Shown here piece after piece: positions 1-64,000 of a DNA stretch of 64,000 nt (position 1 is its first letter; each line of letters opens with the position of its first letter). Under the pieces are notes generated by a model, which was given only the letters and a program-made list of their open reading frames with translations, did no database searches and was not told the DNA's origin. The stretch is from Methanotrichaceae archaeon (lineage in GTDB: Archaea; Halobacteriota; Methanosarcinia; Methanotrichales; Methanotrichaceae), in contig CAWDLW010000008.1 in NCBI GenBank assembly GCA_963803145.1, positions 192,001 through 256,000 of the forward strand. Direction: 5' to 3'. The translations under genes and the position numbers were made by a program.

Positions 1-1
1 C

Positions 2-709
2 AATATATGTTCCATTATATCCCCTTGACTCCATTGCTTTGCTCACCCTCTCTGCCCGATCGTAAGATCTGATAAAAACAAGCGCAAAGATCTCTGCAAA
101 GGTCCGGCTCTGCCTTCTCATGCTCTTTATAAACCCTCCACCCCTCGATTTAAAGGCCCTGATGATGGAGTCCACCATGCTCAATGTTACAAAGAGGAAC
201 CTATAGGACATCAGAAATATCTGGTCTATCGGAGAAGGAAATATCCTGTAAATCATAGTCGAAAGATGGGCATACCTCGTAGTCATGAGTAGCAGGAGAG
301 AAGCGGTCATGGATATCAGAGCTTTCAATAGAAGCCTTATCACCAGCAATAAGCCCTTATCCGTCAGGGTCAAAGATAACCAAGAGGTATGCAAAGAAAT
401 CAACTGTATGCCAGGCTCATTCCATATCAATAGAATGACGAGAGATAAAACAAACAAAACCGGCAAAAGATACCAGTTAAATAAGTTTTTCAGAGGTAGG
501 CCAGAGCGCCAATACAATGCCAGTATGGAAATATACAAAGCTGCTAGCAGAACAACGTTTTGGGCGGTGGTCAAGACTAGAATAGTGGCAATGAGTGCTA
601 TTAGCTTCATCCAAGGGCTGGTCTTGGAGAGCAATGAACGGCCATTCTCACTGTAATAGGTAATGAGATCAAGATCTGGGATATGGCCTGATGCTTGTGA
701 TTTGCTCAT
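2..709 (-). CDS. cbiQ: ECF transporter transmembrane component T (CbiQ/EcfT), 3' end runs off the window
   Basis: Not in the ORF track. Translated by hand from ATG at 709: MSKSQASGHIPDLDLITYYSENGRSLLSKTSPWMKL...YRFLFV...AFKSRG...RSYDRAERVSKAMESRGY. Hydrophobic, with the two xRx (SRG) coupling motifs of EcfT. Confidence 0.85.
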   Translation of the reverse strand, partial: MSKSQASGHIPDLDLITYYSENGRSLLSKTSPWMKLIALIATILVLTTAQNVVLLAALYISILALYWRSGLPLKNLFNWYLLPVLFVLSLVILLIWNEPGIQLISLHTSWLSLTLTDKGLLLVIRLLLKALISMTASLLLLMTTRYAHLSTMIYRIFPSPIDQIFLMSYRFLFVTLSMVDSIIRAFKSRGGGFIKSMRRQSRTFAEIFALVFIRSYDRAERVSKAMESRGYNGTYI

Positions 710-741
710 GGGTAATCGTATATGTTTAAGATAAATCTCCT

Positions 742-1176
742 CTAATCTCCAGCAGGACAGCAGCAACAGGTGTCATGGTGTATCTTTCCGCATACGCCCA
801 TAGTAGGATGCCCCAAAGAGGCACACATTTTATCTATCACGTCTTTGGGCACATATCCTTCGAACTTAGAGGCAGTTTCGCAGGCCTCATTGCTCGATAG
901 CCCGTAACGGCTCAATATCAGGCCGAGGATTCTATGTCGCCTAACCAGAAACTCAGCGTAATCTCTTCCATGCTCGGTTAAAGTTATTCCTCTATATGGT
1001 ATATGCAATATCAAGCCAGTAGTGGCTAATTCGTTGATGCTCTTGGTTATCGTTGAAGGGTCAACTTTAAACCAAGAAGATATATCCGTGGTCTTTACAG
1101 GCCCCCTCTGTTCCAGGATATACTTCAAATACTCGTTCTTTTTGGGTGAAAGTTCTAACCCGGTGATATCCTTCAT
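742..1176 (-). CDS. DtxR/MntR-family metal-dependent transcriptional regulator
   Basis: EYLKYI wHTH, PYRGITLTEHG, RRHRIL metal-binding helix; C-terminal HHDTCCCC. Confidence 0.9.
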   Translation of the reverse strand: MKDITGLELSPKKNEYLKYILEQRGPVKTTDISSWFKVDPSTITKSINELATTGLILHIPYRGITLTEHGRDYAEFLVRRHRILGLILSRYGLSSNEACETASKFEGYVPKDVIDKMCASLGHPTMGVCGKIHHDTCCCCPAGD

Positions 1177-1210
1177 AACTTGTCATGTTTATCCAGGGCC
1201 TTAAATAACT

Positions 1211-1227
1211 TTTGGGTATATGCCAAA
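1211..1227. promoter_or_regulatory. Inverted repeat TTTGG-N7-CCAAA upstream of the DtxR/EcfT unit, possible operator
   Basis: TTTGGGTATATGCCAAA next to an AT-rich TTAAATAA element upstream of the regulator start. Confidence 0.35.
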
Positions 1228-1380
1228 TTTTGAGGATATATTATGAGCCGTACCAAAGAGCAATTTTCTTGCGATTCCATCATCTGCTTTGGTGGCTACA
1301 TCTAATGGATCGGCCTTGACAATCTCAGTCATAACTGAAGAAACTATTTATAGAAATCATAAGCAATAATACGTTATTGG

Positions 1381-1899
1381 GTGATATCAACGAGTGTTAA
1401 GTTTATTATGATTTTGATAGCGCTGACTATATTATATATGCCAGTATTAGGGCAAGAAAACACAGCTGATTACTGGAACAATAATGGTGTAAATCTTTCT
1501 AGAGCAGGTCAATACAATGAGGCTCTTGCAGCATTTGATAAGGCCATCGAACTAAACAAATCATATGTTCAAGCCTGGAGCAACAAAGGAAACGCTTTGA
1601 ATGAATTAGGCAAGCACGATGATGCCATTAATGCATATGATAATGCTATCAAAATAAATCCCGAATATGATGCAGCATGGTATAATAAAGGCTTGACTCT
1701 TGACGCTATCGGCAAGCACGACGAAGCTGTCAATGCATATGATAATGCAATCAAGATAAATCCGGAATATGCAGAAGCCTGGTACCACAAAGGCATTGCT
1801 CTCCTAGTACTAGGTCGCTTCACCGAGTCAAAGGATGCATTCGCTAAAGCCCAGAATCTAGGATATACAGAGCTACCTCCTGTGAACGAATCCGCTTGA
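1381..1899 (+). CDS. Secreted tetratricopeptide-repeat protein
   Basis: Hydrophobic N-terminus; four TPRs (WxNKG..L..LG...A..AYD.AI.INP); repeats 2 and 3 are near-duplicates at 102-bp period. Confidence 0.9.
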   Translation: MISTSVKFIMILIALTILYMPVLGQENTADYWNNNGVNLSRAGQYNEALAAFDKAIELNKSYVQAWSNKGNALNELGKHDDAINAYDNAIKINPEYDAAWYNKGLTLDAIGKHDEAVNAYDNAIKINPEYAEAWYHKGIALLVLGRFTESKDAFAKAQNLGYTELPPVNESA

Positions 1900-2109
1900 T
1901 AATTGTTTATTGCGAGCATACATAAACTCGAAACAACTGAACATTCCTGAAGCAACTGCAGTGAACTATCGCGTCCTGAATGGATATGGAGATTGGCAGT
2001 CCTTTTTGGATTGCTAGCTACTTAAGGGTTATAAAATCGTAAATTGGCAAAAACGTCACCGGTAGGTGCAGTCTTTGCCTGATTAGTTGTTGGAACGATT
2101 GCGTTTATT

Positions 2110-2820
2110 CTAGTATGCAGAGTAGCCCGTTTGGCCGTCCATCGTGTAGCCGCCGTAGTTCGAATTGCAGGGCATCATGCTCTTGCATTTCTCATCGGGC
2201 TTCTTTTCCATGGGCTTCTTCTCTTCTACCTTCTTCTCCTCCGGCTTCTTTACTTCTAACTGTACCTCTGCGGGTTTCTTCTCTTCTACCTTCTTGTTAT
2301 CCTCGCAAACAACTACACACTGCTTCTCTTCCTTCTCGAAAGTCATTGGCTGTTCAGATTCGCAGCATACGGTAACGCACTTCTCGCATTCCCTGTTGAA
2401 ATTGCACTTCTCGCCGCATTTATCGCAGTTTCCATCAAAGTAGTGCGAGTAGCCGCATGCATCGCACATCTCCCAGCCATAGCAATCTGATCCGCAAGTA
2501 TCACAGCGTCCATCTGGATTATCTGTGGCGTATGTCTTATGGCACTTGGGGCAATACTCATATGCGTGGCACTTTTCTCCACATTTGTCGCATTTCCCGT
2601 CGAATGTATACTTCTCATTACATTTATCGCAGGATTCTACAACGCAACATTTCTCGTTGGTCTTATCTTTACACGTATCTTGGGAATAGCTTGCGCCCGA
2701 TGAATGTGAATTATCGCTCGAGCCGGATGCGTACGAATTGTCCTGTGTGCCGTATTGGGCTGACGCAAAAGATACCATGGCTGCCACTGATATCAGCAGC
2801 AAAATCAATATTTTCTTCAC
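2110..2820 (-). CDS. Secreted cysteine-rich repeat protein (26 Cys) with an EKKP-rich tail
   Basis: GTG start with GAGGT RBS; signal peptide MKKILILLLISVAAMVSFASA; three ExCxxC...DGxCDxCGxxC units. Confidence 0.8.
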   Translation of the reverse strand: MKKILILLLISVAAMVSFASAQYGTQDNSYASGSSDNSHSSGASYSQDTCKDKTNEKCCVVESCDKCNEKYTFDGKCDKCGEKCHAYEYCPKCHKTYATDNPDGRCDTCGSDCYGWEMCDACGYSHYFDGNCDKCGEKCNFNRECEKCVTVCCESEQPMTFEKEEKQCVVVCEDNKKVEEKKPAEVQLEVKKPEEKKVEEKKPMEKKPDEKCKSMMPCNSNYGGYTMDGQTGYSAY

Positions 2821-3129
2821 GTTTTACATACCTCAAAGGTTTTTGGTATATAATCGTAAACCAATGAATTAAAAACTATAGTAATATTAAATTAGTATTC
2901 TAATTAAAATCTATCGCTCCTTATTAAAATTACTTATATAGTTTATTAAAAAGTCGTTAATATTAAAAATCTATCTTCGAAATATGGTTATTGACACCGG
3001 ATAGAGTATTTCTCGGCCTCTTCCTGTAGTTTTATATATCGTTTTCATATTTGTCTGGTAGACTATCCTTGTCTTGCTTGCGCCACTTACACAAATTATG
3101 ATCGGATTTGTTGTCTCTATGTATCACGT

Positions 3130-3169
3130 TTTAGGGCAACCGAAAGACATATATTTAGGCCAACCTTAA
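3130..3169 (+). promoter_or_regulatory. Two tandem DtxR/MntR-type operator boxes
   Basis: TTTAGGGCAACCGAAA (3130-3145) and TTTAGGCCAACCTTAA (3154-3169), both near TTAGG-N4-CCTAA, directly before the dtxR-feoA/feoB unit. Confidence 0.65.
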
Positions 3170-3176
3170 CGTCAGC

Positions 3177-3875
3177 GTGATGCCCAAAGAACAGGTTGAA
3201 GAGTATATCGAGGCGATCTTTGATATTGCCGGAAAGGATGGCACAGCCAAAACTCTGGAAGTTGCAAAGAGGCTTAACAACGCCCCAGCAAGTGTGACCG
3301 AAGTATTCCAGAGCATGGCTCAGAACGGCCTTGTGCAATACGAGCCATACAAGGGCGTATCTCTAACAGAGAAAGGTACCGAAGCTGCGATGAAGATCAA
3401 AAGAAAGCATAGGCTCCTCGAAGTATTTTTGACAGAGATATTACACATAGACCCCGAGAAAGTCCATGACGAAGCATGCAAGATGGAACACTGCATCTCT
3501 GATGATGTTGGCGATGCCATTTGCAAGATGCTTGACGCTCCCGCCAGATGCCCCAGTGGAAAGCCGATTTACCTTTGTGAAAAAGGAATAGAGACCTGTA
3601 ACGAGTGCAACAAGGTGGCAGAAAAAGACAAGCTTGTCCATAGGGCGGTTCTGCCCATAACCGACTTAAAACCCTGTCAAAAAGGAATCATAGCCTTTCT
3701 TAGAGGAGGCCGAAAAGCAATTCAGAGGCTTTCGGACCTCGGCCTCACACCCGGAACTGAGGTAACTCTGTTAAGGAAGACGCCCTTACGGGGACCCATT
3801 GAACTGTCGGTGAGGAGGACGTCACTAGCGGTAGGACACGACATCGCTGACAATATCTTTGTTGAGGCCACATGA
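3177..3875 (+). CDS. DtxR/MntR-family regulator with C-terminal FeoA domain
   Basis: EEYIEAI, PYKGVSLT, RKHRLLEVFL, EACKMEH, CPSG; FeoA-like RLSDLGLTPGTEV...PLRGPI. Confidence 0.93.
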   Translation: MMPKEQVEEYIEAIFDIAGKDGTAKTLEVAKRLNNAPASVTEVFQSMAQNGLVQYEPYKGVSLTEKGTEAAMKIKRKHRLLEVFLTEILHIDPEKVHDEACKMEHCISDDVGDAICKMLDAPARCPSGKPIYLCEKGIETCNECNKVAEKDKLVHRAVLPITDLKPCQKGIIAFLRGGRKAIQRLSDLGLTPGTEVTLLRKTPLRGPIELSVRRTSLAVGHDIADNIFVEAT

Positions 3876-5857
3876 GTAAGGCCGAGGTGCCAGTCTTCAC
3901 GAGCTGCACATCTTCTCAGAGCTTGAAAAAAGATGTAAAAGATATAGATCTCACTGTGGCTCTTGCCGGCAACGCCAATGTGGGAAAGAGCGCGGTATTC
4001 AACCAGCTGACAGGTGTTGACCAGATCATAGGCAACTGGCCAGGAAAGACCGTCGAACGGGCAGAGGGAATGCTTGCCCATAAAGGATTAAAAATCAAGA
4101 TCATAGACCTGCCGGGGATCTACTCCTTCTCAACCTACTCAATGGAAGAGATGGTTTCAAGGGATTTTATCGCCCTGGAGAAGCCGGATATTGTGGTCAA
4201 CGTCGTGGATGCATCGGCTCTCGAGAGAAACCTGTTCTTTACAATCCAGCTTCTTGAGCTGAATGCTAACATGATAATCGCCCTCAACCAGATAGATCTC
4301 ATGGAGAAGAAAGGGATCTCCATAGATTACGATAAGCTGGGTGAGCTTTTGAAAGTTCCTGTTGTTCCAACGGTTGCAATAAAGGGAAAAGGCATTTCAG
4401 AGCTGACTGAACAGATAGTGAAGCTGGCTCGGGAAAGAAGAGCCCCTCCGGAGATCAAATATGGGAGAGAAGTAGAGCAGAGAATAAAGAAGCTTTCAGT
4501 TTTACTCGAAAAAGTCGAGATCAATTATCCTCGCAGGTGGCTGGCCATAAAGCTTCTTGAAAGGGACGAGGAAATCACGAAACTCGTCAAAGGGCTCGAT
4601 GGAAGCATCGTCCAAGCTGCAGTGACCCTGGCAGAGGAGATCGAGAAGATCCATGGAGAACCCAGCAGTGTGGTCATAAGTGCCGAACGATACAAAATTG
4701 CAGACGAGATCGCAATAGCGGTTCAGAAGATCCATACCGAAGAGGAATCGCTGACAGACAAGCTTGATAGAATTGCGTTGCATCCAGTCCTTGGATATTT
4801 GGTGATATTAGCAGTAATAGGCGGCCTATTAATATGGACATTCATTATTGGAGATGGGATCTCCAGAGTTCTCGCAGACGTATTCAGCTCCATAGAGCAG
4901 TATGAGCCTGTTATCTCAGGTCCACTCGGAGATATCATCTGGAATGGGGCCTTCACAGGCTTTGTTGCAGGCATAACTCTCATCGTTCCATATGTGCTGC
5001 CATTCTACATCATACTGGCAGCAATCGAGGATTCAGGTTACCTGACCAGGATATCCCTCATGCTTGACAGGGGAATGCATAAGCTGGGGCTGCACGGCAA
5101 AGCGATTATCCCCATGATCCTGGGATACGGATGCAACGTGCCTGCTTGCTTCTCCTGCAGGATAATGGAGACCCCAAAACAGAAGCTTTTGGCAGCATTT
5201 CTAGTTACTCTGGTACCATGCACTGCCAGAACTGTGGTAATCTTAGGATTAGTGGCAAAATTCGTCAGCGTTTGGTGGGCTATGGCATTATATGTTTTCG
5301 ATATAGCCCTCATCATTCTCCTGGGAAGGGTTGCGTTCAAGATTGTACCTGGAGAATCGGTCGGCCTTATCATGGAGATGCCAAGCTATCATACCCCGTC
5401 AGCGAAAGTTGTGCTGAAGCAGACCTGGGCCCGGACGAAATCGCTCATATGGGTAGTCTTCCCTGCATATATCATCGGCAGCGCAGCGCTTCAGGCTTTT
5501 TATGCTGCAGGATGGCTGAATCCGATTAATGAGGTCTTGAGCCCGGTTACAGTGGGATGGCTGGGGCTTCCGGCTGCTGTAGGCATCCTGCTCATATTCG
5601 GTGTGGTAAGAAAGGAGCTAACAATCCTGATGCTGGCAGTGATATTTCAGACAACGAACTTTGGGTCCGTCATGTCTCCAGTGCAACTGATAGTCCTCGC
5701 ACTTGTGTCAATGATTTACATTCCCTGCCTGGCTATGATCCTCAGCCTCGCAAGAGAGTTCGGATGGAAGAAGGCGTCAGCAATCGCCGTCTTTGAGGTG
5801 GTATTTGCAATCTTCCTTGGCGGGATCATGTTTCGTTTGTTAAGCTTAATTATTTAG
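3872..5857 (+). CDS. feoB: Ferrous iron transport protein B
   Basis: G1 GNANVGKS, GNWPGKTVE, DLPG, NQID; membrane domain with GYGCNVPA and PCTAR; ATGA overlap with upstream gene. Confidence 0.97.
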   Translation: MSKAEVPVFTSCTSSQSLKKDVKDIDLTVALAGNANVGKSAVFNQLTGVDQIIGNWPGKTVERAEGMLAHKGLKIKIIDLPGIYSFSTYSMEEMVSRDFIALEKPDIVVNVVDASALERNLFFTIQLLELNANMIIALNQIDLMEKKGISIDYDKLGELLKVPVVPTVAIKGKGISELTEQIVKLARERRAPPEIKYGREVEQRIKKLSVLLEKVEINYPRRWLAIKLLERDEEITKLVKGLDGSIVQAAVTLAEEIEKIHGEPSSVVISAERYKIADEIAIAVQKIHTEEESLTDKLDRIALHPVLGYLVILAVIGGLLIWTFIIGDGISRVLADVFSSIEQYEPVISGPLGDIIWNGAFTGFVAGITLIVPYVLPFYIILAAIEDSGYLTRISLMLDRGMHKLGLHGKAIIPMILGYGCNVPACFSCRIMETPKQKLLAAFLVTLVPCTARTVVILGLVAKFVSVWWAMALYVFDIALIILLGRVAFKIVPGESVGLIMEMPSYHTPSAKVVLKQTWARTKSLIWVVFPAYIIGSAALQAFYAAGWLNPINEVLSPVTVGWLGLPAAVGILLIFGVVRKELTILMLAVIFQTTNFGSVMSPVQLIVLALVSMIYIPCLAMILSLAREFGWKKASAIAVFEVVFAIFLGGIMFRLLSLII

Positions 5858-6064
5858 GCTCTTTAGGCCTGTGCTGATATCCCGTGAGCTTCATGGATAG
5901 CTAATCTGCTAATCTATATACTTACTGGATTATAAAAAAAGGGCTTTTCCACATAGTGTTAGGGCACTTTTGCATTGCATGCTCGACGGATTAAACGCTT
6001 ACATTACCTTTTGTTATGTTACTGCTATATGTCGAGTTATTGCCCTATGTCATATTACTTCTGT

Positions 6065-6961
6065 TTAATATGTTGCTGCTATAGTTGTACTATTATCCAG
6101 GGGCTGATTATCAATCCAATTCTGCCATGAATAAAGCAAGGCATCATAACCCAAGAGCTTCAATGAAAACCATACTACAGATGCCTTGACACCAGTATCT
6201 GTGAACACAACTACTGGTCGGTCTTTACTCAGGTTGATAAATGCTTTTTCTAAGCCCGTTTCGTTTTTAATTTTGTGACCATCGAGCACATTATCATAGG
6301 GTATACTGATGGCTCCGGGTATTGAACCTGCTTCGAATTCTTCAGGAAGTCTTGCATCTACAATCTGGGCCTTGTCGTCTTTTACGTATTCGTATGTGGC
6401 AAAGAGATCCGTTGTGAGATTCGGCGTGTAGTTTGTGCTTGGCCTGATTGCGGATTCGTTGGATGTTGGACCTCCTGCTGCGGCCCAATCCTCCACGGTT
6501 CCATCAAGCACCCTTATGTCCTTCTGTCCTAGACACTTCATCATCCAATAGATGTAAGTCGCAGGTGCAGGTCCGCCGCCGCATGCGAGGCACTCACCGT
6601 ATACTACAACTTTGTCATTACTTGATATTCCCGCATTTCCCAAGATCTGGGCGACCTCGGGCACTGATTTCAGAAGCCCTCCGCCAAGGATGAATTCCGT
6701 ATAGGGAATGACTACTGAGCCCTTTATATGCTTTGTAGAGTTCTGGCTGATATCAAACAGTACATCTGAGTTCGAGACATCGGAGATGGGTAGAAGCATT
6801 TTCTCGAACTTATCGCTTCTATCGGATGTGATATTGCCCTTGTCAAAATTCCCTATAAGATAACTCTCATTTTGGAAATGTGTGCCGCATACCAGAACAG
6901 TCAACGCTAGGAGCAATACGAATATGCCCAACAGCCAATACTGTAGCTTAGTCGGTTTCAT
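6065..6961 (-). CDS. Tandem rhodanese-domain (sulfurtransferase-like) exported/membrane-anchored protein
   Basis: HIKGSV, LGNAGI, VLDGT, IVDAR, GSIPGA motifs; hydrophobic N-terminus; catalytic Cys apparently absent (FTDTGVKAS). Confidence 0.85.
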   Translation of the reverse strand: MKPTKLQYWLLGIFVLLLALTVLVCGTHFQNESYLIGNFDKGNITSDRSDKFEKMLLPISDVSNSDVLFDISQNSTKHIKGSVVIPYTEFILGGGLLKSVPEVAQILGNAGISSNDKVVVYGECLACGGGPAPATYIYWMMKCLGQKDIRVLDGTVEDWAAAGGPTSNESAIRPSTNYTPNLTTDLFATYEYVKDDKAQIVDARLPEEFEAGSIPGAISIPYDNVLDGHKIKNETGLEKAFINLSKDRPVVVFTDTGVKASVVWFSLKLLGYDALLYSWQNWIDNQPLDNSTTIAATY

Positions 6962-7140
6962 AAATTATCACTCTACTCCCAATCCGCATTTATCCATCTG
7001 CCAATAATACATGCTCTCATGATTAGGTGTGGTGATAGGTATATAAAACTTACTTAGAATATTTAGTAGATCTTAATAATGTTAATAAAAATGAATAAAA
7101 GTGTAGATTTATAGATTCTGTAGGTCTAGAGATTCATACG

Positions 7141-7626
7141 CTATTGGGGAATTACTTTTGCGCTTATTATCTTTACTTCCTTCAGCGGCTTATCTCTAAA
7201 ATCCTTCTTGACCTTGCCGATTTTATCAATGACATCCATGCCCTCGATCACTTTTCCGAAGGCTGGATGAGCCTTATCCAGATAATTGTTATCTACCAGA
7301 TTGATGAAGAACTGGCTTCCGCCTGTGTTGGGACCGGCGTTGGCCATGGCTATTGTTCCCCGGTTGTTGCGGTTGTGATCCGTGAACTCGTCCTTGATTG
7401 TGTATCCAGGCCCTCCAGTGCCGGTTCCTGTTGGGTCTCCTCCCTGGATCATGAAGCTGTCGATTACTCTGTGAAAAATCGTGCCGTCGTAGAAGCCGCT
7501 CTCCACGAGCTTCTTGAAGTTGCCTGCTGTGATCGGCATGTCATCATAAAGCTGGATAGTTATATCGCCCATGCTGGTCTTCAGTAAGACCTTGGTCGAA
7601 TTTGCCTGTGTACTGTTATCTGCCAT
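7141..7626 (-). CDS. Cyclophilin-type peptidyl-prolyl cis-trans isomerase
   Basis: FHRVIDSFMIQGGD, AMANAGPNTGGSQFFI, FGKV. Confidence 0.97.
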   Translation of the reverse strand: MADNSTQANSTKVLLKTSMGDITIQLYDDMPITAGNFKKLVESGFYDGTIFHRVIDSFMIQGGDPTGTGTGGPGYTIKDEFTDHNRNNRGTIAMANAGPNTGGSQFFINLVDNNYLDKAHPAFGKVIEGMDVIDKIGKVKKDFRDKPLKEVKIISAKVIPQ

Positions 7627-7818
7627 ATTCCTGCTCCAATGATATCCCTATATGGGGCTCGAAAATAAATAGACTATTGTACTCCGCTTTATCACTGATA
7701 AAGTCTATACCTAAATGAAGTTAAGCCTTTCCTCTAAAGAGGATGTGGGATTGTGAGCTTGAAAATTATATGCTTGGATATGTAATTTAGAGAAGCTCTA
7801 TGATAAATTACGAGGATA

Positions 7819-8088
7819 TTATCCATCATTCTTTACTGCTCTGCCCTCATCCACAACTATATAGTCCTTGATAGCAGAAACGGAATCGAAGGGAATCAGC
7901 ACATACTTGCCATCTTCTCTATATTTATTCCGAGGCAGCTCTGAATCGGGCTTGACCACAAGATCGATCAGCTCTCCAGTTTCGACGTCAAAGACCATGT
8001 TCTCCAGTTCTCCAAGCACAGTGCCGTCGACGTTCACAATCTCCATGCCTGCGATACTACCTGCAAATACCTTGGACAATCCCCTCAC
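7819..8088 (-). CDS. PRC-barrel domain protein
   Basis: GMEIVNVDGTVLGELENMVFDVETGE...IPFDSVSAIKDYIVV. Confidence 0.88.
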   Translation of the reverse strand: MRGLSKVFAGSIAGMEIVNVDGTVLGELENMVFDVETGELIDLVVKPDSELPRNKYREDGKYVLIPFDSVSAIKDYIVVDEGRAVKNDG

Positions 8089-8108
8089 CGTTCCCTATTA
8101 TACAATCC

Positions 8109-10313
8109 CTATCTATAACCTATGTAAGATGGCGGCTCGACCTTCAATCCGCCTTTAAACCTTTCGCCAATGCGCTCATAATAGCTTATCATGCTCTCTT
8201 CTACGGATGGCCTCACCTTCTTCAATGCTTCTCTGAAGTGGTTCATTTCCACCTTGTCCAGATCCTCACGCATTGCAAGAATTGCAGCCTCGCGGCAGAG
8301 CGAATCCAGATCAGAGCCAACATAGCCCTCTGTGAGCTCAGCCAGCTCCTCGATATTGACTTCATCACTCATTGGTGTCTTTGATGTGTGAATTTTCAGG
8401 ATCTCATGCCTGCTGAACTTATCGGGCGGACCTATCATAAGCAGCCTATCGAATCTGCCCGACCGCAGAAGCGCAGGATCAAGGATATCCGGCCTGTTTG
8501 TAGCTGCAATGACCACTACATCCTTCAACGTTTCGAGCCCATCCATCTCTGCAAGAAGTTGATTCACAACGCGTTCCGTTACACGGCTCCCGTCATCCAA
8601 TCCTCTTATCGGGGCTATTGCATCCAGTTCATCGAAGAATATGATCGAGGGCGATACCTGCTTGGCCTTCTTGAATATTTCGCGGATAGCCTTCTCGGAT
8701 TCGCCCACCCATTTCGAGAGCATTTGAGGTCCGCGGATACTTATGAAGTTGGCTTGGCTTTCAGTTGCTATTGCTTGTGCAATCATCGTTTTTCCAGTGC
8801 CCGGCGGGCCATAGAGTAGTATACCCCTTGGCGGGCGTATTCCCATCTTGTGGAACTTTTCAGGTTGCTTAAGCGGCCATTCTATCGCTTCTATCAGCTC
8901 CTGCCTGAGCGTTCCTAAGCCCCCGAGGTCGTTCCAGGTAACTCTGGGCAGCTCCACAAGCACCTCCCTCATGGCAGAGGGTTCTATCTCTTTGAGTGCC
9001 TCATCGAAGTCGTCTCCCGTGACGAGCATCTCATCGATGGTCTTCCGGGGTATCTCATCCTCGGTAGTGAGGTCAGGCAGGTAGCGCCGTAATGCCTTCA
9101 TCGCCGCTTCCTTACAAAGCGCATTTATGTCTGCGCCCACAAATCCGTGCGTGCGATCAACCAGATCATCGAGGATTACATCTTGGTCAATTGGCATACT
9201 ATGCATATGAATCTGAAGGATCTCTATGCGGCCTGCTCTATCTGGAACGCCTATCTCGATCTCTCTGTCAAATCGCCCAGGTCTCCTCAGCGCTGGATCT
9301 ATGGCATCCACACGATTCGTAGCTCCTATTACCACTACTTGCCCTCGCTCTTTCAGCCCGTCCATCATGGCCAGGAGCTGAGCTACAACGCGGCGCTCAA
9401 CCTCACCGGTAACTTCGCTTCTCTTGGGCGCTATTGAATCAATTTCATCTATAAATATAATCGAAGGAGCTGACTTTTGTGCCTCATCGAATATTTCCCT
9501 CAAGCGCTGCTCGCTTTCTCCGTAAAATTTGGACATGATCTCAGGCCCGGCAATTGAGAAGAAGCTGGCTCCACTCTCGTTAGCCACTGCCTTGGCGATC
9601 AGCGTCTTTCCGGTTCCAGGAGGTCCATGGAGCAATACTCCCTTCGGCGGCTCTATTCCGAGCTTCTGGAATACCTCCGGGTGCTTCATTGGGAGTTCGA
9701 TCATCTCACGCACGCGCTGAACTTCAGCTCTCAGTCCGCCGACATTCTCGTAAGTTGTGCCTGTAGCCTTAATGGACCCAACGCCTTTCGCAGGTTTTTC
9801 AAGCAGTATGATCTCAGTACGCTCGCAGATCATCACCACTCCGCCTGGCTCAGCTCCAGTTACTACTAAGGGAACTGCCTCCATTCTGCCGATAAAAGGA
9901 TGGGTTCCTGAACTCATTATAGGAAGGATATCGCCGCTCACGATTGGACGCTTGAGGGTTTGACGGCGAATCAGATCTGCAGCCTCTTCCCCGTAATGCA
10001 TGTGTGCGCCTGCTGGAGGAGCTAGAGTTACTCTCAGGGCATCGGAATATTTTGCCTTGCGGATCTTCACACGGTCGCCGATTCCAACTCCTGCATTCTG
10101 ACGGATAAAGCCGTCAATCCTTATGTAATCCTGTGACCAGTCCTGCCTGTCTGCACGCCAGACTTTGGCAGCCGTAGTCCTCTTGCCCTCGATCTCTATG
10201 ATATCTCCCGGTGAAAGTCTCAAGGTAAGAAGAGCATTGGGGTCAAGCCTGGCTATGCCCCTAGCCGAATCATTCGGATATGCCTTTGCCACCTTGAGCA
10301 GAATATCCTTCAC
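8109..10313 (-). CDS. cdc48: CDC48/VCP-family AAA+ ATPase
   Basis: Two AAA modules (GPPGTGKT twice, IIFIDE/IIFFDE, RPGRFDR), N-domain, C-terminal aromatic tail. Confidence 0.97.
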
Positions 10314-10544
10314 TTCTCGTACACCCTTTGTATGTTTTAATCCAAGTGATTTAAGTTTATCCTACTACCGACACAAATATAGGCATAAATGAGATAGTAA
10401 TGTATTTAATATTTATGGATGGGCTGCGATCCAATAAATTATACGCTTATTTAATAACCGATATATTCTAAGAATCCTAATAGTAATGATATTACTTACT
10501 TATCATTAGATCATTCTTAAATTATTGCAAATCAAGTATTACCT

Positions 10545-11939
10545 ATGAATAAAAAAGCCCATTTCACAGTCATAATACTTTTCTTAATAACCTTTTTATC
10601 TGCAGGTATCTGCAGCGGCTTCAACGTATCCCCTCTGCAGGGAGACGAGCCGACTGGAGGCCAGTGGAAGACAATAGTCCTGGGATCAGGGGATTCCATA
10701 CGGCTTGTTCCGCCACCTAATGCAAGCACTCAGAACACAGAGATCCAGGAGCTTTTGAAGCTACAGGATGAGCGAACGCCAAGTATTGTCAAGACAATTG
10801 AATTCTGGGATGTCGGCTCATCTGTTCGGTGGAACGAGATAGCCAGGAACCTTGTGATAAAGCATAAGACAGATCCTCCCATGGCATCCAGGGTTTATGC
10901 GCTCTTGAGCATTGCCCAATATGACGCACTTATAACAGCCTGGAACAATAAATACTACTTTAAACGCCCAGCTCCCAACCAGGTGAACGGAGACCTCTTC
11001 CCATTTGTGTCGACTACAAAAGACCCAGTTTACCCGTCAGATCACGCTGTAGTGGCCGCTGCATCAGCAACTGTATTGGAGTACATTTACCCGGATGAAG
11101 CTGCCTACTTAGATCAAAAGGTCAAGGAGGATGAGGCGTCACGCCTTTGGGCCGGAGTCAACTATCCGAGCGATATATCTGCAGGCAATGCGTTGGGCAT
11201 GAAGGTTGGAGGAAAGGTGGTTGATAGGGCCAAGACAGATGGATCTGATGCCAAAGGAAACATAACTATGCCCAAAGGTCCCGGATACTGGACAGGCACA
11301 AATCCCCTAAGGCCGCTTTGGGGAAAGGTTAGGCCATGTTTGGTGGATAACATTACCCAGTTCCGCCCGAGCCCTCCTCCCGCATATGGCTCCCCTGAGT
11401 TCAATGCGGCTTTAAGTGAGGTAAGACAGATCTCAGATACCCGCACAAAATGGCAAACTCAAATAGCAGAGAAATGGGCAGACGGCGCAGGCACAGCCAC
11501 GCCTTCAGGCCACTGGAACCAGATCGCATGCGATCTCATTAATAACTCTCATTTAAGCGAGCTTAGGTCTGCCAGGGCATTGGCATTGATGAATATGGGG
11601 ATGATGGATGCAGGAATATGCTGCTGGGAGGCCAAATATTATTACTGCCTTATCCGGCCATGGCAGGCAGACCCGAAGATAACGACTGCAGTTGCCAAGC
11701 CGAACTTCCCATCGTACACATCGGGCCATTCCGACTTCTCATCGGCTGCAGCCGAGGTCCTGGATTACATATTCCCGAGCGATAAATCCCAGGTAGATTC
11801 GATGGCAGAGGAGGCGGGAATTTCAAGGCTTTATGGCGGAATACATTATAGATTCGATATCGATAAGGGCAGCGAGGTTGGAAGGATGATGGGACGTATG
11901 GCGGTGGAGCGCGGGATTGCAGACGGGTCACCGCAGTAG
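10545..11939 (+). CDS. Secreted PAP2 / vanadium-dependent haloperoxidase-family protein
   Basis: Signal peptide; KYYYCLIRP, SYTSGH, SRLYGGIHY in C-half; degenerate copy (KYYFKRP, YPSDH, SRLWAGVNY) in N-half. Confidence 0.88.
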   Translation: MNKKAHFTVIILFLITFLSAGICSGFNVSPLQGDEPTGGQWKTIVLGSGDSIRLVPPPNASTQNTEIQELLKLQDERTPSIVKTIEFWDVGSSVRWNEIARNLVIKHKTDPPMASRVYALLSIAQYDALITAWNNKYYFKRPAPNQVNGDLFPFVSTTKDPVYPSDHAVVAAASATVLEYIYPDEAAYLDQKVKEDEASRLWAGVNYPSDISAGNALGMKVGGKVVDRAKTDGSDAKGNITMPKGPGYWTGTNPLRPLWGKVRPCLVDNITQFRPSPPPAYGSPEFNAALSEVRQISDTRTKWQTQIAEKWADGAGTATPSGHWNQIACDLINNSHLSELRSARALALMNMGMMDAGICCWEAKYYYCLIRPWQADPKITTAVAKPNFPSYTSGHSDFSSAAAEVLDYIFPSDKSQVDSMAEEAGISRLYGGIHYRFDIDKGSEVGRMMGRMAVERGIADGSPQ

Positions 11940-12083
11940 TAACAACAGCAGATGGTTTGTGTTGCCGGGCATAAGGAGCACGACCATCTACCTATTTTTT
12001 CTCTTAAAAATCCCACGGTTTTTGGAGTCCGTCCCTCAGTATCATTTTCAGGGCTTTTTTGTCACTCTGGGTTGGTAGGAGGT

Positions 12084-12263
12084 TCACAACTCATATTCGA
12101 TATCTTCCGGGCTTAGGAGCGGTATGCCTGCATCTATTATTTTCTGCCGGAGTGCCAGGAGTCGACGTCCGCGTGGAGTTTTAGGGGAAAAAGACTCAAC
12201 ACTGTGTCCGTGAGATCTTTTAACGGCTTTAGATTTGGATATGCTCATACTATCATCCTTCAT
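12084..12263 (-). CDS. Small ORF (59 aa), possible antitoxin-like or chimeric remnant
   Basis: ATGA overlap with the MNT gene; MKDDSMSISK...PKTPRGRRLLALRQKIIDAGIPLLSPEDIEYEL. Confidence 0.45.
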   Translation of the reverse strand: MKDDSMSISKSKAVKRSHGHSVESFSPKTPRGRRLLALRQKIIDAGIPLLSPEDIEYEL

Positions 12264-12556
12264 AAAGGAGTAGCCTCGGCTAGCACTCGGTCTCTAATAT
12301 ACCAGTGAAGGGCTTTATCGCTAACCACATCTACTTTTCGTCCCAAAAGGTCTTCGAGATCCTGCATAAGGGCTACGTGATCCATCAAGCTTGTACCTGG
12401 TTCCATCTCAACAAGAATGTCCAGGTCGCTCTCAGGCCCGGCCTCTCCTTTAGCCACTGAGCCAAAGACCCGTACGTTGTGGGCACCGTGCCTGGCAGCT
12501 ATGGCTAAAATCTCCTGGCGCTTGGATTTTAGCATTTCACCGATTTTCATGGGCAT
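12260..12556 (-). CDS. Minimal nucleotidyltransferase (MntA-type antitoxin)
   Basis: VFGSVAKGEAGPESDLDILV (GS..DxD), LEDLLGRKVDVV. Confidence 0.92.
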   Translation of the reverse strand: MPMKIGEMLKSKRQEILAIAARHGAHNVRVFGSVAKGEAGPESDLDILVEMEPGTSLMDHVALMQDLEDLLGRKVDVVSDKALHWYIRDRVLAEATPL

Positions 12557-12814
12557 ATCTTATCGGGCTCTGCTGTATAGTGAAACATAATGAAACGCAT
12601 TAAATTTATACGTTTTCTGCCACGACTTAAATATATTGATATGATCATTGATGGAGTTGGGCACATTCGACTATTCTCTCTTCGTTGTCATATTCTAACT
12701 GCTTTAGATTGGAATAATTGCATTAGATGTCTTCTTTCTTCAATAAATTTGCTAGGTGCCTAGAGTTTTATCAAAGTCTCATGATATTGATCCGCTTGTT
12801 TAAGCCGGAATGTA

Positions 12815-14164
12815 CTAAGTATGTATGTTTTTAAACTCATTCATGTTTTTTCTAGATATTATATGCCCGAGGTCTAGGAGAAGTTGCAGTGAATACATTA
12901 AATCGTACGCCTCCCCTATCATGAACTCTCCACGCTCCCAAATCATTATTTTCGGAACCCACTCTATGCCTAGCTCTTCTCTAGCGCTCTTGATTATATC
13001 GAATACCTTTTGGTCTTTTGCAGTTATCCTATCCCTTATACCTTGTACTTTGGCGGCATCAAGGTTATAGGACTGACGATTTGGGTTCTCTTCAGATCTT
13101 TTTCTTAGATCGATATATTGTTTGTAGTTATCCTCGAATATTTTGGCAGCCTCTGCGATCCTGGATTCATTCATTTTCTCATAAAGGTTCAATCTACATA
13201 AAGCCGAAGCCAGCTTTCCTATAGCATAGCTATCTATACGGCTAATATCTGCATTGCGGCCTTTCAGCTTATTTACTCGAAGTACGCTTTTCTCTATGGC
13301 TTTTATCAGATCATCATCGATCGGAGGCTTGATCATCTGAGCATGAATTATGAAATCAGTGATATCTTGATCGTAGGTTGCTTCCTTACTCTTGTATTTA
13401 GCATCTCTTATGTCGGCTGCCACCTGGATTGGCATGATGTCATTGGGACCAATATTATAGAGATAATTGTAAGAGATCTCATGGCAAGATCCCATCGATC
13501 TCCTATGCTCTACATCAGAATATGTTCTTTTATCATCTATGTTGTAATATTCATACGAGCCGTTAGAAGTAGGAGTTCTAAGGTCTATAGGTAATATCTT
13601 ATCTGTGAAGCGTTTTATATCTTTCAGAGATTGTCTAGTGCTGCCATACTCTGAGAAGGATTCACCTCCCGTTCCTCCGTTGCCCCATGATCCCTCAGGA
13701 CATGACACTAGCAAAACGGCTAAGGTCCAATCAAGATTATCTTTGTCGGCATCTTTCCAGTAAGAGCCAATCCGATTTATGAATACATCTTTTTTAAATT
13801 CGTCCTTAAGCTCTAAGAACCTTAGAATAGCTTCATCTCTGTATAGATTGGGTTTCCCTAGATCTAGATCGAGGGGATTTATCTCGGCGACTTTAACAGC
13901 ATCGTAATACCGCAGTGGGATTATTCCGCTTACATCCCATTTAGCAGAGCCCTCTGTATCTACCCATACAAACGCATTATCTGGCGGCGAAATGTCATTG
14001 GGTAACCTATAGGCGTCTGGAGAATATATTTCGGTGTACTTGGATTTGCGTAATTTTATGGTGTTCCTATTTAGGTATTTAACATATCCAGCAGGAATAT
14101 TGAAAAGGCCGCTTTCGCATGATGCGAATCCAGTTGTTCTATTCTTCAAGCTGACCTTCGACAT
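12815..14164 (-). CDS. Hypothetical protein, probable degenerate MCM-like AAA+ protein
   Basis: 449-aa AT-rich ORF; C-terminal third resembles the MCM lid plus a winged helix; no intact Walker A. Confidence 0.7.
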   Translation of the reverse strand: MSKVSLKNRTTGFASCESGLFNIPAGYVKYLNRNTIKLRKSKYTEIYSPDAYRLPNDISPPDNAFVWVDTEGSAKWDVSGIIPLRYYDAVKVAEINPLDLDLGKPNLYRDEAILRFLELKDEFKKDVFINRIGSYWKDADKDNLDWTLAVLLVSCPEGSWGNGGTGGESFSEYGSTRQSLKDIKRFTDKILPIDLRTPTSNGSYEYYNIDDKRTYSDVEHRRSMGSCHEISYNYLYNIGPNDIMPIQVAADIRDAKYKSKEATYDQDITDFIIHAQMIKPPIDDDLIKAIEKSVLRVNKLKGRNADISRIDSYAIGKLASALCRLNLYEKMNESRIAEAAKIFEDNYKQYIDLRKRSEENPNRQSYNLDAAKVQGIRDRITAKDQKVFDIIKSAREELGIEWVPKIMIWERGEFMIGEAYDLMYSLQLLLDLGHIISRKNMNEFKNIHT

Positions 14165-14393
14165 ATGGCGATCTAGTCTCTACCGCAATAAAAGCTTTTA
14201 GCTGATCAGCAAGGACCTCCTCAATTGTTCGGCGATATTTTTCCCAGGGATGTATGCCAAAAGCGTACATTGTAATATAGGTGCAATTATAGATTTTAGG
14301 TTGATAGACGGCATAGATACATGGTTTGTCCTCTCTTTTTATGGCGTTTTCTTTTACTATTAGCCGTGTATAGTCAGCACCGTAAAACATCAA
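14139..14393 (-). CDS. Hypothetical protein or truncated gene fragment overlapping the MCM-like gene start
   Basis: 84-aa AT-rich ORF with 26-bp overlap; no recognisable motif. Confidence 0.4.
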   Translation of the reverse strand: MMFYGADYTRLIVKENAIKREDKPCIYAVYQPKIYNCTYITMYAFGIHPWEKYRRTIEEVLADQLKAFIAVETRSPYVEGQLEE

Positions 14394-14437
14394 GCTAATT
14401 ATATAAGCTCACAATGCACGTCAATCTTGGTGATGAA

Positions 14438-14603
14438 ATGAGCTTCAAAGCAAAAAAACGAAAACAACGTCTTGAAGACTCTTGGGAAGCTAGACCTTAA
14501 GGAAGGTGAAGTGGTGGATATTGAATTAAAGGAAAGAAGCATCTTTTGCCTCTTGAAAGGTTGGAAGATCGATTCTCAATCCCTGAAGGACGAGCTGAGG
14601 GGG
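14438..14603 (+). pseudogene. DUF104/AF2212-like antitoxin, frameshifted and 3'-truncated
   Basis: MSFKAK then a frameshift in the A7 run (14452-14458), then ENNVLKTLGKLDLKEGEVVDIELK...DSQSLKDELR; paralog of 16419-16595. Confidence 0.75.
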
Positions 14604-14755
14604 AACTCCTCCAGGTAAAGCTCCGTTGCCTCTTTGAGATTGGTCACAGCCTCTTCGATCGTCTTCCCCTGGCTCACAGTACCAACTTCAGGGCAATCAG
14701 CGACAAACATATCCTCTTCTTTGTGAATAACGGCCGTGAAGATTTGCGTGTTCAT
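14576..14755 (-). CDS. HicB-like antitoxin, orphan, C-terminus probably truncated
   Basis: MNTQIFTAVIHKEEDMFVADCPEVGTVSQGKTIEEAVTNLKEATELYLEE; 3' end runs into the convergent DUF104 remnant. Confidence 0.8.
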   Translation of the reverse strand: MNTQIFTAVIHKEEDMFVADCPEVGTVSQGKTIEEAVTNLKEATELYLEEFPLSSSFRD

Positions 14756-15009
14756 ATATCCAGAATTAATGGCACCTCTTCTAATTAAAGATCATGCTTC
14801 AGTATTTCCTGAAATTGGATGTATGTGTCACACAGGCGTTCAAATCTATCTTGCAGCGTCCGCACTCATCTCGCAGTTGCCTGGCATCATCTGTGCTACG
14901 GGCGAGTTAATGCCTCTGGCCTAATTCAAATATTATTTATCCTAACAAGCTATTTCTATTTTCAAGAATCGAGAATCGTGAGTCAAGGGTCAAGAATTAC
15001 GAGGTTGGA

Positions 15010-15204
15010 ATGTCAGAGGGCCCGAATATAAAGATCCAGGTGGTCTATGAGGGAGGTGTCTTCAAGCCCCTGCAGGATGTAGATCTGCGTGAGGGAACGA
15101 AGGCTTTCGTCGTCCTAAAGCCTGGAACGATAACCAGCGTGGCCAGGAAATGTAGGATTAAAGTAGGCCAGGATGTAATGTCGGAGTTCATCGAGAAGAG
15201 ATGA
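15010..15204 (+). CDS. DUF104/AF2212-like antitoxin
   Basis: IQVVYEGGVFKPLQDVDLREG signature. Confidence 0.85.
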   Translation: MSEGPNIKIQVVYEGGVFKPLQDVDLREGTKAFVVLKPGTITSVARKCRIKVGQDVMSEFIEKR

Positions 15205-15259
15205 AATTAGTATTGAATGCCCCAATCACAATAGATCCGATCGCTGAATATCGAGAGCT

Positions 15260-15484
15260 TCACAGCAGTCTTTCCAGATCATCCCTGCTGATGCCTGCAT
15301 CCTCCAGGATCTGAAGCAAAGTTCCTTTGGCTATCTCTTTACTATGGCAGGGTACAGTCACCCGTCTTTTTGTCTCAGGATGTGCAAAAATAAAGTGGCT
15401 TCCTGTTGTCCTTTTTAGCACGAAGCCTTTTTTCTCGAGTATTTTTATAACTTTATCTGAAGTGAGCGGCGGCAGCTTAGGCAT
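15260..15484 (-). CDS. hicA: HicA-family toxin
   Basis: LEKKGF..KRTTGSH...VTVPCH..IAKGTLLQIL..AGI. Confidence 0.92.
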   Translation of the reverse strand: MPKLPPLTSDKVIKILEKKGFVLKRTTGSHFIFAHPETKRRVTVPCHSKEIAKGTLLQILEDAGISRDDLERLL

Positions 15485-15710
15485 GAGCCTCCACTGTCAG
15501 CCTGCACTCAAGAATCTCCTCCTCTATAGGAACTTCTTCACCGTCCTCGATGAGGCTCTCAACATATCCTTTGATGGCATCCTTTGCCATCTCAATGGCC
15601 TCCTCAACGGTCTTACCATAGGTAACGCATCCAGGTAGGGTGGGAACAAGCACGGTATATCCTCCCTCTGGCTCTTTCCGAAGAATTATCCGATAGCTTA
15701 GCTGAGGCAT
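15477..15710 (-). CDS. hicB: HicB-family antitoxin
   Basis: Likely start MPQLSY; EGGYTVLVPTLPGCVTYGKTVEEAIEMAKDAI; overlaps hicA start. Confidence 0.9.
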   Translation of the reverse strand: MPQLSYRIILRKEPEGGYTVLVPTLPGCVTYGKTVEEAIEMAKDAIKGYVESLIEDGEEVPIEEEILECRLTVEAHA

Positions 15711-16000
15711 TGAAATTACTATCGGAGTCTTGCTATATATCTTCAATGGATGTGCAGGAAAATTATGCTTTCCAAGATTAGAGGTATTTTAATTGTAGGA
15801 AAAATACCTTAACGGTTTTTATGATGAACTGAGTAACTTTACTGGATCATTGGCGAGCTATCTTTATCATGCTAGCGATAAATAAAAGCAGCTCTTTGAA
15901 GAGTTATATACCACTTGAAGTAGTTTAGAAATAACAAGTTACTTCTAGACAAACACTAGCATAGGGATATCTAAGCTGAACGCTTGAGGGAGATATAGCC

Positions 16001-16327
16001 ATGCAAGACAATAACCCCGGAAATAATCAAGAAAAGAAGCACTTTGCAATCAAGCTCATTCCACCCAGGCCAACCTTCCACCTGGATATGTCAGAGAATG
16101 AAAAAGATATAATGAAACAGCATGCTGCATACTGGAATGATTTAGTCAGCAAAGGAATAGTTATCGTCTTTGGGCCTGTACTTGATCCCAAAGGCGTTTA
16201 TGGTCTTGGAATCCTTGAAGTTGAAACTGAAGCTCAAGCCCATGCATTCATAGCAGAGGATCCGGCTGTTAAATCCGGGCTTGTGGAGATGGAAATCTAT
16301 CCGATACTTGCAACTGTGCGAAGATAA
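16001..16327 (+). CDS. YciI-family protein
   Basis: H..YW...GPV..P.G..GL......A..F...DPAV..G. Confidence 0.85.
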   Translation: MQDNNPGNNQEKKHFAIKLIPPRPTFHLDMSENEKDIMKQHAAYWNDLVSKGIVIVFGPVLDPKGVYGLGILEVETEAQAHAFIAEDPAVKSGLVEMEIYPILATVRR

Positions 16328-16418
16328 GGGTTCTGAATTGGAACATCTTGGCTGTAATCTGCTTTCATCCCTAGGCTAATTATTTAACCTCACAATGTAA
16401 GTAAATCTCGGTGGCCGG

Positions 16419-16595
16419 ATGATCGTAAAGGCGGTTTATGAGAACAATGTCCTGAGGCCTCTTGAGAAGTTGGACCTGAAGGAAGGAGAAGAGGTGGATA
16501 TTGAATTAAAGAGAAAGAGCCTCTTCGGTTTATTGAAAGGTTGGAAGGTCGATTCTCAATCTCTAAAGGATGAGCTAAGAGAGATCAATGGCTAG
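16419..16595 (+). CDS. DUF104/AF2212-like antitoxin (58 aa)
   Basis: MIVKAVYENNVLRPLEKLDLKEGEEVDIELKRKSLFGLLKGWKVDSQSLKDELREING; below the ORF-track cutoff. Confidence 0.85.
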   Translation: MIVKAVYENNVLRPLEKLDLKEGEEVDIELKRKSLFGLLKGWKVDSQSLKDELREING

Positions 16596-16744
16596 ACTAT
16601 TTGGGGATACCTACGCGCTGATTGAGCTTCTTAATTTCTCTCGTGGATGCCCTTGGATATACTTGTTCTAGGCGGCTGGGAATCAAATTTTTGACGGAAG
16701 ACAAAGAGTTCAAATTCATGGAAAACGTCGAGTATGTCAAATAG
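16588..16744 (+). pseudogene. PIN/VapC toxin with large internal deletion
   Basis: N-terminus MARLFGDTYALIELL is joined out of frame to C-terminus ISLVDALGYTCSRRLGIKFLTEDKEFKFMENVEYVK; the central PIN core is missing. Confidence 0.8.
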
Positions 16745-16890
16745 CTGTTGGTGTGTATTCTATTCTTATAAAGCTCAGCTGGAGAGCGGAATTTCGTGAA
16801 GTTGCATGTCCCCCATATTTTGCGGATCCCCGACTGATAAAAATTAGTCATTCACAACGAATTTAAGCAAATGCCATCATAGTCAGCCTC

Positions 16891-18612
16891 ATGGATTCCC
16901 TTGAGGAGCTGATATCCGCCGCCAGATGCGAGATAGAAGTCGATCTTCTCCTTGAAGGCGCTGATATCGTGAACACCCTTTCGGGCGAGCTTCACAGAGC
17001 TGATGTTGCAATTCATAATGGTCGAATAATCGGCTTCGATTGCTCCAGCGTCAGAGAGACCATAGATCTCACCGGACTCATCCTCTCGCCAGGATTCATA
17101 GACGGCCACGTTCACATCGAGAGCGCAATGGTAACAGTGGCTGAATATGCAAGGACCGTTGTGCCGAAGGGAACAACCTCAGTGATCACCGATCCTCATG
17201 AGATCGCCAATGTCCTTGGCATCGAGGGAATCAAGTACATGCTCGACTCCTCAAGGCATGTTCCCCTGAACGTCTTCATAATGCTCTCATCCTGCGTTCC
17301 AGCAACGAATATGGAGACATCGGGCGCAGTCTTGGATGCCGATTCTCTGGCAGGCCTCATAAGCGATGATCGGGTCCTTGGCATCGCCGAGATGATGAAC
17401 TATCCGGGAGTGATCTTCCGAGACCCTGAGGTTCTGAAGAAGATCAGGCTTGCTGCCGCTTACAGAAAGCGCATTGATGGCCACTCTCCTAAACTCACAG
17501 GGAAAGATCTGACAGCCTACATTGCTGCAGGGATAACATCCGATCATGAGTGCACGTCTGTGGGCGAGGCCAGGGAGAAGCTTCGCCAGGGAATGTACAT
17601 CATGGTACGTGAAGGCAGTGCAGCCAAGAACCTTCTGGACCTTCTTCCGCTGATCACGCCCAAGAATTCAAGGCGCTTCATGTTTGTGTCGGACGACAGG
17701 CACCCTGCCGATATCCTGAAGGAAGGTCATATCGATTTCATGATCAGGACCGCAATCAAGCACGGCCTTGATCCGATTCTTGCGCTGCAGATTGCTAGCC
17801 TGAATGCAGCCGAATACTTCGGCCTGAGAGATCTTGGAGCTATTGCTCCCGGCTACAGGGCTGATATCGCAGTTCTAGATGACCTGGAATCGCCGAATGT
17901 TATGAAGGTTTTCAAAGATGGGCGGCTTGTAGCAGAGGATGGCGATCTTATAGCTCGACTTGAGGCGGCTCCTGCTCCTAAGAGCTCGGCGATGAGGATA
18001 GGAAGGATTGATGCAGGATCATTTGAAATCAGGGCTTTATCTTCGAAGGCCAGAGTGATCGGAGTAATTCCTGACCAGATAATCACAAAATCATTGGTCT
18101 GCGGAGTGAAGGCCGCCGAAGGCAGGATCGCCGCAGACACAGGTCGGGATATTCTGAAGATGGCTGTTATTGAACGCCATAAGGCTACTGGCAATGTAGG
18201 ACTCGGCCTCGTGAAGGGCTTTGGCCTCCAGACAGGAGCCATAGCCACCTCCGTTGCCCACGACTCGCACAACATAGCGGTTGTCGGCATCAGCTCAGAG
18301 GATATGTTCGCTTCTGTCCTAGCCGTGAAAGAAATGAACGGCGGGCTAGCAGTAGTAAAAGATGGCCTTCTGAAGGCAAGGCTTGCCCTGCCTGTCGCAG
18401 GCCTCATGTCCGAGAGGTATATGAGGGAGGTGGCAGACGGCATAGGTGATTGCATTGATGCGGCTCATAGTCTGGGCTGTGGTCTCAAGGACCCGTTCAT
18501 GACCTTGTCATTTTTGTGTTTGCCTGTTATACCTGAGCTGAAGCTGACTGATAAAGGATTGGTCGATGTAAATAAATTCGCTTTTGTGCCTTTGTTTGTT
18601 GAGGACGCTTGA
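16891..18612 (+). CDS. ade: Adenine deaminase
   Basis: PGFIDGHVHIES, DPHEIANV, EMMNYPG, DGH, DHE, REGSAAKN, SDDRH, SVAHDSHN. Confidence 0.96.
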   Translation: MDSLEELISAARCEIEVDLLLEGADIVNTLSGELHRADVAIHNGRIIGFDCSSVRETIDLTGLILSPGFIDGHVHIESAMVTVAEYARTVVPKGTTSVITDPHEIANVLGIEGIKYMLDSSRHVPLNVFIMLSSCVPATNMETSGAVLDADSLAGLISDDRVLGIAEMMNYPGVIFRDPEVLKKIRLAAAYRKRIDGHSPKLTGKDLTAYIAAGITSDHECTSVGEAREKLRQGMYIMVREGSAAKNLLDLLPLITPKNSRRFMFVSDDRHPADILKEGHIDFMIRTAIKHGLDPILALQIASLNAAEYFGLRDLGAIAPGYRADIAVLDDLESPNVMKVFKDGRLVAEDGDLIARLEAAPAPKSSAMRIGRIDAGSFEIRALSSKARVIGVIPDQIITKSLVCGVKAAEGRIAADTGRDILKMAVIERHKATGNVGLGLVKGFGLQTGAIATSVAHDSHNIAVVGISSEDMFASVLAVKEMNGGLAVVKDGLLKARLALPVAGLMSERYMREVADGIGDCIDAAHSLGCGLKDPFMTLSFLCLPVIPELKLTDKGLVDVNKFAFVPLFVEDA

Positions 18613-18726
18613 ATATGGAGTGGCTCATCCTGGTACGTTTAAGTTTCAAAAACCTGGCCTTATAAGATCTAACGGAAGGAAACCGTTAAACTCTTTTGAT
18701 ACAATCTTCGGGATCGGGTATATTTC

Positions 18727-19353
18727 ATGAAAGTTTCGATAATTCTTGCTCATCCCAGGTCAGGAAGCTTCAATCACGCCATTGCTGAGGTGGCCAGGAA
18801 AAGCCTGCAAAGCTGCGGCCACCAAGTCGCTTTCCATGACCTTTACCTGGAGAGATTCGATCCCGTCCTGCGCTACGAGGAGATTCCACAAAACGCTGCT
18901 GTAGATACGATCATCCAGAAGCATTGCGAGGAGATCTCCTCTGCAGAGGGAATAATCGTCGTCCATCCCAACTGGTGGGGTATGCCTCCGTCTATTCTCA
19001 AGGGATGGGTAGACAGGGTCATTAGGCCCGGTGTGGCTTATAAGTTCCTGGAAGGAGATAGTGGCGAGGGTGTGCCCCTTGGGCTGCTCAGGGCCAGGAA
19101 AGCAATAGTTTTTAACACATCTAATACTTCTCCAGAGCGAGAGCATCAGGTATTCGGCGATCCCCTGGAAACGATCTGGAATAACTGTATCTTCCATCTT
19201 TGTGGAGTAAAGGAGTTTCACAGGAGGACCTATTGTGTAGTTGTGACCAGCACGCTAGAGCAGCGAAAAGTTTGGCTGGAGGACGTAAGAAAAACAGTCG
19301 CAGAGTGTTTTCCGGAGGACAGAGAGAGCACGGGGACTTATGAAAATGGATGA
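18727..19353 (+). CDS. NAD(P)H-dependent quinone oxidoreductase, flavodoxin-like fold
   Basis: AHPRSGSFNHAI, DLY..RFDP, PNWWGMPPSILKGWVDRV. Confidence 0.9.
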   Translation: MKVSIILAHPRSGSFNHAIAEVARKSLQSCGHQVAFHDLYLERFDPVLRYEEIPQNAAVDTIIQKHCEEISSAEGIIVVHPNWWGMPPSILKGWVDRVIRPGVAYKFLEGDSGEGVPLGLLRARKAIVFNTSNTSPEREHQVFGDPLETIWNNCIFHLCGVKEFHRRTYCVVVTSTLEQRKVWLEDVRKTVAECFPEDRESTGTYENG

Positions 19354-19503
19354 GGAAACCATCAGACAGAAGGCTCATAGATTGAAGGCTTGCCTCTGCC
19401 ATCCTCGCTCAACCGAAGTCCAGTCGATAAGAAAGCAGTCCTGCTCACTGACTGCTTGCCGACCAAAAGCTTTTTCGCCCGATTATCTGCTTAAGGATCA
19501 ATC

Positions 19504-20085
19504 ATGAAGTTGTTGGCGGCGCTATTAGCATCTCTGTTATTCTTCTCTGCGGCAGCTTTTGCGGTTCCAGATAGCATGACAGCCGGGACGTATAAAATAT
19601 CTTTTGATTTAGGATGTAATCACAGCTTGTATTCAACAAAAATCTTGCCTCCAAAGAGTACTGAATCCTCCTTGAGAAAATCTACCGATTATAATATAGA
19701 AATAACAAAAGGATCAGGACAGGCTATTATAAGAATAACGAATTATAAAGTAGCACAACCGATAATATCGCCTGAAGATTTAGCAAAAGCGATGATATAT
19801 TCATATTTATCGACAAATACTAAAGTCCTTAATTATTCTATAAGCAGCATCGATGGAACATCGGGCCCTCTTTACTCAGTAAACTATCTTATGAGCTCTA
19901 TCATTGGCTATAAAAATGTTTATCAGATAGAATATTATCCGACCTATAATAAGGGCCATACTTTTTGCGCTATCTCTTCAACTGTTCCATGGGATGCGGG
20001 CACACGACAATTAATCGAAACCATTCACATTGAACCCATGATCGTCCAAACAAATTCTTCCAATTATAATTCTTCTTTCGACTGA
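19504..20085 (+). CDS. Secreted hypothetical protein
   Basis: Signal peptide ...AAAFA-VPDS; YKISFDLG and STVPWDAGTRQLIETIHIE motifs; AT-rich. Confidence 0.75.
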   Translation: MKLLAALLASLLFFSAAAFAVPDSMTAGTYKISFDLGCNHSLYSTKILPPKSTESSLRKSTDYNIEITKGSGQAIIRITNYKVAQPIISPEDLAKAMIYSYLSTNTKVLNYSISSIDGTSGPLYSVNYLMSSIIGYKNVYQIEYYPTYNKGHTFCAISSTVPWDAGTRQLIETIHIEPMIVQTNSSNYNSSFD

Positions 20086-20405
20086 TTGCCCAATAAATTC
20101 AAGCTTTTTAAGTACATTCTTTGTGTCTTCGTGTCTTTGTGGTGAGCGTTCAATGTTGGTCAACAACAAAGTTATGCTTCCTTTTGAGGCTAATACTAGC
20201 GGCTTTATGGCCCACTCAATCACCGCGCAGGCTACCCTAACCCATCTCCTGGGGAGGTTTCTTGAAACACAAGCGATAAGGCTGACGGGGATAAGATGAA
20301 CGATTTCTTATGTTGAAGAGGATGCACATCCGTAATTATAAACAAATAGTGAAGACCGAAAGAAGCATAACTCTATAGGCAGCATTCCCCACATCGTATT
20401 TGCTT

Positions 20406-21548
20406 ATGAATGAGGATAGGGAATTGAACCAGCTCCAGGTCTGGTTCCGCTGGAATAATAAAAACTCTTACAGCATTGCAGCTTTGTTGCCTCTGATTGA
20501 TGCAGGTCTTGCCAGGGAGCCGAGACCTGGGATTATGCTCTACAGCTTTGCCACAGCGCAGGCGGAAGAAGTCTATGAAGAGATTTCAGAGGCCAATGTC
20601 GATGCAATTTACATTGCCGGAGGCCCTCATCCTTCGGCGATGCCTGACGAGGTTTTGGATTATTTCGATTATGTTGTCATCGGCGAGGGTGAAGAGACTT
20701 TGCCTGAGCTGTTAGAGGCAATAACAAGAAGCGAAGATCCAAAAAACGTCAAGGGGATAGCATATAAAGCGAATTCTAAAATCGTCTATACAGGCCAGCG
20801 AGAACCTGTAGATCTTGACCTCTATCCGCCGTTTGGAAAAATCCTATCGCCTATTGAGATCAGCCGAGGTTGCCCATGGAAATGCGCCTATTGTCAGACA
20901 TCTTGCCTTTTTGGCAGCATTATGCGCCATCGCTCTATTGCTACCATTATCAAATATGCCCATCGCCATAAGGATATCAGGCTGACATCCCCGAACTCGC
21001 TCGCCTATGGCTCAGACGGGCTAAGCCCTCGCCTGGATAAGGTGGAATTTCTTCTTAGCTCGCTCTCAGAGCTGAAGAGGCCGATCTACTTCGGAACTTT
21101 TCCTTCCGAGGTCAGGCCCGAGTTTGTATCACATAAAGCTCTAGAGCTGATAACGAAATACTGTGCCAACAAGACGCTGAGCGTCGGCGGTCAGTCTGGC
21201 AGCCCTGCTGTTCTGAGGGCCATCGGTCGAGGCCATAGCGTCGCCCGGGTCGAAGAGGCATGCGATCTCTGCGTGGAGCACTGTTTGATTCCACAGGTTG
21301 ATCTTATCTTTGGCCTGCCGATGGAATCCCCAGAGGATCAGATGCTCACACTGGATCTGGCAAAGAGGATTGTGGCAAAGGGCGGAAAGGTCAGGGCGCA
21401 TTACTTCACGCCTCTGCCTGGAACGCCTCTGGCGGGCGCGCTGCCATCACTTTTGGCAGAGGATGTTGAAGCTGAGCTTGGAAGATTGGCCTTGGGAGGC
21501 CAGCTGACAGGAGTCTGGGCTGCTAGAGCTAGAGGTAGAACTGCTTGA
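20406..21548 (+). CDS. B12-binding-like domain / radical SAM protein (TIGR04013-like)
   Basis: GGPHPS, GEGEE, EISRGCPWKCAYC (CxxxCxxC), FPSEVRPE. Confidence 0.9.
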   Translation: MNEDRELNQLQVWFRWNNKNSYSIAALLPLIDAGLAREPRPGIMLYSFATAQAEEVYEEISEANVDAIYIAGGPHPSAMPDEVLDYFDYVVIGEGEETLPELLEAITRSEDPKNVKGIAYKANSKIVYTGQREPVDLDLYPPFGKILSPIEISRGCPWKCAYCQTSCLFGSIMRHRSIATIIKYAHRHKDIRLTSPNSLAYGSDGLSPRLDKVEFLLSSLSELKRPIYFGTFPSEVRPEFVSHKALELITKYCANKTLSVGGQSGSPAVLRAIGRGHSVARVEEACDLCVEHCLIPQVDLIFGLPMESPEDQMLTLDLAKRIVAKGGKVRAHYFTPLPGTPLAGALPSLLAEDVEAELGRLALGGQLTGVWAARARGRTA

Positions 21549-21864
21549 ATGGCTTCCGGTACTCGTCCTGGAGTTCGTATACTATTATTACCTTCTCCTG
21601 CATAACGTGAATCTCCTTCACAGCTTGGGAGAATAGAAACCAGATATAGCCGCGGTCAGGGAGCTTGTACTTGTCCGGCAGTGAGGAGGTGAACTCAGTT
21701 TCTCCTAGAATATAGGTTCTGAGAAGCTCGCTTCCCGATGCGAACAGGAACGGAAAGCTCACTTTCTCGATCTCACGCTGGCAGGAGCCTCTCAGCCTGA
21801 GGCGATCTGCCAGATATCGTAGATAATCGTCCCTAGTTATCACCAGTTCTCTAAGCTCGCCCAC
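21529..21864 (-). CDS. Hypothetical protein
   Basis: GTG start with GGTGA RBS; typical codon usage; 20-bp convergent overlap with the radical SAM gene. Confidence 0.75.
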   Translation of the reverse strand: MGELRELVITRDDYLRYLADRLRLRGSCQREIEKVSFPFLFASGSELLRTYILGETEFTSSLPDKYKLPDRGYIWFLFSQAVKEIHVMQEKVIIVYELQDEYRKPFKQFYL

Positions 21865-22028
21865 TGTATCACCACGGAAAGGAGGAGACTCGAATAGATA
21901 AAACTAATCATCTGGCTTGGCCGCTATTTTACTTAATAATTTTTGGCATAAACCATGGCATCATTGAAAGGCGCGGAGGAAATAGGAATGCTGTGGGTTG
22001 TGATCCCAAAATCAATACACACTCGAGC

Positions 22029-24200
22029 TCAATACACGCTCAAGCCTGCTGCCGAAGCCTCCGCCTTTGGCGTCACGGGAATTACCTCATCCACTGGACA
22101 GGCGCTTATCTTCTCAGCGAGCTTAGCAAGAACCTCTTTCCGCATTCCGCCTACAAATTTGATTGAGCCGACGACCAAATGTCCGCCGCCCGAAACGCCG
22201 CCGTTCGGGATCTCCTCCATAAGCTCTCTGACCATTTGTGGAATGTTCATCTTGACACCACGAGAACGAAGCACGGCGAAATCCGGGCCATAGCCTATTG
22301 TCACCACCGGCTTTCCGGCAAACTTCTTGCAAAGCCGATCATGCACCTCGCCAGATGTTTTTCCTGGCGGTGGGAATGTGAACTTGTGAGCGAAGTTCTC
22401 CACATCCAGAACGTTCATGATTGTGCCATTGGGGAGCTTTGTGCTCTTCACATTGCCCATGCTTGCCCTGAGCTGCTCATCTATTGCAGCATTTGCCTGC
22501 TCAGAAAGCAGATCTACAAACCTCTGATGCCGGTCCAGTCTTCCAAGGCAGAGAATATCGTTGATCAGCCCTCGGCCCTCGTTGTACCGCAGCCAGAATG
22601 CTTCATAATCCAAAGCAAGCGCGATCTTCTTCAGATCCTCCAGCTTGAACTTGTCTTCAATAAGCTTTTTATAACGTTCGGCCTCCGGCGCCTCACTGCG
22701 GTCGCCAACAGCAGAGACTGCAGGGAAATGTTTGATCTTGCTCTCTACCTGGGGGTAGATCATGCGAGCTATCTCAGTTCCAAGCATGCCGGTTGTAACT
22801 CCGAAGTCTCCTCCTGCGTGAGCCGGGTTCACGTGTGCTATCAGGAACTGATCTACAATCTTATCTGGATGGTGATGGTCTACAACTATCATTTCCATTC
22901 CGTAAACCTGGGCCTGCTTCATGGCCGGCAGATCCTCTTCAGTCGAGCCGTTATCCATCAGAATCACAAGCGGCATCTTCTGGCCATGTCTGCTCAGATC
23001 CTCCAAAGCATAGCTCAGATCCTTGGTTATGTCCTCAAGCTCGTAGAACGGAGCCTTGCTTGGAGCTCTGCGGTAGTTATAATATTCAGCATCAGTTCCG
23101 CCTACCTCTTTAATCAGCGGGAGTATGGCAGTCTCGATTGCCACAGCAGAGGTTATTCCGTCAGCATCAGCATGATGCCTTAGTATTATTGGCGTTGACT
23201 TGAGAATAGCTCTTCTGATCTCTCTAGCAACTTTCTTCATTGCAGGCTTAAGCCTTTCCATGACTTCGCTCTCTACAAGCAAAGGAACATCAGAAGGCTC
23301 AGCCCTTTTATCTATCGCTTGTTCTATCTGGTCCTTAACATGTGACGCCTCCCCGCCCCAGAGGCGCTTCATAGACTTGATCTCTATCTGGACCTGGTTG
23401 TTTCTGACAGTGACTTCACCTATTACTCTGACGATCATCTCGCTATCGATGTCAGGATAGGCACGCACCCCTGCACGCTCAAAGGCGGCACAAAAAACCA
23501 GACCGCTGTCATCCGCCACAGTAAAGATTGTCGGTCCGCCCGTCTGCTTGACCTGAATAACCTCCCCTTTTATGAGCACCGATTTGCCGACAAGGCGTTC
23601 CAAATGGGCTGCTTTGGAGAGAGGCAGCTCTTTCTCGACCTCAATTGTATTGTATTCCTTGAGCTCCACCGGCTCAAGCTCAATATTGCCGTTGGGTGCA
23701 ATATTATTGACTCTCACAAGAAAAGGATCTCCCACTTCAGGTTTTGATTTTAAATATTTATTATGAGCCAGTCCTCTGACATGATCGTTCAAATCGACAA
23801 AAGCCCCGAAGTTTGCAATTCCAGATACCTTTCCCTGGTATGCCTCTCCAACAACTAGATCGCCTGTATCGCATGCCTGGTCAAGTATATGAACCAGGGG
23901 CTTTTTGGAACAACGCTCACACAGCTCCTTCTTGCTCGTCAGCTTAGCGCCGCAGACCGCGCAACTATATTCGCGCCCTAGGCCGCCGCATGCTTCACAG
24001 GGCTCAGTGACAGGCATTTTTCCTGAGCCATGGCATACGCTGCACTTCGTTGTACCTTGCTCTATCAGCGCCTTCATATCGCTATCTGATGCCTCGCCTA
24101 AGCTGATGGATTCAGTCTTCCCGCTGCCGCCGCAGTTTGGGCAAGGCTTCTCTCCTGTTACGAGGTATCCTTTGCCCCTGCAATTATCGCACAGGTTCAT
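22029..24200 (-). CDS. Archaeal RecJ-like DHH phosphoesterase with DnaJ-type Zn finger and S1/OB domains
   Basis: Four CxxCxGxG repeats; S1 (FGAFVDL); HADADG, DNGS, DHH, GGGH; start placed at MNLCDNC. Confidence 0.92.
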   Translation of the reverse strand: MNLCDNCRGKGYLVTGEKPCPNCGGSGKTESISLGEASDSDMKALIEQGTTKCSVCHGSGKMPVTEPCEACGGLGREYSCAVCGAKLTSKKELCERCSKKPLVHILDQACDTGDLVVGEAYQGKVSGIANFGAFVDLNDHVRGLAHNKYLKSKPEVGDPFLVRVNNIAPNGNIELEPVELKEYNTIEVEKELPLSKAAHLERLVGKSVLIKGEVIQVKQTGGPTIFTVADDSGLVFCAAFERAGVRAYPDIDSEMIVRVIGEVTVRNNQVQIEIKSMKRLWGGEASHVKDQIEQAIDKRAEPSDVPLLVESEVMERLKPAMKKVAREIRRAILKSTPIILRHHADADGITSAVAIETAILPLIKEVGGTDAEYYNYRRAPSKAPFYELEDITKDLSYALEDLSRHGQKMPLVILMDNGSTEEDLPAMKQAQVYGMEMIVVDHHHPDKIVDQFLIAHVNPAHAGGDFGVTTGMLGTEIARMIYPQVESKIKHFPAVSAVGDRSEAPEAERYKKLIEDKFKLEDLKKIALALDYEAFWLRYNEGRGLINDILCLGRLDRHQRFVDLLSEQANAAIDEQLRASMGNVKSTKLPNGTIMNVLDVENFAHKFTFPPPGKTSGEVHDRLCKKFAGKPVVTIGYGPDFAVLRSRGVKMNIPQMVRELMEEIPNGGVSGGGHLVVGSIKFVGGMRKEVLAKLAEKISACPVDEVIPVTPKAEASAAGLSVY

Positions 24201-24274
24201 CCCTGATGATAATGTGCACCATGAATTTATTGATTTTGCAAGAGAATAAATAACATGTCTGTTCTCTACCAAGC

Positions 24275-24826
24275 ATGCGAATTGTGGTTCTCCGGCTGGG
24301 GCATCGACCTGAGCGCGATAAACGTATCACTACACACGTAGGCCTGGTGGCCCGAGCATTCGGAGCTGAGGAGATGCTTCTGACAGGCCATGACGCCCAT
24401 GTCGAGGAGAGCCTGGTTGATGTAACAGAACGATGGGGTGGAGATTTTCGCTTAAAATCGGGCGTAAGCTGGCAAGGGGAGGCCGTGCGCTGGAAGGAGG
24501 CAGGAGGAAAGATAGCTCACCTCACCATGTATGGCTCGAACCTGCCTGATGTAATAAATGAGATCAAAGGATGCGAAAACTTATTGGTCGTAGTCGGGGC
24601 AGAGAAGGTTCCTGCTGAGATGTACGACCTGGCAGATTGGAATGTGGCAGTAGGGAATCAGCCTCATTCTGAAGTTGCCGCATTGGCAGTATTCCTTGAC
24701 AGGCTCTTTGAAGGAAAAGAACTTTTGAACAAGTTTGAAGGCGGTCTGGAGATTGTTCCCTCGCCCAGAGGAAAGCAAGTGATCTATCCAAAAGAGTACA
24801 ATCTAAAGGATCATAATCTGAAGTAG
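24275..24826 (+). CDS. trm56: tRNA (cytidine56-2'-O)-methyltransferase
   Basis: [48 protein letters not shown]. Confidence 0.96.
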
Positions 24827-24893
24827 AATAATCTAAAGAAATGCAAGTTCAATAGGGTTCAATTCAAAAATTGTATCAGAGATACATAATATT

Positions 24894-25988
24894 ATGATGA
24901 TTTTAATAGCAGGCATCAGTGTCAGGCATATCGCCTGCTCAGCAGCCAGGGCAGGCTGCTCAGTTATCGCTGCTGATTGCTACTGCGATCTAGACTTAGA
25001 ACGGTGTACCTCACATACGATCCTGCTCCCAGAGGAAGATGTGACGCGAAATCTTCAGGAGTATATCGATATGTTCTCTCCTGATGCTGTTATCCTGGGG
25101 CCGGGGATTGAGGAGACAAGGGTAAAGAATGTTCGCGTTTTAAACAACTCCTCTGAAAAGATCGCTCGAGTCTCCGATAAGCTGTGGTTGGCTCGCTGGC
25201 TGGAGAGCAAAGGCTTTCCAAGCATAAAGACGCAAGCATCAGTTGACGACATGAATTTTCCCGCCATCGTAAAGCCTCGCAAAGGTGCTGGGGGTGTGGG
25301 CTGTGAGCTTATCCAAAATAAAATTGACCTATCGCTTGGGGACGACGTGATCGTCCAAGAGTTTATAAAGGGCTTGCCTGCTAGCGTCTCCACTATTGGA
25401 AACGGTCACGAAGGACGAGCATTAGCTGTGAATGAGCAGCTCATAGGCGCTAGTTGGACAGGAGCGCGCGGGTTTAGATATAGTGGAAACATCACGCCAT
25501 TAGAGGCGCCGTCACAAGGGATCGCGGAGATAGCCGAGGATATTACAACTGAGCTGGGGCTTATAGGAAGCAACGGCGTGGATTTTCTGCTTACTGAGAA
25601 AGGCCCAGTTGTTGTGGAGGTAAACCCGCGTTTTCAGGGCAGCATTGATACTGTTGAGCTTTCAACAGGCATTAACGTATTTAGCGCACACCTGGAGTCT
25701 TTCGATGGCATCCTCCCTGAGTATCCCAATCCAGAAAGGGTTGCGGGAAGGGCGATAATCTATGCAGAAGATGATTTATCGATCGATGAAGATCTGAGCT
25801 CAGTTTGGACAACGGATATCCCACGGATTGGATCGATTATAAAAAAGGATGATCCTGTTGCGTCTATCCTGGCCACCGGCAAGGACAGAGAGGGCACCCT
25901 GAGTTTGCTCATGGATAGAGCAACAGGGCTGCGGGGGAGTTTAAGAGCTTTCTCGAAGGTATCAAATGCAGGGCAGCCTTTGCAATAA
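24894..25988 (+). CDS. ATP-grasp domain protein (methanogen COG2232-like)
   Basis: DCYCDLD, DKLW, VKPRKGAGG, QEFIKG, GVDF, EVNPRFQG. Confidence 0.88.
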   Translation: MMILIAGISVRHIACSAARAGCSVIAADCYCDLDLERCTSHTILLPEEDVTRNLQEYIDMFSPDAVILGPGIEETRVKNVRVLNNSSEKIARVSDKLWLARWLESKGFPSIKTQASVDDMNFPAIVKPRKGAGGVGCELIQNKIDLSLGDDVIVQEFIKGLPASVSTIGNGHEGRALAVNEQLIGASWTGARGFRYSGNITPLEAPSQGIAEIAEDITTELGLIGSNGVDFLLTEKGPVVVEVNPRFQGSIDTVELSTGINVFSAHLESFDGILPEYPNPERVAGRAIIYAEDDLSIDEDLSSVWTTDIPRIGSIIKKDDPVASILATGKDREGTLSLLMDRATGLRGSLRAFSKVSNAGQPLQ

Positions 25989-26232
25989 TAATGCTATTAG
26001 GTATTGATGCTGGCAGATGATCTACCAGCGCAGGAATCTATAGAGCCAGTTGCAGGTCAGCGTCCAGGCTTTGACACAGCCTGATCCCTTCTCCAGCTTC
26101 TGCCTATCTTTTTCGCTATACCTTTTTTCATCCTTCATCCACGAATCCATAGTCTGACATTTAGACAATTTGAATATAACAATATCGGTCTCACTGTATT
26201 GATCCCGCTTAGCCTCAACTAGCCGAAATAGA

Positions 26233-26248
26233 CGGAAGATGCCTTCCG
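26233..26248. promoter_or_regulatory. NrpR-type operator candidate GGAA-N6-TTCC
   Basis: CGGAAGATGCCTTCCG with perfect 5-bp arms, ~85 bp upstream of the RHH gene, beside the nitrogen cluster. Confidence 0.5.
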
Positions 26249-26333
26249 GCCTCAGCCTAAATAGTTAACGTCGAAAAAGGTAATATAGCAAAAGCGTAAA
26301 AGATAGAAATTCAAAAGAGCCTATGAGGACTAG

Positions 26334-26882
26334 ATGAAGTCACCTGAAAGGATTACCATTGCACTCGATGAAGAAACTGCAGGCCTGTTCAAGAAGATGA
26401 AGGAAGACCTGGGCATGTCCCAGAGCGAACTTATGCGTGAGTCGCTGAAGTTCTTCGGCAAGCACAAATCACTCTTTGACTTTGCTGAGGACAAGAAGGT
26501 CTATACACATGCAGAGATGCTGTCTGCGGGAGAACACATAATCCTTGATATCGATCACTGGATTTTATTCCTGAGCTTCATTGAGACACATCCAGATAAG
26601 CAAAAATTCTGGGATATGCATAAAGAGGTCAGCCAGGCCCATGCAGAGCAGTTTAAACATAAGCTCTATAATGCGGAGAGCATTCTTAAGCGTCTGGAGA
26701 TCTGCAACCTTTTCCAGCTAAGCAGGACATCAAAGAATGAGTTCACTCTGATCTTCGGATCGGATCTTGCTAAAAAGTTTGTTCGGCTGGAGCTGGAGGA
26801 GATCTTTGCAGGAATGGGATTCCTGGTGGAGATCAAGGAGGACTTTTCCAAGCTCAGGCTGAAGGTAATACACGACCTCTAA
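26334..26882 (+). CDS. Ribbon-helix-helix (CopG-like) transcription regulator with C-terminal putative ligand-binding domain
   Basis: ERITIALDEET...SQSELMRESL RHH pattern; GAGG RBS. Confidence 0.85.
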   Translation: MKSPERITIALDEETAGLFKKMKEDLGMSQSELMRESLKFFGKHKSLFDFAEDKKVYTHAEMLSAGEHIILDIDHWILFLSFIETHPDKQKFWDMHKEVSQAHAEQFKHKLYNAESILKRLEICNLFQLSRTSKNEFTLIFGSDLAKKFVRLELEEIFAGMGFLVEIKEDFSKLRLKVIHDL

Positions 26883-26994
26883 AATTTTAGATTAATATTA
26901 TTAGATAACTTCAGTAGATTTAGCTTGTAGTACTCTTATGGAAAGCATACGCAAAGGTGCTAAGGCACCAGCACAATCGATGCTGATATCGACG

Positions 26995-27414
26995 CTATGG
27001 GTTCTTCCTGCTTCTCCCTAGCACCATCTGTTTCGTCGCCCTCTCTGCCTCGATACTCCTTCGGCACACTGGACATACCCATATCCATTCGAGGCCGCTC
27101 GAGTCCTTCTGTAAATTGGACGGCAAGGCCTTCTCTATATACCTCAGCATCGGCCCAGTTGCATAGCGTGTACCGCAGATCTTACAAGGCACAAGATCAA
27201 AGGCCACAGTGGGCTCCTCGCTCTCAGGCTCGAAGGGAACAAGGGTCAGCGCCTTTGCGGGGCAGAACTCAACACACAGATCGCACTCTTCTTTGCATTT
27301 CTTCCAATGGATTGACCTTTTTTCAGGCGTCTCCTCGCGAACGATGTTCTGGTTAGGACAGACGTTGGAACAGGAGAAGCACCCTAGACATTTGCTTGCA
27401 TCAACTTTGATCAT
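26995..27414 (-). CDS. 4Fe-4S binding protein
   Basis: CLGCFSCSNVCP, CKEECDLCVEFCP, plus CKICG...CPVC. Confidence 0.9.
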   Translation of the reverse strand: MIKVDASKCLGCFSCSNVCPNQNIVREETPEKRSIHWKKCKEECDLCVEFCPAKALTLVPFEPESEEPTVAFDLVPCKICGTRYATGPMLRYIEKALPSNLQKDSSGLEWIWVCPVCRRSIEAERATKQMVLGRSRKNP

Positions 27415-27848
27415 CTTCTACCTCCATGTGCTACAGCTATGGCTGCCCTCGCTCTTGCGCGCTTCGATGCAAGCTCGAAGTCTGTGCTCAGGGCGTTGGC
27501 AGGGCAGGTTATGATGCATGTCGGTGTCTCTCGTCCTGCGCATAAGTCGCATTTATGCGCAACCTTATCCGACCAGACGACCCCGAAGGGACATGCCAAT
27601 CTGCATAGCCCGCAGCCCGTGCATTTTTCAAGTGCAAAGGCTGTGCGCTCTCCATCTTTTGAAAGAGCACCTGAGAAACAGGCCATAGTGCATGTCGCCT
27701 CCTCGCAGTGGTGGCAGAAAATTGGTACGGAGGCATGGTCCCCCACCATATGCACATTCACATGCCCTTTTCCGCCATGGACTCTTTTACATGCCACTTC
27801 GCAGGATCTGCAGCCTATGCATCTGCTTATATCAACATAAACGGGCAT
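27411..27848 (-). CDS. Multi-4Fe-4S electron-transfer subunit (HydN/CooF/FdhB-like)
   Basis: CIGCRSCEVAC, CHHCEEATC, CTGCGLCRLACP, KCDLC...CIITCP. Confidence 0.9.
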   Translation of the reverse strand: MPVYVDISRCIGCRSCEVACKRVHGGKGHVNVHMVGDHASVPIFCHHCEEATCTMACFSGALSKDGERTAFALEKCTGCGLCRLACPFGVVWSDKVAHKCDLCAGRETPTCIITCPANALSTDFELASKRARARAAIAVAHGGRR

Positions 27849-27850
27849 CT

Positions 27851-29902
27851 TTAGTCACTCCCTGCAATCTTACAGACAGAGACTTTGAATTCAGGGATTC
27901 TCGACTCTGCATCCCTAGAATCCGTGGTCAGGATATTCGTTCCAGGGAAATGGAATGGCATGAAGACGACACCGCGCTTCACACGATCTGTGATACGAGC
28001 CATAGCCGTAGTTTCACCCCGAGGCGTAGTAATTACCACCTCATTCCCATCCGCTATCTTCAGCTTCGACGCATCTGCGGTGTTAATCTCCACAAACAAA
28101 TCAGGTTCGCGTTCAATCAGCGATGGGCTCCTGCGGGTCATTGAGCCGGCATTATGATGCACTACGACACGTCCAGTCGTCAAAATAAACGGATACTCCC
28201 ATCCGGGTTCCTCTGAGGGCGACCTGTACTGCACAGGGACTATAGCAGCTTTACCTCCAGGCAGCTTAAAGCCCTGTGAGTGCAATATCGGCGTCCCCGG
28301 ATGATCCGAGCTCGGGCATGGCCAGACCAGGCCATGTGAGCTCAGTTGTTCTGAGTTCAGCCGTTCATGAGTGATGCCTCCATAGGCTGGCACTAGCCTA
28401 TTGATCTCCGCCGTAACAGATGCCGCATCTGGATAGTTGAACTCAAGGCCAAGCCTTCGAGCAACATCACAGATGATATCCAAATCGGATCTTGCCTCAC
28501 CAGGAGGCTCAAGAGCCTTGTTGCTCCACTGAACGCGCCTCTCAGTAGATGTGTAGGTGCCTTCCTTCTCAGCCCAAACCGATGCCGGAAGAACGATATC
28601 CGCCAGCTGAGCCGTGGCCGTCATGAATATGTCCTGTACAGCTAGAAAGTCGAGGTTTTCCAGAGCATCTCTTGTATGGCTGCTTCTGGGATCGGAGTTT
28701 GCGGGGTCCTCTCCCACGATATACATAGCCTTGATCTCGCCATTGCCGGCTGCATCGATCATCTCAGTAGCTGTGAGTCCGCGGCCAATAGGAATGCCGC
28801 TAACTCCCCATGCTTTCTCGAAGAATTTTGCTGTTTCAGGATCATCGGCCTTTCTGTAGCCCGGATAAAACTCCGCAAGAGCACCCATATCGCATGCGCC
28901 CTGCACATTGTTCTGGCCTCTCAGGGGCATTATGCCTGTTCCGGGTCGTCCGAGGTGGCCTGTAATCAGCGCCAGATTGGCGATGGCCTGAACGTTATCT
29001 GTTCCTGTAGTATGCTGTGTGATTCCCATTGAGTAAACTATGGCTGAGGCCGGAGAGATTGCATATGCACGGGCAGCGCGAATTATATCGTCTGCCGGGA
29101 TTCCAGTTATCGCTCCCGCCTTTTCAGGCGTATAATCGGAAACAGCTCCTCCCAGCTTCTCATATCCCGTCGTCCACTTAGCTATGTACTCATTATCGGT
29201 TAGCCCTTCATTTATGATCACATTTGCAATGCCGTTTAACAGGGCTACATCAGTGCCAGGCTTTATCTGCAGGAAAATATCGGCCAGCCAGGCTGTATGA
29301 GTCATCCTCGGGTCGGCTACTATTACCACAGCGCCTGCATCTTTGGCCCTGTGAATCCAGCGGGAGAGGACAGGATGATTCTCGGCTAAGTTCGAGCCAA
29401 TGATGAAAATGCATTTTGAGTTTGCGAGGTCTGAGATAGGGTTCGTCATGCCAGCCGCACCAAGCGTCCTATTCAAGCCCACAACGGACGGCGCATGACA
29501 TAGGCGCGCACAGTTATCGATATTGGGTGTACCAAAGCACCTGGCCATTTTCTCGACCAGGTAGTTCTCTTCGTTGGTACATTTTGAAGAGGATAAGAAC
29601 CCCACACTTCCAGGTCCATATTCCTTTATGGTTCCTGCAAGGCTCTTTGCAACTCTATCAAGGGCTTCATCCCAGGATATTCTGGCCCAGCCATCACCCT
29701 TTCGCTTTAGAGGATGTCGTAGCCTATCCTCATGGTAAAGGATCTCCAGGGCGGCGTTCCCTTTGGGGCATAAAGCACCCTCACTTGCCGGGTGCTCAAG
29801 CATGTATTCGATCCCCGTAGCTTTTTCCTTTTCCACTGTAATATAAAATCCACAGCCTGCAGCGCAATACGGACAGATCGTTGGAACAAGCATTTTTGGC
29901 AT
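27851..29902 (-). CDS. fdhF: Formate dehydrogenase alpha subunit (Mo/W-bis-PGD, Cys-type)
   Basis: CPYCAAGC..LCPKG Fe-S motif; CARLCH ligand with His; LRGQNNVQG; PEFK; no Tat signal. Confidence 0.93.
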   Translation of the reverse strand: MPKMLVPTICPYCAAGCGFYITVEKEKATGIEYMLEHPASEGALCPKGNAALEILYHEDRLRHPLKRKGDGWARISWDEALDRVAKSLAGTIKEYGPGSVGFLSSSKCTNEENYLVEKMARCFGTPNIDNCARLCHAPSVVGLNRTLGAAGMTNPISDLANSKCIFIIGSNLAENHPVLSRWIHRAKDAGAVVIVADPRMTHTAWLADIFLQIKPGTDVALLNGIANVIINEGLTDNEYIAKWTTGYEKLGGAVSDYTPEKAGAITGIPADDIIRAARAYAISPASAIVYSMGITQHTTGTDNVQAIANLALITGHLGRPGTGIMPLRGQNNVQGACDMGALAEFYPGYRKADDPETAKFFEKAWGVSGIPIGRGLTATEMIDAAGNGEIKAMYIVGEDPANSDPRSSHTRDALENLDFLAVQDIFMTATAQLADIVLPASVWAEKEGTYTSTERRVQWSNKALEPPGEARSDLDIICDVARRLGLEFNYPDAASVTAEINRLVPAYGGITHERLNSEQLSSHGLVWPCPSSDHPGTPILHSQGFKLPGGKAAIVPVQYRSPSEEPGWEYPFILTTGRVVVHHNAGSMTRRSPSLIEREPDLFVEINTADASKLKIADGNEVVITTPRGETTAMARITDRVKRGVVFMPFHFPGTNILTTDSRDAESRIPEFKVSVCKIAGSD

Positions 29903-29974
29903 CTTTATCCCTAACAGTTTGTTATCTCACAGCATTTTAGTTTCAAGATGCATTTCCTTTTCGGAGAGATTTCA

Positions 29975-30781
29975 TTAAGCGTAAAGCTTACCATAAGGCC
30001 TCTTTGACTTTGGAGTCAACCTGATGAAATTCTCTTTGAGAATTTGATCTTTCCTCAAATGAAGACTTGGGAAGCGTTCGACAAACTCTGAGACGTAACC
30101 TTCCACAACGTCTCTATCGATGTCATTTAGCTGCGATATCTCCACCTGGGCGCCAACCTGGGTTTTATCTACGGATCCTCGCAGATAGATCACGCCCCCG
30201 TGCATTCCAGTGCCTATGAAGTTGGCCTTATGCGGGCGTCCTTCGAGTCCCAGAAGGATCACTATGCCGCCAGCCATATATTCTCCGAGGAAATCCTGGG
30301 AAGTGCCTCCTATCACGACTACAGGCCTCTTCTCTTCATACTCCTTCATATGCAGAGCAGTCCTGTAGCCCACATTGTCTCGGACGAAGATCTTGCCGCC
30401 TCGCATACTGAACCCGAGTACATCCCCTGCCCGTCCCTCAACAGTGATATCTCCTGCATCCATAGTATTCCCAACGCCGTCCTGAGCATTGCCGTGAACT
30501 ACCAGGCTGTGGCCGTAAAGGAATGCTCCCAGATCGTTCCCAGGGGTTCCGAAGATCTCAATATCCATAATCTTTCGCTCTGGAGAGTACAGTCGTGTGC
30601 CGATGTACCTCTGTCCGCACACATTTCTTAAAACGACCTTCTTCACGCCCGAGAGCATGAGATCCCTGAGTCTATCATTGAGCTCTTTTGTAGCGAGTCC
30701 AGCGGCATCGATCTCCGCAGACTCCATTCCTTCGGCCTCATTCCGAGGCTTTGATCCTGTTGCCACTTCCGCCCTCGCCAT
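29975..30781 (-). CDS. Glutamate synthase GXGXG beta-helix subunit (GltB domain 3)
   Basis: GQRYIG, GTPGNDLG, GNAQDGVGNTM, GEYMAGG, GTGMHGG. Confidence 0.92.
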   Translation of the reverse strand: MARAEVATGSKPRNEAEGMESAEIDAAGLATKELNDRLRDLMLSGVKKVVLRNVCGQRYIGTRLYSPERKIMDIEIFGTPGNDLGAFLYGHSLVVHGNAQDGVGNTMDAGDITVEGRAGDVLGFSMRGGKIFVRDNVGYRTALHMKEYEEKRPVVVIGGTSQDFLGEYMAGGIVILLGLEGRPHKANFIGTGMHGGVIYLRGSVDKTQVGAQVEISQLNDIDRDVVEGYVSEFVERFPSLHLRKDQILKENFIRLTPKSKRPYGKLYA

Positions 30782-30787
30782 CTTGGT

Positions 30788-32302
30788 TCACTCTCCAGCG
30801 CCCTTTATGCCGAGGACATCCAGCTCCCACTCGTGTAGGCCAATGCCCCTAAGATGATCGCGGTTTCCTCGCAAGCTTTCAAGAGCATTGATTCCCATGC
30901 CGCCAAGCATCTCCTGGATCTCATGAGACCATGCATTCAGCAGGTTGGACAGCCTTTGAGCAGCGATTTCGGTATTCAGCCTTCCTGACAGGCGCGGGTC
31001 CTGTGTGCATATGCCCCAATTGCACTTTCCTGTATAGCACTTTTGGCAGAGGTTGCAGCCCATTGCGATTAGCGCAGCCGTGCCTATATAAACAGCATCA
31101 GCACCCAAGGCTATAGCCTTAATTACATCGGCGCTGCATCTTATTCCACCTGCTGCAACTATAGAGCATCTATTCCGTATCCCTTCGCTTTTCAGGCGGC
31201 GATCTAATGAAGAGATGGCGAGCTCAATGGGTATTCCTACATTATCCCTTATAGCCTTTGGAGCGGCACCGGTTCCGCCTCGTAGACCATCGATAGCTAT
31301 AATATCAGCACCCGCACGGGCAATACCCGAACCTATTGCCGCGAAATTATGTACTGCAGCAATCTTTACTGAGACTGGCTTCTCATAGTTCGTGGCCTCC
31401 TTCAGGGCATGGATGAGCATCGATAGATCTTCAATTGAATATATATCATGGTGAGGCGCCGGCGAGATTGCATCTGTTCCGGCAGGGATCATTCTCGTAG
31501 CTGCGACCATTGGCGAGACCTTTTCGCCTGGCAGATGGCCTCCGATTCCAGGCTTTGCCCCCTGGCCAACTTTGATCTCTACTGCAGAAGCACAGTTCAG
31601 GTACTCTGCATCTATTCCAAAGCGGCCCGATGCTACCTGGACTATTGCGCAGCGGCCAAACAGCTCCCTCATCTCCTTCGGCAGGCCGCCCTCGCCTGTG
31701 TTGAAGAACGTTCCAGAGTTGCAGGCCGCGGTGGCTAAAGCCTTGAATGCATTTAGACTGATGGCTCCGTAGGACATAGCCGAAAATAGGATCGGTGTCT
31801 CAATCATCAGATTAGGTCCAATATTGGTTTCAATCTTGACATCGCCATCCGCTGTGTTTATGCTCATGAGATCGGGCTTAGATCCTAGGAATGTTCTAAG
31901 CTCCATTGGCTCTCTAAGTGGATCGATGGAAGGGTTGGTTACCTGTGATGCGTTTAGCACAATGTGATCCCAATAGATCCTGAACGGCTTATCGTTACCG
32001 CACCCTGTCAGGATTACTCCACCGGTCTCTGCCTGTCTCTTCAGATCCTCAATTTTCTCCCTAGACCAGCTTGCATTTGCTTTATAGAATGATGGATTGG
32101 GCCTGACGACTATGGCATCCTTTGGGCAGAAGATGACGCATCTCTGGCATCCGGCGCATTTGTATTCATCAGATATAAGCCTGTCATGAACTTCGTCATA
32201 ACTATGCGTGCCGAAGGCGCACTGACGCTCGCATCCACGGCACTGGCCGCATTTTTCTTCGTCCCTTATGATCTGGAACTCAGGAAACAGGAATGACTTC
32301 AT
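30788..32302 (-). CDS. gltB: Archaeal glutamate synthase FMN subunit with N-terminal 2x4Fe-4S
   Basis: AMSYGAIS, NTGEGG, QVASGRFG, EIKVGQGAKPGIGGHLPG, GGTGA, CNLCQKCYTGKC. Confidence 0.95.
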   Translation of the reverse strand: MKSFLFPEFQIIRDEEKCGQCRGCERQCAFGTHSYDEVHDRLISDEYKCAGCQRCVIFCPKDAIVVRPNPSFYKANASWSREKIEDLKRQAETGGVILTGCGNDKPFRIYWDHIVLNASQVTNPSIDPLREPMELRTFLGSKPDLMSINTADGDVKIETNIGPNLMIETPILFSAMSYGAISLNAFKALATAACNSGTFFNTGEGGLPKEMRELFGRCAIVQVASGRFGIDAEYLNCASAVEIKVGQGAKPGIGGHLPGEKVSPMVAATRMIPAGTDAISPAPHHDIYSIEDLSMLIHALKEATNYEKPVSVKIAAVHNFAAIGSGIARAGADIIAIDGLRGGTGAAPKAIRDNVGIPIELAISSLDRRLKSEGIRNRCSIVAAGGIRCSADVIKAIALGADAVYIGTAALIAMGCNLCQKCYTGKCNWGICTQDPRLSGRLNTEIAAQRLSNLLNAWSHEIQEMLGGMGINALESLRGNRDHLRGIGLHEWELDVLGIKGAGE

Positions 32303-33425
32303 CTTTTACCATCCTTCTGCTTTTTAGCTCACCTATTACAGGCTCTCCCCCATCGGGCGTCCAGACATTGTCAAGCTCCGGCGAAATGAGCCTTATTGGC
32401 GCCTCCTCAGATGATAAGTAAAACATAGGGCCTTTAGTAGCAGCAGTGAGCGGCCGAAGCCTAATTCTATCCGTAAGACCAATCATTCTGCCGCGCTGAC
32501 CAATGATTATTGAGAATGGACCATTCATAAGCAATGGCCCGTAGACCATTCGGAGTGTTGTAAATAGCTTCTTATCTTTATCGTTCATTCTGTCGATTGC
32601 ATCCCAGATCGGCGGTGCCAGTATCTTCGAGGCCACCTCGATTGGAAGGTTTTGCCTCCTCATTAGAAGATCTACGGCGTAGGTTATGACCTCGGTATCA
32701 GTCTGTAAGGTGCATGCATATCCGTACATCTCGAGATACCAGCGGTTCGTTCCATAGGATGAGATCTCGCCGTTATGAACGACGGTCTGATCCAGAAGCC
32801 CAAAGGGATGGGCTCCTCCCCACCATGCCTGGGTGTTTGTGGGAAATCTGCCGTGAGCAGTCCAGATATAGCCTCGATAAAGCTTATCCAGCATGAAGTA
32901 TTCCGCAATCTCCTCAGGATAACCGACGCCCTTGAAGCAGCCCATGTCCTTTCCTGAAGAGAAGACGTAAACGTTGTCAAGTTTTGTGTTAACCCACATC
33001 ACTTTGGCGACAACATAATCGTCATCCGGGATCAGTACGTCGTCTCCTTTCTTGTTAGGAGCGACGAAGTACCTCCAGGCAAGGGGTGGGTCCTTCACCC
33101 AGACACTATCATCGTGAGGTATCTCTTCATCATGGACTATATCGAAGCAGCTGCAAAGGAAGGCTTCAAGCTCAGTCTTGGCGCGTACCTTGTCCTCGTG
33201 GCTAATGGCCGTGAACATGACATGAAACGCGTAATAATCCCTGAAATCAGGATAAATTCCGTAGACTGCAAACCCACCACCTAGGCCGTTGCCGCGGACG
33301 TGCATGTTTGTGATTGCCTTGATGACGCCCTCGCCTGTGAACCTATCCCCGTCCCGGTTCATAGCCCCGAAGATGGAGCAGGAACAGATCTCCTTATTGT
33401 AGAGCTCCCTTCTTTTCCTAGGCAT
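32280..33425 (-). CDS. Glutamate synthase class II glutamine amidotransferase subunit (GltB domain 1)
   Basis: CSIFG, RGNGLGGG, HGRFPTNT, WWGGAHPF, HNGEI, TDTE, DRIRLRP. Confidence 0.93.
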   Translation of the reverse strand: MPRKRRELYNKEICSCSIFGAMNRDGDRFTGEGVIKAITNMHVRGNGLGGGFAVYGIYPDFRDYYAFHVMFTAISHEDKVRAKTELEAFLCSCFDIVHDEEIPHDDSVWVKDPPLAWRYFVAPNKKGDDVLIPDDDYVVAKVMWVNTKLDNVYVFSSGKDMGCFKGVGYPEEIAEYFMLDKLYRGYIWTAHGRFPTNTQAWWGGAHPFGLLDQTVVHNGEISSYGTNRWYLEMYGYACTLQTDTEVITYAVDLLMRRQNLPIEVASKILAPPIWDAIDRMNDKDKKLFTTLRMVYGPLLMNGPFSIIIGQRGRMIGLTDRIRLRPLTAATKGPMFYLSSEEAPIRLISPELDNVWTPDGGEPVIGELKSRRMVKDEVIPVS

Positions 33426-33510
33426 AATAATCTTAAACTCCAGCCATCATCTGAACGACTACATAAATGCTTTCAAGCGTGATGCAAGCCTGAAAAGGCT
33501 GCGATAAACG

Positions 33511-33549
33511 TTTTATAGCTATTTAAGAAATATTCATAAATTGTATGAA
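33511..33549 (-). promoter_or_regulatory. Promoter module of the glt-fdh operon: palindrome TTCATA-N5-TATGAA 15 bp upstream of a TATA box
   Basis: TTCATAAATTGTATGAA (33533-33549); TATAAAA on the minus strand (33517-33511). Confidence 0.7.
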
Positions 33550-33613
33550 CAAACCGTATCTTTGAAGACAGCGCATTATTTGCCACTATGATACTCCTTA
33601 ACTCATAATATTA

Positions 33614-33647
33614 ATAAAAATAAAAATGTGAGGGGCTGAGGATAGCC
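33614..33647 (-). terminator. Putative glnA terminator
   Basis: GGGCT-N6-AGCCC hairpin at the stop codon, followed on the minus strand by TTTTTATTTTT. Confidence 0.5.
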
Positions 33648-34982
33648 CTATAGTAGCGGCAGATACCTCTCCAGCTCCCACTGAGTGACGCTTGTTCTAT
33701 AGCTGTCCCACTCGGCCTTCTTGTTATTTATGAATGCATTGAATACGTGCTCTCCGAGGGCCTCCTTTACAAGCTCGCTCTTCTCAGTGATTCCTATTGC
33801 CTCATTCAGACTGCCCGGCAGAGATCCAATTCCTGCTGCCTTTCTCTCATCCTCCGTCATATGGAAGATATTCTGCTCCTGGGGTGCAGCCAGATCATAT
33901 TTGTTGGCCATTCCGGCCAAGCCTGCGGCGAGCATCACAGAGAACGCTAGGTACGGGTTGGCTCCTGGATCGGGGCTTCTGTACTCAAGCCTCGTAGCGG
34001 TCTCCTTTCCTGGCTTATACATCGGAACTCTGATGAGCGCGGACCTATTTCGCCTCGACCAGCAGATGTAAACAGGTGCCTCATATCCTGGAACGAGTCT
34101 CTTGTAGGAGTTTACCCACTGGTTTGTGACTGCAGTGATCTCTGGAGCATGCTTCAGAAGGCCTGCGATGTAGTACTTGGCTTCATCTGAGAGATGGTAT
34201 TGATCGCCAGCGTTGAACATGATATTCTTCTTGCCCTGGAAAAGGGACTGGTGGACGTGCATTCCTGAGCCGTTCTGGCCGAAGATTGGCTTCGGCATGA
34301 ATGTCGCATAGCAACCGTATTTCTGGGCGATCTCCTTCACTGTAATCCTGAAGGTCATTACCTGATCTGCCATTGACAAAGCATCGCTGTACCTCATATC
34401 GATCTCATGCTGTGAAGGAGCGACCTCGTGGTGGCTGAACTCAACATCGATTCCGAGCGCATCCAATGCGAGGACGGTATCGCGGCGGAGGTCGGATGCC
34501 GCATCCAGAGTTGTCAGGTCGAAGTATCCTCCCTTATCCAGTATCTCTGTGCCCTGATCGTTCTTGAAATAAAAGAACTCAGGCTCTGGACCGACATAGA
34601 AGGTATAACCCTTATCCTTGATGCGTGCGAGATTTTTCTTAAGGATCTGCCTCGGGTCACCCTCATATGGAGTACCATTAGGATTCTGGATGTCGCCGAA
34701 CAGCCTTGCTACAGCATTCTCCTGCTGTCTCCATGGGATGATCCTGAATGTGGTTGGATCGGGCTTTAAGATCATATCGCTCTCTTCGATTGATTGGAAT
34801 CCCGTGATGGATGAGCCATCAAATCCCATGCCCTCGGAAAACGCTCCATCAAGCTCATTGGTATTTATGGCAAAGCTCTTTGGAACTCCTAGGATATCTG
34901 TAAACCACAGTCTCACAAATCTTACATCATACTTATCTATTGCAGCAAAGACATCGTCTTTTGTCTTTATTTGCATGTCCAT
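33648..34982 (-). CDS. glnA: Glutamine synthetase type I
   Basis: FDGSS, GPEPEFF, HHEVAPSQHE, FMPKP, NGSGMHVHQS, YKRLVPGYEAP, RNRS, RLEYR; AGGAGG RBS. Confidence 0.98.
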   Translation of the reverse strand: MDMQIKTKDDVFAAIDKYDVRFVRLWFTDILGVPKSFAINTNELDGAFSEGMGFDGSSITGFQSIEESDMILKPDPTTFRIIPWRQQENAVARLFGDIQNPNGTPYEGDPRQILKKNLARIKDKGYTFYVGPEPEFFYFKNDQGTEILDKGGYFDLTTLDAASDLRRDTVLALDALGIDVEFSHHEVAPSQHEIDMRYSDALSMADQVMTFRITVKEIAQKYGCYATFMPKPIFGQNGSGMHVHQSLFQGKKNIMFNAGDQYHLSDEAKYYIAGLLKHAPEITAVTNQWVNSYKRLVPGYEAPVYICWSRRNRSALIRVPMYKPGKETATRLEYRSPDPGANPYLAFSVMLAAGLAGMANKYDLAAPQEQNIFHMTEDERKAAGIGSLPGSLNEAIGITEKSELVKEALGEHVFNAFINNKKAEWDSYRTSVTQWELERYLPLL

Positions 34983-35016
34983 ATTAATCCTCCTGAAACC
35001 ACTTTTTCTGTACGCA

Positions 35017-35055
35017 ATTTATAGATATTTGAGATCCCTTCATAATGTTTATGAA
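35017..35055 (-). promoter_or_regulatory. Promoter module of glnA: palindrome TTCATA-N5-TATGAA 15 bp upstream of a TATA box
   Basis: TTCATAATGTTTATGAA (35039-35055); TATAAAT on the minus strand (35023-35017); same geometry as the glt promoter. Confidence 0.7.
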
Positions 35056-35371
35056 AAGTTATGAGCATAAAAAAAGTATTTATAACCTTAATTATTGTGG
35101 AAATAAACGACATATTAAGTATGGAAAATACCATAAAGCGAAGAGCTTAGGATGGAAAATGGCGATGTATTTAAAGCATGCGCTTATTCATGTGGAACGT
35201 GTTTTATGCAGTTTCTGACGGATTCTAATGCATCAAGATTTAGCGGTTTAATCAGTATAGGATTACTCGGAATATATAAGAGCAATTAGTATTAAACCAT
35301 CCTTATCCTAAACACAATAGAAAACCAAAATCTTTATCAGCTATGAAGGATGGCATTCACCTGGTGTTGAT

Positions 35372-35491
35372 ATGGATTTAGTAACAGCAGTTGAATTTCT
35401 CCAAGCCCTGATAGTGTTGGTAATCTTCATACTGATACTGGCTACTGGGTTTAAAGTCTGGCGCAAAAACTACTCGGTCCCACCCAGGTAA
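35372..35491 (+). CDS. Small single-pass membrane protein (39 aa)
   Basis: GGTG RBS; MDLVTAVEFLQALIVLVIFILILATGFKVWRKNYSVPPR, a TM helix plus basic tail. Confidence 0.6.
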   Translation: MDLVTAVEFLQALIVLVIFILILATGFKVWRKNYSVPPR

Positions 35492-35699
35492 ACCATCGCG
35501 AACTCTCATAAACTGTTTTTAGGCTGTTAGCGTTGCTTGGGTTCGCCGCACATAGACGGCTGGGTTAAATTAGGACTTGATTATAACATTCCTATATACA
35601 AGATATTATTGGTATCATTATTACTAGAGTTTTGGATATAAAATGAAAATAGGATCTAATATTTAGCGCTTGTAGCGTCGTTGGATAATGGAGATTCTA

Positions 35700-36584
35700 T
35701 TATAATGGAGATCCTATTATATCCCTGGCAGCAGAAACCACACCTGCCCATGTGTTCGCTGTAGACTGGGTGAACCTGTATCCCGATTTCTCTGCGGTTA
35801 TAATGTAAAAGCCTGTAGCAACATCCATGCCGTAGTATCCGAATGCATCTGTCTTTGTGCTGAAGTATCCGCCTTCACCGCTTGACATTGTAATCTTCAC
35901 GCCAGGTACGCCGTTTCCATTTTGATCAATGACCCGACCTGTCAGGCTGTAGGATGTCGGATAGCCTCCGGAACCTACAGCGACTATAAGGCTATTGCTG
36001 AATAGACCTACTGAGGCAAACTGGTACTGGTGAGGATCAAGCGTATCAGAGAATAATCCCTCAATCTTGTACCAACCAGGCGTCAGGTAGCCCTGAGTCA
36101 ATATCGCTTGGCCGTGATCATATAATGCAAAGCTGCCACTGCCGATAACATGTGCCCACAGCACAAAAGGCTCTCCCAGCATAACACTGCCCTGAGACTG
36201 CAGTCCGGGTCCGCGCTGGAGATAGAGCTGATTCTGATATGGCACGTAGCCCTCGACCGCTAGTTTCTCCTCTGATGGGTCAGTCTGCTGCAGCCGTAGG
36301 CCGCCATTATATGATCCTGAAGCGTATGGATGATATCCCGGACCATAAGGGTCCCAATCAGGTCTTCCGAGTGTCGGCTGATATCCTGAACCGTACGGGT
36401 CCCAATCGGGCCTGCCTGCCGAATATGGATTTATCCAATCTTCTGCCTGCTGTTGCGCCTGGCTGCCGCTGATGACGGGTGTTCCCAGATAATCGTATCC
36501 TTTGCTGTCTCCCATACCTTGGGAGCATGCTGTTCCTATAAGAAGGAAAATCAGCATTAACACTACTGAGTACCTTACCCACAT
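35700..36584 (-). CDS. Secreted protein with C-terminal carboxypeptidase-regulatory-like (Ig-like) domain
   Basis: Signal peptide; GRPDWDPYG twice; GRVIDQNGNGVPGV...TDAFGYY...TAEKSGY. Confidence 0.82.
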   Translation of the reverse strand: MWVRYSVVLMLIFLLIGTACSQGMGDSKGYDYLGTPVISGSQAQQQAEDWINPYSAGRPDWDPYGSGYQPTLGRPDWDPYGPGYHPYASGSYNGGLRLQQTDPSEEKLAVEGYVPYQNQLYLQRGPGLQSQGSVMLGEPFVLWAHVIGSGSFALYDHGQAILTQGYLTPGWYKIEGLFSDTLDPHQYQFASVGLFSNSLIVAVGSGGYPTSYSLTGRVIDQNGNGVPGVKITMSSGEGGYFSTKTDAFGYYGMDVATGFYIITAEKSGYRFTQSTANTWAGVVSAARDIIGSPL

Positions 36585-36832
36585 CCGAATTCCCCAATTA
36601 TCGGTATTATTCTATTGCACTTAAAGATTATGGGAGGAATGGCCAAAAAAACTACAGTTCAATCGCTCCTAGGAGTTTCTATAGGCTTTCAGTTAGACTT
36701 AGATACCTCAGCGGAAATAAAAGTAGAGAACGTGCTGAGTAATGGAACTTGGGATTAGGGCATGAAAGGTATAGGATAAAAGAACGAGAGATGCAATATA
36801 ATTTACATTAACCCTTAAAGGTTTGTACTTTC

Positions 36833-37561
36833 TCAACCCAAGACAATTGTTCTTGACCCAGTGAGATCGAAGTTCGTTGTATTTCCCGGAGTAATAAAGA
36901 CAACGCGCGGCGGGATGCCATAGCCCGACTTCTTGGGCTCAAGCGTATGCATCCCAGCGCTAAGGGCAAGATGATAGTTCCCCTGCACATCGGTAGATGC
37001 CGATGCTGGAGATCCGTCAACCCCTATGCTTGCAAAGGGTATGCCTGCTCCGCTTTGATCCACGATTCTGCCTTGAACCCATCCAGTGCCGCTTGCGCCT
37101 GTATAATATGCAGTTCCCGATGGATATGTAGATCCAGATGGGTACTGGTTGAAGGCATTAGGTGTTGTGACGTTAGTTGTCGTGACATTAGTCGTCGTGA
37201 TACCAGTTGCCGGATAGCCTATAATCCTCGGCGCAACAGCTTCTGTGTCTGGTCGGACCTGAGAAGCAGCTGATGTGAAGCTGAATCCCGGAAGCTCGGC
37301 GGTTATGGTATAATTGCCTGGAGGTATATTGAAACCGTAGTAGCCTGTGGCATTTGAAGTTGCATTAAATGCTTTGCTCTCGTTTCCAATTATCCAAACC
37401 GTGACTCCAGATATGCCGAACCCGGCTGCATCAACTACTTGTCCTGTTAAGTCGTAGCCCGTCAAGTTCCCGCCAGGTTCTGCTGGATTCTGAGAATATG
37501 CAGTTCCTATCAGAAGGAGAGCCAACGCCAACATTACTAAATACTTTACCGGCATCTGCAT
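36833..37561 (-). CDS. Secreted protein with two carboxypeptidase-regulatory-like domains
   Basis: Start at MQMPVKYLVMLALALLL (signal peptide); GQVVDAAG..GYY..PGNYTITAE and GRIVDQSG..TDVQGNY. Confidence 0.8.
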   Translation of the reverse strand: MQMPVKYLVMLALALLLIGTAYSQNPAEPGGNLTGYDLTGQVVDAAGFGISGVTVWIIGNESKAFNATSNATGYYGFNIPPGNYTITAELPGFSFTSAASQVRPDTEAVAPRIIGYPATGITTTNVTTTNVTTPNAFNQYPSGSTYPSGTAYYTGASGTGWVQGRIVDQSGAGIPFASIGVDGSPASASTDVQGNYHLALSAGMHTLEPKKSGYGIPPRVVFITPGNTTNFDLTGSRTIVLG

Positions 37562-37640
37562 TCTTAGACTACTATTATCAGCTTTACACTTAAAGTTTAT
37601 GGGGGATGAGAGGCATTTTCGAATAACGGAAATTTTTGAG

Positions 37641-38861
37641 CTATTCAGCTCGCAAAGCCTCGATAGGGTCAAGCCTCGCGGCCCTATTTGCGGGGTAGAC
37701 ACCTGCGATTGTCGTCGTCAGCACCCCAAACAGCAATCCTATGGCAATAGACATCGGTGTTATAGCCGAGGGCATTCCTCCAAGTGATCCTATGGCTAGT
37801 GATACAAGTACTCCCAGAGCTATGCCGATGACGCTGCTTACAATGCCGAGGACTCCCGCTTCAAGCAGGTACTGAAGCCTGATATCCCTCATAGTCGCGC
37901 CCAGGGCCTTCATGACGCCTATTTCACGTATGCGCTCCTTAACTGTGAGCATCATGACATTGGCGATCCCTATTCCTCCCACGACCAGAGATATCGCGCC
38001 TATACCTCCCAGGGCATACTGGATCATGGTCAATATGCTCAGCAGCGACGAGAGCATGTCCCTGGCGGTCGTTGCATCATATGCCTCGTTCTTGTGATAC
38101 CTCTGGAGATCGGTTTTGATCCTATCGACCACACTGTCTGTTTGCGCAGGATCCTCAACCGTTACCAGGAAGGTCTCGTAATAATAATTCTCCCTGCCAA
38201 GCAGCTCCTTCATGGCCTTGTGAGTTATATACATCTGGGTATTAGGGTTGCTGCCAGGGCCTCCAAACGATGACTGCTGTTGATCCTGAAGGACACTAAC
38301 TACTTTGAAGTCCATGTAGCGGTCCTGATAGTATAATCGTATCCTGTTTCCAGGAGTTATCTTCATCCTGAAGAGCCCCTCTGAAACACCATTTCCGATA
38401 ACAATCGATTTATAATCGGAGTCCGTGAGGAACCGACCTAGCGCAACTTTGCTTTTGAGGTCATCCTCATTCTTCGGATCGATGCCTGTTAAGCTGGCGG
38501 AAGCATTCTTATCGCGGAAGGCTATCACTACTCCAGCAGATGTTTCTGGCGCAACATTCTTGACTCCAACTATATTTTCAAGAGCTTTGGTGTCTTTATC
38601 TGTGAACTTGGCAGGCTCTTCTGCAGGCTTGTTCAGCTGGTTGCCTGGTCCAAAGTTAAAAGTGCCCGGTATCACGCGTACTACGTCCAGATTGAACGCG
38701 CTGAACTGTGAGGATACGCCGGAGTACAGCCCCTGTCCTACAGAGAGCATCACCACTATGGCCATGACTCCAATGATGATTCCGAGGGAGGACATAAGCG
38801 TTTTAAACCTGTCGGCTTTGAAGCCGACGGCTATGAACTCCAGCATATCAGGTAGCTTCAT
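37641..38861 (-). CDS. MacB/FtsX-family ABC transporter permease
   Basis: LGIIIGV TM1, large extracytoplasmic loop, GGIGIANVM..VKERIREIGVMKALGA, YPA..AARLDPIEALR. Confidence 0.94.
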   Translation of the reverse strand: MKLPDMLEFIAVGFKADRFKTLMSSLGIIIGVMAIVVMLSVGQGLYSGVSSQFSAFNLDVVRVIPGTFNFGPGNQLNKPAEEPAKFTDKDTKALENIVGVKNVAPETSAGVVIAFRDKNASASLTGIDPKNEDDLKSKVALGRFLTDSDYKSIVIGNGVSEGLFRMKITPGNRIRLYYQDRYMDFKVVSVLQDQQQSSFGGPGSNPNTQMYITHKAMKELLGRENYYYETFLVTVEDPAQTDSVVDRIKTDLQRYHKNEAYDATTARDMLSSLLSILTMIQYALGGIGAISLVVGGIGIANVMMLTVKERIREIGVMKALGATMRDIRLQYLLEAGVLGIVSSVIGIALGVLVSLAIGSLGGMPSAITPMSIAIGLLFGVLTTTIAGVYPANRAARLDPIEALRAE

Positions 38862-38896
38862 CTGTTCCTCCTGGCTTTATTTGAACCCGGAACATT

Positions 38897-39787
38897 TTAT
38901 ACCTGTTTTTTGGTTTTGGAGTTCTTCCGGCGCCTGTACAGGTAAAAGCCTCCACCTGCTATTATCAGCACAGCTGTTATGCTGGCGGGCAGCAGGAAGC
39001 CGCTTCGGTTTGAGCTGTTTGTAGGTGGCATATAGCTGGCAACGTATGCCCCTGAATGATGCCAGTTATCTCCGTTCTTGAACTCTGATACGAAGCTCAT
39101 GTTGGTGGGACCCAGGATCTGCTTCGATCCGTTGGAATCTATCCCAAAACTTATAGTGAAGACCTCGTCAGGGTCCATAGTGCCGATGTAATATTGGTCT
39201 GGCGAGAATCTGATGCCTGCAGCGGTTGGAACGATTGTGACTGCATTGAGAGTATTCTCTCTTGGGTTGGCAATATTCAGATCTATGCTCGGCTTGGTTG
39301 GCACATCTGCCCGAGCAATGTTCACAGCCGCGGAATCTACCTGGACAGGAATCTCGCGGTTGATCTGAATCATATCATCACCACCTTGTACATTAAAATC
39401 CAGGAAGTAAGTTCCACTTGGGGTATTCTCATTTGCCTTGATTTTGTAGTAGAGCGTGATCTTATCATCCGGTCCGATCATGCCCAGATCATTATAATCT
39501 GGGCTTACGACCTGAATTTCATTCGTTCCCTTTAGAGTCGTCTGGTTTATGGGCGTGGATAAGATAGTGCCTGTAGCTGAGGTGCCTGCTCCAGCCGATC
39601 CGCCTGCACCATAGGCTGCTGCACCGTTCTGAAGCTCGATTGCCACAACAGCCTCGTCTCCGGGCATGAGCACAGAAGGCGTGATCGTAGGCTGGATGTT
39701 AACAGGCATATGATACTCATAAGCTGCCGCTGATCCAATTATCAGGGCCAGCAGCATTGAAACTGAAATTAAAAAAGCTCGCTTCAT
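38897..39787 (-). CDS. Membrane-anchored Ig-like accessory protein (COG1361-like) of the ABC exporter
   Basis: Signal peptide, beta-rich body, C-terminal TM plus YRRRK. Confidence 0.75.
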   Translation of the reverse strand: MKRAFLISVSMLLALIIGSAAAYEYHMPVNIQPTITPSVLMPGDEAVVAIELQNGAAAYGAGGSAGAGTSATGTILSTPINQTTLKGTNEIQVVSPDYNDLGMIGPDDKITLYYKIKANENTPSGTYFLDFNVQGGDDMIQINREIPVQVDSAAVNIARADVPTKPSIDLNIANPRENTLNAVTIVPTAAGIRFSPDQYYIGTMDPDEVFTISFGIDSNGSKQILGPTNMSFVSEFKNGDNWHHSGAYVASYMPPTNSSNRSGFLLPASITAVLIIAGGGFYLYRRRKNSKTKKQV

Positions 39788-40461
39788 GCTGAATCCTCAA
39801 GTATTCGCCCATCTCTGAGCCTGATGACTCTGTTGCAATCTTTAGTTATCTCAGGATTGTGTGTGACCATGATAATGGTTCTTCCTTCATTATGTAAATT
39901 TTTCATAATTTCCATAATCTCATCACTGCTTCTCAGATCGAGGTTGCCGGTAGGCTCGTCTGCAATAATGATCTTTGGATCGTTTGCGAGTGCCCGAGCA
40001 ATGGCTACCCTCTGACGCTCGCCACCGGATATTTTGAGTGGGCTGAAATCAGACCTGTGCTCAAGCCCTACGGCCTTAAGAAGCTGCAGGGCTCTGATGC
40101 GCCTTTCCTCACGTGGAACCTCGCTCAGCATCATTGGAACCTCGACGTTCTTCAGAACCGATATCCGGCCTATAAGGTTGAAGGTCTGAAATATAAATCC
40201 GAGCTCCTCTCTTCTGGCTCGCGCAAGCTCCTCGTCCGGCAGCTGGCTCACGTCTTTATCAAGAAGCAAATACTTCCCTCGAGTCGGCCTGTCCAGGCAG
40301 CCCACTATATTCATGAGCGTTGATTTGCCGCTGCCCGACGGACCCATGAGCGCTATGAACTCGCCCTGATCTATTCCGAGGTTGATACCCTTCAGAACTG
40401 CTATCTCGCTGTCTCCGATCAGGTAACTCTTCTCTATATCTACTAGATCTACTACCTTCAT
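39784..40461 (-). CDS. LolD/MacB-type ABC ATPase
   Basis: GPSGSGKS, SGGERQRVAIARAL, ADEPTGNLD, VTHN. Confidence 0.95.
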   Translation of the reverse strand: MKVVDLVDIEKSYLIGDSEIAVLKGINLGIDQGEFIALMGPSGSGKSTLMNIVGCLDRPTRGKYLLLDKDVSQLPDEELARARREELGFIFQTFNLIGRISVLKNVEVPMMLSEVPREERRIRALQLLKAVGLEHRSDFSPLKISGGERQRVAIARALANDPKIIIADEPTGNLDLRSSDEIMEIMKNLHNEGRTIIMVTHNPEITKDCNRVIRLRDGRILEDSA

Positions 40462-40514
40462 GCCTTCCTGCCTTCAGATCTTCGTGCCTTCCAAGCTCGA
40501 TTCATTTCCCATGC

Positions 40515-41288
40515 TCACTTTATTTCGCTCGTCTCAAATAGGTACGCACCGAGGCCGAGCATCGCAGCGCAGACAACAACCAGCACTATGAAATCCAGAG
40601 CAATCGGAAAAGTGCCGACTCCGATCAGGCTGTGTCTAAGCCCATCTACTCCGTAGGTAAGGGGATTCAGGTAGGCTAGAGTCTTGATGACTGGTGGGAA
40701 TCTATCAAGAGGGAACAAGGCTCCTGAGAGGAAGAACAACGGGAATATGAGGAAGTTCATTATCAGGCTGAAGCCCGACATATCCTCCATCTTTGAGGCA
40801 AAAGCCAAACCTAATCCAATGAACGCAGTGGCTATGAGAAACATGAATACAAGAGATATTATGACGCCTTGTATGCTCGGTATGATCATGCCCAGCAGTA
40901 TCCCTGAAAATAATATGATGAGCGCTTGTATGATCGCCGTAGTGACACCGCCGACTGTGCGGCCAAGGACAATGGCGATTCTGCTGACAGGGGCGACCAT
41001 AATCTCCTTTAAGAAGCCGAACTGTCTATCCCAGAGGACAGAGAGCCCTGCAAATGTGGAGGAGAAGAGCAGAGTCATGCCAATAATTCCTGGAGTCAGG
41101 AAGCTGACGTAGCCAACTCCCTGAGGGATTCCTGGGAGTGCTGCTGCTGTTGACCCAAATCCAATCCCAAGAAATGCCAGGAAGAAAAATGGGGATGCCA
41201 GTGATCCTACCAGTCTACTCCTGAGCCTGACGAAGCGCAGCATTTCTCTAAGCCAGATGCTGTAAATTGCATTGAGATCCTGCTTCAT
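40515..41288 (-). CDS. ABC-2 type permease (DrrB-like)
   Basis: PGIIGM, DRQFGFLKEIMVAPVSR, FLSGALFP, NPLTYGVDGLR. Confidence 0.94.
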   Translation of the reverse strand: MKQDLNAIYSIWLREMLRFVRLRSRLVGSLASPFFFLAFLGIGFGSTAAALPGIPQGVGYVSFLTPGIIGMTLLFSSTFAGLSVLWDRQFGFLKEIMVAPVSRIAIVLGRTVGGVTTAIIQALIILFSGILLGMIIPSIQGVIISLVFMFLIATAFIGLGLAFASKMEDMSGFSLIMNFLIFPLFFLSGALFPLDRFPPVIKTLAYLNPLTYGVDGLRHSLIGVGTFPIALDFIVLVVVCAAMLGLGAYLFETSEIK

Positions 41289-42307
41289 CCTCTCCTCCTG
41301 GCAATCATCATTGCATGCATCATTCCGCCGGATGCCTCTGCTTCTCTCATCTTTTTGCCTGTAAATTTGAGAAACACGTCCTCTAGAGTGGGCTCATGGA
41401 GGCCGACGGATTTTATAGTTACGTTATTCTTGTATGCCTCTGCCATAACCTCCGGAACTCTAGCCTGGGCATGATCAACCATCAGCTCTATCGTCCCATT
41501 GAAGCTGTTTGTTGACTTAATCCAGTCTAAGGATTTTAATGATTTTATTAGCCTGTCCGCATCGCCTTGAGACTCCAAAGTAATAGTATCTGCTCCAATC
41601 ATGTCCTTGAGATTCTGGGGGTTATCCAAGGCGACGATCTTGCCATTATCTATGATGGCGACACGATCGCAGAGGTAATCCGCCTCTTCCATATAATGCG
41701 TCGTGAGGACGATCGTCACTCCTTCCTTCTCGTTCATATTCCTGACATATTGCCAGATATATCGTCTTGTCTGGGCATCCAGTCCGAGCGTGGGCTCATC
41801 CAGGAATAACACATTGGGATGATGCATAAGCCCACGGGCGATCTCTAGCCTCCGCTGCATACCGCCTGAGTAATCCTCCATTTTTATATCAGCCTTGTCG
41901 GTAAGGTCAACGAGGCTAAGAACCTCTTCGATCCTCTTCTTTCGCAGAGATCCATCCATGCCATACATCCTTCCGTGGAAATCCAAATTCTCTCTGCCTG
42001 TAAGCATAGTATCTATGCTAATATCCTGGAACACTACGCCTATGGATGATCTCACTGCATTTCTTTCCTTAGCTACATTATGGCCCCAGACCCATGCCTC
42101 GCCTTCGGTCGGTTTAAGCATGGTTGTGAGCATTTTGATGAGGGTGCTCTTGCCCGCCCCGTTAGGCCCAAGAAGTCCGAAAAGCTCTCCTTTCTTGATT
42201 TCTAGATCAACAGAGTTGACTGCCACTAGGCCATCGAATCTCTTAATCAGGCCTCGCAAGAGGATTGCAGCATCTTTGGTTGTTGTAGTTTGAAGTTCAT
42301 TCATCAA
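41285..42307 (-). CDS. DrrA-family ABC ATPase
   Basis: GPNGAGKS, YSGGM, LDEPT, TTHYMEEAD, PTLEDVF. Confidence 0.95.
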   Translation of the reverse strand: MMNELQTTTTKDAAILLRGLIKRFDGLVAVNSVDLEIKKGELFGLLGPNGAGKSTLIKMLTTMLKPTEGEAWVWGHNVAKERNAVRSSIGVVFQDISIDTMLTGRENLDFHGRMYGMDGSLRKKRIEEVLSLVDLTDKADIKMEDYSGGMQRRLEIARGLMHHPNVLFLDEPTLGLDAQTRRYIWQYVRNMNEKEGVTIVLTTHYMEEADYLCDRVAIIDNGKIVALDNPQNLKDMIGADTITLESQGDADRLIKSLKSLDWIKSTNSFNGTIELMVDHAQARVPEVMAEAYKNNVTIKSVGLHEPTLEDVFLKFTGKKMREAEASGGMMHAMMIARRRG

Positions 42308-42341
42308 TACTTCTCCTTTGAAAAGGCAACCATCTTCTTTA

Positions 42342-42375
42342 CCAAGTTGATTTATTCTCCAAGTTGATTTATTCT
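42342..42375. repeat. 17-bp tandem duplication CCAAGTTGATTTATTCT x2
   Basis: Exact copies at 42342-42358 and 42359-42375 between tetR and the ABC ATPase gene. Confidence 0.8.
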
Positions 42376-42413
42376 AAGTCGGTTTTAATTCAGCCATCAT
42401 TTACTAAACATCC

Positions 42414-43070
42414 CTAAATCTGTAGGGAGAATTTGTAGTCGTGTACTCCAAGGGCCCTGCCCACGAGGTCTTCGAGGGCAGTTCGTATGTTCTCACGATT
42501 TACTTTATCGCCCTTCTCAGTTTCTTTTAGATCATTAGTGGTTTCAGATAAGGTAAATATATGGAGTGCAGACGCAAGCAATATTACCAGAAGATATGAT
42601 GTTTCCAGCGGGCAGCTCACATCGAAGCGACCTTTCTCAGCCCCTTTTGAGATCACTTCCGCCATTAGCGGGGCAATCCTTGAAAAGGACTTTATCTTCA
42701 TCAGCTTCTTATTTAGTGTGGCATTATTCTCCTGGTGAATGTAGTTGAGGATCTTCTTCCCTGAGGCGGTAAGGCTGATGAAATGATTTATCATTTCGTT
42801 GAGTTTAGCAGCTTCGTCAAGGTCGTCCCTGCCGGCGATCTTTCTTAGGGCCGCCTCCATACTCGCAATATTCCTTTCTAGTATGGCAACAAGAACATCC
42901 TCTTTTGAATCGAAGTAGTAGTAATAAGCCCCCTGAGATACATTGATCTCTCTCACTATATCGCTTATAGCGGTCTGGTCATATCCTGCGGTGACAAACA
43001 GGCGCTCAGCGGTGTCTATCAGCTCTTTTCTTCTCTCTTCTGGATCTTTTACTACTCTCTTCATCATCAC
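42414..43070 (-). CDS. TetR/AcrR-family regulator
   Basis: RRKELIDTAERLF...GY..T.ISDI.....VSQGAYYYYFDSKED. Confidence 0.94.
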   Translation of the reverse strand: MMMKRVVKDPEERRKELIDTAERLFVTAGYDQTAISDIVREINVSQGAYYYYFDSKEDVLVAILERNIASMEAALRKIAGRDDLDEAAKLNEMINHFISLTASGKKILNYIHQENNATLNKKLMKIKSFSRIAPLMAEVISKGAEKGRFDVSCPLETSYLLVILLASALHIFTLSETTNDLKETEKGDKVNRENIRTALEDLVGRALGVHDYKFSLQI

Positions 43071-43074
43071 ATCA

Positions 43075-43095
43075 ACTGACTAACTATAAGTCAGT
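43075..43095. promoter_or_regulatory. Putative TetR operator ACTGACT-N7-AGTCAGT
   Basis: Perfect 7-bp inverted repeat between a TTTATAAT element (~43102-43109, minus strand) and the tetR start. Confidence 0.75.
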
Positions 43096-43476
43096 CATGT
43101 TATTATAAATACGCTTTGGCTGGTTAAGTGATATAGTGCCTGAAAAGAGGATGGCCCATATGGTAACCTATCATAGGCTTCTGCCCTCTTGGTACTTCGC
43201 GAAAGCCCCTGAATCTACAGATATCCCAAGCTTCTTCGAAACCGGGGTTCAACAAGGATAGCTAAGGCTGGAAATGGTTGCATGGATAGATCTTATTTAT
43301 GGCTCGACCAAGAGATCAGATTTATAAGCATAAAGTGCAATCATGGGGCAACGACATGATGGAGCAGATGCCGATAAACGGTCAGATAAAAAAAATGGAA
43401 AGTATACGCAAAGTATATATAGAGATATAAAGATGATAGTTCGTAAATATATTAGGACAGTCATAAGTTGGAGGAG

Positions 43477-46400
43477 ATGATGTATCCTATCAGGATTACT
43501 GGGGTTTGCCTGCTTTTTTTGATAATAGCGGCAGCTATACCAATGGGGGGACTGGCTTCTAACGGCATAGCCGGTCCAGGTCTTAATTCAGAATACAGCA
43601 AAATACCAATTAAGGACTCATCGGCAGTGAGCGAGGTTCCGTCCGCTCTTGTGAGCCCAATACCTCTGCAGCTATATGCGGCTTCGGAGAATAATACTAC
43701 AAATACTTCTGCCAATCGGACAGAACTCAGTAATATAACAGCGGCCAGTACTCCGGCTATACCAGTGAGCAATGCAACGGAGCAGTCCACTCCGGCCCCA
43801 ACTGAATCCAACGTAACTTCAGCTCAGGTCAACATTACTCCGGATATGATACCTACTGCCAACGGAACATCTGCAAACGTGACACCCCCAGAAAATGTCA
43901 CAAGCAGCGTGGTGGCCAATGAGACTTCAAGCATGCCTGTGAATGCGACTGTCACAAATGCAACTGCTATAAACGCAACTGCTATAAACACCGCTAATAA
44001 TAGCACGGCCAATAGTTCGGTTAATATCACTGAAGCCAATAATACCATTGCTAATAATACCATTGCTAATAATACCATTGCTAATATTACTTCAGCACAA
44101 AATGCAACGAACGCAACTCTTCCGGGGAATGCTACAACATCCAGCAATGTTACAACTCCTGAGGTAGTACCCTCGACAAGTGGAGGAGCGTCTGAGATTG
44201 CTGCGCCTGCAGAGGCGACAGCAGTGTCTGGAAATGATCGCATCTGGAGGCAAGGGATAGACCCGCTCGATTATACATGGACTCCCCAGAGCTTCTCGGG
44301 ATTCTTCTATGATCTGAAGGATGAGGTTGGAGCAGAGACTCTGACAGTGCACCTCGGTGGAACTGCTAGCAATCCAAATAGAGCAGTTGATCAAAACAAC
44401 CTTGTATACAAGTCAAATGTGCAGTCTATAAAATATAAGTTCGAGAGTTGGGGAAGCTATAATGTCATGGGCTTCATGGCTGACAAGTACTTTGCAGGTT
44501 ACGGCAAAACAGAGGTAGTAGATAGCAATATCAGCCTTATAAATGATGGCCAGCTCAGGCAGGTCCTAATAGATAACGATGATGAGCACACAATAACATC
44601 CGGCTCAGTCCTGCCGCTTGAAGAGGGCTATGAGCTGCGCGTTAAAGAGGTCGATGTCAATGGAAACAAGGCCTATATGTCGCTTGCCAAGGATGGCAAG
44701 GAGATCGATAGCAAGGTGATAAGTCCTGATAGCCTCACATCATCAACCTATGAGTATAAAATATCGATAAGCGGGGAGGATGTGCCCATAATCATGGCGC
44801 ATATTGCCAATGTATTCGCCAGCGCAGAGTCCAACCTTGTAACTGTCGATGGGCTGTTCCAATTATCCGGAGATTACACTTCAATCGATAGCGGCGACAA
44901 ATACGGAAAGATGAAGGTTACCAGTTATGATGACAGCGGTATAACAATGAAGAACGAGGATACGCTCACACTAAGAAAGGCCGGGACTGTAAACATATTC
45001 GGAGATGTAGCTTTCCTCGTAGCTGATGCCGATGCGCTGAGATTTGCTCCAATAGTCCAGAGGACAGGAACCTATACAGTCAGAGGAACTATAATTAAGC
45101 CATCTGACTATAACGGCAAGCAGTTTACCTGGACCCCTTACAACTTTGAGGGATTCTACTATGATATCGATAACGATATAGGAACAGAGAACCTCACGGC
45201 CAAATTTACCAGCAACTCGATACAGGAGGGCGATCTGTTCTATGAGACCAAGCCAATGTCTATCAAGTTCAAGTTCGAGGACTGGGGAAAATACGATGTC
45301 ATAGGCTTCATGGCCGATAAGTACTTCGCAGGTTATAACAATGGTACTGTATTCACAGATCCCTTCAGCGTCATAAATGAGGGACAGCTCAGAAAGGTGC
45401 TGATTGACAGCGATGATCAACAGACGATAGCTACGGGATCGGTTCTGGCTCTGCAAGAAGGCTATGAGCTGCGCATCAAGCAGGTCGATATAAACGGCAA
45501 CAAAGTCTATCTGTCCCTTGCTAAGGACGGCAAGGAGGTCGACAGCAAAGTGGTTACTCCGTCATCCTCGATAACTGATAAGGCAGCGGACTATATGTAT
45601 AAGGTAACTGTCGGGTCCCAGAAGGATATCCCCATAATAGTTGCCCACGTTCAGAGCGTCTTCAGGGGCACAGAGACGGATCTTGCAACCATTGATGCCC
45701 TCTTCCAGGTTTCTGATAACCCTGAATCTGTAGAGGAGGGTCAGGTTTACGATAAGATGAAGATCACATCGCTATCCTCCGATAGCATAACGATGACGAA
45801 CCGTGATAATGCAATCAGCCTTGGGCAGAATAGGATTATCACAGTCATGGGCAATCTCCAGTTCCAGGTAGCAGATAATCCGAATAGGGATTTGGCGCCA
45901 ATAGCTCAGGAGACCACAGCAGGAAGCCTGATGACCCTCAGTGTTCCAGCAGCTATAGTAAGTACTCCAGTTCAAATCAGCGTCAAAGCAGGAACAGAGG
46001 CACTGAGCGGCGTCCAGGTCTTAGTATCAGGAGAGAATGTAGGCAACACAGATGTGACAGGGAATATAAGCTATACTCCAAACAGCACAGGCACCTTTGA
46101 TGTAGTTGCAAGGAAGATCGGATACAGCGATGCTACTGGATCACTCGTGGTCACCACATCTGCTGGAGCCGTTGCTTCTGCAGCTAAAGCGGCATTAAAC
46201 AATACCCTCACCATCAATGTGCCATCAGAAGTGATCAAAGGAGAGAGCTTCATAATAACGGTGGTAGGCGGTGCCAATCAGACGCCTGTGGCAAACGTCA
46301 GCATATTGTTCGATAATACCAGCTTAGGCATTACAAGCCCGGACGGAACGATCACCTACATAGCGAATGTGATAGGAGATCATACAGTGACGGCACAATT

Positions 46401-46830
46401 GACAGGCTACCAGAGTGTTACAAGGACTGTCTCAGTGATATCGCCTATAAAAGTAGTCGGTATCAGTGTGCCGCTAAAGGCGAATACAGGCCAAGCCGTC
46501 AAGGTTACAGCGAACGTTCAGAACACAGGAACTGCAAACGATACAGAAAAGCTGGATCTGATTGTAAACGGCAATGTTACCGATAGCAGGAACGTCACAC
46601 TCGGGCCTGGACAAAATACGACAGCAACCTTTAGCTACACTCCAAAGGACCCAGGAGTTTATAGGATCAATGTGGATGACCAAAGCGGAACTCTAACTGC
46701 GGAGAAGGCACAGACCAACTTTGCGCTGATAGCCTTGATCCTGGTTATCCTCATTGCGATAGGAGCAGGAGCCTACCTATATAAGACAGGAGAGCTTGAG
46801 AAGCTAAGACAACGCCTGCAAAACCGCTAA
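43477..46830 (+). CDS. S-layer-family protein: signal peptide, Asn/Thr-rich stalk, tandem DUF1608 repeats, Ig/CARDB-like domains, C-terminal TM
   Basis: Two repeats of WTP..F.GF.YD...G.E.L / Y.V.GFMADKYFAGY / L.L.EGYEL.IK.VD.NGNK; GAGGAG RBS. Confidence 0.92.
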   Translation: MMYPIRITGVCLLFLIIAAAIPMGGLASNGIAGPGLNSEYSKIPIKDSSAVSEVPSALVSPIPLQLYAASENNTTNTSANRTELSNITAASTPAIPVSNATEQSTPAPTESNVTSAQVNITPDMIPTANGTSANVTPPENVTSSVVANETSSMPVNATVTNATAINATAINTANNSTANSSVNITEANNTIANNTIANNTIANITSAQNATNATLPGNATTSSNVTTPEVVPSTSGGASEIAAPAEATAVSGNDRIWRQGIDPLDYTWTPQSFSGFFYDLKDEVGAETLTVHLGGTASNPNRAVDQNNLVYKSNVQSIKYKFESWGSYNVMGFMADKYFAGYGKTEVVDSNISLINDGQLRQVLIDNDDEHTITSGSVLPLEEGYELRVKEVDVNGNKAYMSLAKDGKEIDSKVISPDSLTSSTYEYKISISGEDVPIIMAHIANVFASAESNLVTVDGLFQLSGDYTSIDSGDKYGKMKVTSYDDSGITMKNEDTLTLRKAGTVNIFGDVAFLVADADALRFAPIVQRTGTYTVRGTIIKPSDYNGKQFTWTPYNFEGFYYDIDNDIGTENLTAKFTSNSIQEGDLFYETKPMSIKFKFEDWGKYDVIGFMADKYFAGYNNGTVFTDPFSVINEGQLRKVLIDSDDQQTIATGSVLALQEGYELRIKQVDINGNKVYLSLAKDGKEVDSKVVTPSSSITDKAADYMYKVTVGSQKDIPIIVAHVQSVFRGTETDLATIDALFQVSDNPESVEEGQVYDKMKITSLSSDSITMTNRDNAISLGQNRIITVMGNLQFQVADNPNRDLAPIAQETTAGSLMTLSVPAAIVSTPVQISVKAGTEALSGVQVLVSGENVGNTDVTGNISYTPNSTGTFDVVARKIGYSDATGSLVVTTSAGAVASAAKAALNNTLTINVPSEVIKGESFIITVVGGANQTPVANVSILFDNTSLGITSPDGTITYIANVIGDHTVTAQLTGYQSVTRTVSVISPIKVVGISVPLKANTGQAVKVTANVQNTGTANDTEKLDLIVNGNVTDSRNVTLGPGQNTTATFSYTPKDPGVYRINVDDQSGTLTAEKAQTNFALIALILVILIAIGAGAYLYKTGELEKLRQRLQNR
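44038..44082 (+). repeat. 15-bp tandem repeat AATAATACCATTGCT x3 (NNTIA)
   Basis: Three exact in-frame copies in the S-layer stalk. Confidence 0.9.
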
Positions 46831-46862
46831 AAATTATCCTATGCCGATAATTTTTAGTAGTG

Positions 46863-46892
46863 GGGACCCAAAGGGTCCCTAATATTTTATTT
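46863..46892 (+). terminator. Hairpin plus T-rich tract after the S-layer gene
   Basis: GGGACCC-AAA-GGGTCCC then AATATTTTATTT. Confidence 0.6.
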
Positions 46893-47064
46893 AATCCTTT
46901 CGAACAATCTTCTCTAGAACGTCGTTCTCTTAAATATATGATATATACATATAAATTTTTTAATTAAAATTACGGACTGCTAGTGCTTCTTATGTAGCCA
47001 AATGCTAAACATAGATGGCAAATGCATCGGACATAAGTAATCTAATAATCGCAAAAACAGTTTT

Positions 47065-47084
47065 GGGCAGGCTGCAGCCTGCCC
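47065..47084 (-). terminator. 20-bp perfect palindrome after the HDAC gene
   Basis: GGGCAGGCTGCAGCCTGCCC, 12 bp past the stop, followed by TGTTTTT on the minus strand. Confidence 0.55.
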
Positions 47085-47096
47085 TATTTTCCCGTA

Positions 47097-48479
47097 TCAA
47101 TAGCTCTTCTGGTTCCTGGTCCTTACATTATATGCAAGATATTTTTCTCTATCTTTATCCTGCAAGTAGACAAAACTGTATCTGCTATCTTCGATATGCT
47201 CCTTGTACTCCTCCATAGCATCCGTCTTGCAATTAGAGCATGCATGGCGAGGGATTGATACACAATAGGCTGTATTCAGGATGCCATAACCTCGCTGAGC
47301 CTGAGATGATATGGTCATGTAGCCGGAGCAATCAGGACAAAGCCGAACAGACTCCTCTTGGCTCTCGTTGATCATATCTGTATCGTAGAAGATCCGCTTG
47401 CGCCTGCGATAGAAGTCGCCTAGCTCAGCGAGAGCATTCTCTACCAGCGAGTCCCGCTCGTCCCAGATCTTTTGGACTTGAGCAACAGTGGATTCAATCG
47501 ATCTTTCCATCTCTGGAGATTGAACGAACTGTCCTGGAACATAATCCGGCTCTTTGACATGGGAGTAATCGAGACCAGCCATTGCCTGAATGATTCCTGT
47601 ATTGACGTAGGGCAGCGCAGTCTCTATGGCATATCCTCCCTCAAGCACACAGATATCTGGAGCAAGCTTCTCGTTCAGCCGGGCATATCCTTGTGCAGAG
47701 AATCGCATGTTAGCCAACGGATCCGTATAATGGTTATCCTGGCCCGCAGAGTTAAGCACAAGATCAGGCTTGAACTCCTCCAGAACAGGCATGATAAGGT
47801 TGTCCAGAACATAATGGATGCCGTCGTCTGTTGTCCCCGGCGGCAGGGGAATATTCAGAGTTCTTCCTAGTGCCTGAGGTCCGCCCATCTCATTGACGAA
47901 GCCTGAGCCGGGGTAGAGCGTCCTGCCGTCCTGGTGGAATGAGATACACAGCACATCGGGATCATGCCAGAAGATATCCTGAGTCCCATCTCCATGATGG
48001 ACATCTGTATCAACAACTGCTATTCTTTTGTGGCCATACTTTGACCGCAGGTACTCGACCAGGATGGCCATATTGTTGATGTTGCAGAAGCCACGGTTGC
48101 CGTGGACAACGTAACAAGAGTGATGACCTGGAGGCCTAACCAGTGCAAAGCCATTCCGAATATCGCCTTTCTCCATTGCATCGGCCAAAGTTAATGTGCT
48201 TCCGCTCGCGATTAAATGAGCCTCAGTAATCTGTGCTTCAACATCTGGAACACAGAAATGGGCTCGAGCTATGTCCTTCAGCTCTGCAAGCCTCGGCTTA
48301 TATTCCTCAATCTGCGGAAGGTCCATAAGCCCTTCCTCGAAGATCTGATCCCTAGTGTAAAGCAGGCGCTCCTCTCGTTCTGGATGTGTTGGCGATATGG
48401 CCCAATCGAAGGCAGGGAAGAATATCAGGCCGGTCTTTTCGGATTTGCTCTTAGAGGCAGCCATTTTCATCGCCTCCAT
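47097..48479 (-). CDS. Histone-deacetylase-family Zn amidohydrolase with C-terminal Zn ribbon
   Basis: HPE, RPPGHH, GFC, DTDVHHGDG, YPG, GQD, EGGY; CPDC...CSNC. Confidence 0.93.
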   Translation of the reverse strand: MEAMKMAASKSKSEKTGLIFFPAFDWAISPTHPEREERLLYTRDQIFEEGLMDLPQIEEYKPRLAELKDIARAHFCVPDVEAQITEAHLIASGSTLTLADAMEKGDIRNGFALVRPPGHHSCYVVHGNRGFCNINNMAILVEYLRSKYGHKRIAVVDTDVHHGDGTQDIFWHDPDVLCISFHQDGRTLYPGSGFVNEMGGPQALGRTLNIPLPPGTTDDGIHYVLDNLIMPVLEEFKPDLVLNSAGQDNHYTDPLANMRFSAQGYARLNEKLAPDICVLEGGYAIETALPYVNTGIIQAMAGLDYSHVKEPDYVPGQFVQSPEMERSIESTVAQVQKIWDERDSLVENALAELGDFYRRRKRIFYDTDMINESQEESVRLCPDCSGYMTISSQAQRGYGILNTAYCVSIPRHACSNCKTDAMEEYKEHIEDSRYSFVYLQDKDREKYLAYNVRTRNQKSY

Positions 48480-50137
48480 TCTTCGAGAATTCCCGCAGGA
48501 ATCTCCATTCTAACATCCAGAAGCCTGCCGACTGTAGACCATCCCCGGACCATATTGAATATCTCGCTATAGGTCACTTCAGCTTCTTTTGCATATTCGC
48601 TTATTCCGAGCCTCTCAGTTCGCTCAGTAAGCAACTTTCTGGCCATCTCTTCGGCTTGATCGATATTCATGTTTCTTCCGGCTACTTTTCCAATAAGCCC
48701 TTCCTCTGAAACTGTGTATTCTTCTCGCTCTGTATCTATTCTCAAGTTCAAGGTCATAGTGGGGCGGGCAACTGCTGCACCGATTGCATTTGCTACGGGC
48801 GCGTATTCTGGAACTATTGCCTTTGCCCCAAGACGTTTGGCTACGAGTGGAACCAGCGGCGGCGCGCCACCGCCAACGCCGACAACGTTCTGCGCCTGCA
48901 GCTTCTCCTTCTTCACTATCTCCCAAACCCTGTATGCAGGTTCCTGTTCCCATTCCCAAAACATTGCATTCACTTCGGAGACTATCTTCTCAACGACAGC
49001 ATCCACGACCTTCTGTGCAGCCTCCTTAGGACTGACTCTGAGCTTGAGTGCAATATTCTCCATCGCCTTTTGTGCTAAGTCTTCATCTCCGATGGATGAC
49101 ATACCAAGAACTCTCATGGCATCGGTCGGCGTGGGTCCTGGGCCACCCAAGCATAGGGCAGGCCCATCTCTATGTGGTCCGACTGCGATGCAGTCGTTTG
49201 CAATATTAACAATGCTGTCTCCTCCAATGGCAACAGATTTCACGGCAAATGCACGGATATGGGTCAGAAGACTTTCGACCTTTGCACCTTTGGATGAGAG
49301 CAATGGTTTGCCTGAAAGGATCAGGGCTAGATCTGTAGTCGTTCCGCCAATATCAACGACTACTGAGGTCTGGCCAGGCGGTGTTAGGGCCATTACACCC
49401 ATAATGCTGGCAGCCGGCCCTGAGAAAATAGTTTCTACAGGCATTTCGATCGATTTATCCAACGGAAGAGTTCCGCCATCTGCCTTCAGGATATAGACAG
49501 GAGCATAGATCTTGCGCTGCTTTAGGGCTTTATCAATCTGGCTTGTAAACTCCTTGTACTTGTCCTTGGTAGCCACTGTGAGCATAGTAGTAGCTGCACG
49601 TCTTGGGAAGTTCAGCTGGCCGGAAACCTTATGGCCCATCTCTAACTGTGCACCTGGAACTGTGTTTGCTATAATTTCTCGGGCCTTCAGCTCGTGGGCA
49701 TGGTTCCGCTGTCCGAACTTCCCAACGATAGCTATTCTTCTGAAGCCCTTTACAGCTACATCCGAGGCAACATCCTTGATTTGGGATGGGTTCAGTTTAG
49801 CGATCTCTCTTCCTCTATAATCGATGGCTCCATCCAATATCCAAGTGTTCTGGCCGAGGTTGTAATCCTTCGGATTTGCGCCCGGACCCGGGATGAGCAG
49901 GAGTGCAACAGGATCTGTCTTGCCCTCTGCTATCATATTAGTGATAAGTGTGGTGCTCAAAACAACGCGCTCGATTCTGCCGGTATCGATGCCCTTGGTC
50001 AGCTCATCCAGGGCATTAAGTAGGCAGCTCAAAAGATCATTATGATTTGTAGGCACATAAGCCGTTTTGACAACCTTGCCGCCTTCCACTATAGCTGCAT
50101 CGGTTGTTGTTCCACCAACATCAATTCCAACAAGCAT
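48467..50137 (-). CDS. Hydantoinase/oxoprolinase subunit A family protein
   Basis: GIDVGGTTTD, SGPAAS, DIGGTTTD, GGDS, PTPTDA, ANAIGAA. Confidence 0.92.
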   Translation of the reverse strand: MLVGIDVGGTTTDAAIVEGGKVVKTAYVPTNHNDLLSCLLNALDELTKGIDTGRIERVVLSTTLITNMIAEGKTDPVALLLIPGPGANPKDYNLGQNTWILDGAIDYRGREIAKLNPSQIKDVASDVAVKGFRRIAIVGKFGQRNHAHELKAREIIANTVPGAQLEMGHKVSGQLNFPRRAATTMLTVATKDKYKEFTSQIDKALKQRKIYAPVYILKADGGTLPLDKSIEMPVETIFSGPAASIMGVMALTPPGQTSVVVDIGGTTTDLALILSGKPLLSSKGAKVESLLTHIRAFAVKSVAIGGDSIVNIANDCIAVGPHRDGPALCLGGPGPTPTDAMRVLGMSSIGDEDLAQKAMENIALKLRVSPKEAAQKVVDAVVEKIVSEVNAMFWEWEQEPAYRVWEIVKKEKLQAQNVVGVGGGAPPLVPLVAKRLGAKAIVPEYAPVANAIGAAVARPTMTLNLRIDTEREEYTVSEEGLIGKVAGRNMNIDQAEEMARKLLTERTERLGISEYAKEAEVTYSEIFNMVRGWSTVGRLLDVRMEIPAGILEEWRR

Positions 50138-50401
50138 GTATTAATCGCCTTACAGCTCCCGCAATTGGAGTGGATGTATATCGGTCTTTTGGTCTTTAGA
50201 CTAAAAGCTGTTTTTAGAGTTCAAGGGGACACTGCAGATAAGGCGCTAGATGGTTTAGTTAACTTTTTCTTCTGACTAGCCTGGTGTAACTCTACTATCC
50301 TTACTATCTTTACTATCCATCTCAACGCCATGCTTATCAAGATCTCAATCTATTAAAGAAAATTATACAGAAGACTCTTCCTTTTAGGGAAAAGGAGGAA
50401 A

Positions 50402-50953
50402 TCACCTTTTTGCCAACTGCCTGATCTTATCCCACCCGGATCCTCCTGTTCTCAGAGGATAATCCAAAATCACATCTATGAAGCCGAAGATGACTGGAGC
50501 GTATACAGCATAAAATTCACGGGCAAACCGTATGGCCTCTTCAACATCGTGGAAATGTCTTATTTCTATCTCTTCTCCAGATGTGCCTTTCACAGAGCTG
50601 ATGCTGCTATCGGCAACGAAGCTTGAAAAACCGCATGATGCCTTTGCAGGCTGGACTGCGTCGATGTTGACAGGAACGCCTCCATAGCAGTCGTATACAT
50701 ATCGAATTAGTTCCTCTTTGCTATGGGCTCCCTCTTCTCTGGCCACCTCTGCGATCTTCTCATCGATATATTCGGGTTGTGGAATAAGATAAGCATCGAT
50801 CACAAAGGAGAACTCATCGCCCTTAGCTTCGCCGAGATCAATGGCCTCAAGGACAAGCCCAAGCTTTACTGGCGAACCGTATCCGAATTCGCATATCCAC
50901 CGATCACTCTCCACGTAAATGATGTTTTCATCAAGCTCCAGGATGTTCAGCAT
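50402..50953 (-). CDS. Hypothetical protein
   Basis: 183-aa acidic ORF with genome-typical codon usage. Confidence 0.7.
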   Translation of the reverse strand: MLNILELDENIIYVESDRWICEFGYGSPVKLGLVLEAIDLGEAKGDEFSFVIDAYLIPQPEYIDEKIAEVAREEGAHSKEELIRYVYDCYGGVPVNIDAVQPAKASCGFSSFVADSSISSVKGTSGEEIEIRHFHDVEEAIRFAREFYAVYAPVIFGFIDVILDYPLRTGGSGWDKIRQLAKR

Positions 50954-51164
50954 CGATGAATGTTAGTAATGTTATATGTCATAAACTCTTTTATTCTACA
51001 ATACTCTTGATGCCTTGTATTATATTTATATAATAATTTTTAATTTTATTGAAGCTCTAAACTGAATCTTTCAATAACCGTAAACGCTCTATACCGCAAA
51101 TTCAATTAAAAACTAGCAAGTTATTTAAACTTATAGAATAAGTTGGCAGAAAGGAGATTCTAAA

Positions 51165-51587
51165 ATGGATTTTAAAGATTACATCAATTTTGCAAATGAA
51201 AATCCTATCTGCTATATTGCTACAGATGACGGCAGCCAACCGAGAGTCAGAGCATTTCGAATGTGGTATGCTGATGAGAGCGGCTTCTACTTTCATACAG
51301 GCTCTACAAAAAACATCTACAGGCAGTTGCAGAGCAATCACAGGGTCGAGGTCTGCTTCTGCACGCCCAGGTTCGATAAAATGATGCGGGTAACCGGCGA
51401 AGTCGAGTTCATTGATAATCCTTCTCTTAAGAAGCGACTCGTTGAGGAGAGACCTTTCCTTAAAGCTATTATCAAGGGATTGGATGATCCATTGCTTACG
51501 ATCTTTCGCATAGCCAAGGGCGAGACGCATTTTTGGACCATGGCCGATAATCTAAAGGAATCCGAGATTCCTCGGGTACAATTTTAA
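51165..51587 (+). CDS. Pyridoxamine 5'-phosphate oxidase-like (FMN split-barrel) protein
   Basis: IATDDGSQPRVR, FYFHT..K..YRQL..N..VEVCF; AAGGAG RBS. Confidence 0.88.
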   Translation: MDFKDYINFANENPICYIATDDGSQPRVRAFRMWYADESGFYFHTGSTKNIYRQLQSNHRVEVCFCTPRFDKMMRVTGEVEFIDNPSLKKRLVEERPFLKAIIKGLDDPLLTIFRIAKGETHFWTMADNLKESEIPRVQF

Positions 51588-51747
51588 GACTACTGGTGAT
51601 TGGCCATCGCTATACATCCTAAACTCTGGGGTTATTATAACCAGGGTTCCAACGATAACGAAAAATTCTCTTGCTAGTTATTAAAGAGCCCGGAGTTTAG
51701 GATACATCATCACGGTCCTCCAGAGCACTTCGAACATATGGGCGGGT

Positions 51748-53064
51748 TTATGCCTCCTGTGCCACCAGGACCTCCTGCGATGCTAGACTTTCACTGAATG
51801 TCTTTAGGGCAGGCTGGAAAGTCGTCCATAACGTTAACAGCAGAACTAGCGCTCCTGCTGAGACGAACAGAACATTAAGGTTCCATTTGATGACTGCACC
51901 TGAGATCGCCTGAGAAACGGGCATCAACCCATAACTGGAGAAAGCCAAAATGCTCATCATCCGCCCAATCATCTCTTTGGGGGCGCGCGATTGTACCCAT
52001 GAGAAAAGGATGATATAAATATAACCACTTCCGAGCCCAAGCGGGAGCATTAAGATGAAGTCCAGCCAGGTTGACTGAACAAAAGCAAGCGCCGCGAAGA
52101 CCACTCCAAAGGCGACCATTAGGGAGATTAAAATCACTCTCATGGCCTTTCCGCCTGGACGAGGCAGGAAACCGGCCATCAGGAAGCCGACCAGATTTCC
52201 CCCTGCATAAGCGGACATGAGAAGGCCGAAGGCCGTTGCACCCTCTGGAAGACGTTGATTTGCGAGAACTGGGATGCCGACCATGATTGGGCCAATGAGC
52301 GAGAAGTTTAATCCCGCTATGACCAGGATTATTAGCAGCAGGGCTTTGTCAGTCTTTATGTATTTCAACCCGGCCAAAACGGAGGTCCAGATGCTCTCAT
52401 TCTTTGGAGACTCATCGGAAAGCCGGCGCTTATTGCCAATGTGCATCAGCCACAGGCAAGCCGCTGAGGTTGCGAAGCCCACTGCGTCGATGGCATAGGC
52501 AAGAGATATGCCGAAGAGGGAATGTGAATATTGCCCTATCAGAATGCCGGCGACTGTTGGGCCCACGAACTGGGCCACCTGGGCGGTGCTCAGCATGACG
52601 GAGTTGCCTGCTTGCAAGTCATGCTTATTTACCAGCGTCGGCACAATGCTGCTTTCCGCAGGGATTTCGAACCCGGACATCAAGCCGAATCCCAGGCTGA
52701 ATGCAAAGAGCATCCAGATCTGGATAGTGCCTGTGAATACAGCAAATGCCATTAAGCACGTCAAAACAAAGCGGGTGACATCTGCGATGATCATCATGAT
52801 GCGCGGCGAGAAACGGTCTGTGATAGCACCGCCAAAGAGCATAATCATTGCGCGCGGAATGCCCTCCAGCGCCAGGACAAAACCCAACGCCAGTGGATCG
52901 CCGGTCAGTTGCAGTGTCAGCCAGGGGGTGGCGATGAGAGTGAATTGGTCTCCTAAGAGTGACATCGCAGTACCAATGAATAGAAGACGGAAGTCACGGA
53001 GCGACATCATTCGCAGCATCGGGTTTTTGGAAGCTGTTTGTACCACCGGGTTTTCGGGATCCAT
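51748..53064 (-). CDS. MFS transporter (H+ antiporter / macrolide efflux-like)
   Basis: About 12 TM; GGAITDRFSPR motif A; GPTVAG. Confidence 0.92.
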   Translation of the reverse strand: MDPENPVVQTASKNPMLRMMSLRDFRLLFIGTAMSLLGDQFTLIATPWLTLQLTGDPLALGFVLALEGIPRAMIMLFGGAITDRFSPRIMMIIADVTRFVLTCLMAFAVFTGTIQIWMLFAFSLGFGLMSGFEIPAESSIVPTLVNKHDLQAGNSVMLSTAQVAQFVGPTVAGILIGQYSHSLFGISLAYAIDAVGFATSAACLWLMHIGNKRRLSDESPKNESIWTSVLAGLKYIKTDKALLLIILVIAGLNFSLIGPIMVGIPVLANQRLPEGATAFGLLMSAYAGGNLVGFLMAGFLPRPGGKAMRVILISLMVAFGVVFAALAFVQSTWLDFILMLPLGLGSGYIYIILFSWVQSRAPKEMIGRMMSILAFSSYGLMPVSQAISGAVIKWNLNVLFVSAGALVLLLTLWTTFQPALKTFSESLASQEVLVAQEA

Positions 53065-53110
53065 TTACACCACCGAGTTTTTGGGAGGCAATGCGTCCAC
53101 CATTTAGCGA

Positions 53111-53968
53111 TCATTCTGGGTAAAGAGGTTGAGTGGTATTATCCTTATCCTGGACCTTCATGGTCTTCGCTCCCCATATCATAGTAATGGCTATCGCTGC
53201 CACAAACGTCAACACCACAAAATAGGTATACGCCCGCTCTGTTATGGAGAACACTTCAGCTGTGACATCGATCATGATATGGAACAATATCGCCGATAAT
53301 GTGCTGCGGCCATTGTTGTTGAAGATCCATGTGAATAGAAATGTTAGGGGAACGACACTAATCATGTACGTCCAGAACGCCAGAGATCCGACCCCCAGAC
53401 TGTACTGGTATGTACCTTTGATAAAGAAGATCGGCAGGTGCCAAAGTGCCCAAAAAAAGCCCAAAATCAGGCTAGAGACCAATGCGCTCCATCTCAATTG
53501 CAGTCGATCCAGAGCGTAGCCACGCCATCCAAACTCTTCGAAGGTAGGTGCGAAGACTGCGATTACAATCAGATAAACTGGATTAGCGGAAAACTGCATT
53601 ATTTGCTTTCCCCACTGCGCCCCGCTTCCGCCCATTAGGAAGTCCAGCAGTGCTCCGAGGCCAAAGAGAACGGCAGGAAGGAGCAAGATGACCAGGTACC
53701 ATCTGAGGCTGATTCTTCTTATGTCAATAATGCGCAGCCAGTAATCGCGTATGCTCTTTCTATCATGCGTAAGATAGGTAAGACTAATAGCTGCTGTCGC
53801 GGGGCCAAGTACGGCAAGAGATAGCAGTACTGATCCGGAAGCGGTCTGCATATTAACCCCCGATAATGCCAATGCTATCTCTATGAGCCAGGTTATGCCA
53901 AAGGCCACTGCAAAATAAATCCATACGCTTGACCATTTTGATCTGGATGATTCTGAATTGGTGTTCAT
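53111..53968 (-). CDS. CPBP (CAAX/Abi) intramembrane glutamic endopeptidase
   Basis: EEFGWRG, WALWH, AILFH. Confidence 0.93.
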   Translation of the reverse strand: MNTNSESSRSKWSSVWIYFAVAFGITWLIEIALALSGVNMQTASGSVLLSLAVLGPATAAISLTYLTHDRKSIRDYWLRIIDIRRISLRWYLVILLLPAVLFGLGALLDFLMGGSGAQWGKQIMQFSANPVYLIVIAVFAPTFEEFGWRGYALDRLQLRWSALVSSLILGFFWALWHLPIFFIKGTYQYSLGVGSLAFWTYMISVVPLTFLFTWIFNNNGRSTLSAILFHIMIDVTAEVFSITERAYTYFVVLTFVAAIAITMIWGAKTMKVQDKDNTTQPLYPE

Positions 53969-54723
53969 GTTAGAATCTCCCTCTTGTTTGTTTCAGTGGG
54001 GCCTGAGTTATGGTTACAGATTTTTTGTAGTAAGGGCGCTTCTTGGGCAATGGTGCTTGTGAATATCATTTGAAAAGAAAGGCTAGTAGAGGATGTAACC
54101 AGGGTTACCGCCTCTTTGAAGAATTTGCCGAAGCTATGTTCTGCTCCAGGGTTGCCTGGAATTTATTATCCCCCCCTTACTGACAGAATAAGTACCTCTT
54201 ATAAGCTTTAGGGCTCCTATCTCTCACTATCCAAAGCAAATAGATGTTTTTGTATTAAAAATTGATCCTAGATGACTAATAATACTCTAAATTTTTTAAA
54301 TCGTGTTTGATGATTGTGTTAGTTAAGCACTGGATAGAATCAGCAGTTTTGCGAAGCCAGGACTAGGCTCTTGCAATGTTTTCTCCAACATAGTAAGAAG
54401 TCGACTTGCGAATTCTCAGGAAGACTGGGTACTAGACTAATGCATTTACAAGTCGATTTGAACTATAGTGCTGGCATTAGAACGCCAGCTTCATCATGTA
54501 TTATCATGGCATTCTGATGTCAGAGATAGATGGTCTAAAATTGACCAAAAATCTAATTGATAAGTTCGGGCTAAGCCCATCCGATAAGAGATTGATAGAG
54601 GATTGAGTGCTTACTCATAAGTCGTTATAGAAATCTCGTACCCCACACCATTATACTGACCTGAATAGTGAAATACCTGACTTGAGAATGTGATATTTGA
54701 GATCAAAAAAGCTTTAGGGAGCG

Positions 54724-55260
54724 ATGATGAAGATTCTAGCATTGATCGGCAGCCCGAGGATTGGGGGCAATACTGATGTTCTTATAGGTCAGATCCTCAA
54801 AGGCTCTGAGGATAATGGCCACTTAACCGAGAAGCTCTATCTTTACGATTACGAGATTATGCCCTGCATAGATTGCCGAAGATGTAAGAAAGAAAATGGC
54901 ACATGTGCTCTGAAGGATGATATGCCGAAAATCTATAGAAAGCTTCAGGAGGCAGACATCATAATCTTCGGAACTCCTGTTTACTGGTATGGGCCTTCGG
55001 CTAAAATGAAGCTTTTAATCGATAGGCTGCGGCCTTTTATTGACAGCAAAGGACTGAAAGGCAAAAGGGGAATCGTTGTTGCGCCCTCGGAGGAAGGAAA
55101 AGATTGCTGCGGACCGCTGATGGAGATGTTCCGCATGTCTTTTAGCTATTTGGGCATGGAGCTTTCTGGATGCATACTTGCCAAAGCCTATGAACGCGGA
55201 GAAGTAAAAGGAAATCTCGATGAAGTGACAAGGGCATACGAGACGGGATTATCCTTTTAA
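54724..55260 (+). CDS. Iron-sulfur flavoprotein / flavodoxin-family protein
   Basis: GSPRIGGNT, CIDCRRC..C..KDDM, GTPVYW, K..IDR. Confidence 0.92.
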   Translation: MMKILALIGSPRIGGNTDVLIGQILKGSEDNGHLTEKLYLYDYEIMPCIDCRRCKKENGTCALKDDMPKIYRKLQEADIIIFGTPVYWYGPSAKMKLLIDRLRPFIDSKGLKGKRGIVVAPSEEGKDCCGPLMEMFRMSFSYLGMELSGCILAKAYERGEVKGNLDEVTRAYETGLSF

Positions 55261-55370
55261 TAGCTCCGTCTAAGCGGTCTCATTTTTGTTCGCCATTAAA
55301 GTGATTTTGTCTAATAGGTAGCTAGTGTGGATTGATACTGCATCCATAAGGAATAATTATAGTTAATCTC

Positions 55371-55804
55371 CTAGCTTTTTGCACTAAGAAATCGCTCCAC
55401 CCAGGACTTTGAATATCCATCCTTTTTGGAATAAAATATTTCTAAAGCGCAATCTTGGCTAGCTATAATAGCTTCATCGAAATCAGTGTATTTGGCGATC
55501 TCTCTTTTGAAATCCTTCCAACCGAATTCTATAGGATTCAAATCTGGTGAATAGGGGATATTATAAATTAAGTGAATATCGATTTCCTCAGCTAGTTTTC
55601 TAAATTTCTTGGCCAAATGAATTCTAGCATTATCTAAAAGTATACAAATTGGCCTCATAATATTATTATTTCTTATATTTTGAGCAAATGCCATCAACGC
55701 TTCCTTCTTAGAGGAGTTGGAAACCATAACCTCATCATTGCCATTTAATGCTATAAATCCAAAAATAGTTCTTGATCTAACCTTTCCAGGTTTATAATTT
55801 ATTA
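55371..55804 (-). pseudogene. Outer IS630 transposase, C-terminal DDE fragment
   Basis: LDNARIH, YSPDLNPIE; in frame with 56890-56994 once the inner IS is removed. Confidence 0.88.
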
Positions 55805-56887
55805 TAGTTAATCCACGTAATTTTTACCTCATAGATACCCTTAAATAATTAATATACGATATAGCCGTTCATGGGCAGGAAACCTGTAATTGTAAGACAT
55901 ATCTCGAAGGTAGAATTAGATCAATTGTATAAAGATGAGAGAAACATAAGAATTAAAGAACGGCTACTAGCGATAATACATTTATACGAAGGAAAGAATG
56001 TATATATAGTAGCTGATATTCTTAAACGAAGTGAAAAGACAATAAAGAATTGGCTAAGCGATTGGAACAAACAAGGATATGATGGATTGATACCACAGAA
56101 TAGAAACGGCAAAGAACCAATGATATCTTTTGATGAATGGGATAAAATTATCGAAGAGATTGAGGACAAAGGAATGACTATAAAAGAGGTAATAAAATAT
56201 GCAAAAGACACAAGAGGCGTAGAATATTCGTATAAAGGTGGTTGGAAGATTTTAAGATCAATAAAGAAAGTCAAATATGGTAAACCATATATTAGAAATA
56301 ATAAGAGGCCTGTTAATGCAGAAAGTTTTCTAAAAAAAGGATAGATTCAGTAATAACAACAGTCAAAGAACCTATTATTGGATTCCTTGATGAAAGCTCT
56401 TTGCAACAGCGACCTAATACACGCAGGGTTTTAAACACCCATATGCTAAATTATCAACCTGGAAAAGTTAGGTCTAGAACTGTTTTTGGGTTCATTGCAT
56501 TGAATGGAAATGATGAAGTTATGGTCTCTCACTCATCCAAGAAAGAAGATTTAATGATCTTCGCCCAAAAATTGAGAAGTAACAATATTATGAGACCAAT
56601 ATGTATTGTCCTAGATAATGCTAGAATACATCTAGCTAAGAAGTTTAGGGCATTAGCCCACGAACTTGATATCCATTTAATATATAACGTGCCATATTCC
56701 CCTGATTTAAATCCTATAGAGTTCGGTTGGAAGGATTTTAAAAGAGAGATATCAAAATATACTGATTTTGATGAAGCTATTGAGGATGCCCAAGATTGCG
56801 CTTTACAAATATTTTATTCCAATAAAGATGGATACTCTAAGTCTTGGATAAAGCAGTTTATAAGGTAAAAAGTTGGGAGAATGACTA
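55805..56887 (+). mobile_element. IS630-family element (inner), apparently intact
   Basis: TA-TAGTTAATC left end, GAATGACTA-TA right end, TA duplication at 55803-55804 and 56888-56889. Confidence 0.9.
55871..56868 (+). CDS. IS630 transposase, orfA/orfB joined by probable -1 frameshift at A7G (56332-56339)
   Basis: orfA HTH (55871-56344); the -1 frame continues RIDSVITTVKEPIIGFLDES...LDNARIH...PDLNPIE (D-D-E). Confidence 0.9.
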
Positions 56888-56889
56888 TA

Positions 56890-57461
56890 AATGAGTGTTT
56901 AAGACTCTACGTGTATTAGGGCGCTGTTGTAAAGAGCTTTCATCAAGAAATCCTATAACAGGATCAGTAACAGTGGTCAGCACTGATTTTATCCTTTTTT
57001 AAAAAACTTTCTGCATCTGCAGGCCTCTTTTCATTTCTGATGTATGGTTTCCCATACTTAACTTTTTTCACTACTCTTAAAATTCGCCAGCCATATTTAT
57101 ATGAAAAATCTATACCTCTTGTATCCCTTACATATTTTAATACGTCTTTTATCGTCATTCCTTTGTCTTCAATTTCTTTAATAACTCTATCCCATTCATC
57201 AAGAGACATCTTTGGCTTTTTGCCATTTCTATTCTTTGGTGTCAATCCATTATAGCCTTGATTATTCCATCTGCTTAACCAATATTTTATTGTCCTCTCG
57301 CCCCTTTTTAAAATATCAGCTACCTCATATACGTTTTTCCCTTCATATAAATGTATTATTGCCAATAACCGTTCCTTAATCCTTAGATCAGTCTCTTTTT
57401 TATATAATTTATCAAGGTCTATCTTTGATATATGCCTAATTATTATAGGTTTTCTACCCAT
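56890..57461 (-). pseudogene. Outer IS630 transposase, orfA plus start of orfB
   Basis: MGRKPIIIRHISK... paralog of inner orfA; alternative frame gives TDPVIGFLDESSLQQRPNTRRVLNTH up to the insertion point. Confidence 0.88.
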
Positions 57462-57629
57462 GCCTATGTATTTTCACGCATTAATTATTAAATGTATCTA
57501 TAGGGCAATAAGCTCAATGATTAACTATAATTTCAATCATTCGTCCATAAAGCAGAACCCAATAAAGTTCTCCTATGAAAAACTCATAGATCATAAAGAA
57601 TTAAGAAAAAGAATGAGAAATTAGAGATC

Positions 57630-60482
57630 TTACTCAATATATATCGCCGGCCTCCCCGGCTCCGCCTGCTTGCTCTTCCCCATAGGATCGGCCCCCGGCT
57701 GGTCCGCCGAATATACTTCCACCGGCACACCAAGCACGCCCTGGAGGTAATCCTTCTCCCTGGAAAGCGTCTCGAACTCATCCAGCTTAAGATCCGTAAT
57801 GCTCAGCGAATGTGCAGACTTCGCCAGCTTCTGGGCATACTTCGGAGCATCCTTCTTGTGCTGAGATATCACAGGATCCGACATCGCAGACTTCATGAGC
57901 GCGCTCATGTCCAGCTTGCCGTTGCCATGCAGAGTGATATCGGTGGCCTTTGCAAGCAGCACACGCTTCCACTCGGGCGTTGTATATAGTGTGATCTTCT
58001 TCGGCACGCTCTTGGTCAGGCTCAGGATCTCCTCGATATCCTTCTGCGTCTTCTCCAAAAGCTCCTCCGCCTGCTCTGCCTGCTCGTCGATCAGGTTCTT
58101 GTCCACCGCAGGCCAGGGCGCAAGCGAAACATAGCCCTCTCCAAGCCCGGCTGACCAGATCTCTTCGCAGACGTGCGGCGTAAACGGTGACATCATCCTG
58201 ACCCAGGCATTGAGAACCTTTCGAAGCTGGTTATTGCCTCCACGGCGCTGATACCAGCGCAGATCGTTGTAGAGCAGATAGAAGGCATTCTGCAGCGCAT
58301 GGCGTGTCTGAATATTCTCCATGGCAGCCGTCGCATCCTGGATGTGCCTCTGAAGGCGTGACAGCATCCAGCGGTCGATGAGTGTAAGCTCTGCATTCTC
58401 ATCGATACTGCTATCGTCCAGGATTTCACGAGCAAGGTTGTAGAACCTCTCAAGCTGGCCTCGTGTGGATTCGACGCCCTCGTTCCTCCAATCGACATCC
58501 TGAGTGTATTCGGCGTTCGCAAGGATGTAGAGCCTTGTCACATCTGCGCCGTTATCGGCCACTGCCTGCCTCAGCGTGAGCAATGGCCCTTTGGACTTGG
58601 ACATCTTCTCGCCCTCGAGTGACACGAAGCCGTTGATCGCCATAGCCTTCGGCCAGAGCGATTCAGGGAAGATCGCAACGTGATGGTAGAGGAAGAACAG
58701 CAGGTGGTTTGCTACCAGGTCCTTACCGGATGTTCTGAGGTCTACCGGATACCAGTAGGCGAAGTCATTTCGGATCTGCTTGACTGTATCAAGAGGGATT
58801 CCCGTTATCTTTGCGACTTCCTCAGCCGTTCCGTGGTCTAGGAATATGAACTCGAAGAACTCAGGCGGGAGAGTATCTATCTTCATCCCTGCGTTCACAT
58901 ACTTCGCCAGGATGTAGTAGGCCATGTAAATTGTCGAGTCGCCCAGGGATTCAATAAGCCATTCTTTATCCCATGGCAGATGCGTGCCCAGTCCTTTTCT
59001 GCGGGCGCAGGCCTTGTCCTTCAGCCAGTCCACCTTGTTCTCGAACTCAACACGAATCTCGTCTGGGGTCAGCCTCATCTTTGCAAGGCAATCAAGAACT
59101 CTCTCCTTCCACTCAGGATCAGAGTACTCGAGGAACCACTGGTCTCGAACCATCATAATTACACAGCGTGTCCCGCAGCGGCAGATGACTGGAGTCTCGC
59201 TGAACTCATAAAAGATCTCGGCTATGCCATCCCTCATGAAATCCTTGAGAAGAACATCTTTGATCTTGCTTACCGCCATGCCGGCATACGCTCCTGTGTT
59301 CGCCTTGAGGACGCCGTTATGGAACTCTCGGCGGTAGACAAGCTTCGTTGCCTCCTCTGCTTTTGGATCATGCTGATTCTTTATGCCCAGCTCCTTTACT
59401 GCCTCAATGGCTGGGAACTCACCGTATCCCGGGACCTCAATGAGCGAAACGGGCTCAATTTTGAGCTTCTTGATGCCGTACTTGCTCAGCTCTTCGCCGG
59501 TGAGATCCTGCAATGCGAGATAATCGTAAGGTGCATGGGCAGGAACAGACATGACTATTCCTGAACCGCTGTCCGGATCGACGAAGCCTGCCGGAAGTAC
59601 GGGCACCTCTTTTCCTGTCAGCGGATTTGTGACCGTTTTACCAATCAGCTCTCTTCCTGAGATCTCTGCTCCACAGGCCACCTGCCGGTCGGTAAATGTC
59701 AGCTTATCGTAAGCCTCAGGCGATACGATCCATGTCTCGTCGTTGACGCGTATTATCTTATAGTTGATATCGGGGTTGACCCATAGGTTTGTAACGCCGA
59801 AAACAGTTTCTGGCCTCAGAGTTGCGCAGGGCAGCACATCCTTGCCCATCCTGAACTTTATCAGAGCAAAATCCAGAATGGTCGCATCCTCGCCCTTCAG
59901 GATATCGTGATCCTCAACCGGGTTTCTATCATGAGGGCACCAGCGAACAGGATGGCTTCCCTTTACGATATAGTCAAGTCTTCGAAGTATTCCGTACTGC
60001 CATTCGATGAACTTGCTGTATGCAGGATCGGTTGTTGTGAACTCGCGCCTCCAATCGATAGAATAGCCGATGCTCTGCATCGCGAGCTTAGCCTGCCTGC
60101 GGAAGTATATCACTATCTTCTCAGGCGTATTCAGTGTCTTCAGCTCATCCTCTGGTATTCCATGAAGCTTTATGTAAACGTTCCATATCAATGGATCTCG
60201 GTTGGCGATAAGCTCAGAGAGACCCACGATGGGTGTCCCTGTGGCATGAAATGCCATCGGAAAAAGAACGTTTTCTCCCAGCATCCGCCTGTATCTGGCC
60301 ACAGCATCGCCTATCGTAAATGTCCTTGTGTGGCCTGCATGCAAATTTCCGTTAAGATAAGGATAGGGTATGGTCAGCAAGAACTTTTTGCGTGAATCGG
60401 GCTCCGGCTGGAAGACACGGTTTTCCTCCCATGTCCTCTGCCACTTTGCCTCTATCTCATGAGCTGAATATTCTTTGAGCAA
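57630..60482 (-). CDS. leuS: Leucine--tRNA ligase (archaeal type)
   Basis: PYLNGNLHAGH (HIGH), TLRPET editing domain, KMSKS, PGRPAIYIE; TTG start after GGAGG. Confidence 0.97.
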   Translation of the reverse strand: MLKEYSAHEIEAKWQRTWEENRVFQPEPDSRKKFLLTIPYPYLNGNLHAGHTRTFTIGDAVARYRRMLGENVLFPMAFHATGTPIVGLSELIANRDPLIWNVYIKLHGIPEDELKTLNTPEKIVIYFRRQAKLAMQSIGYSIDWRREFTTTDPAYSKFIEWQYGILRRLDYIVKGSHPVRWCPHDRNPVEDHDILKGEDATILDFALIKFRMGKDVLPCATLRPETVFGVTNLWVNPDINYKIIRVNDETWIVSPEAYDKLTFTDRQVACGAEISGRELIGKTVTNPLTGKEVPVLPAGFVDPDSGSGIVMSVPAHAPYDYLALQDLTGEELSKYGIKKLKIEPVSLIEVPGYGEFPAIEAVKELGIKNQHDPKAEEATKLVYRREFHNGVLKANTGAYAGMAVSKIKDVLLKDFMRDGIAEIFYEFSETPVICRCGTRCVIMMVRDQWFLEYSDPEWKERVLDCLAKMRLTPDEIRVEFENKVDWLKDKACARRKGLGTHLPWDKEWLIESLGDSTIYMAYYILAKYVNAGMKIDTLPPEFFEFIFLDHGTAEEVAKITGIPLDTVKQIRNDFAYWYPVDLRTSGKDLVANHLLFFLYHHVAIFPESLWPKAMAINGFVSLEGEKMSKSKGPLLTLRQAVADNGADVTRLYILANAEYTQDVDWRNEGVESTRGQLERFYNLAREILDDSSIDENAELTLIDRWMLSRLQRHIQDATAAMENIQTRHALQNAFYLLYNDLRWYQRRGGNNQLRKVLNAWVRMMSPFTPHVCEEIWSAGLGEGYVSLAPWPAVDKNLIDEQAEQAEELLEKTQKDIEEILSLTKSVPKKITLYTTPEWKRVLLAKATDITLHGNGKLDMSALMKSAMSDPVISQHKKDAPKYAQKLAKSAHSLSITDLKLDEFETLSREKDYLQGVLGVPVEVYSADQPGADPMGKSKQAEPGRPAIYIE

Positions 60483-60502
60483 GTTATCCCTCCAAAAGGG
60501 AA

Positions 60503-60589
60503 TTAGCAAATGACTATCAGATACTTAGCAGATACTTTTAGACTCAGCAGATGCTGTTGGACTTAGCAGATACCTTTATTAGCATATGC
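60503..60589. repeat. Degenerate direct repeats of (GAC)TTAGCAGATAC, about 5-6 copies
   Basis: ACTTAGCAGATAC 60523-60535, GACTCAGCAGATGC 60541-60554, GACTTAGCAGATAC 60560-60573, plus weaker copies. Confidence 0.7.
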
Positions 60590-61745
60590 TTTTGAGCGTC
60601 TTCATCTTCTCGAGCCTTGTGACAGCCGCTTCAATTCTATCAGTCGGCTGGGTAACTGAGAACCTTATGTAGCCTTCACCATACTGGCCGAAGCCCACGC
60701 CGGGGGTGGCTACTATTCCAGTCTCCTCAAGCAGGCGCTGGCAGAATGCTACAGAATCTCCTCCAACCCAAGCCCATAAATATAAAGTCGCCCTCGGCTT
60801 CTGGAGCTTCATGCCTAGATCCACCAGACATTTGTAGAGAACATCGATTCTGTGCTGGTAAACCAGGCGTATTCCTTCAACAATCTCTTTAGGGCTGTTA
60901 AGTGCTGCAATTCCTGCATCCTGAACAGCACCGAAGTTGCCGGAATCTATATTGCTTTTGATCTTGCCGATGCCTGCAACGATTTCGGCATTTCCGACAA
61001 CAGCTCCTGCTCTCCAGCCTGTCATGTTGTAGGTCTTTGATAGGGAATGGAACTCTACAGCCACATCCTTAGCTCCGTCGATCTCAAGGATGCTCATAGA
61101 TTTATTATCATCATAATATACTTCTGAATATGGATTATCGTGCATTACAATCAGATTATGTTCATGTGCAAATTCCACAAGCCTCTTAAAGAACGCCCTA
61201 TCGGCTGATGCAGCTGTCGGGTTGTTTGGATAGTTGAGGAAGATCAGCTTCGCTTTCCTGGCAATAGCAGGATCGATTGCATCCAGGTCCGGCAGGAATC
61301 CATTCTCCCTAAGAAGCGGCATTATGACAGGAATTCCTCCAGCAAACTGAACCGAGGTCCTGTATACAGGATAGGCCGGATCTGGAACCAGGGCTGTATC
61401 GCCCTGATTTATGAACGCCAGAGGCGCATGAGCAATGCCCTCCTTTGAGCCGATCAGAGTGAGCACCTCAGTCTCAGGATCGAGACTTACACCAAAGGTC
61501 TTTTTATACCAGTCTGCCACGGCGGTCCTGAAGGAGAGCTTTCCGGAATAGGATGGGTACTGATGGTTTATAGGGTCCCTGGCAGCCTGGTTTAACGCCT
61601 GGACTATATGAGATGGTGTGGGCATATCAGGATCGCCGACACTGAGATCGATCACATCCACACCTCTTCCTCTTGCCTCCTGTTTTGCCTTATCGATTGC
61701 TGCAAACAGATACGGTGGAAGGTGTTTTATCCGATCGGCATACAT
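60579..61745 (-). CDS. dapL: LL-diaminopimelate aminotransferase / class I PLP aminotransferase
   Basis: LPPYLFA, GSKEGIAH, NYPNNPT, DNPY, SLSKTYNMTGWR, PGVGFG..GEGYIRFS. Confidence 0.85.
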   Translation of the reverse strand: MYADRIKHLPPYLFAAIDKAKQEARGRGVDVIDLSVGDPDMPTPSHIVQALNQAARDPINHQYPSYSGKLSFRTAVADWYKKTFGVSLDPETEVLTLIGSKEGIAHAPLAFINQGDTALVPDPAYPVYRTSVQFAGGIPVIMPLLRENGFLPDLDAIDPAIARKAKLIFLNYPNNPTAASADRAFFKRLVEFAHEHNLIVMHDNPYSEVYYDDNKSMSILEIDGAKDVAVEFHSLSKTYNMTGWRAGAVVGNAEIVAGIGKIKSNIDSGNFGAVQDAGIAALNSPKEIVEGIRLVYQHRIDVLYKCLVDLGMKLQKPRATLYLWAWVGGDSVAFCQRLLEETGIVATPGVGFGQYGEGYIRFSVTQPTDRIEAAVTRLEKMKTLKSIC

Positions 61746-61854
61746 TTACATTCTCTCCATGGAAGACGCATATATACGATGGCACTCCATTTAAATACAG
61801 TTCAGCACTTCCGCAGTTTAGTATTGTCATGTAGTATTTAAGATTAGAGGAGCA

Positions 61855-63954
61855 ATGCTCGAAATAAAAGATCTGAAAACCTGGCTTCCCAAGGAAGTAA
61901 TTCAGCTTTATGAGGCGCGGGGCATAACTGAGCTCTACCCGCCCCAGGCGGAGGCCGTAGAGCGTGGCCTGCTGGATGGCAAGAGCATGCTTCTTGCGAT
62001 GCCTACGGCAGCAGGAAAGACACTCCTCGCTGAGCTGGCAATGCTTGTCTCAGCCCTTAAGGGAAAGAGGTCTCTGTACATAGTACCTCTGAGAGCATTG
62101 GCCTCTGAAAAGTATGATTCATTTCGAAGATTCAAGGATCTTGGAGTCGATGTTGGTATCAGCACTGGTGACTTCGATAAAAGGGATGAGCGGCTGGGGA
62201 AAAACCAGATAATAATAGCAACCTCAGAGAAGGCAGATTCTCTAATCAGAAACGGCGCAAGCTGGATTCGGGATATCGGAGTTTTGGTAGTAGATGAGAT
62301 TCACCTTCTCAACTCTGCCAATCGTGGCCCAACTTTGGAGATGACGATAACAAAGCTGCTGCGGCTGAATCCCAAAATGCAAGTTATCGGCCTCTCCGCG
62401 ACGGTCGCCAATGGACAGGAGATTGCTGATTGGCTCAATTCTGATCTAGTCTCAAGCGATTGGAGGCCCATAAAGCTTAGAGAAGGAGTCATCTGCAACG
62501 GAAAGCTTGTTTTCCCCGACGGAGAGTCAGAGCTCAAGGGCAAGGATGAGGCGTTGGCCTTAGTTAAGGATACGCTTTCTCAGGATGCACAGATATTAAT
62601 CTTCGAAAGCAGTAGGCGTAACGCAGAGGCGATGGCAATACGGCTATCAGGCGAAATATCAATCGCTGATCCAGAGCTCGAGAAGCTTTCTGAGAGCATT
62701 CTTGGAACAGGCGAGAGCGAGACCTGCCGAAGGCTCGCTAATTGCGTTTCCCGAGGCGTCGCATTTCATCATGCGGGTCTTTTGCCTGAGCAGAGGAGGC
62801 TCGTTGAGGCAGGGTTTAGAGAGGGAAATGTGAAGATCATCGCCAGCACTCCCACGCTTGCTGCCGGCCTGAACCTTCCGGCACGCCGAGTGCTGATAAA
62901 AAGCTATAAACGCTATGAATCAGGCCTTGGGATGGTTCCAATTCCAGTAATTGAGTACCGCCAGATGGCAGGGCGTGCAGGCAGGCCGGGGCTCGATCCC
63001 TTCGGAGAGTCGCTCCTCATAGCGAAAAATGACTCTGAACTTCAGGATGTGACTGAACGTTATATCTTCGGACAGCCTGAGGATATCTGGTCGAAGCTTG
63101 CATCCGAGAGCGCGCTTAGAACTCATCTGCTGGCCACAATCACAGCAGGCTTCGCTGAAAGCATTTCAGGGCTGAAAGACTTCATATCCACTACATTTTA
63201 TGCTTACCAGCAGGACCCGTGGCATCTTGATATAACCATTGAGAGGGTGTTAGCGTTTCTGGAAGATAACGGAATGATTGAAGGATATAACGGGGACAAG
63301 GGCCTGAAGGCTACACATCTCGGATCGCTTGTTTCAAGGCTCTATATCGATCCATTGAGCGCAGTCATAATGATTGGGAACCTGAAGGATAAAAAGAAGC
63401 CGGCAGATCTGACTTTAATTCACCTCATAACCATGACCCCTGACATGGAGCTTCTCTACGTCCAGGCTGCAGATCGCTGGATTGAGGAATTCATCGATGA
63501 CAATCAGGAGGTTCTGAATGAGGAGGAGAACTACGACTTTCTCCTTCGGGAGGCCAAGACAGCTGCTATGCTGATGGATTGGATCAGTGAGATTAAAGAA
63601 GAGGAGATCAGCGATAGATACCACATTGGCCCTGGCGACATCCGCAGATCTGCAGAAACTGCAGAGTGGTTAATGCATTCTCTATCAGAGCTATCGAAGC
63701 ATTTGAGCATCGGGTTAACTTACAAGGCTGAGCAGCTGGCTCTGCGGATTCACTATGGAGCAGGTCCTGATTTGCTTTCGCTGATCGATCTGAAGGGCAT
63801 CGGCAGGGTCCGTGCCAGAAAGCTTTACCAGGCCGGATACACGAATATTGAGAAGCTGAAGGCGGCAAAGCTCGAGGATATCAGTCAGATAATTGGACCG
63901 AAGATCGCTGAAAATGTCATGGCACAGCTTAAACGAGAGGAGATCACGCTTTGA
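61855..63954 (+). CDS. hel308: Ski2-like DEIH helicase Hel308
   Basis: LYPPQ, PTAAGKT, DEIH, LSAT, HHAGL, TLAAGLNLP, QMAGRAGRP, C-terminal HhH GIGRVRAR. Confidence 0.96.
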   Translation: MLEIKDLKTWLPKEVIQLYEARGITELYPPQAEAVERGLLDGKSMLLAMPTAAGKTLLAELAMLVSALKGKRSLYIVPLRALASEKYDSFRRFKDLGVDVGISTGDFDKRDERLGKNQIIIATSEKADSLIRNGASWIRDIGVLVVDEIHLLNSANRGPTLEMTITKLLRLNPKMQVIGLSATVANGQEIADWLNSDLVSSDWRPIKLREGVICNGKLVFPDGESELKGKDEALALVKDTLSQDAQILIFESSRRNAEAMAIRLSGEISIADPELEKLSESILGTGESETCRRLANCVSRGVAFHHAGLLPEQRRLVEAGFREGNVKIIASTPTLAAGLNLPARRVLIKSYKRYESGLGMVPIPVIEYRQMAGRAGRPGLDPFGESLLIAKNDSELQDVTERYIFGQPEDIWSKLASESALRTHLLATITAGFAESISGLKDFISTTFYAYQQDPWHLDITIERVLAFLEDNGMIEGYNGDKGLKATHLGSLVSRLYIDPLSAVIMIGNLKDKKKPADLTLIHLITMTPDMELLYVQAADRWIEEFIDDNQEVLNEEENYDFLLREAKTAAMLMDWISEIKEEEISDRYHIGPGDIRRSAETAEWLMHSLSELSKHLSIGLTYKAEQLALRIHYGAGPDLLSLIDLKGIGRVRARKLYQAGYTNIEKLKAAKLEDISQIIGPKIAENVMAQLKREEITL

Positions 63955-64000
63955 AGTGGCTAACGGATATTTTCCATAAGAAACCTTCTGATAAAGCAGG

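Follow-up and report, generated by a model that had tools for sequence, protein, structure and literature searches.

A split glutamate synthase encoded with a formate dehydrogenase and two polyferredoxins in Methanotrichaceae: a candidate electron input for nitrogen assimilation

In the 64,000-nt stretch of a Methanotrichaceae genome analysed here (the window), the genes of a split archaeal glutamate synthase (GOGAT) are followed by those of a predicted formate dehydrogenase (FDH) and two polyferredoxins, raising the question from where this glutamate synthase would obtain its electrons. An earlier note on this DNA had proposed that the FDH replaces the usual electron-input subunit. No published description of this GOGAT-FDH arrangement was found in the literature.

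The gene cluster and its transcription

The cluster consists of six co-directional genes on the minus strand, and the open reading frame listing agreed exactly with the coordinates and spacings (–23, 6, 72, 2 and –4 nt from gltB1 to FeS2) reported earlier. Specifically, gltB1 (32280-33425; 381 aa) encodes the class-II glutamine amidotransferase subunit of the split archaeal GOGAT, gltB2 (30788-32302; 504 aa) a protein with an N-terminal 2x[4Fe-4S] ferredoxin domain and an FMN/synthase domain, and gltB3 (29975-30781; 268 aa) the GXGXG beta-helix subunit. After a 72-nt spacer (29903-29974, minus strand) follow fdhA (27851-29902; 683 aa), encoding a predicted cytoplasmic FdhF/FdhH-type Mo/W-bisPGD formate dehydrogenase of the Cys type, FeS1 (27411-27848; 145 aa), encoding a HycB/HydN/CooF-type polyferredoxin with four Cys4 motifs (Pfam Fer4_11), and, as last gene of the unit, FeS2 (26995-27414; 139 aa), encoding a HycF-like 2x[4Fe-4S] protein whose C-terminal tail, CxxC...CPxCRR, is conserved. 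According to Pfam, a convergent RHH gene lies downstream of the cluster, and the upstream neighbour is glnA (33648-34982, minus strand), encoding a type I glutamine synthetase (Gln-synt_C, 450 bits; NCBIfam TIGR00653, 553 bits with a cut-off of 429).

The three GOGAT subunits were each recognised by their Pfam profiles. GltB1 matched PF00310 (GATase_2, the class-II or Ntn amidotransferase domain) with 52.3 bits (cut-off 19.9), GltB2 matched PF01645 (Glu_synthase) with 479.2 bits in addition to a Fer4 dicluster (Fer4_9), and GltB3 matched PF01493 (GXGXG) with 110 bits (cut-off 32.5). GltB2 also aligned with the FMN domain of solved bacterial GltB large subunits (1.3e-69), and among 23 sequences the eight Cys residues of its ferredoxin domain were invariant, as were C416, C419, C422 and C427, a Cys cluster motif near the synthase domain. 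A profile search revealed gltB2 as the sole strong PF01645 match in the genome, and the cluster most likely encodes the organism's only glutamate synthase, predicted to be of the archaeal split type (GltB1/2/3). Its predicted chemistry and its amidotransferase, FMN/synthase and GXGXG domains are those of bacterial NADPH-GOGAT (GltB-GltD) and ferredoxin-GOGAT; unlike in the bacterial enzymes, each of these domains is a protein by itself, GltB2 has an N-terminal 2x[4Fe-4S] domain of its own, and no GltD adjoins.

Indeed, as the earlier note had remarked, Pfam searches of the six genes and their flanks revealed no gene of GltD or FrhB type within the cluster or next to it: the cluster contains neither a Fer4_20/Pyr_redox_2 gene, as in GltBD, nor an FrhB/FdhB-type subunit, as in FGltS(I)/(II), and homologues do occur elsewhere in the genome. 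No hydrogenase domain, as in the catalytic hydrogenases of HDCR and formate hydrogenlyase (FHL), was found in the six genes or flanks either. The homologues elsewhere comprise three FrhB/FdhB-type genes and one lone GltD-like gene, which has a TPR gene as neighbour on contig C11. The presence of this GltD-like gene counts against a reading in which an FeS1/FeS2 wire, with FDH as an optional input, feeds the GOGAT.

Between the start of gltB1 and the stop of FeS2, the sense strand carries no run of five or more T residues, so no oligo-T terminator is present there. This includes the gltB3-fdhA spacer, in which a terminator was looked for and which shows a purine-rich stretch before the ATG; the same gap measures 10-15 nt in 7 of the 13 type A relatives measured. 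These features bear out the earlier suggestion of co-transcription as likely, and gltB1-gltB2-gltB3-fdhA-FeS1-FeS2 most likely form one nitrogen-regulated transcription unit (26995-33425, minus strand). Directly after the glnA stop, two T5 runs (33616-33626, minus strand) resemble archaeal terminators, and of 28 related loci, 26 have a T5+ run no more than 120 nt behind glnA; glnA is probably on a transcript of its own that is terminated separately.

A 17-bp palindrome (TTCATA-N5-TATGAA), a candidate shared operator, precedes the glnA start by 57 nt (35039-35055), and a second copy precedes the gltB1 start by 108 nt (33533-33549). These are the two matches in the window, where 0.01 would be expected. 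When the spacer was allowed to vary (N3-6), seven matches were obtained genome-wide against approximately two expected, three of them preceding glnA, gltB1 and a glnA paralog, and with at most two mismatches the palindrome was present in 21 of 28 glnA-gltB1 spacers of relatives. Because the glnA and gltB1 promoters carry the identical palindrome, nitrogen co-regulation of glnA and the gltB1 unit via this candidate operator is plausible.

The two polyferredoxins and related complexes

The best solved relatives of FeS1 were HycB4 of HDCR (7qv7_B, 1.6e-22), HycB of FHL (7z0s_B, 8.9e-19) and HycB3 of HDCR (7e-17), and FeS1 is, as in both complexes, a HycB-type polyferredoxin encoded next to an FdhF. 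FeS2 aligned almost end to end with HycF of FHL (7z0s_F, 1.8e-12; FeS2 residues 6-120 against HycF residues 37-161 of 180), its Cys residues were invariant among relatives, and its score against the HycF-type NCBIfam model PRK12387 (7.9e-11, 42 bits) stayed below the cut-off of 204. In solved FHL and HDCR complexes, formate dehydrogenase is wired to a partner enzyme by proteins of the HycB and HycF types.

Like HDCR (FdhF, HycB3, HycB4 and HydA2; 7qv7), the cluster combines an FdhF-type subunit with one [4Fe-4S] domain and two small polyferredoxins, here possibly wired to a second enzyme, and the HDCR FdhF ranked second among the solved relatives of FdhA (3.6e-194). Unlike in HDCR, the partner would be a split glutamate synthase and not an [FeFe] hydrogenase, FeS2 is HycF-like and not a second HycB, electrons would run outwards from formate only, and nothing in the cluster points to filament formation. 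The soluble arm of E. coli FHL (FdhF-HycB-HycF; 7z0s/7z0t) is matched in all three members (FdhA-FdhF 6.9e-153, FeS1-HycB 8.9e-19 and FeS2-HycF 1.8e-12), suggesting an identical order of electron carriers, although the hydrogenase and membrane subunits are absent from our cluster. By these alignments, the FDH module is most likely built like the soluble arm of FHL or HDCR, and the cluster as predicted from its genes is akin to these systems in wiring but not a member of them.

Glutamate synthases with a dedicated input gene have been proposed before. The accessible text of Susanti and Mukhopadhyay (2012, PMC3448663) describes methanogen FGltS(I)/(II) as putative F420-dependent glutamate synthases, and that of Chadwick et al. 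(2022, PMC9012536) describes FrhB10-GOGAT clusters in ANME. As described there, both resemble the present cluster in that a split archaeal GOGAT adjoins a dedicated electron-input gene and was proposed from gene context, and differ in that their input gene codes for an FrhB homologue (F420H2) in place of FdhA and two polyferredoxins. FeS1 furthermore matched the N-terminal polyferredoxin part of the E. coli AegA and YgfT models (81.6 bits for model positions 8-158 and 71.1 bits for 8-136, far from the cut-offs of 1003 and 1154), which NCBIfam names 'formate-dependent uric acid utilization protein' and which are GltD-like, not GltB-like. Going by the family name, these proteins depend on FdhF, and a HydN/HycB-type polyferredoxin would there join formate oxidation to a GltD-family flavoprotein.

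Complex modelling of all six chains had been proposed in the earlier note; in a run with three chains, contact of FeS1 and FeS2 with GltB2 as partner was predicted with an ipSAE of 0.59 (runs of 0.60, 0.59 and 0.59), a value in a band in which predictions lacking a good prior are rated as mostly wrong. Of 80 solved complexes, 58 attained the mark for this score, as did 2 of 110 mismatched pairs, and the passers at or below 0.60 comprised only 7 of the 80 solved complexes and both passing mismatches. The best of three controls, including one in which FeS1 was replaced, scored 0.00, the runs had 90% or more of their contacts in common, and the pLDDT of the partner was at least 80. This prediction weakly supports binding of FeS1/FeS2 by GltB2. 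Because FeS1 and FeS2 resemble HycB and HycF and the complex prediction adds its weak support, it is plausible that an electron chain runs from FDH over FeS1/FeS2 into the GltB2 ferredoxin domain.

Conservation of the cluster and loss of fdhA

The synteny on which the earlier note had hinged was found to be conserved across the family: the order gltB1-gltB2-gltB3-fdhA-FeS1-FeS2 recurred in 23 of 30 orthologous loci of a 61-genome family sample and, across many genera, in 41 of 80 Methanotrichaceae loci found through FeS2, all of this evidence coming from one family whose members are kin. The arrangement, with its order recurring among relatives, is therefore not due to chance. A search of 243 further genomes from the phylum did not return the complete order.

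Next to these complete clusters, 11 loci carry gltB3-FeS1-FeS2 without fdhA, and two more retain fdhA remnants (L086 and L102). The tree indicated seven changes of fdhA presence overall, with at least five independent changes to the fdhA-less order, and in a sister species (L040) a clean scar of an internal fdhA deletion was observed. After fdhA loss, gltB123-FeS1-FeS2 is held under purifying selection, the dN/dS of FeS1 and FeS2 being 0.07-0.21 in fdhA-less loci versus a median of 0.114 in complete clusters. This repeated loss indicates that GOGAT can do without formate input; its constant companion is the FeS1-FeS2 pair rather than the FDH.

The proposal that the FDH replaces the usual electron-input subunit is thus not supported in that form, given these losses and two other arrangements, and the earlier interpretation stands in part. 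In genus g6, gltB2 is present in 7/7 genomes, FeS2 in 0/7, and no FdhA orthologue was found (locus L137 included), and in genera g4 and g11 the FDH module follows CooS and a CooF-like gene while glnA-gltB123 is located elsewhere. The same arrangements favour a rival account in which the genes are neighbours and not partners. FdhA-FeS1-FeS2 would then be a self-contained formate:ferredoxin oxidoreductase, or a CO2 reductase making biosynthetic formate, that shares an operon with GOGAT by history or through anabolic regulation; GOGAT would be fed by free ferredoxin via the ferredoxin domain of GltB2, and FeS1 and FeS2 would serve the general ferredoxin pool. Such an account also suits the restriction of the complete order to one family, the module outlasting GOGAT decay in G017/L072 (fdhA-FeS1-FeS2 beside decayed gltB3 fragments, gltB2 being absent), and paralogous fdhA-FeS2'-type modules apart from GOGAT (G013, G025, G029, G031 and G053). 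Moreover, FeS1-FeS2 persists in five genomes that lack GOGAT (PF01645 absent in 5/5) as well as an FdhA orthologue, where the ORFs are intact and the dN/dS of FeS1 and FeS2 is below 1. The rise of this dN/dS to 0.22-0.46 where GOGAT is lost, on the other hand, fits a partly lost function and counts in favour of a wire feeding GOGAT. Four loci (L100, L108, L112 and L115) hold a divergent second FeS1-FeS2 pair with unrelated neighbours. Because it is kept in GOGAT-less genomes and occurs as a second pair elsewhere, the FeS1-FeS2 pair also has an independent life.

Fourteen GOGAT loci were inspected for redox neighbours. Seven (L137 of genus g6 and six outside the family) had none, again as expected of mere neighbours. 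One locus had an HdrD-like protein, and another (L138) read glnA-gltB1-gltB2-gltB3-FrhB-like, an FrhB beside GOGAT corresponding to the putative F420 type in the accessible text of Susanti and Mukhopadhyay (2012, PMC3448663). The remaining five, all outside the family and from five unrelated archaea, carried a Fer4_11 polyferredoxin (34-38% identical to FeS1) and an NAD(P)H-type Pyr_redox_2 flavoprotein directly upstream of gltB1, and this pairing of FeS1-like polyferredoxins beside gltB1 with a different dehydrogenase speaks against the neighbours account. So do the selected retention of FeS1-FeS2 behind gltB3 after at least five fdhA deletions, which is unexpected for mere FDH subunits, the 10-15 nt spacings kept over family-level divergence, the wiring of HycB- and HycF-type proteins to a bound partner in solved complexes and, weakly, the complex score set against its controls. 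On this evidence, we regard the neighbours account as doubtful, albeit far from negligible.

The formate dehydrogenase and the proposed route of electrons

FdhA passed the curated equivalog model TIGR01591 (NCBIfam; 850.7 bits with a cut-off of 666.25) and carries the Molybdop_Fe4S4, Molybdopterin and Molydop_binding domains (Pfam). In alignments, the Cys of its CARLCH motif stands opposite the selenocysteine of the F420-dependent FDH 9t1s_L (CARLXH) and opposite the Cys of HDCR FdhF 7qv7_S (CARLCH), the His after that Cys is kept, and the RGQNNVQG stretch is identical. CARLCH was found in 46/46 FdhA orthologues, as were the Cys-His pair and RGQNNVQG. The N-terminus (MPKMLVPTICPYC) is without a twin-arginine leader, so that both the catalytic set and the missing export signal described earlier hold.

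The repeated fdhA loss, the remnants and the scar in relatives could be taken to mean that the FDH part no longer functions here and is a relic in decay, as could the genome's only FocA/FdhC-type formate channel gene, which is cut by an IS element and makes formate uptake in this genome questionable. However, fdhA retains its full 683-aa frame with all motifs, its product is 92% identical to FdhA of sister genome G019, and purifying selection is evident among orthologues (median dN/dS of 0.104 over 741 pairs), leaving a relic very improbable. Hardly any credence is due to an assimilatory nitrate (or other oxyanion) reductase in a plain nitrogen-assimilation operon, which the place beside glnA and GOGAT would suit and for which the NasC (NF047855) and NasA (NF041323) models gave strong partial scores, since these (544.9 and 354.5 bits) fell far short of their cut-offs (1100 and 1000) while TIGR01591 was passed, the best solved relatives were FDHs (4.5e-198 to 6.9e-153) with periplasmic nitrate reductase behind (4.1e-118), the conserved Cys-His pair and RGQNNVQG align with FDH active sites, and Pfam revealed no nitrite reductase gene in the cluster.

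Returning to partnership of the six proteins, FdhA would oxidise formate at its Mo/W centre and supply, via its own [4Fe-4S], an electron wire formed by FeS1 (HycB-like, four [4Fe-4S]) and FeS2 (HycF-like, two [4Fe-4S] and the Cys4 tail). The docking site of the wire would be the N-terminal 2x[4Fe-4S] domain in GltB2, and the wire would pass electrons to the GltB2 FMN, which would reduce 2-iminoglutarate. In fdhA-less loci, the wire would have to draw on another donor, with ferredoxin as the obvious candidate. We give an even chance to the reading that the FeS1/FeS2 wire feeds GOGAT and that FDH is an optional, nitrogen-co-regulated input. The genes and their spacings, the catalytic motifs, the conservation and selection, the palindrome in both promoters and the homologies are seen directly, and from them we infer the co-transcription, the physical docking, the direction of electron flow and the formate dependence of GOGAT. 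Judging by its genes, this acetate-using methanogen can probably draw on formate for electrons in nitrogen assimilation, even though the formate enzyme is optional among its relatives.

More tentatively, and at somewhat less than an even chance, the six proteins might constitute one physical, nitrogen-regulated 'formate:glutamine 2-oxoglutarate aminotransferase', with HycB-/HycF-like wires and FdhA mounted on the split GOGAT. The split GOGAT would then be a chassis for interchangeable dehydrogenase cartridges (FDH, FrhB, NAD(P)H flavoprotein or HdrD-like), with a HycB-type adaptor where a polyferredoxin is present. If so, the obligately acetoclastic Methanotrichaceae would gain an anabolic use for syntrophic formate, sparing catabolic ferredoxin.

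Gene content and transcription signals of the cluster

The ORF listing of the window contains seven co-directional minus-strand genes, running from glnA (33648–34982) through FeS2. According to Pfam and NCBIfam profile searches, gltB1 (32280–33425) encodes a class-II amidotransferase, gltB2 (30788–32302) an N-terminal 2x[4Fe-4S] domain plus an FMN/synthase domain (479 bits) and gltB3 (29975–30781) a GXGXG domain, after which come fdhA (27851–29902), FeS1 (27411–27848) and FeS2 (26995–27414). This bears out the six-gene order and the spacings of –23, 6, 72, 2 and –4 nt (gltB1 to FeS2) of an earlier note on this DNA. Its reading of FdhA as a formate dehydrogenase (FDH) with a complete catalytic set and no export signal held as well: the protein scored 850.7 bits on TIGR01591 (cut-off 666.25), stayed below the cut-offs of the NCBIfam nitrate reductase models, keeps CARLCH and RGQNNVQG, and carries no export signal at its N-terminus. 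Its nearest solved relatives are an F420-dependent FDH (9t1s_L; 4.5e-198), FdhF of the hydrogen-dependent CO2 reductase (HDCR; 7qv7_S) and a methanogen FDH (7bkb_D); aligned with these, CARLCH places its Cys at the position of the selenocysteine or Cys ligand, and both the next His and RGQNNVQG are retained. N-methylglutamate synthase likewise has three GltB-like subunits, and we set this identity aside for gltB123 because no such family was matched in NCBIfam and because GltB2 carries redox clusters. Downstream of the cluster, convergent on the plus strand, lie genes for an ATP-grasp_3 protein (364 aa; 24894–25988) and a ribbon-helix-helix protein (182 aa; 26334–26882), with no link to the cluster seen.

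The host being an archaeon, transcription signals were sought as oligo-T runs and AT-rich boxes. Two T5 runs immediately follow the glnA stop codon, and between the start of gltB1 and the stop of FeS2 the sense strand contains no run of T5 or longer. This includes the 72-nt spacer between gltB3 and fdhA, where a terminator would, by the earlier note, have counted against its idea. The 17-bp palindrome TTCATA-N5-TATGAA occurs 57 nt upstream of glnA (35039–35055) and again 108 nt upstream of gltB1 (33533–33549), these being its only matches in the window (0.01 expected). Allowing N3–6, the whole genome yielded seven matches; besides the two above, one (G000:C2:17255, in the genome under study) precedes a glnA paralog. 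The glnA-gltB1 spacer is complete at 28 related loci; the palindrome recurs, with two mismatches or fewer, at 21 of these, and T5 or longer follows glnA at 26. Of 13 relatives in which the gltB3-fdhA gap was measured, seven have 10–15 nt and six 44–72 nt. Because of the T-run placement, the palindrome and the gap data, glnA alone and gltB1 through FeS2 likely form two units under one common operator. TTCATA-N5-TATGAA is a candidate nitrogen operator and differs from GGAA-N6-TTCC, the operator of NrpR. The latter was rejected here, as its single match in the window (26234; 1.36 expected) is in no cluster promoter.

Conservation and variants in the Methanotrichaceae

Across 16 genera of the family, 61 genomes were sampled, of which at least 31 carry an FdhA orthologue (at least 66% identity), 49 gltB2 and 50 FeS2. 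CARLCH is kept in 46/46 FdhA orthologues, and the median dN/dS of fdhA (0.104) indicates purifying selection where the gene is present. A scan of GTDB genomes with the FeS2 alignment gave 114 confirmed loci, the best 80 of which are labelled Methanotrichaceae, Methanothrix, Methanosaeta, Methanocrinis, Methanosarcinales or uncultured archaeon, with a 3.9-kb contig labelled Methanoregula as the lone exception. The gene-neighbourhood survey suggested by the earlier note did reveal conserved synteny, with the order gltB2-gltB3-fdhA-FeS1-FeS2 found in 23 of 30 orthologous fdhA loci and the complete cluster (type A) in 41 of the best 80 FeS2 loci. The remainder of these best 80 consisted of 11 loci in which gltB3 is directly followed by FeS1-FeS2 without fdhA (type B), two similar ones with fdhA remnants, four with FeS1'-fdhA-FeS1-FeS2 and no gltB (type C), three resembling the latter with fdhA remnants, five with a PyrK-like gene before FeS1-FeS2 (type D), four divergent second FeS1-FeS2 pairs among unrelated neighbours, two decayed clusters and eight loci cut by contig ends. 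Among the type A loci are records titled Methanothrix harundinacea and Candidatus Methanocrinis (L066, L090, L111, L113 and L114).

Type B derives from deletion of fdhA. In the sister species (L040:2347-2460), a clean internal deletion of ~1.95 kb has joined the first ~27 and last ~77 nt of fdhA between gltB3 and FeS1, and fdhA fragments are retained at two further loci (L086 and L102). A tree built from 68 rows of FeS1+FeS2 calls for at least five changes in the type B label and seven in fdhA presence. In type B, selection on FeS1+FeS2 is still purifying, much as in type A (dN/dS 0.07–0.21, versus a type A median of 0.114 over 440 pairs). Type D corresponds to type B minus glnA-gltB123: its PyrK-like gene is the one found upstream of glnA in related type B loci, and the genes after FeS2 also agree. 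The type D genomes form one clade on the FeS1+FeS2 tree, and a PF01645 gene is absent from 5/5 of them; their FeS1+FeS2 dN/dS of 0.22–0.46 is relaxed, yet below 1.

In type C genomes, glnA-gltB123 is found elsewhere, with no FDH gene within the ~650 nt flank after gltB3. At the sole type C locus with annotated flanks (L105:1857-7417), the fdhA-FeS1-FeS2 module directly follows genes for a CooS-type CO dehydrogenase (CODH; 623 aa) and a CooF-like polyferredoxin, an arrangement suggestive of a CODH unit that makes formate from CO or is linked to formate. The order FeS1'-fdhA-FeS1-FeS2, including an upstream FeS1-like gene in common with L105, was also seen at L104, L107 and L118. In one genus (g6), glutamate synthase (GOGAT) is encoded in 7/7 genomes and FeS2 in 0/7, with no FdhA orthologue. 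The second FeS1-FeS2 pairs (L100, L108, L112 and L115) neighbour genes for a periplasmic binding protein and an SDH-type protease, and some genomes hold both a second and a GOGAT-linked pair (L092/L100 and L074/L112 being from the same assemblies).

These variants bear on the main rival explanation, according to which the FDH module and GOGAT would have only the operon and the ferredoxin pool in common. It is favoured by the genomes with GOGAT only, by FDH modules adjoining CooS, by a module kept where GOGAT has decayed and by FeS1-FeS2 persisting without either partner, and we consider it a possibility of somewhat below even probability.

Candidate electron-input modules of glutamate synthase

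The nearest solved relatives of FeS1 are HDCR HycB4 (1.6e-22), the Fe-S hydrogenase subunit 9mqx_E, HycB of formate hydrogenlyase (FHL; 8.9e-19) and HDCR HycB3 (7e-17), and the FeS2 profile matched FHL HycF over almost its full length (1.8e-12). In HDCR and FHL, such HycB- and HycF-type proteins receive electrons from FdhF and hand them on to a bound partner. A three-chain prediction of FeS1, FeS2 and GltB2, each entered as an alignment and with GltB2 as the scored partner, yielded an ipSAE of 0.59 (runs 0.60, 0.59 and 0.59), a range (0.60 or below) that holds just 7 of 80 solved complexes but both mismatches that passed the mark, which itself was reached by 58 of these 80 complexes and by 2 of 110 mismatched pairs. 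The runs share at least 90% of contacts with a partner pLDDT of at least 80, and the best of three controls, including one with FeS1 replaced, scored 0.00. The model thus lends weak support to FeS1 and FeS2 binding GltB2.

Outside the family, GOGAT loci were surveyed in a phylum sample of 251 genomes (gltB3 at E <= 1e-40, FdhA-like at E <= 1e-190), comparing positions by eye, contig by contig. The non-family genomes included 131 with gltB3 and 60 with an FdhA-like gene, and in none of them were the two less than ~13 kb apart, the nearest pair being in genome G197. Redox neighbours were read at 14 other GOGAT loci. Five of these, all outside the family (L126:6117-7916, L127:1521-3109, L131:1356-3123, L132:9783-11536 and L133:9197-10965), have a Fer4_11 polyferredoxin (34–38% identical to FeS1) and a rubredoxin-reductase-like Pyr_redox_2 flavoprotein directly upstream of gltB1, the two being fused in L127. 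This pair of HycB-type polyferredoxin and Pyr_redox_2 protein may feed electrons from NAD(P)H into split GOGAT, as an input module not yet described. One further locus has an FrhB-like gene after gltB3, an arrangement treated in a passage of PMC3448663 as putatively F420-dependent. At another, from a different family of the same class, the gene for an HdrD-like protein (two CCG domains and a Fer4 dicluster) overlaps the gltB1 start (L135:1241-2581), making this protein another possible electron-input partner. As the remaining seven loci have no redox neighbour, a redox module is a frequent but not a constant companion of split GOGAT. A HycB-type polyferredoxin recurs with different dehydrogenases.

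Within the 4.13-Mb assembly (51 contigs; the window being C8:192001-256000), whose nearest public records are those of L040 and L082 (both Methanotrichaceae archaeon), the sole strong Glu_synthase gene sits in the cluster. Two FdhA paralogs each have their own partners, namely an FrhB/FdhB-type gene, FmdE and FdhD on contig C15, and a Fer4_22 protein and an NAD-binding/DHODB-type protein on contig C2. The only GltD-like gene is isolated on contig C11 beside a TPR gene, and a glutamate dehydrogenase gene is encoded. The C2 region (L037:4949-18968) also forms a second, looser co-location: ~6.5 kb from this FdhA paralog 3, with its Fer4_22 and NAD-binding/DHODB Fe-S proteins, lies a gene for a 532-aa protein with a partial Glu_synthase match (53 bits), divergent from the glnA paralog and with the palindrome between them.

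In this genome the sole gene for a FocA/FdhC-type formate channel is broken into two parts by an IS element that encodes a DUF772/DDE transposase (L139:9882-11944, equal to G000:C16:45881-47943). The gene is intact in the sister genome G019; G004, a genome that has lost fdhA, yielded no copy. The broken channel gene calls for further caution regarding a formate-driven GOGAT in this genome. Across the family sample, FocA/FdhC is present in 28/31 genomes with the GOGAT-linked FdhA orthologue (one copy split) versus 18/30 genomes lacking it. This association is not strong enough, and is confounded too much by kinship, to serve as evidence.

Interpretation and significance

The best fit, to which we assign an about even probability, is that FeS1 and FeS2 would form a wire serving GOGAT, with FdhA as an optional electron input encoded within the same nitrogen-regulated unit. 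The earlier note's idea of a formate-driven GOGAT therefore stands as plausible; its proposal of an FDH in place of the electron-input subunit goes too far.

Few biological sources of methane are larger than Methanothrix and its relatives, which do not grow on formate although several formate dehydrogenase genes are present in them. Glutamate synthases take their electrons from NAD(P)H, ferredoxin or, putatively, F420H2, and to our knowledge the electron donor of archaeal split GOGAT has hardly been studied. A section of a 2021 review (PMC8097209) mentions, for Archaea, only ORFs for individual GltS domains, and a passage of PMC6687939 calls the role of formate dehydrogenases in Methanothrix not clear. 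The full-text literature searched, supplementary tables apart, gave no account of an FDH-linked glutamate synthase and 0 matches for 'formate-dependent glutamate synthase'. FDH-linked GOGAT is here predicted from genomes.

The complete cluster, the loci with fdhA deleted, those with GOGAT deleted and the module beside CooS provide natural variants for comparison. If the prediction is true, formate would be a fourth electron donor for glutamate synthase, and one Methanothrix-type FDH would gain an anabolic job, with formate from syntrophic partners serving as reductant for nitrogen assimilation.
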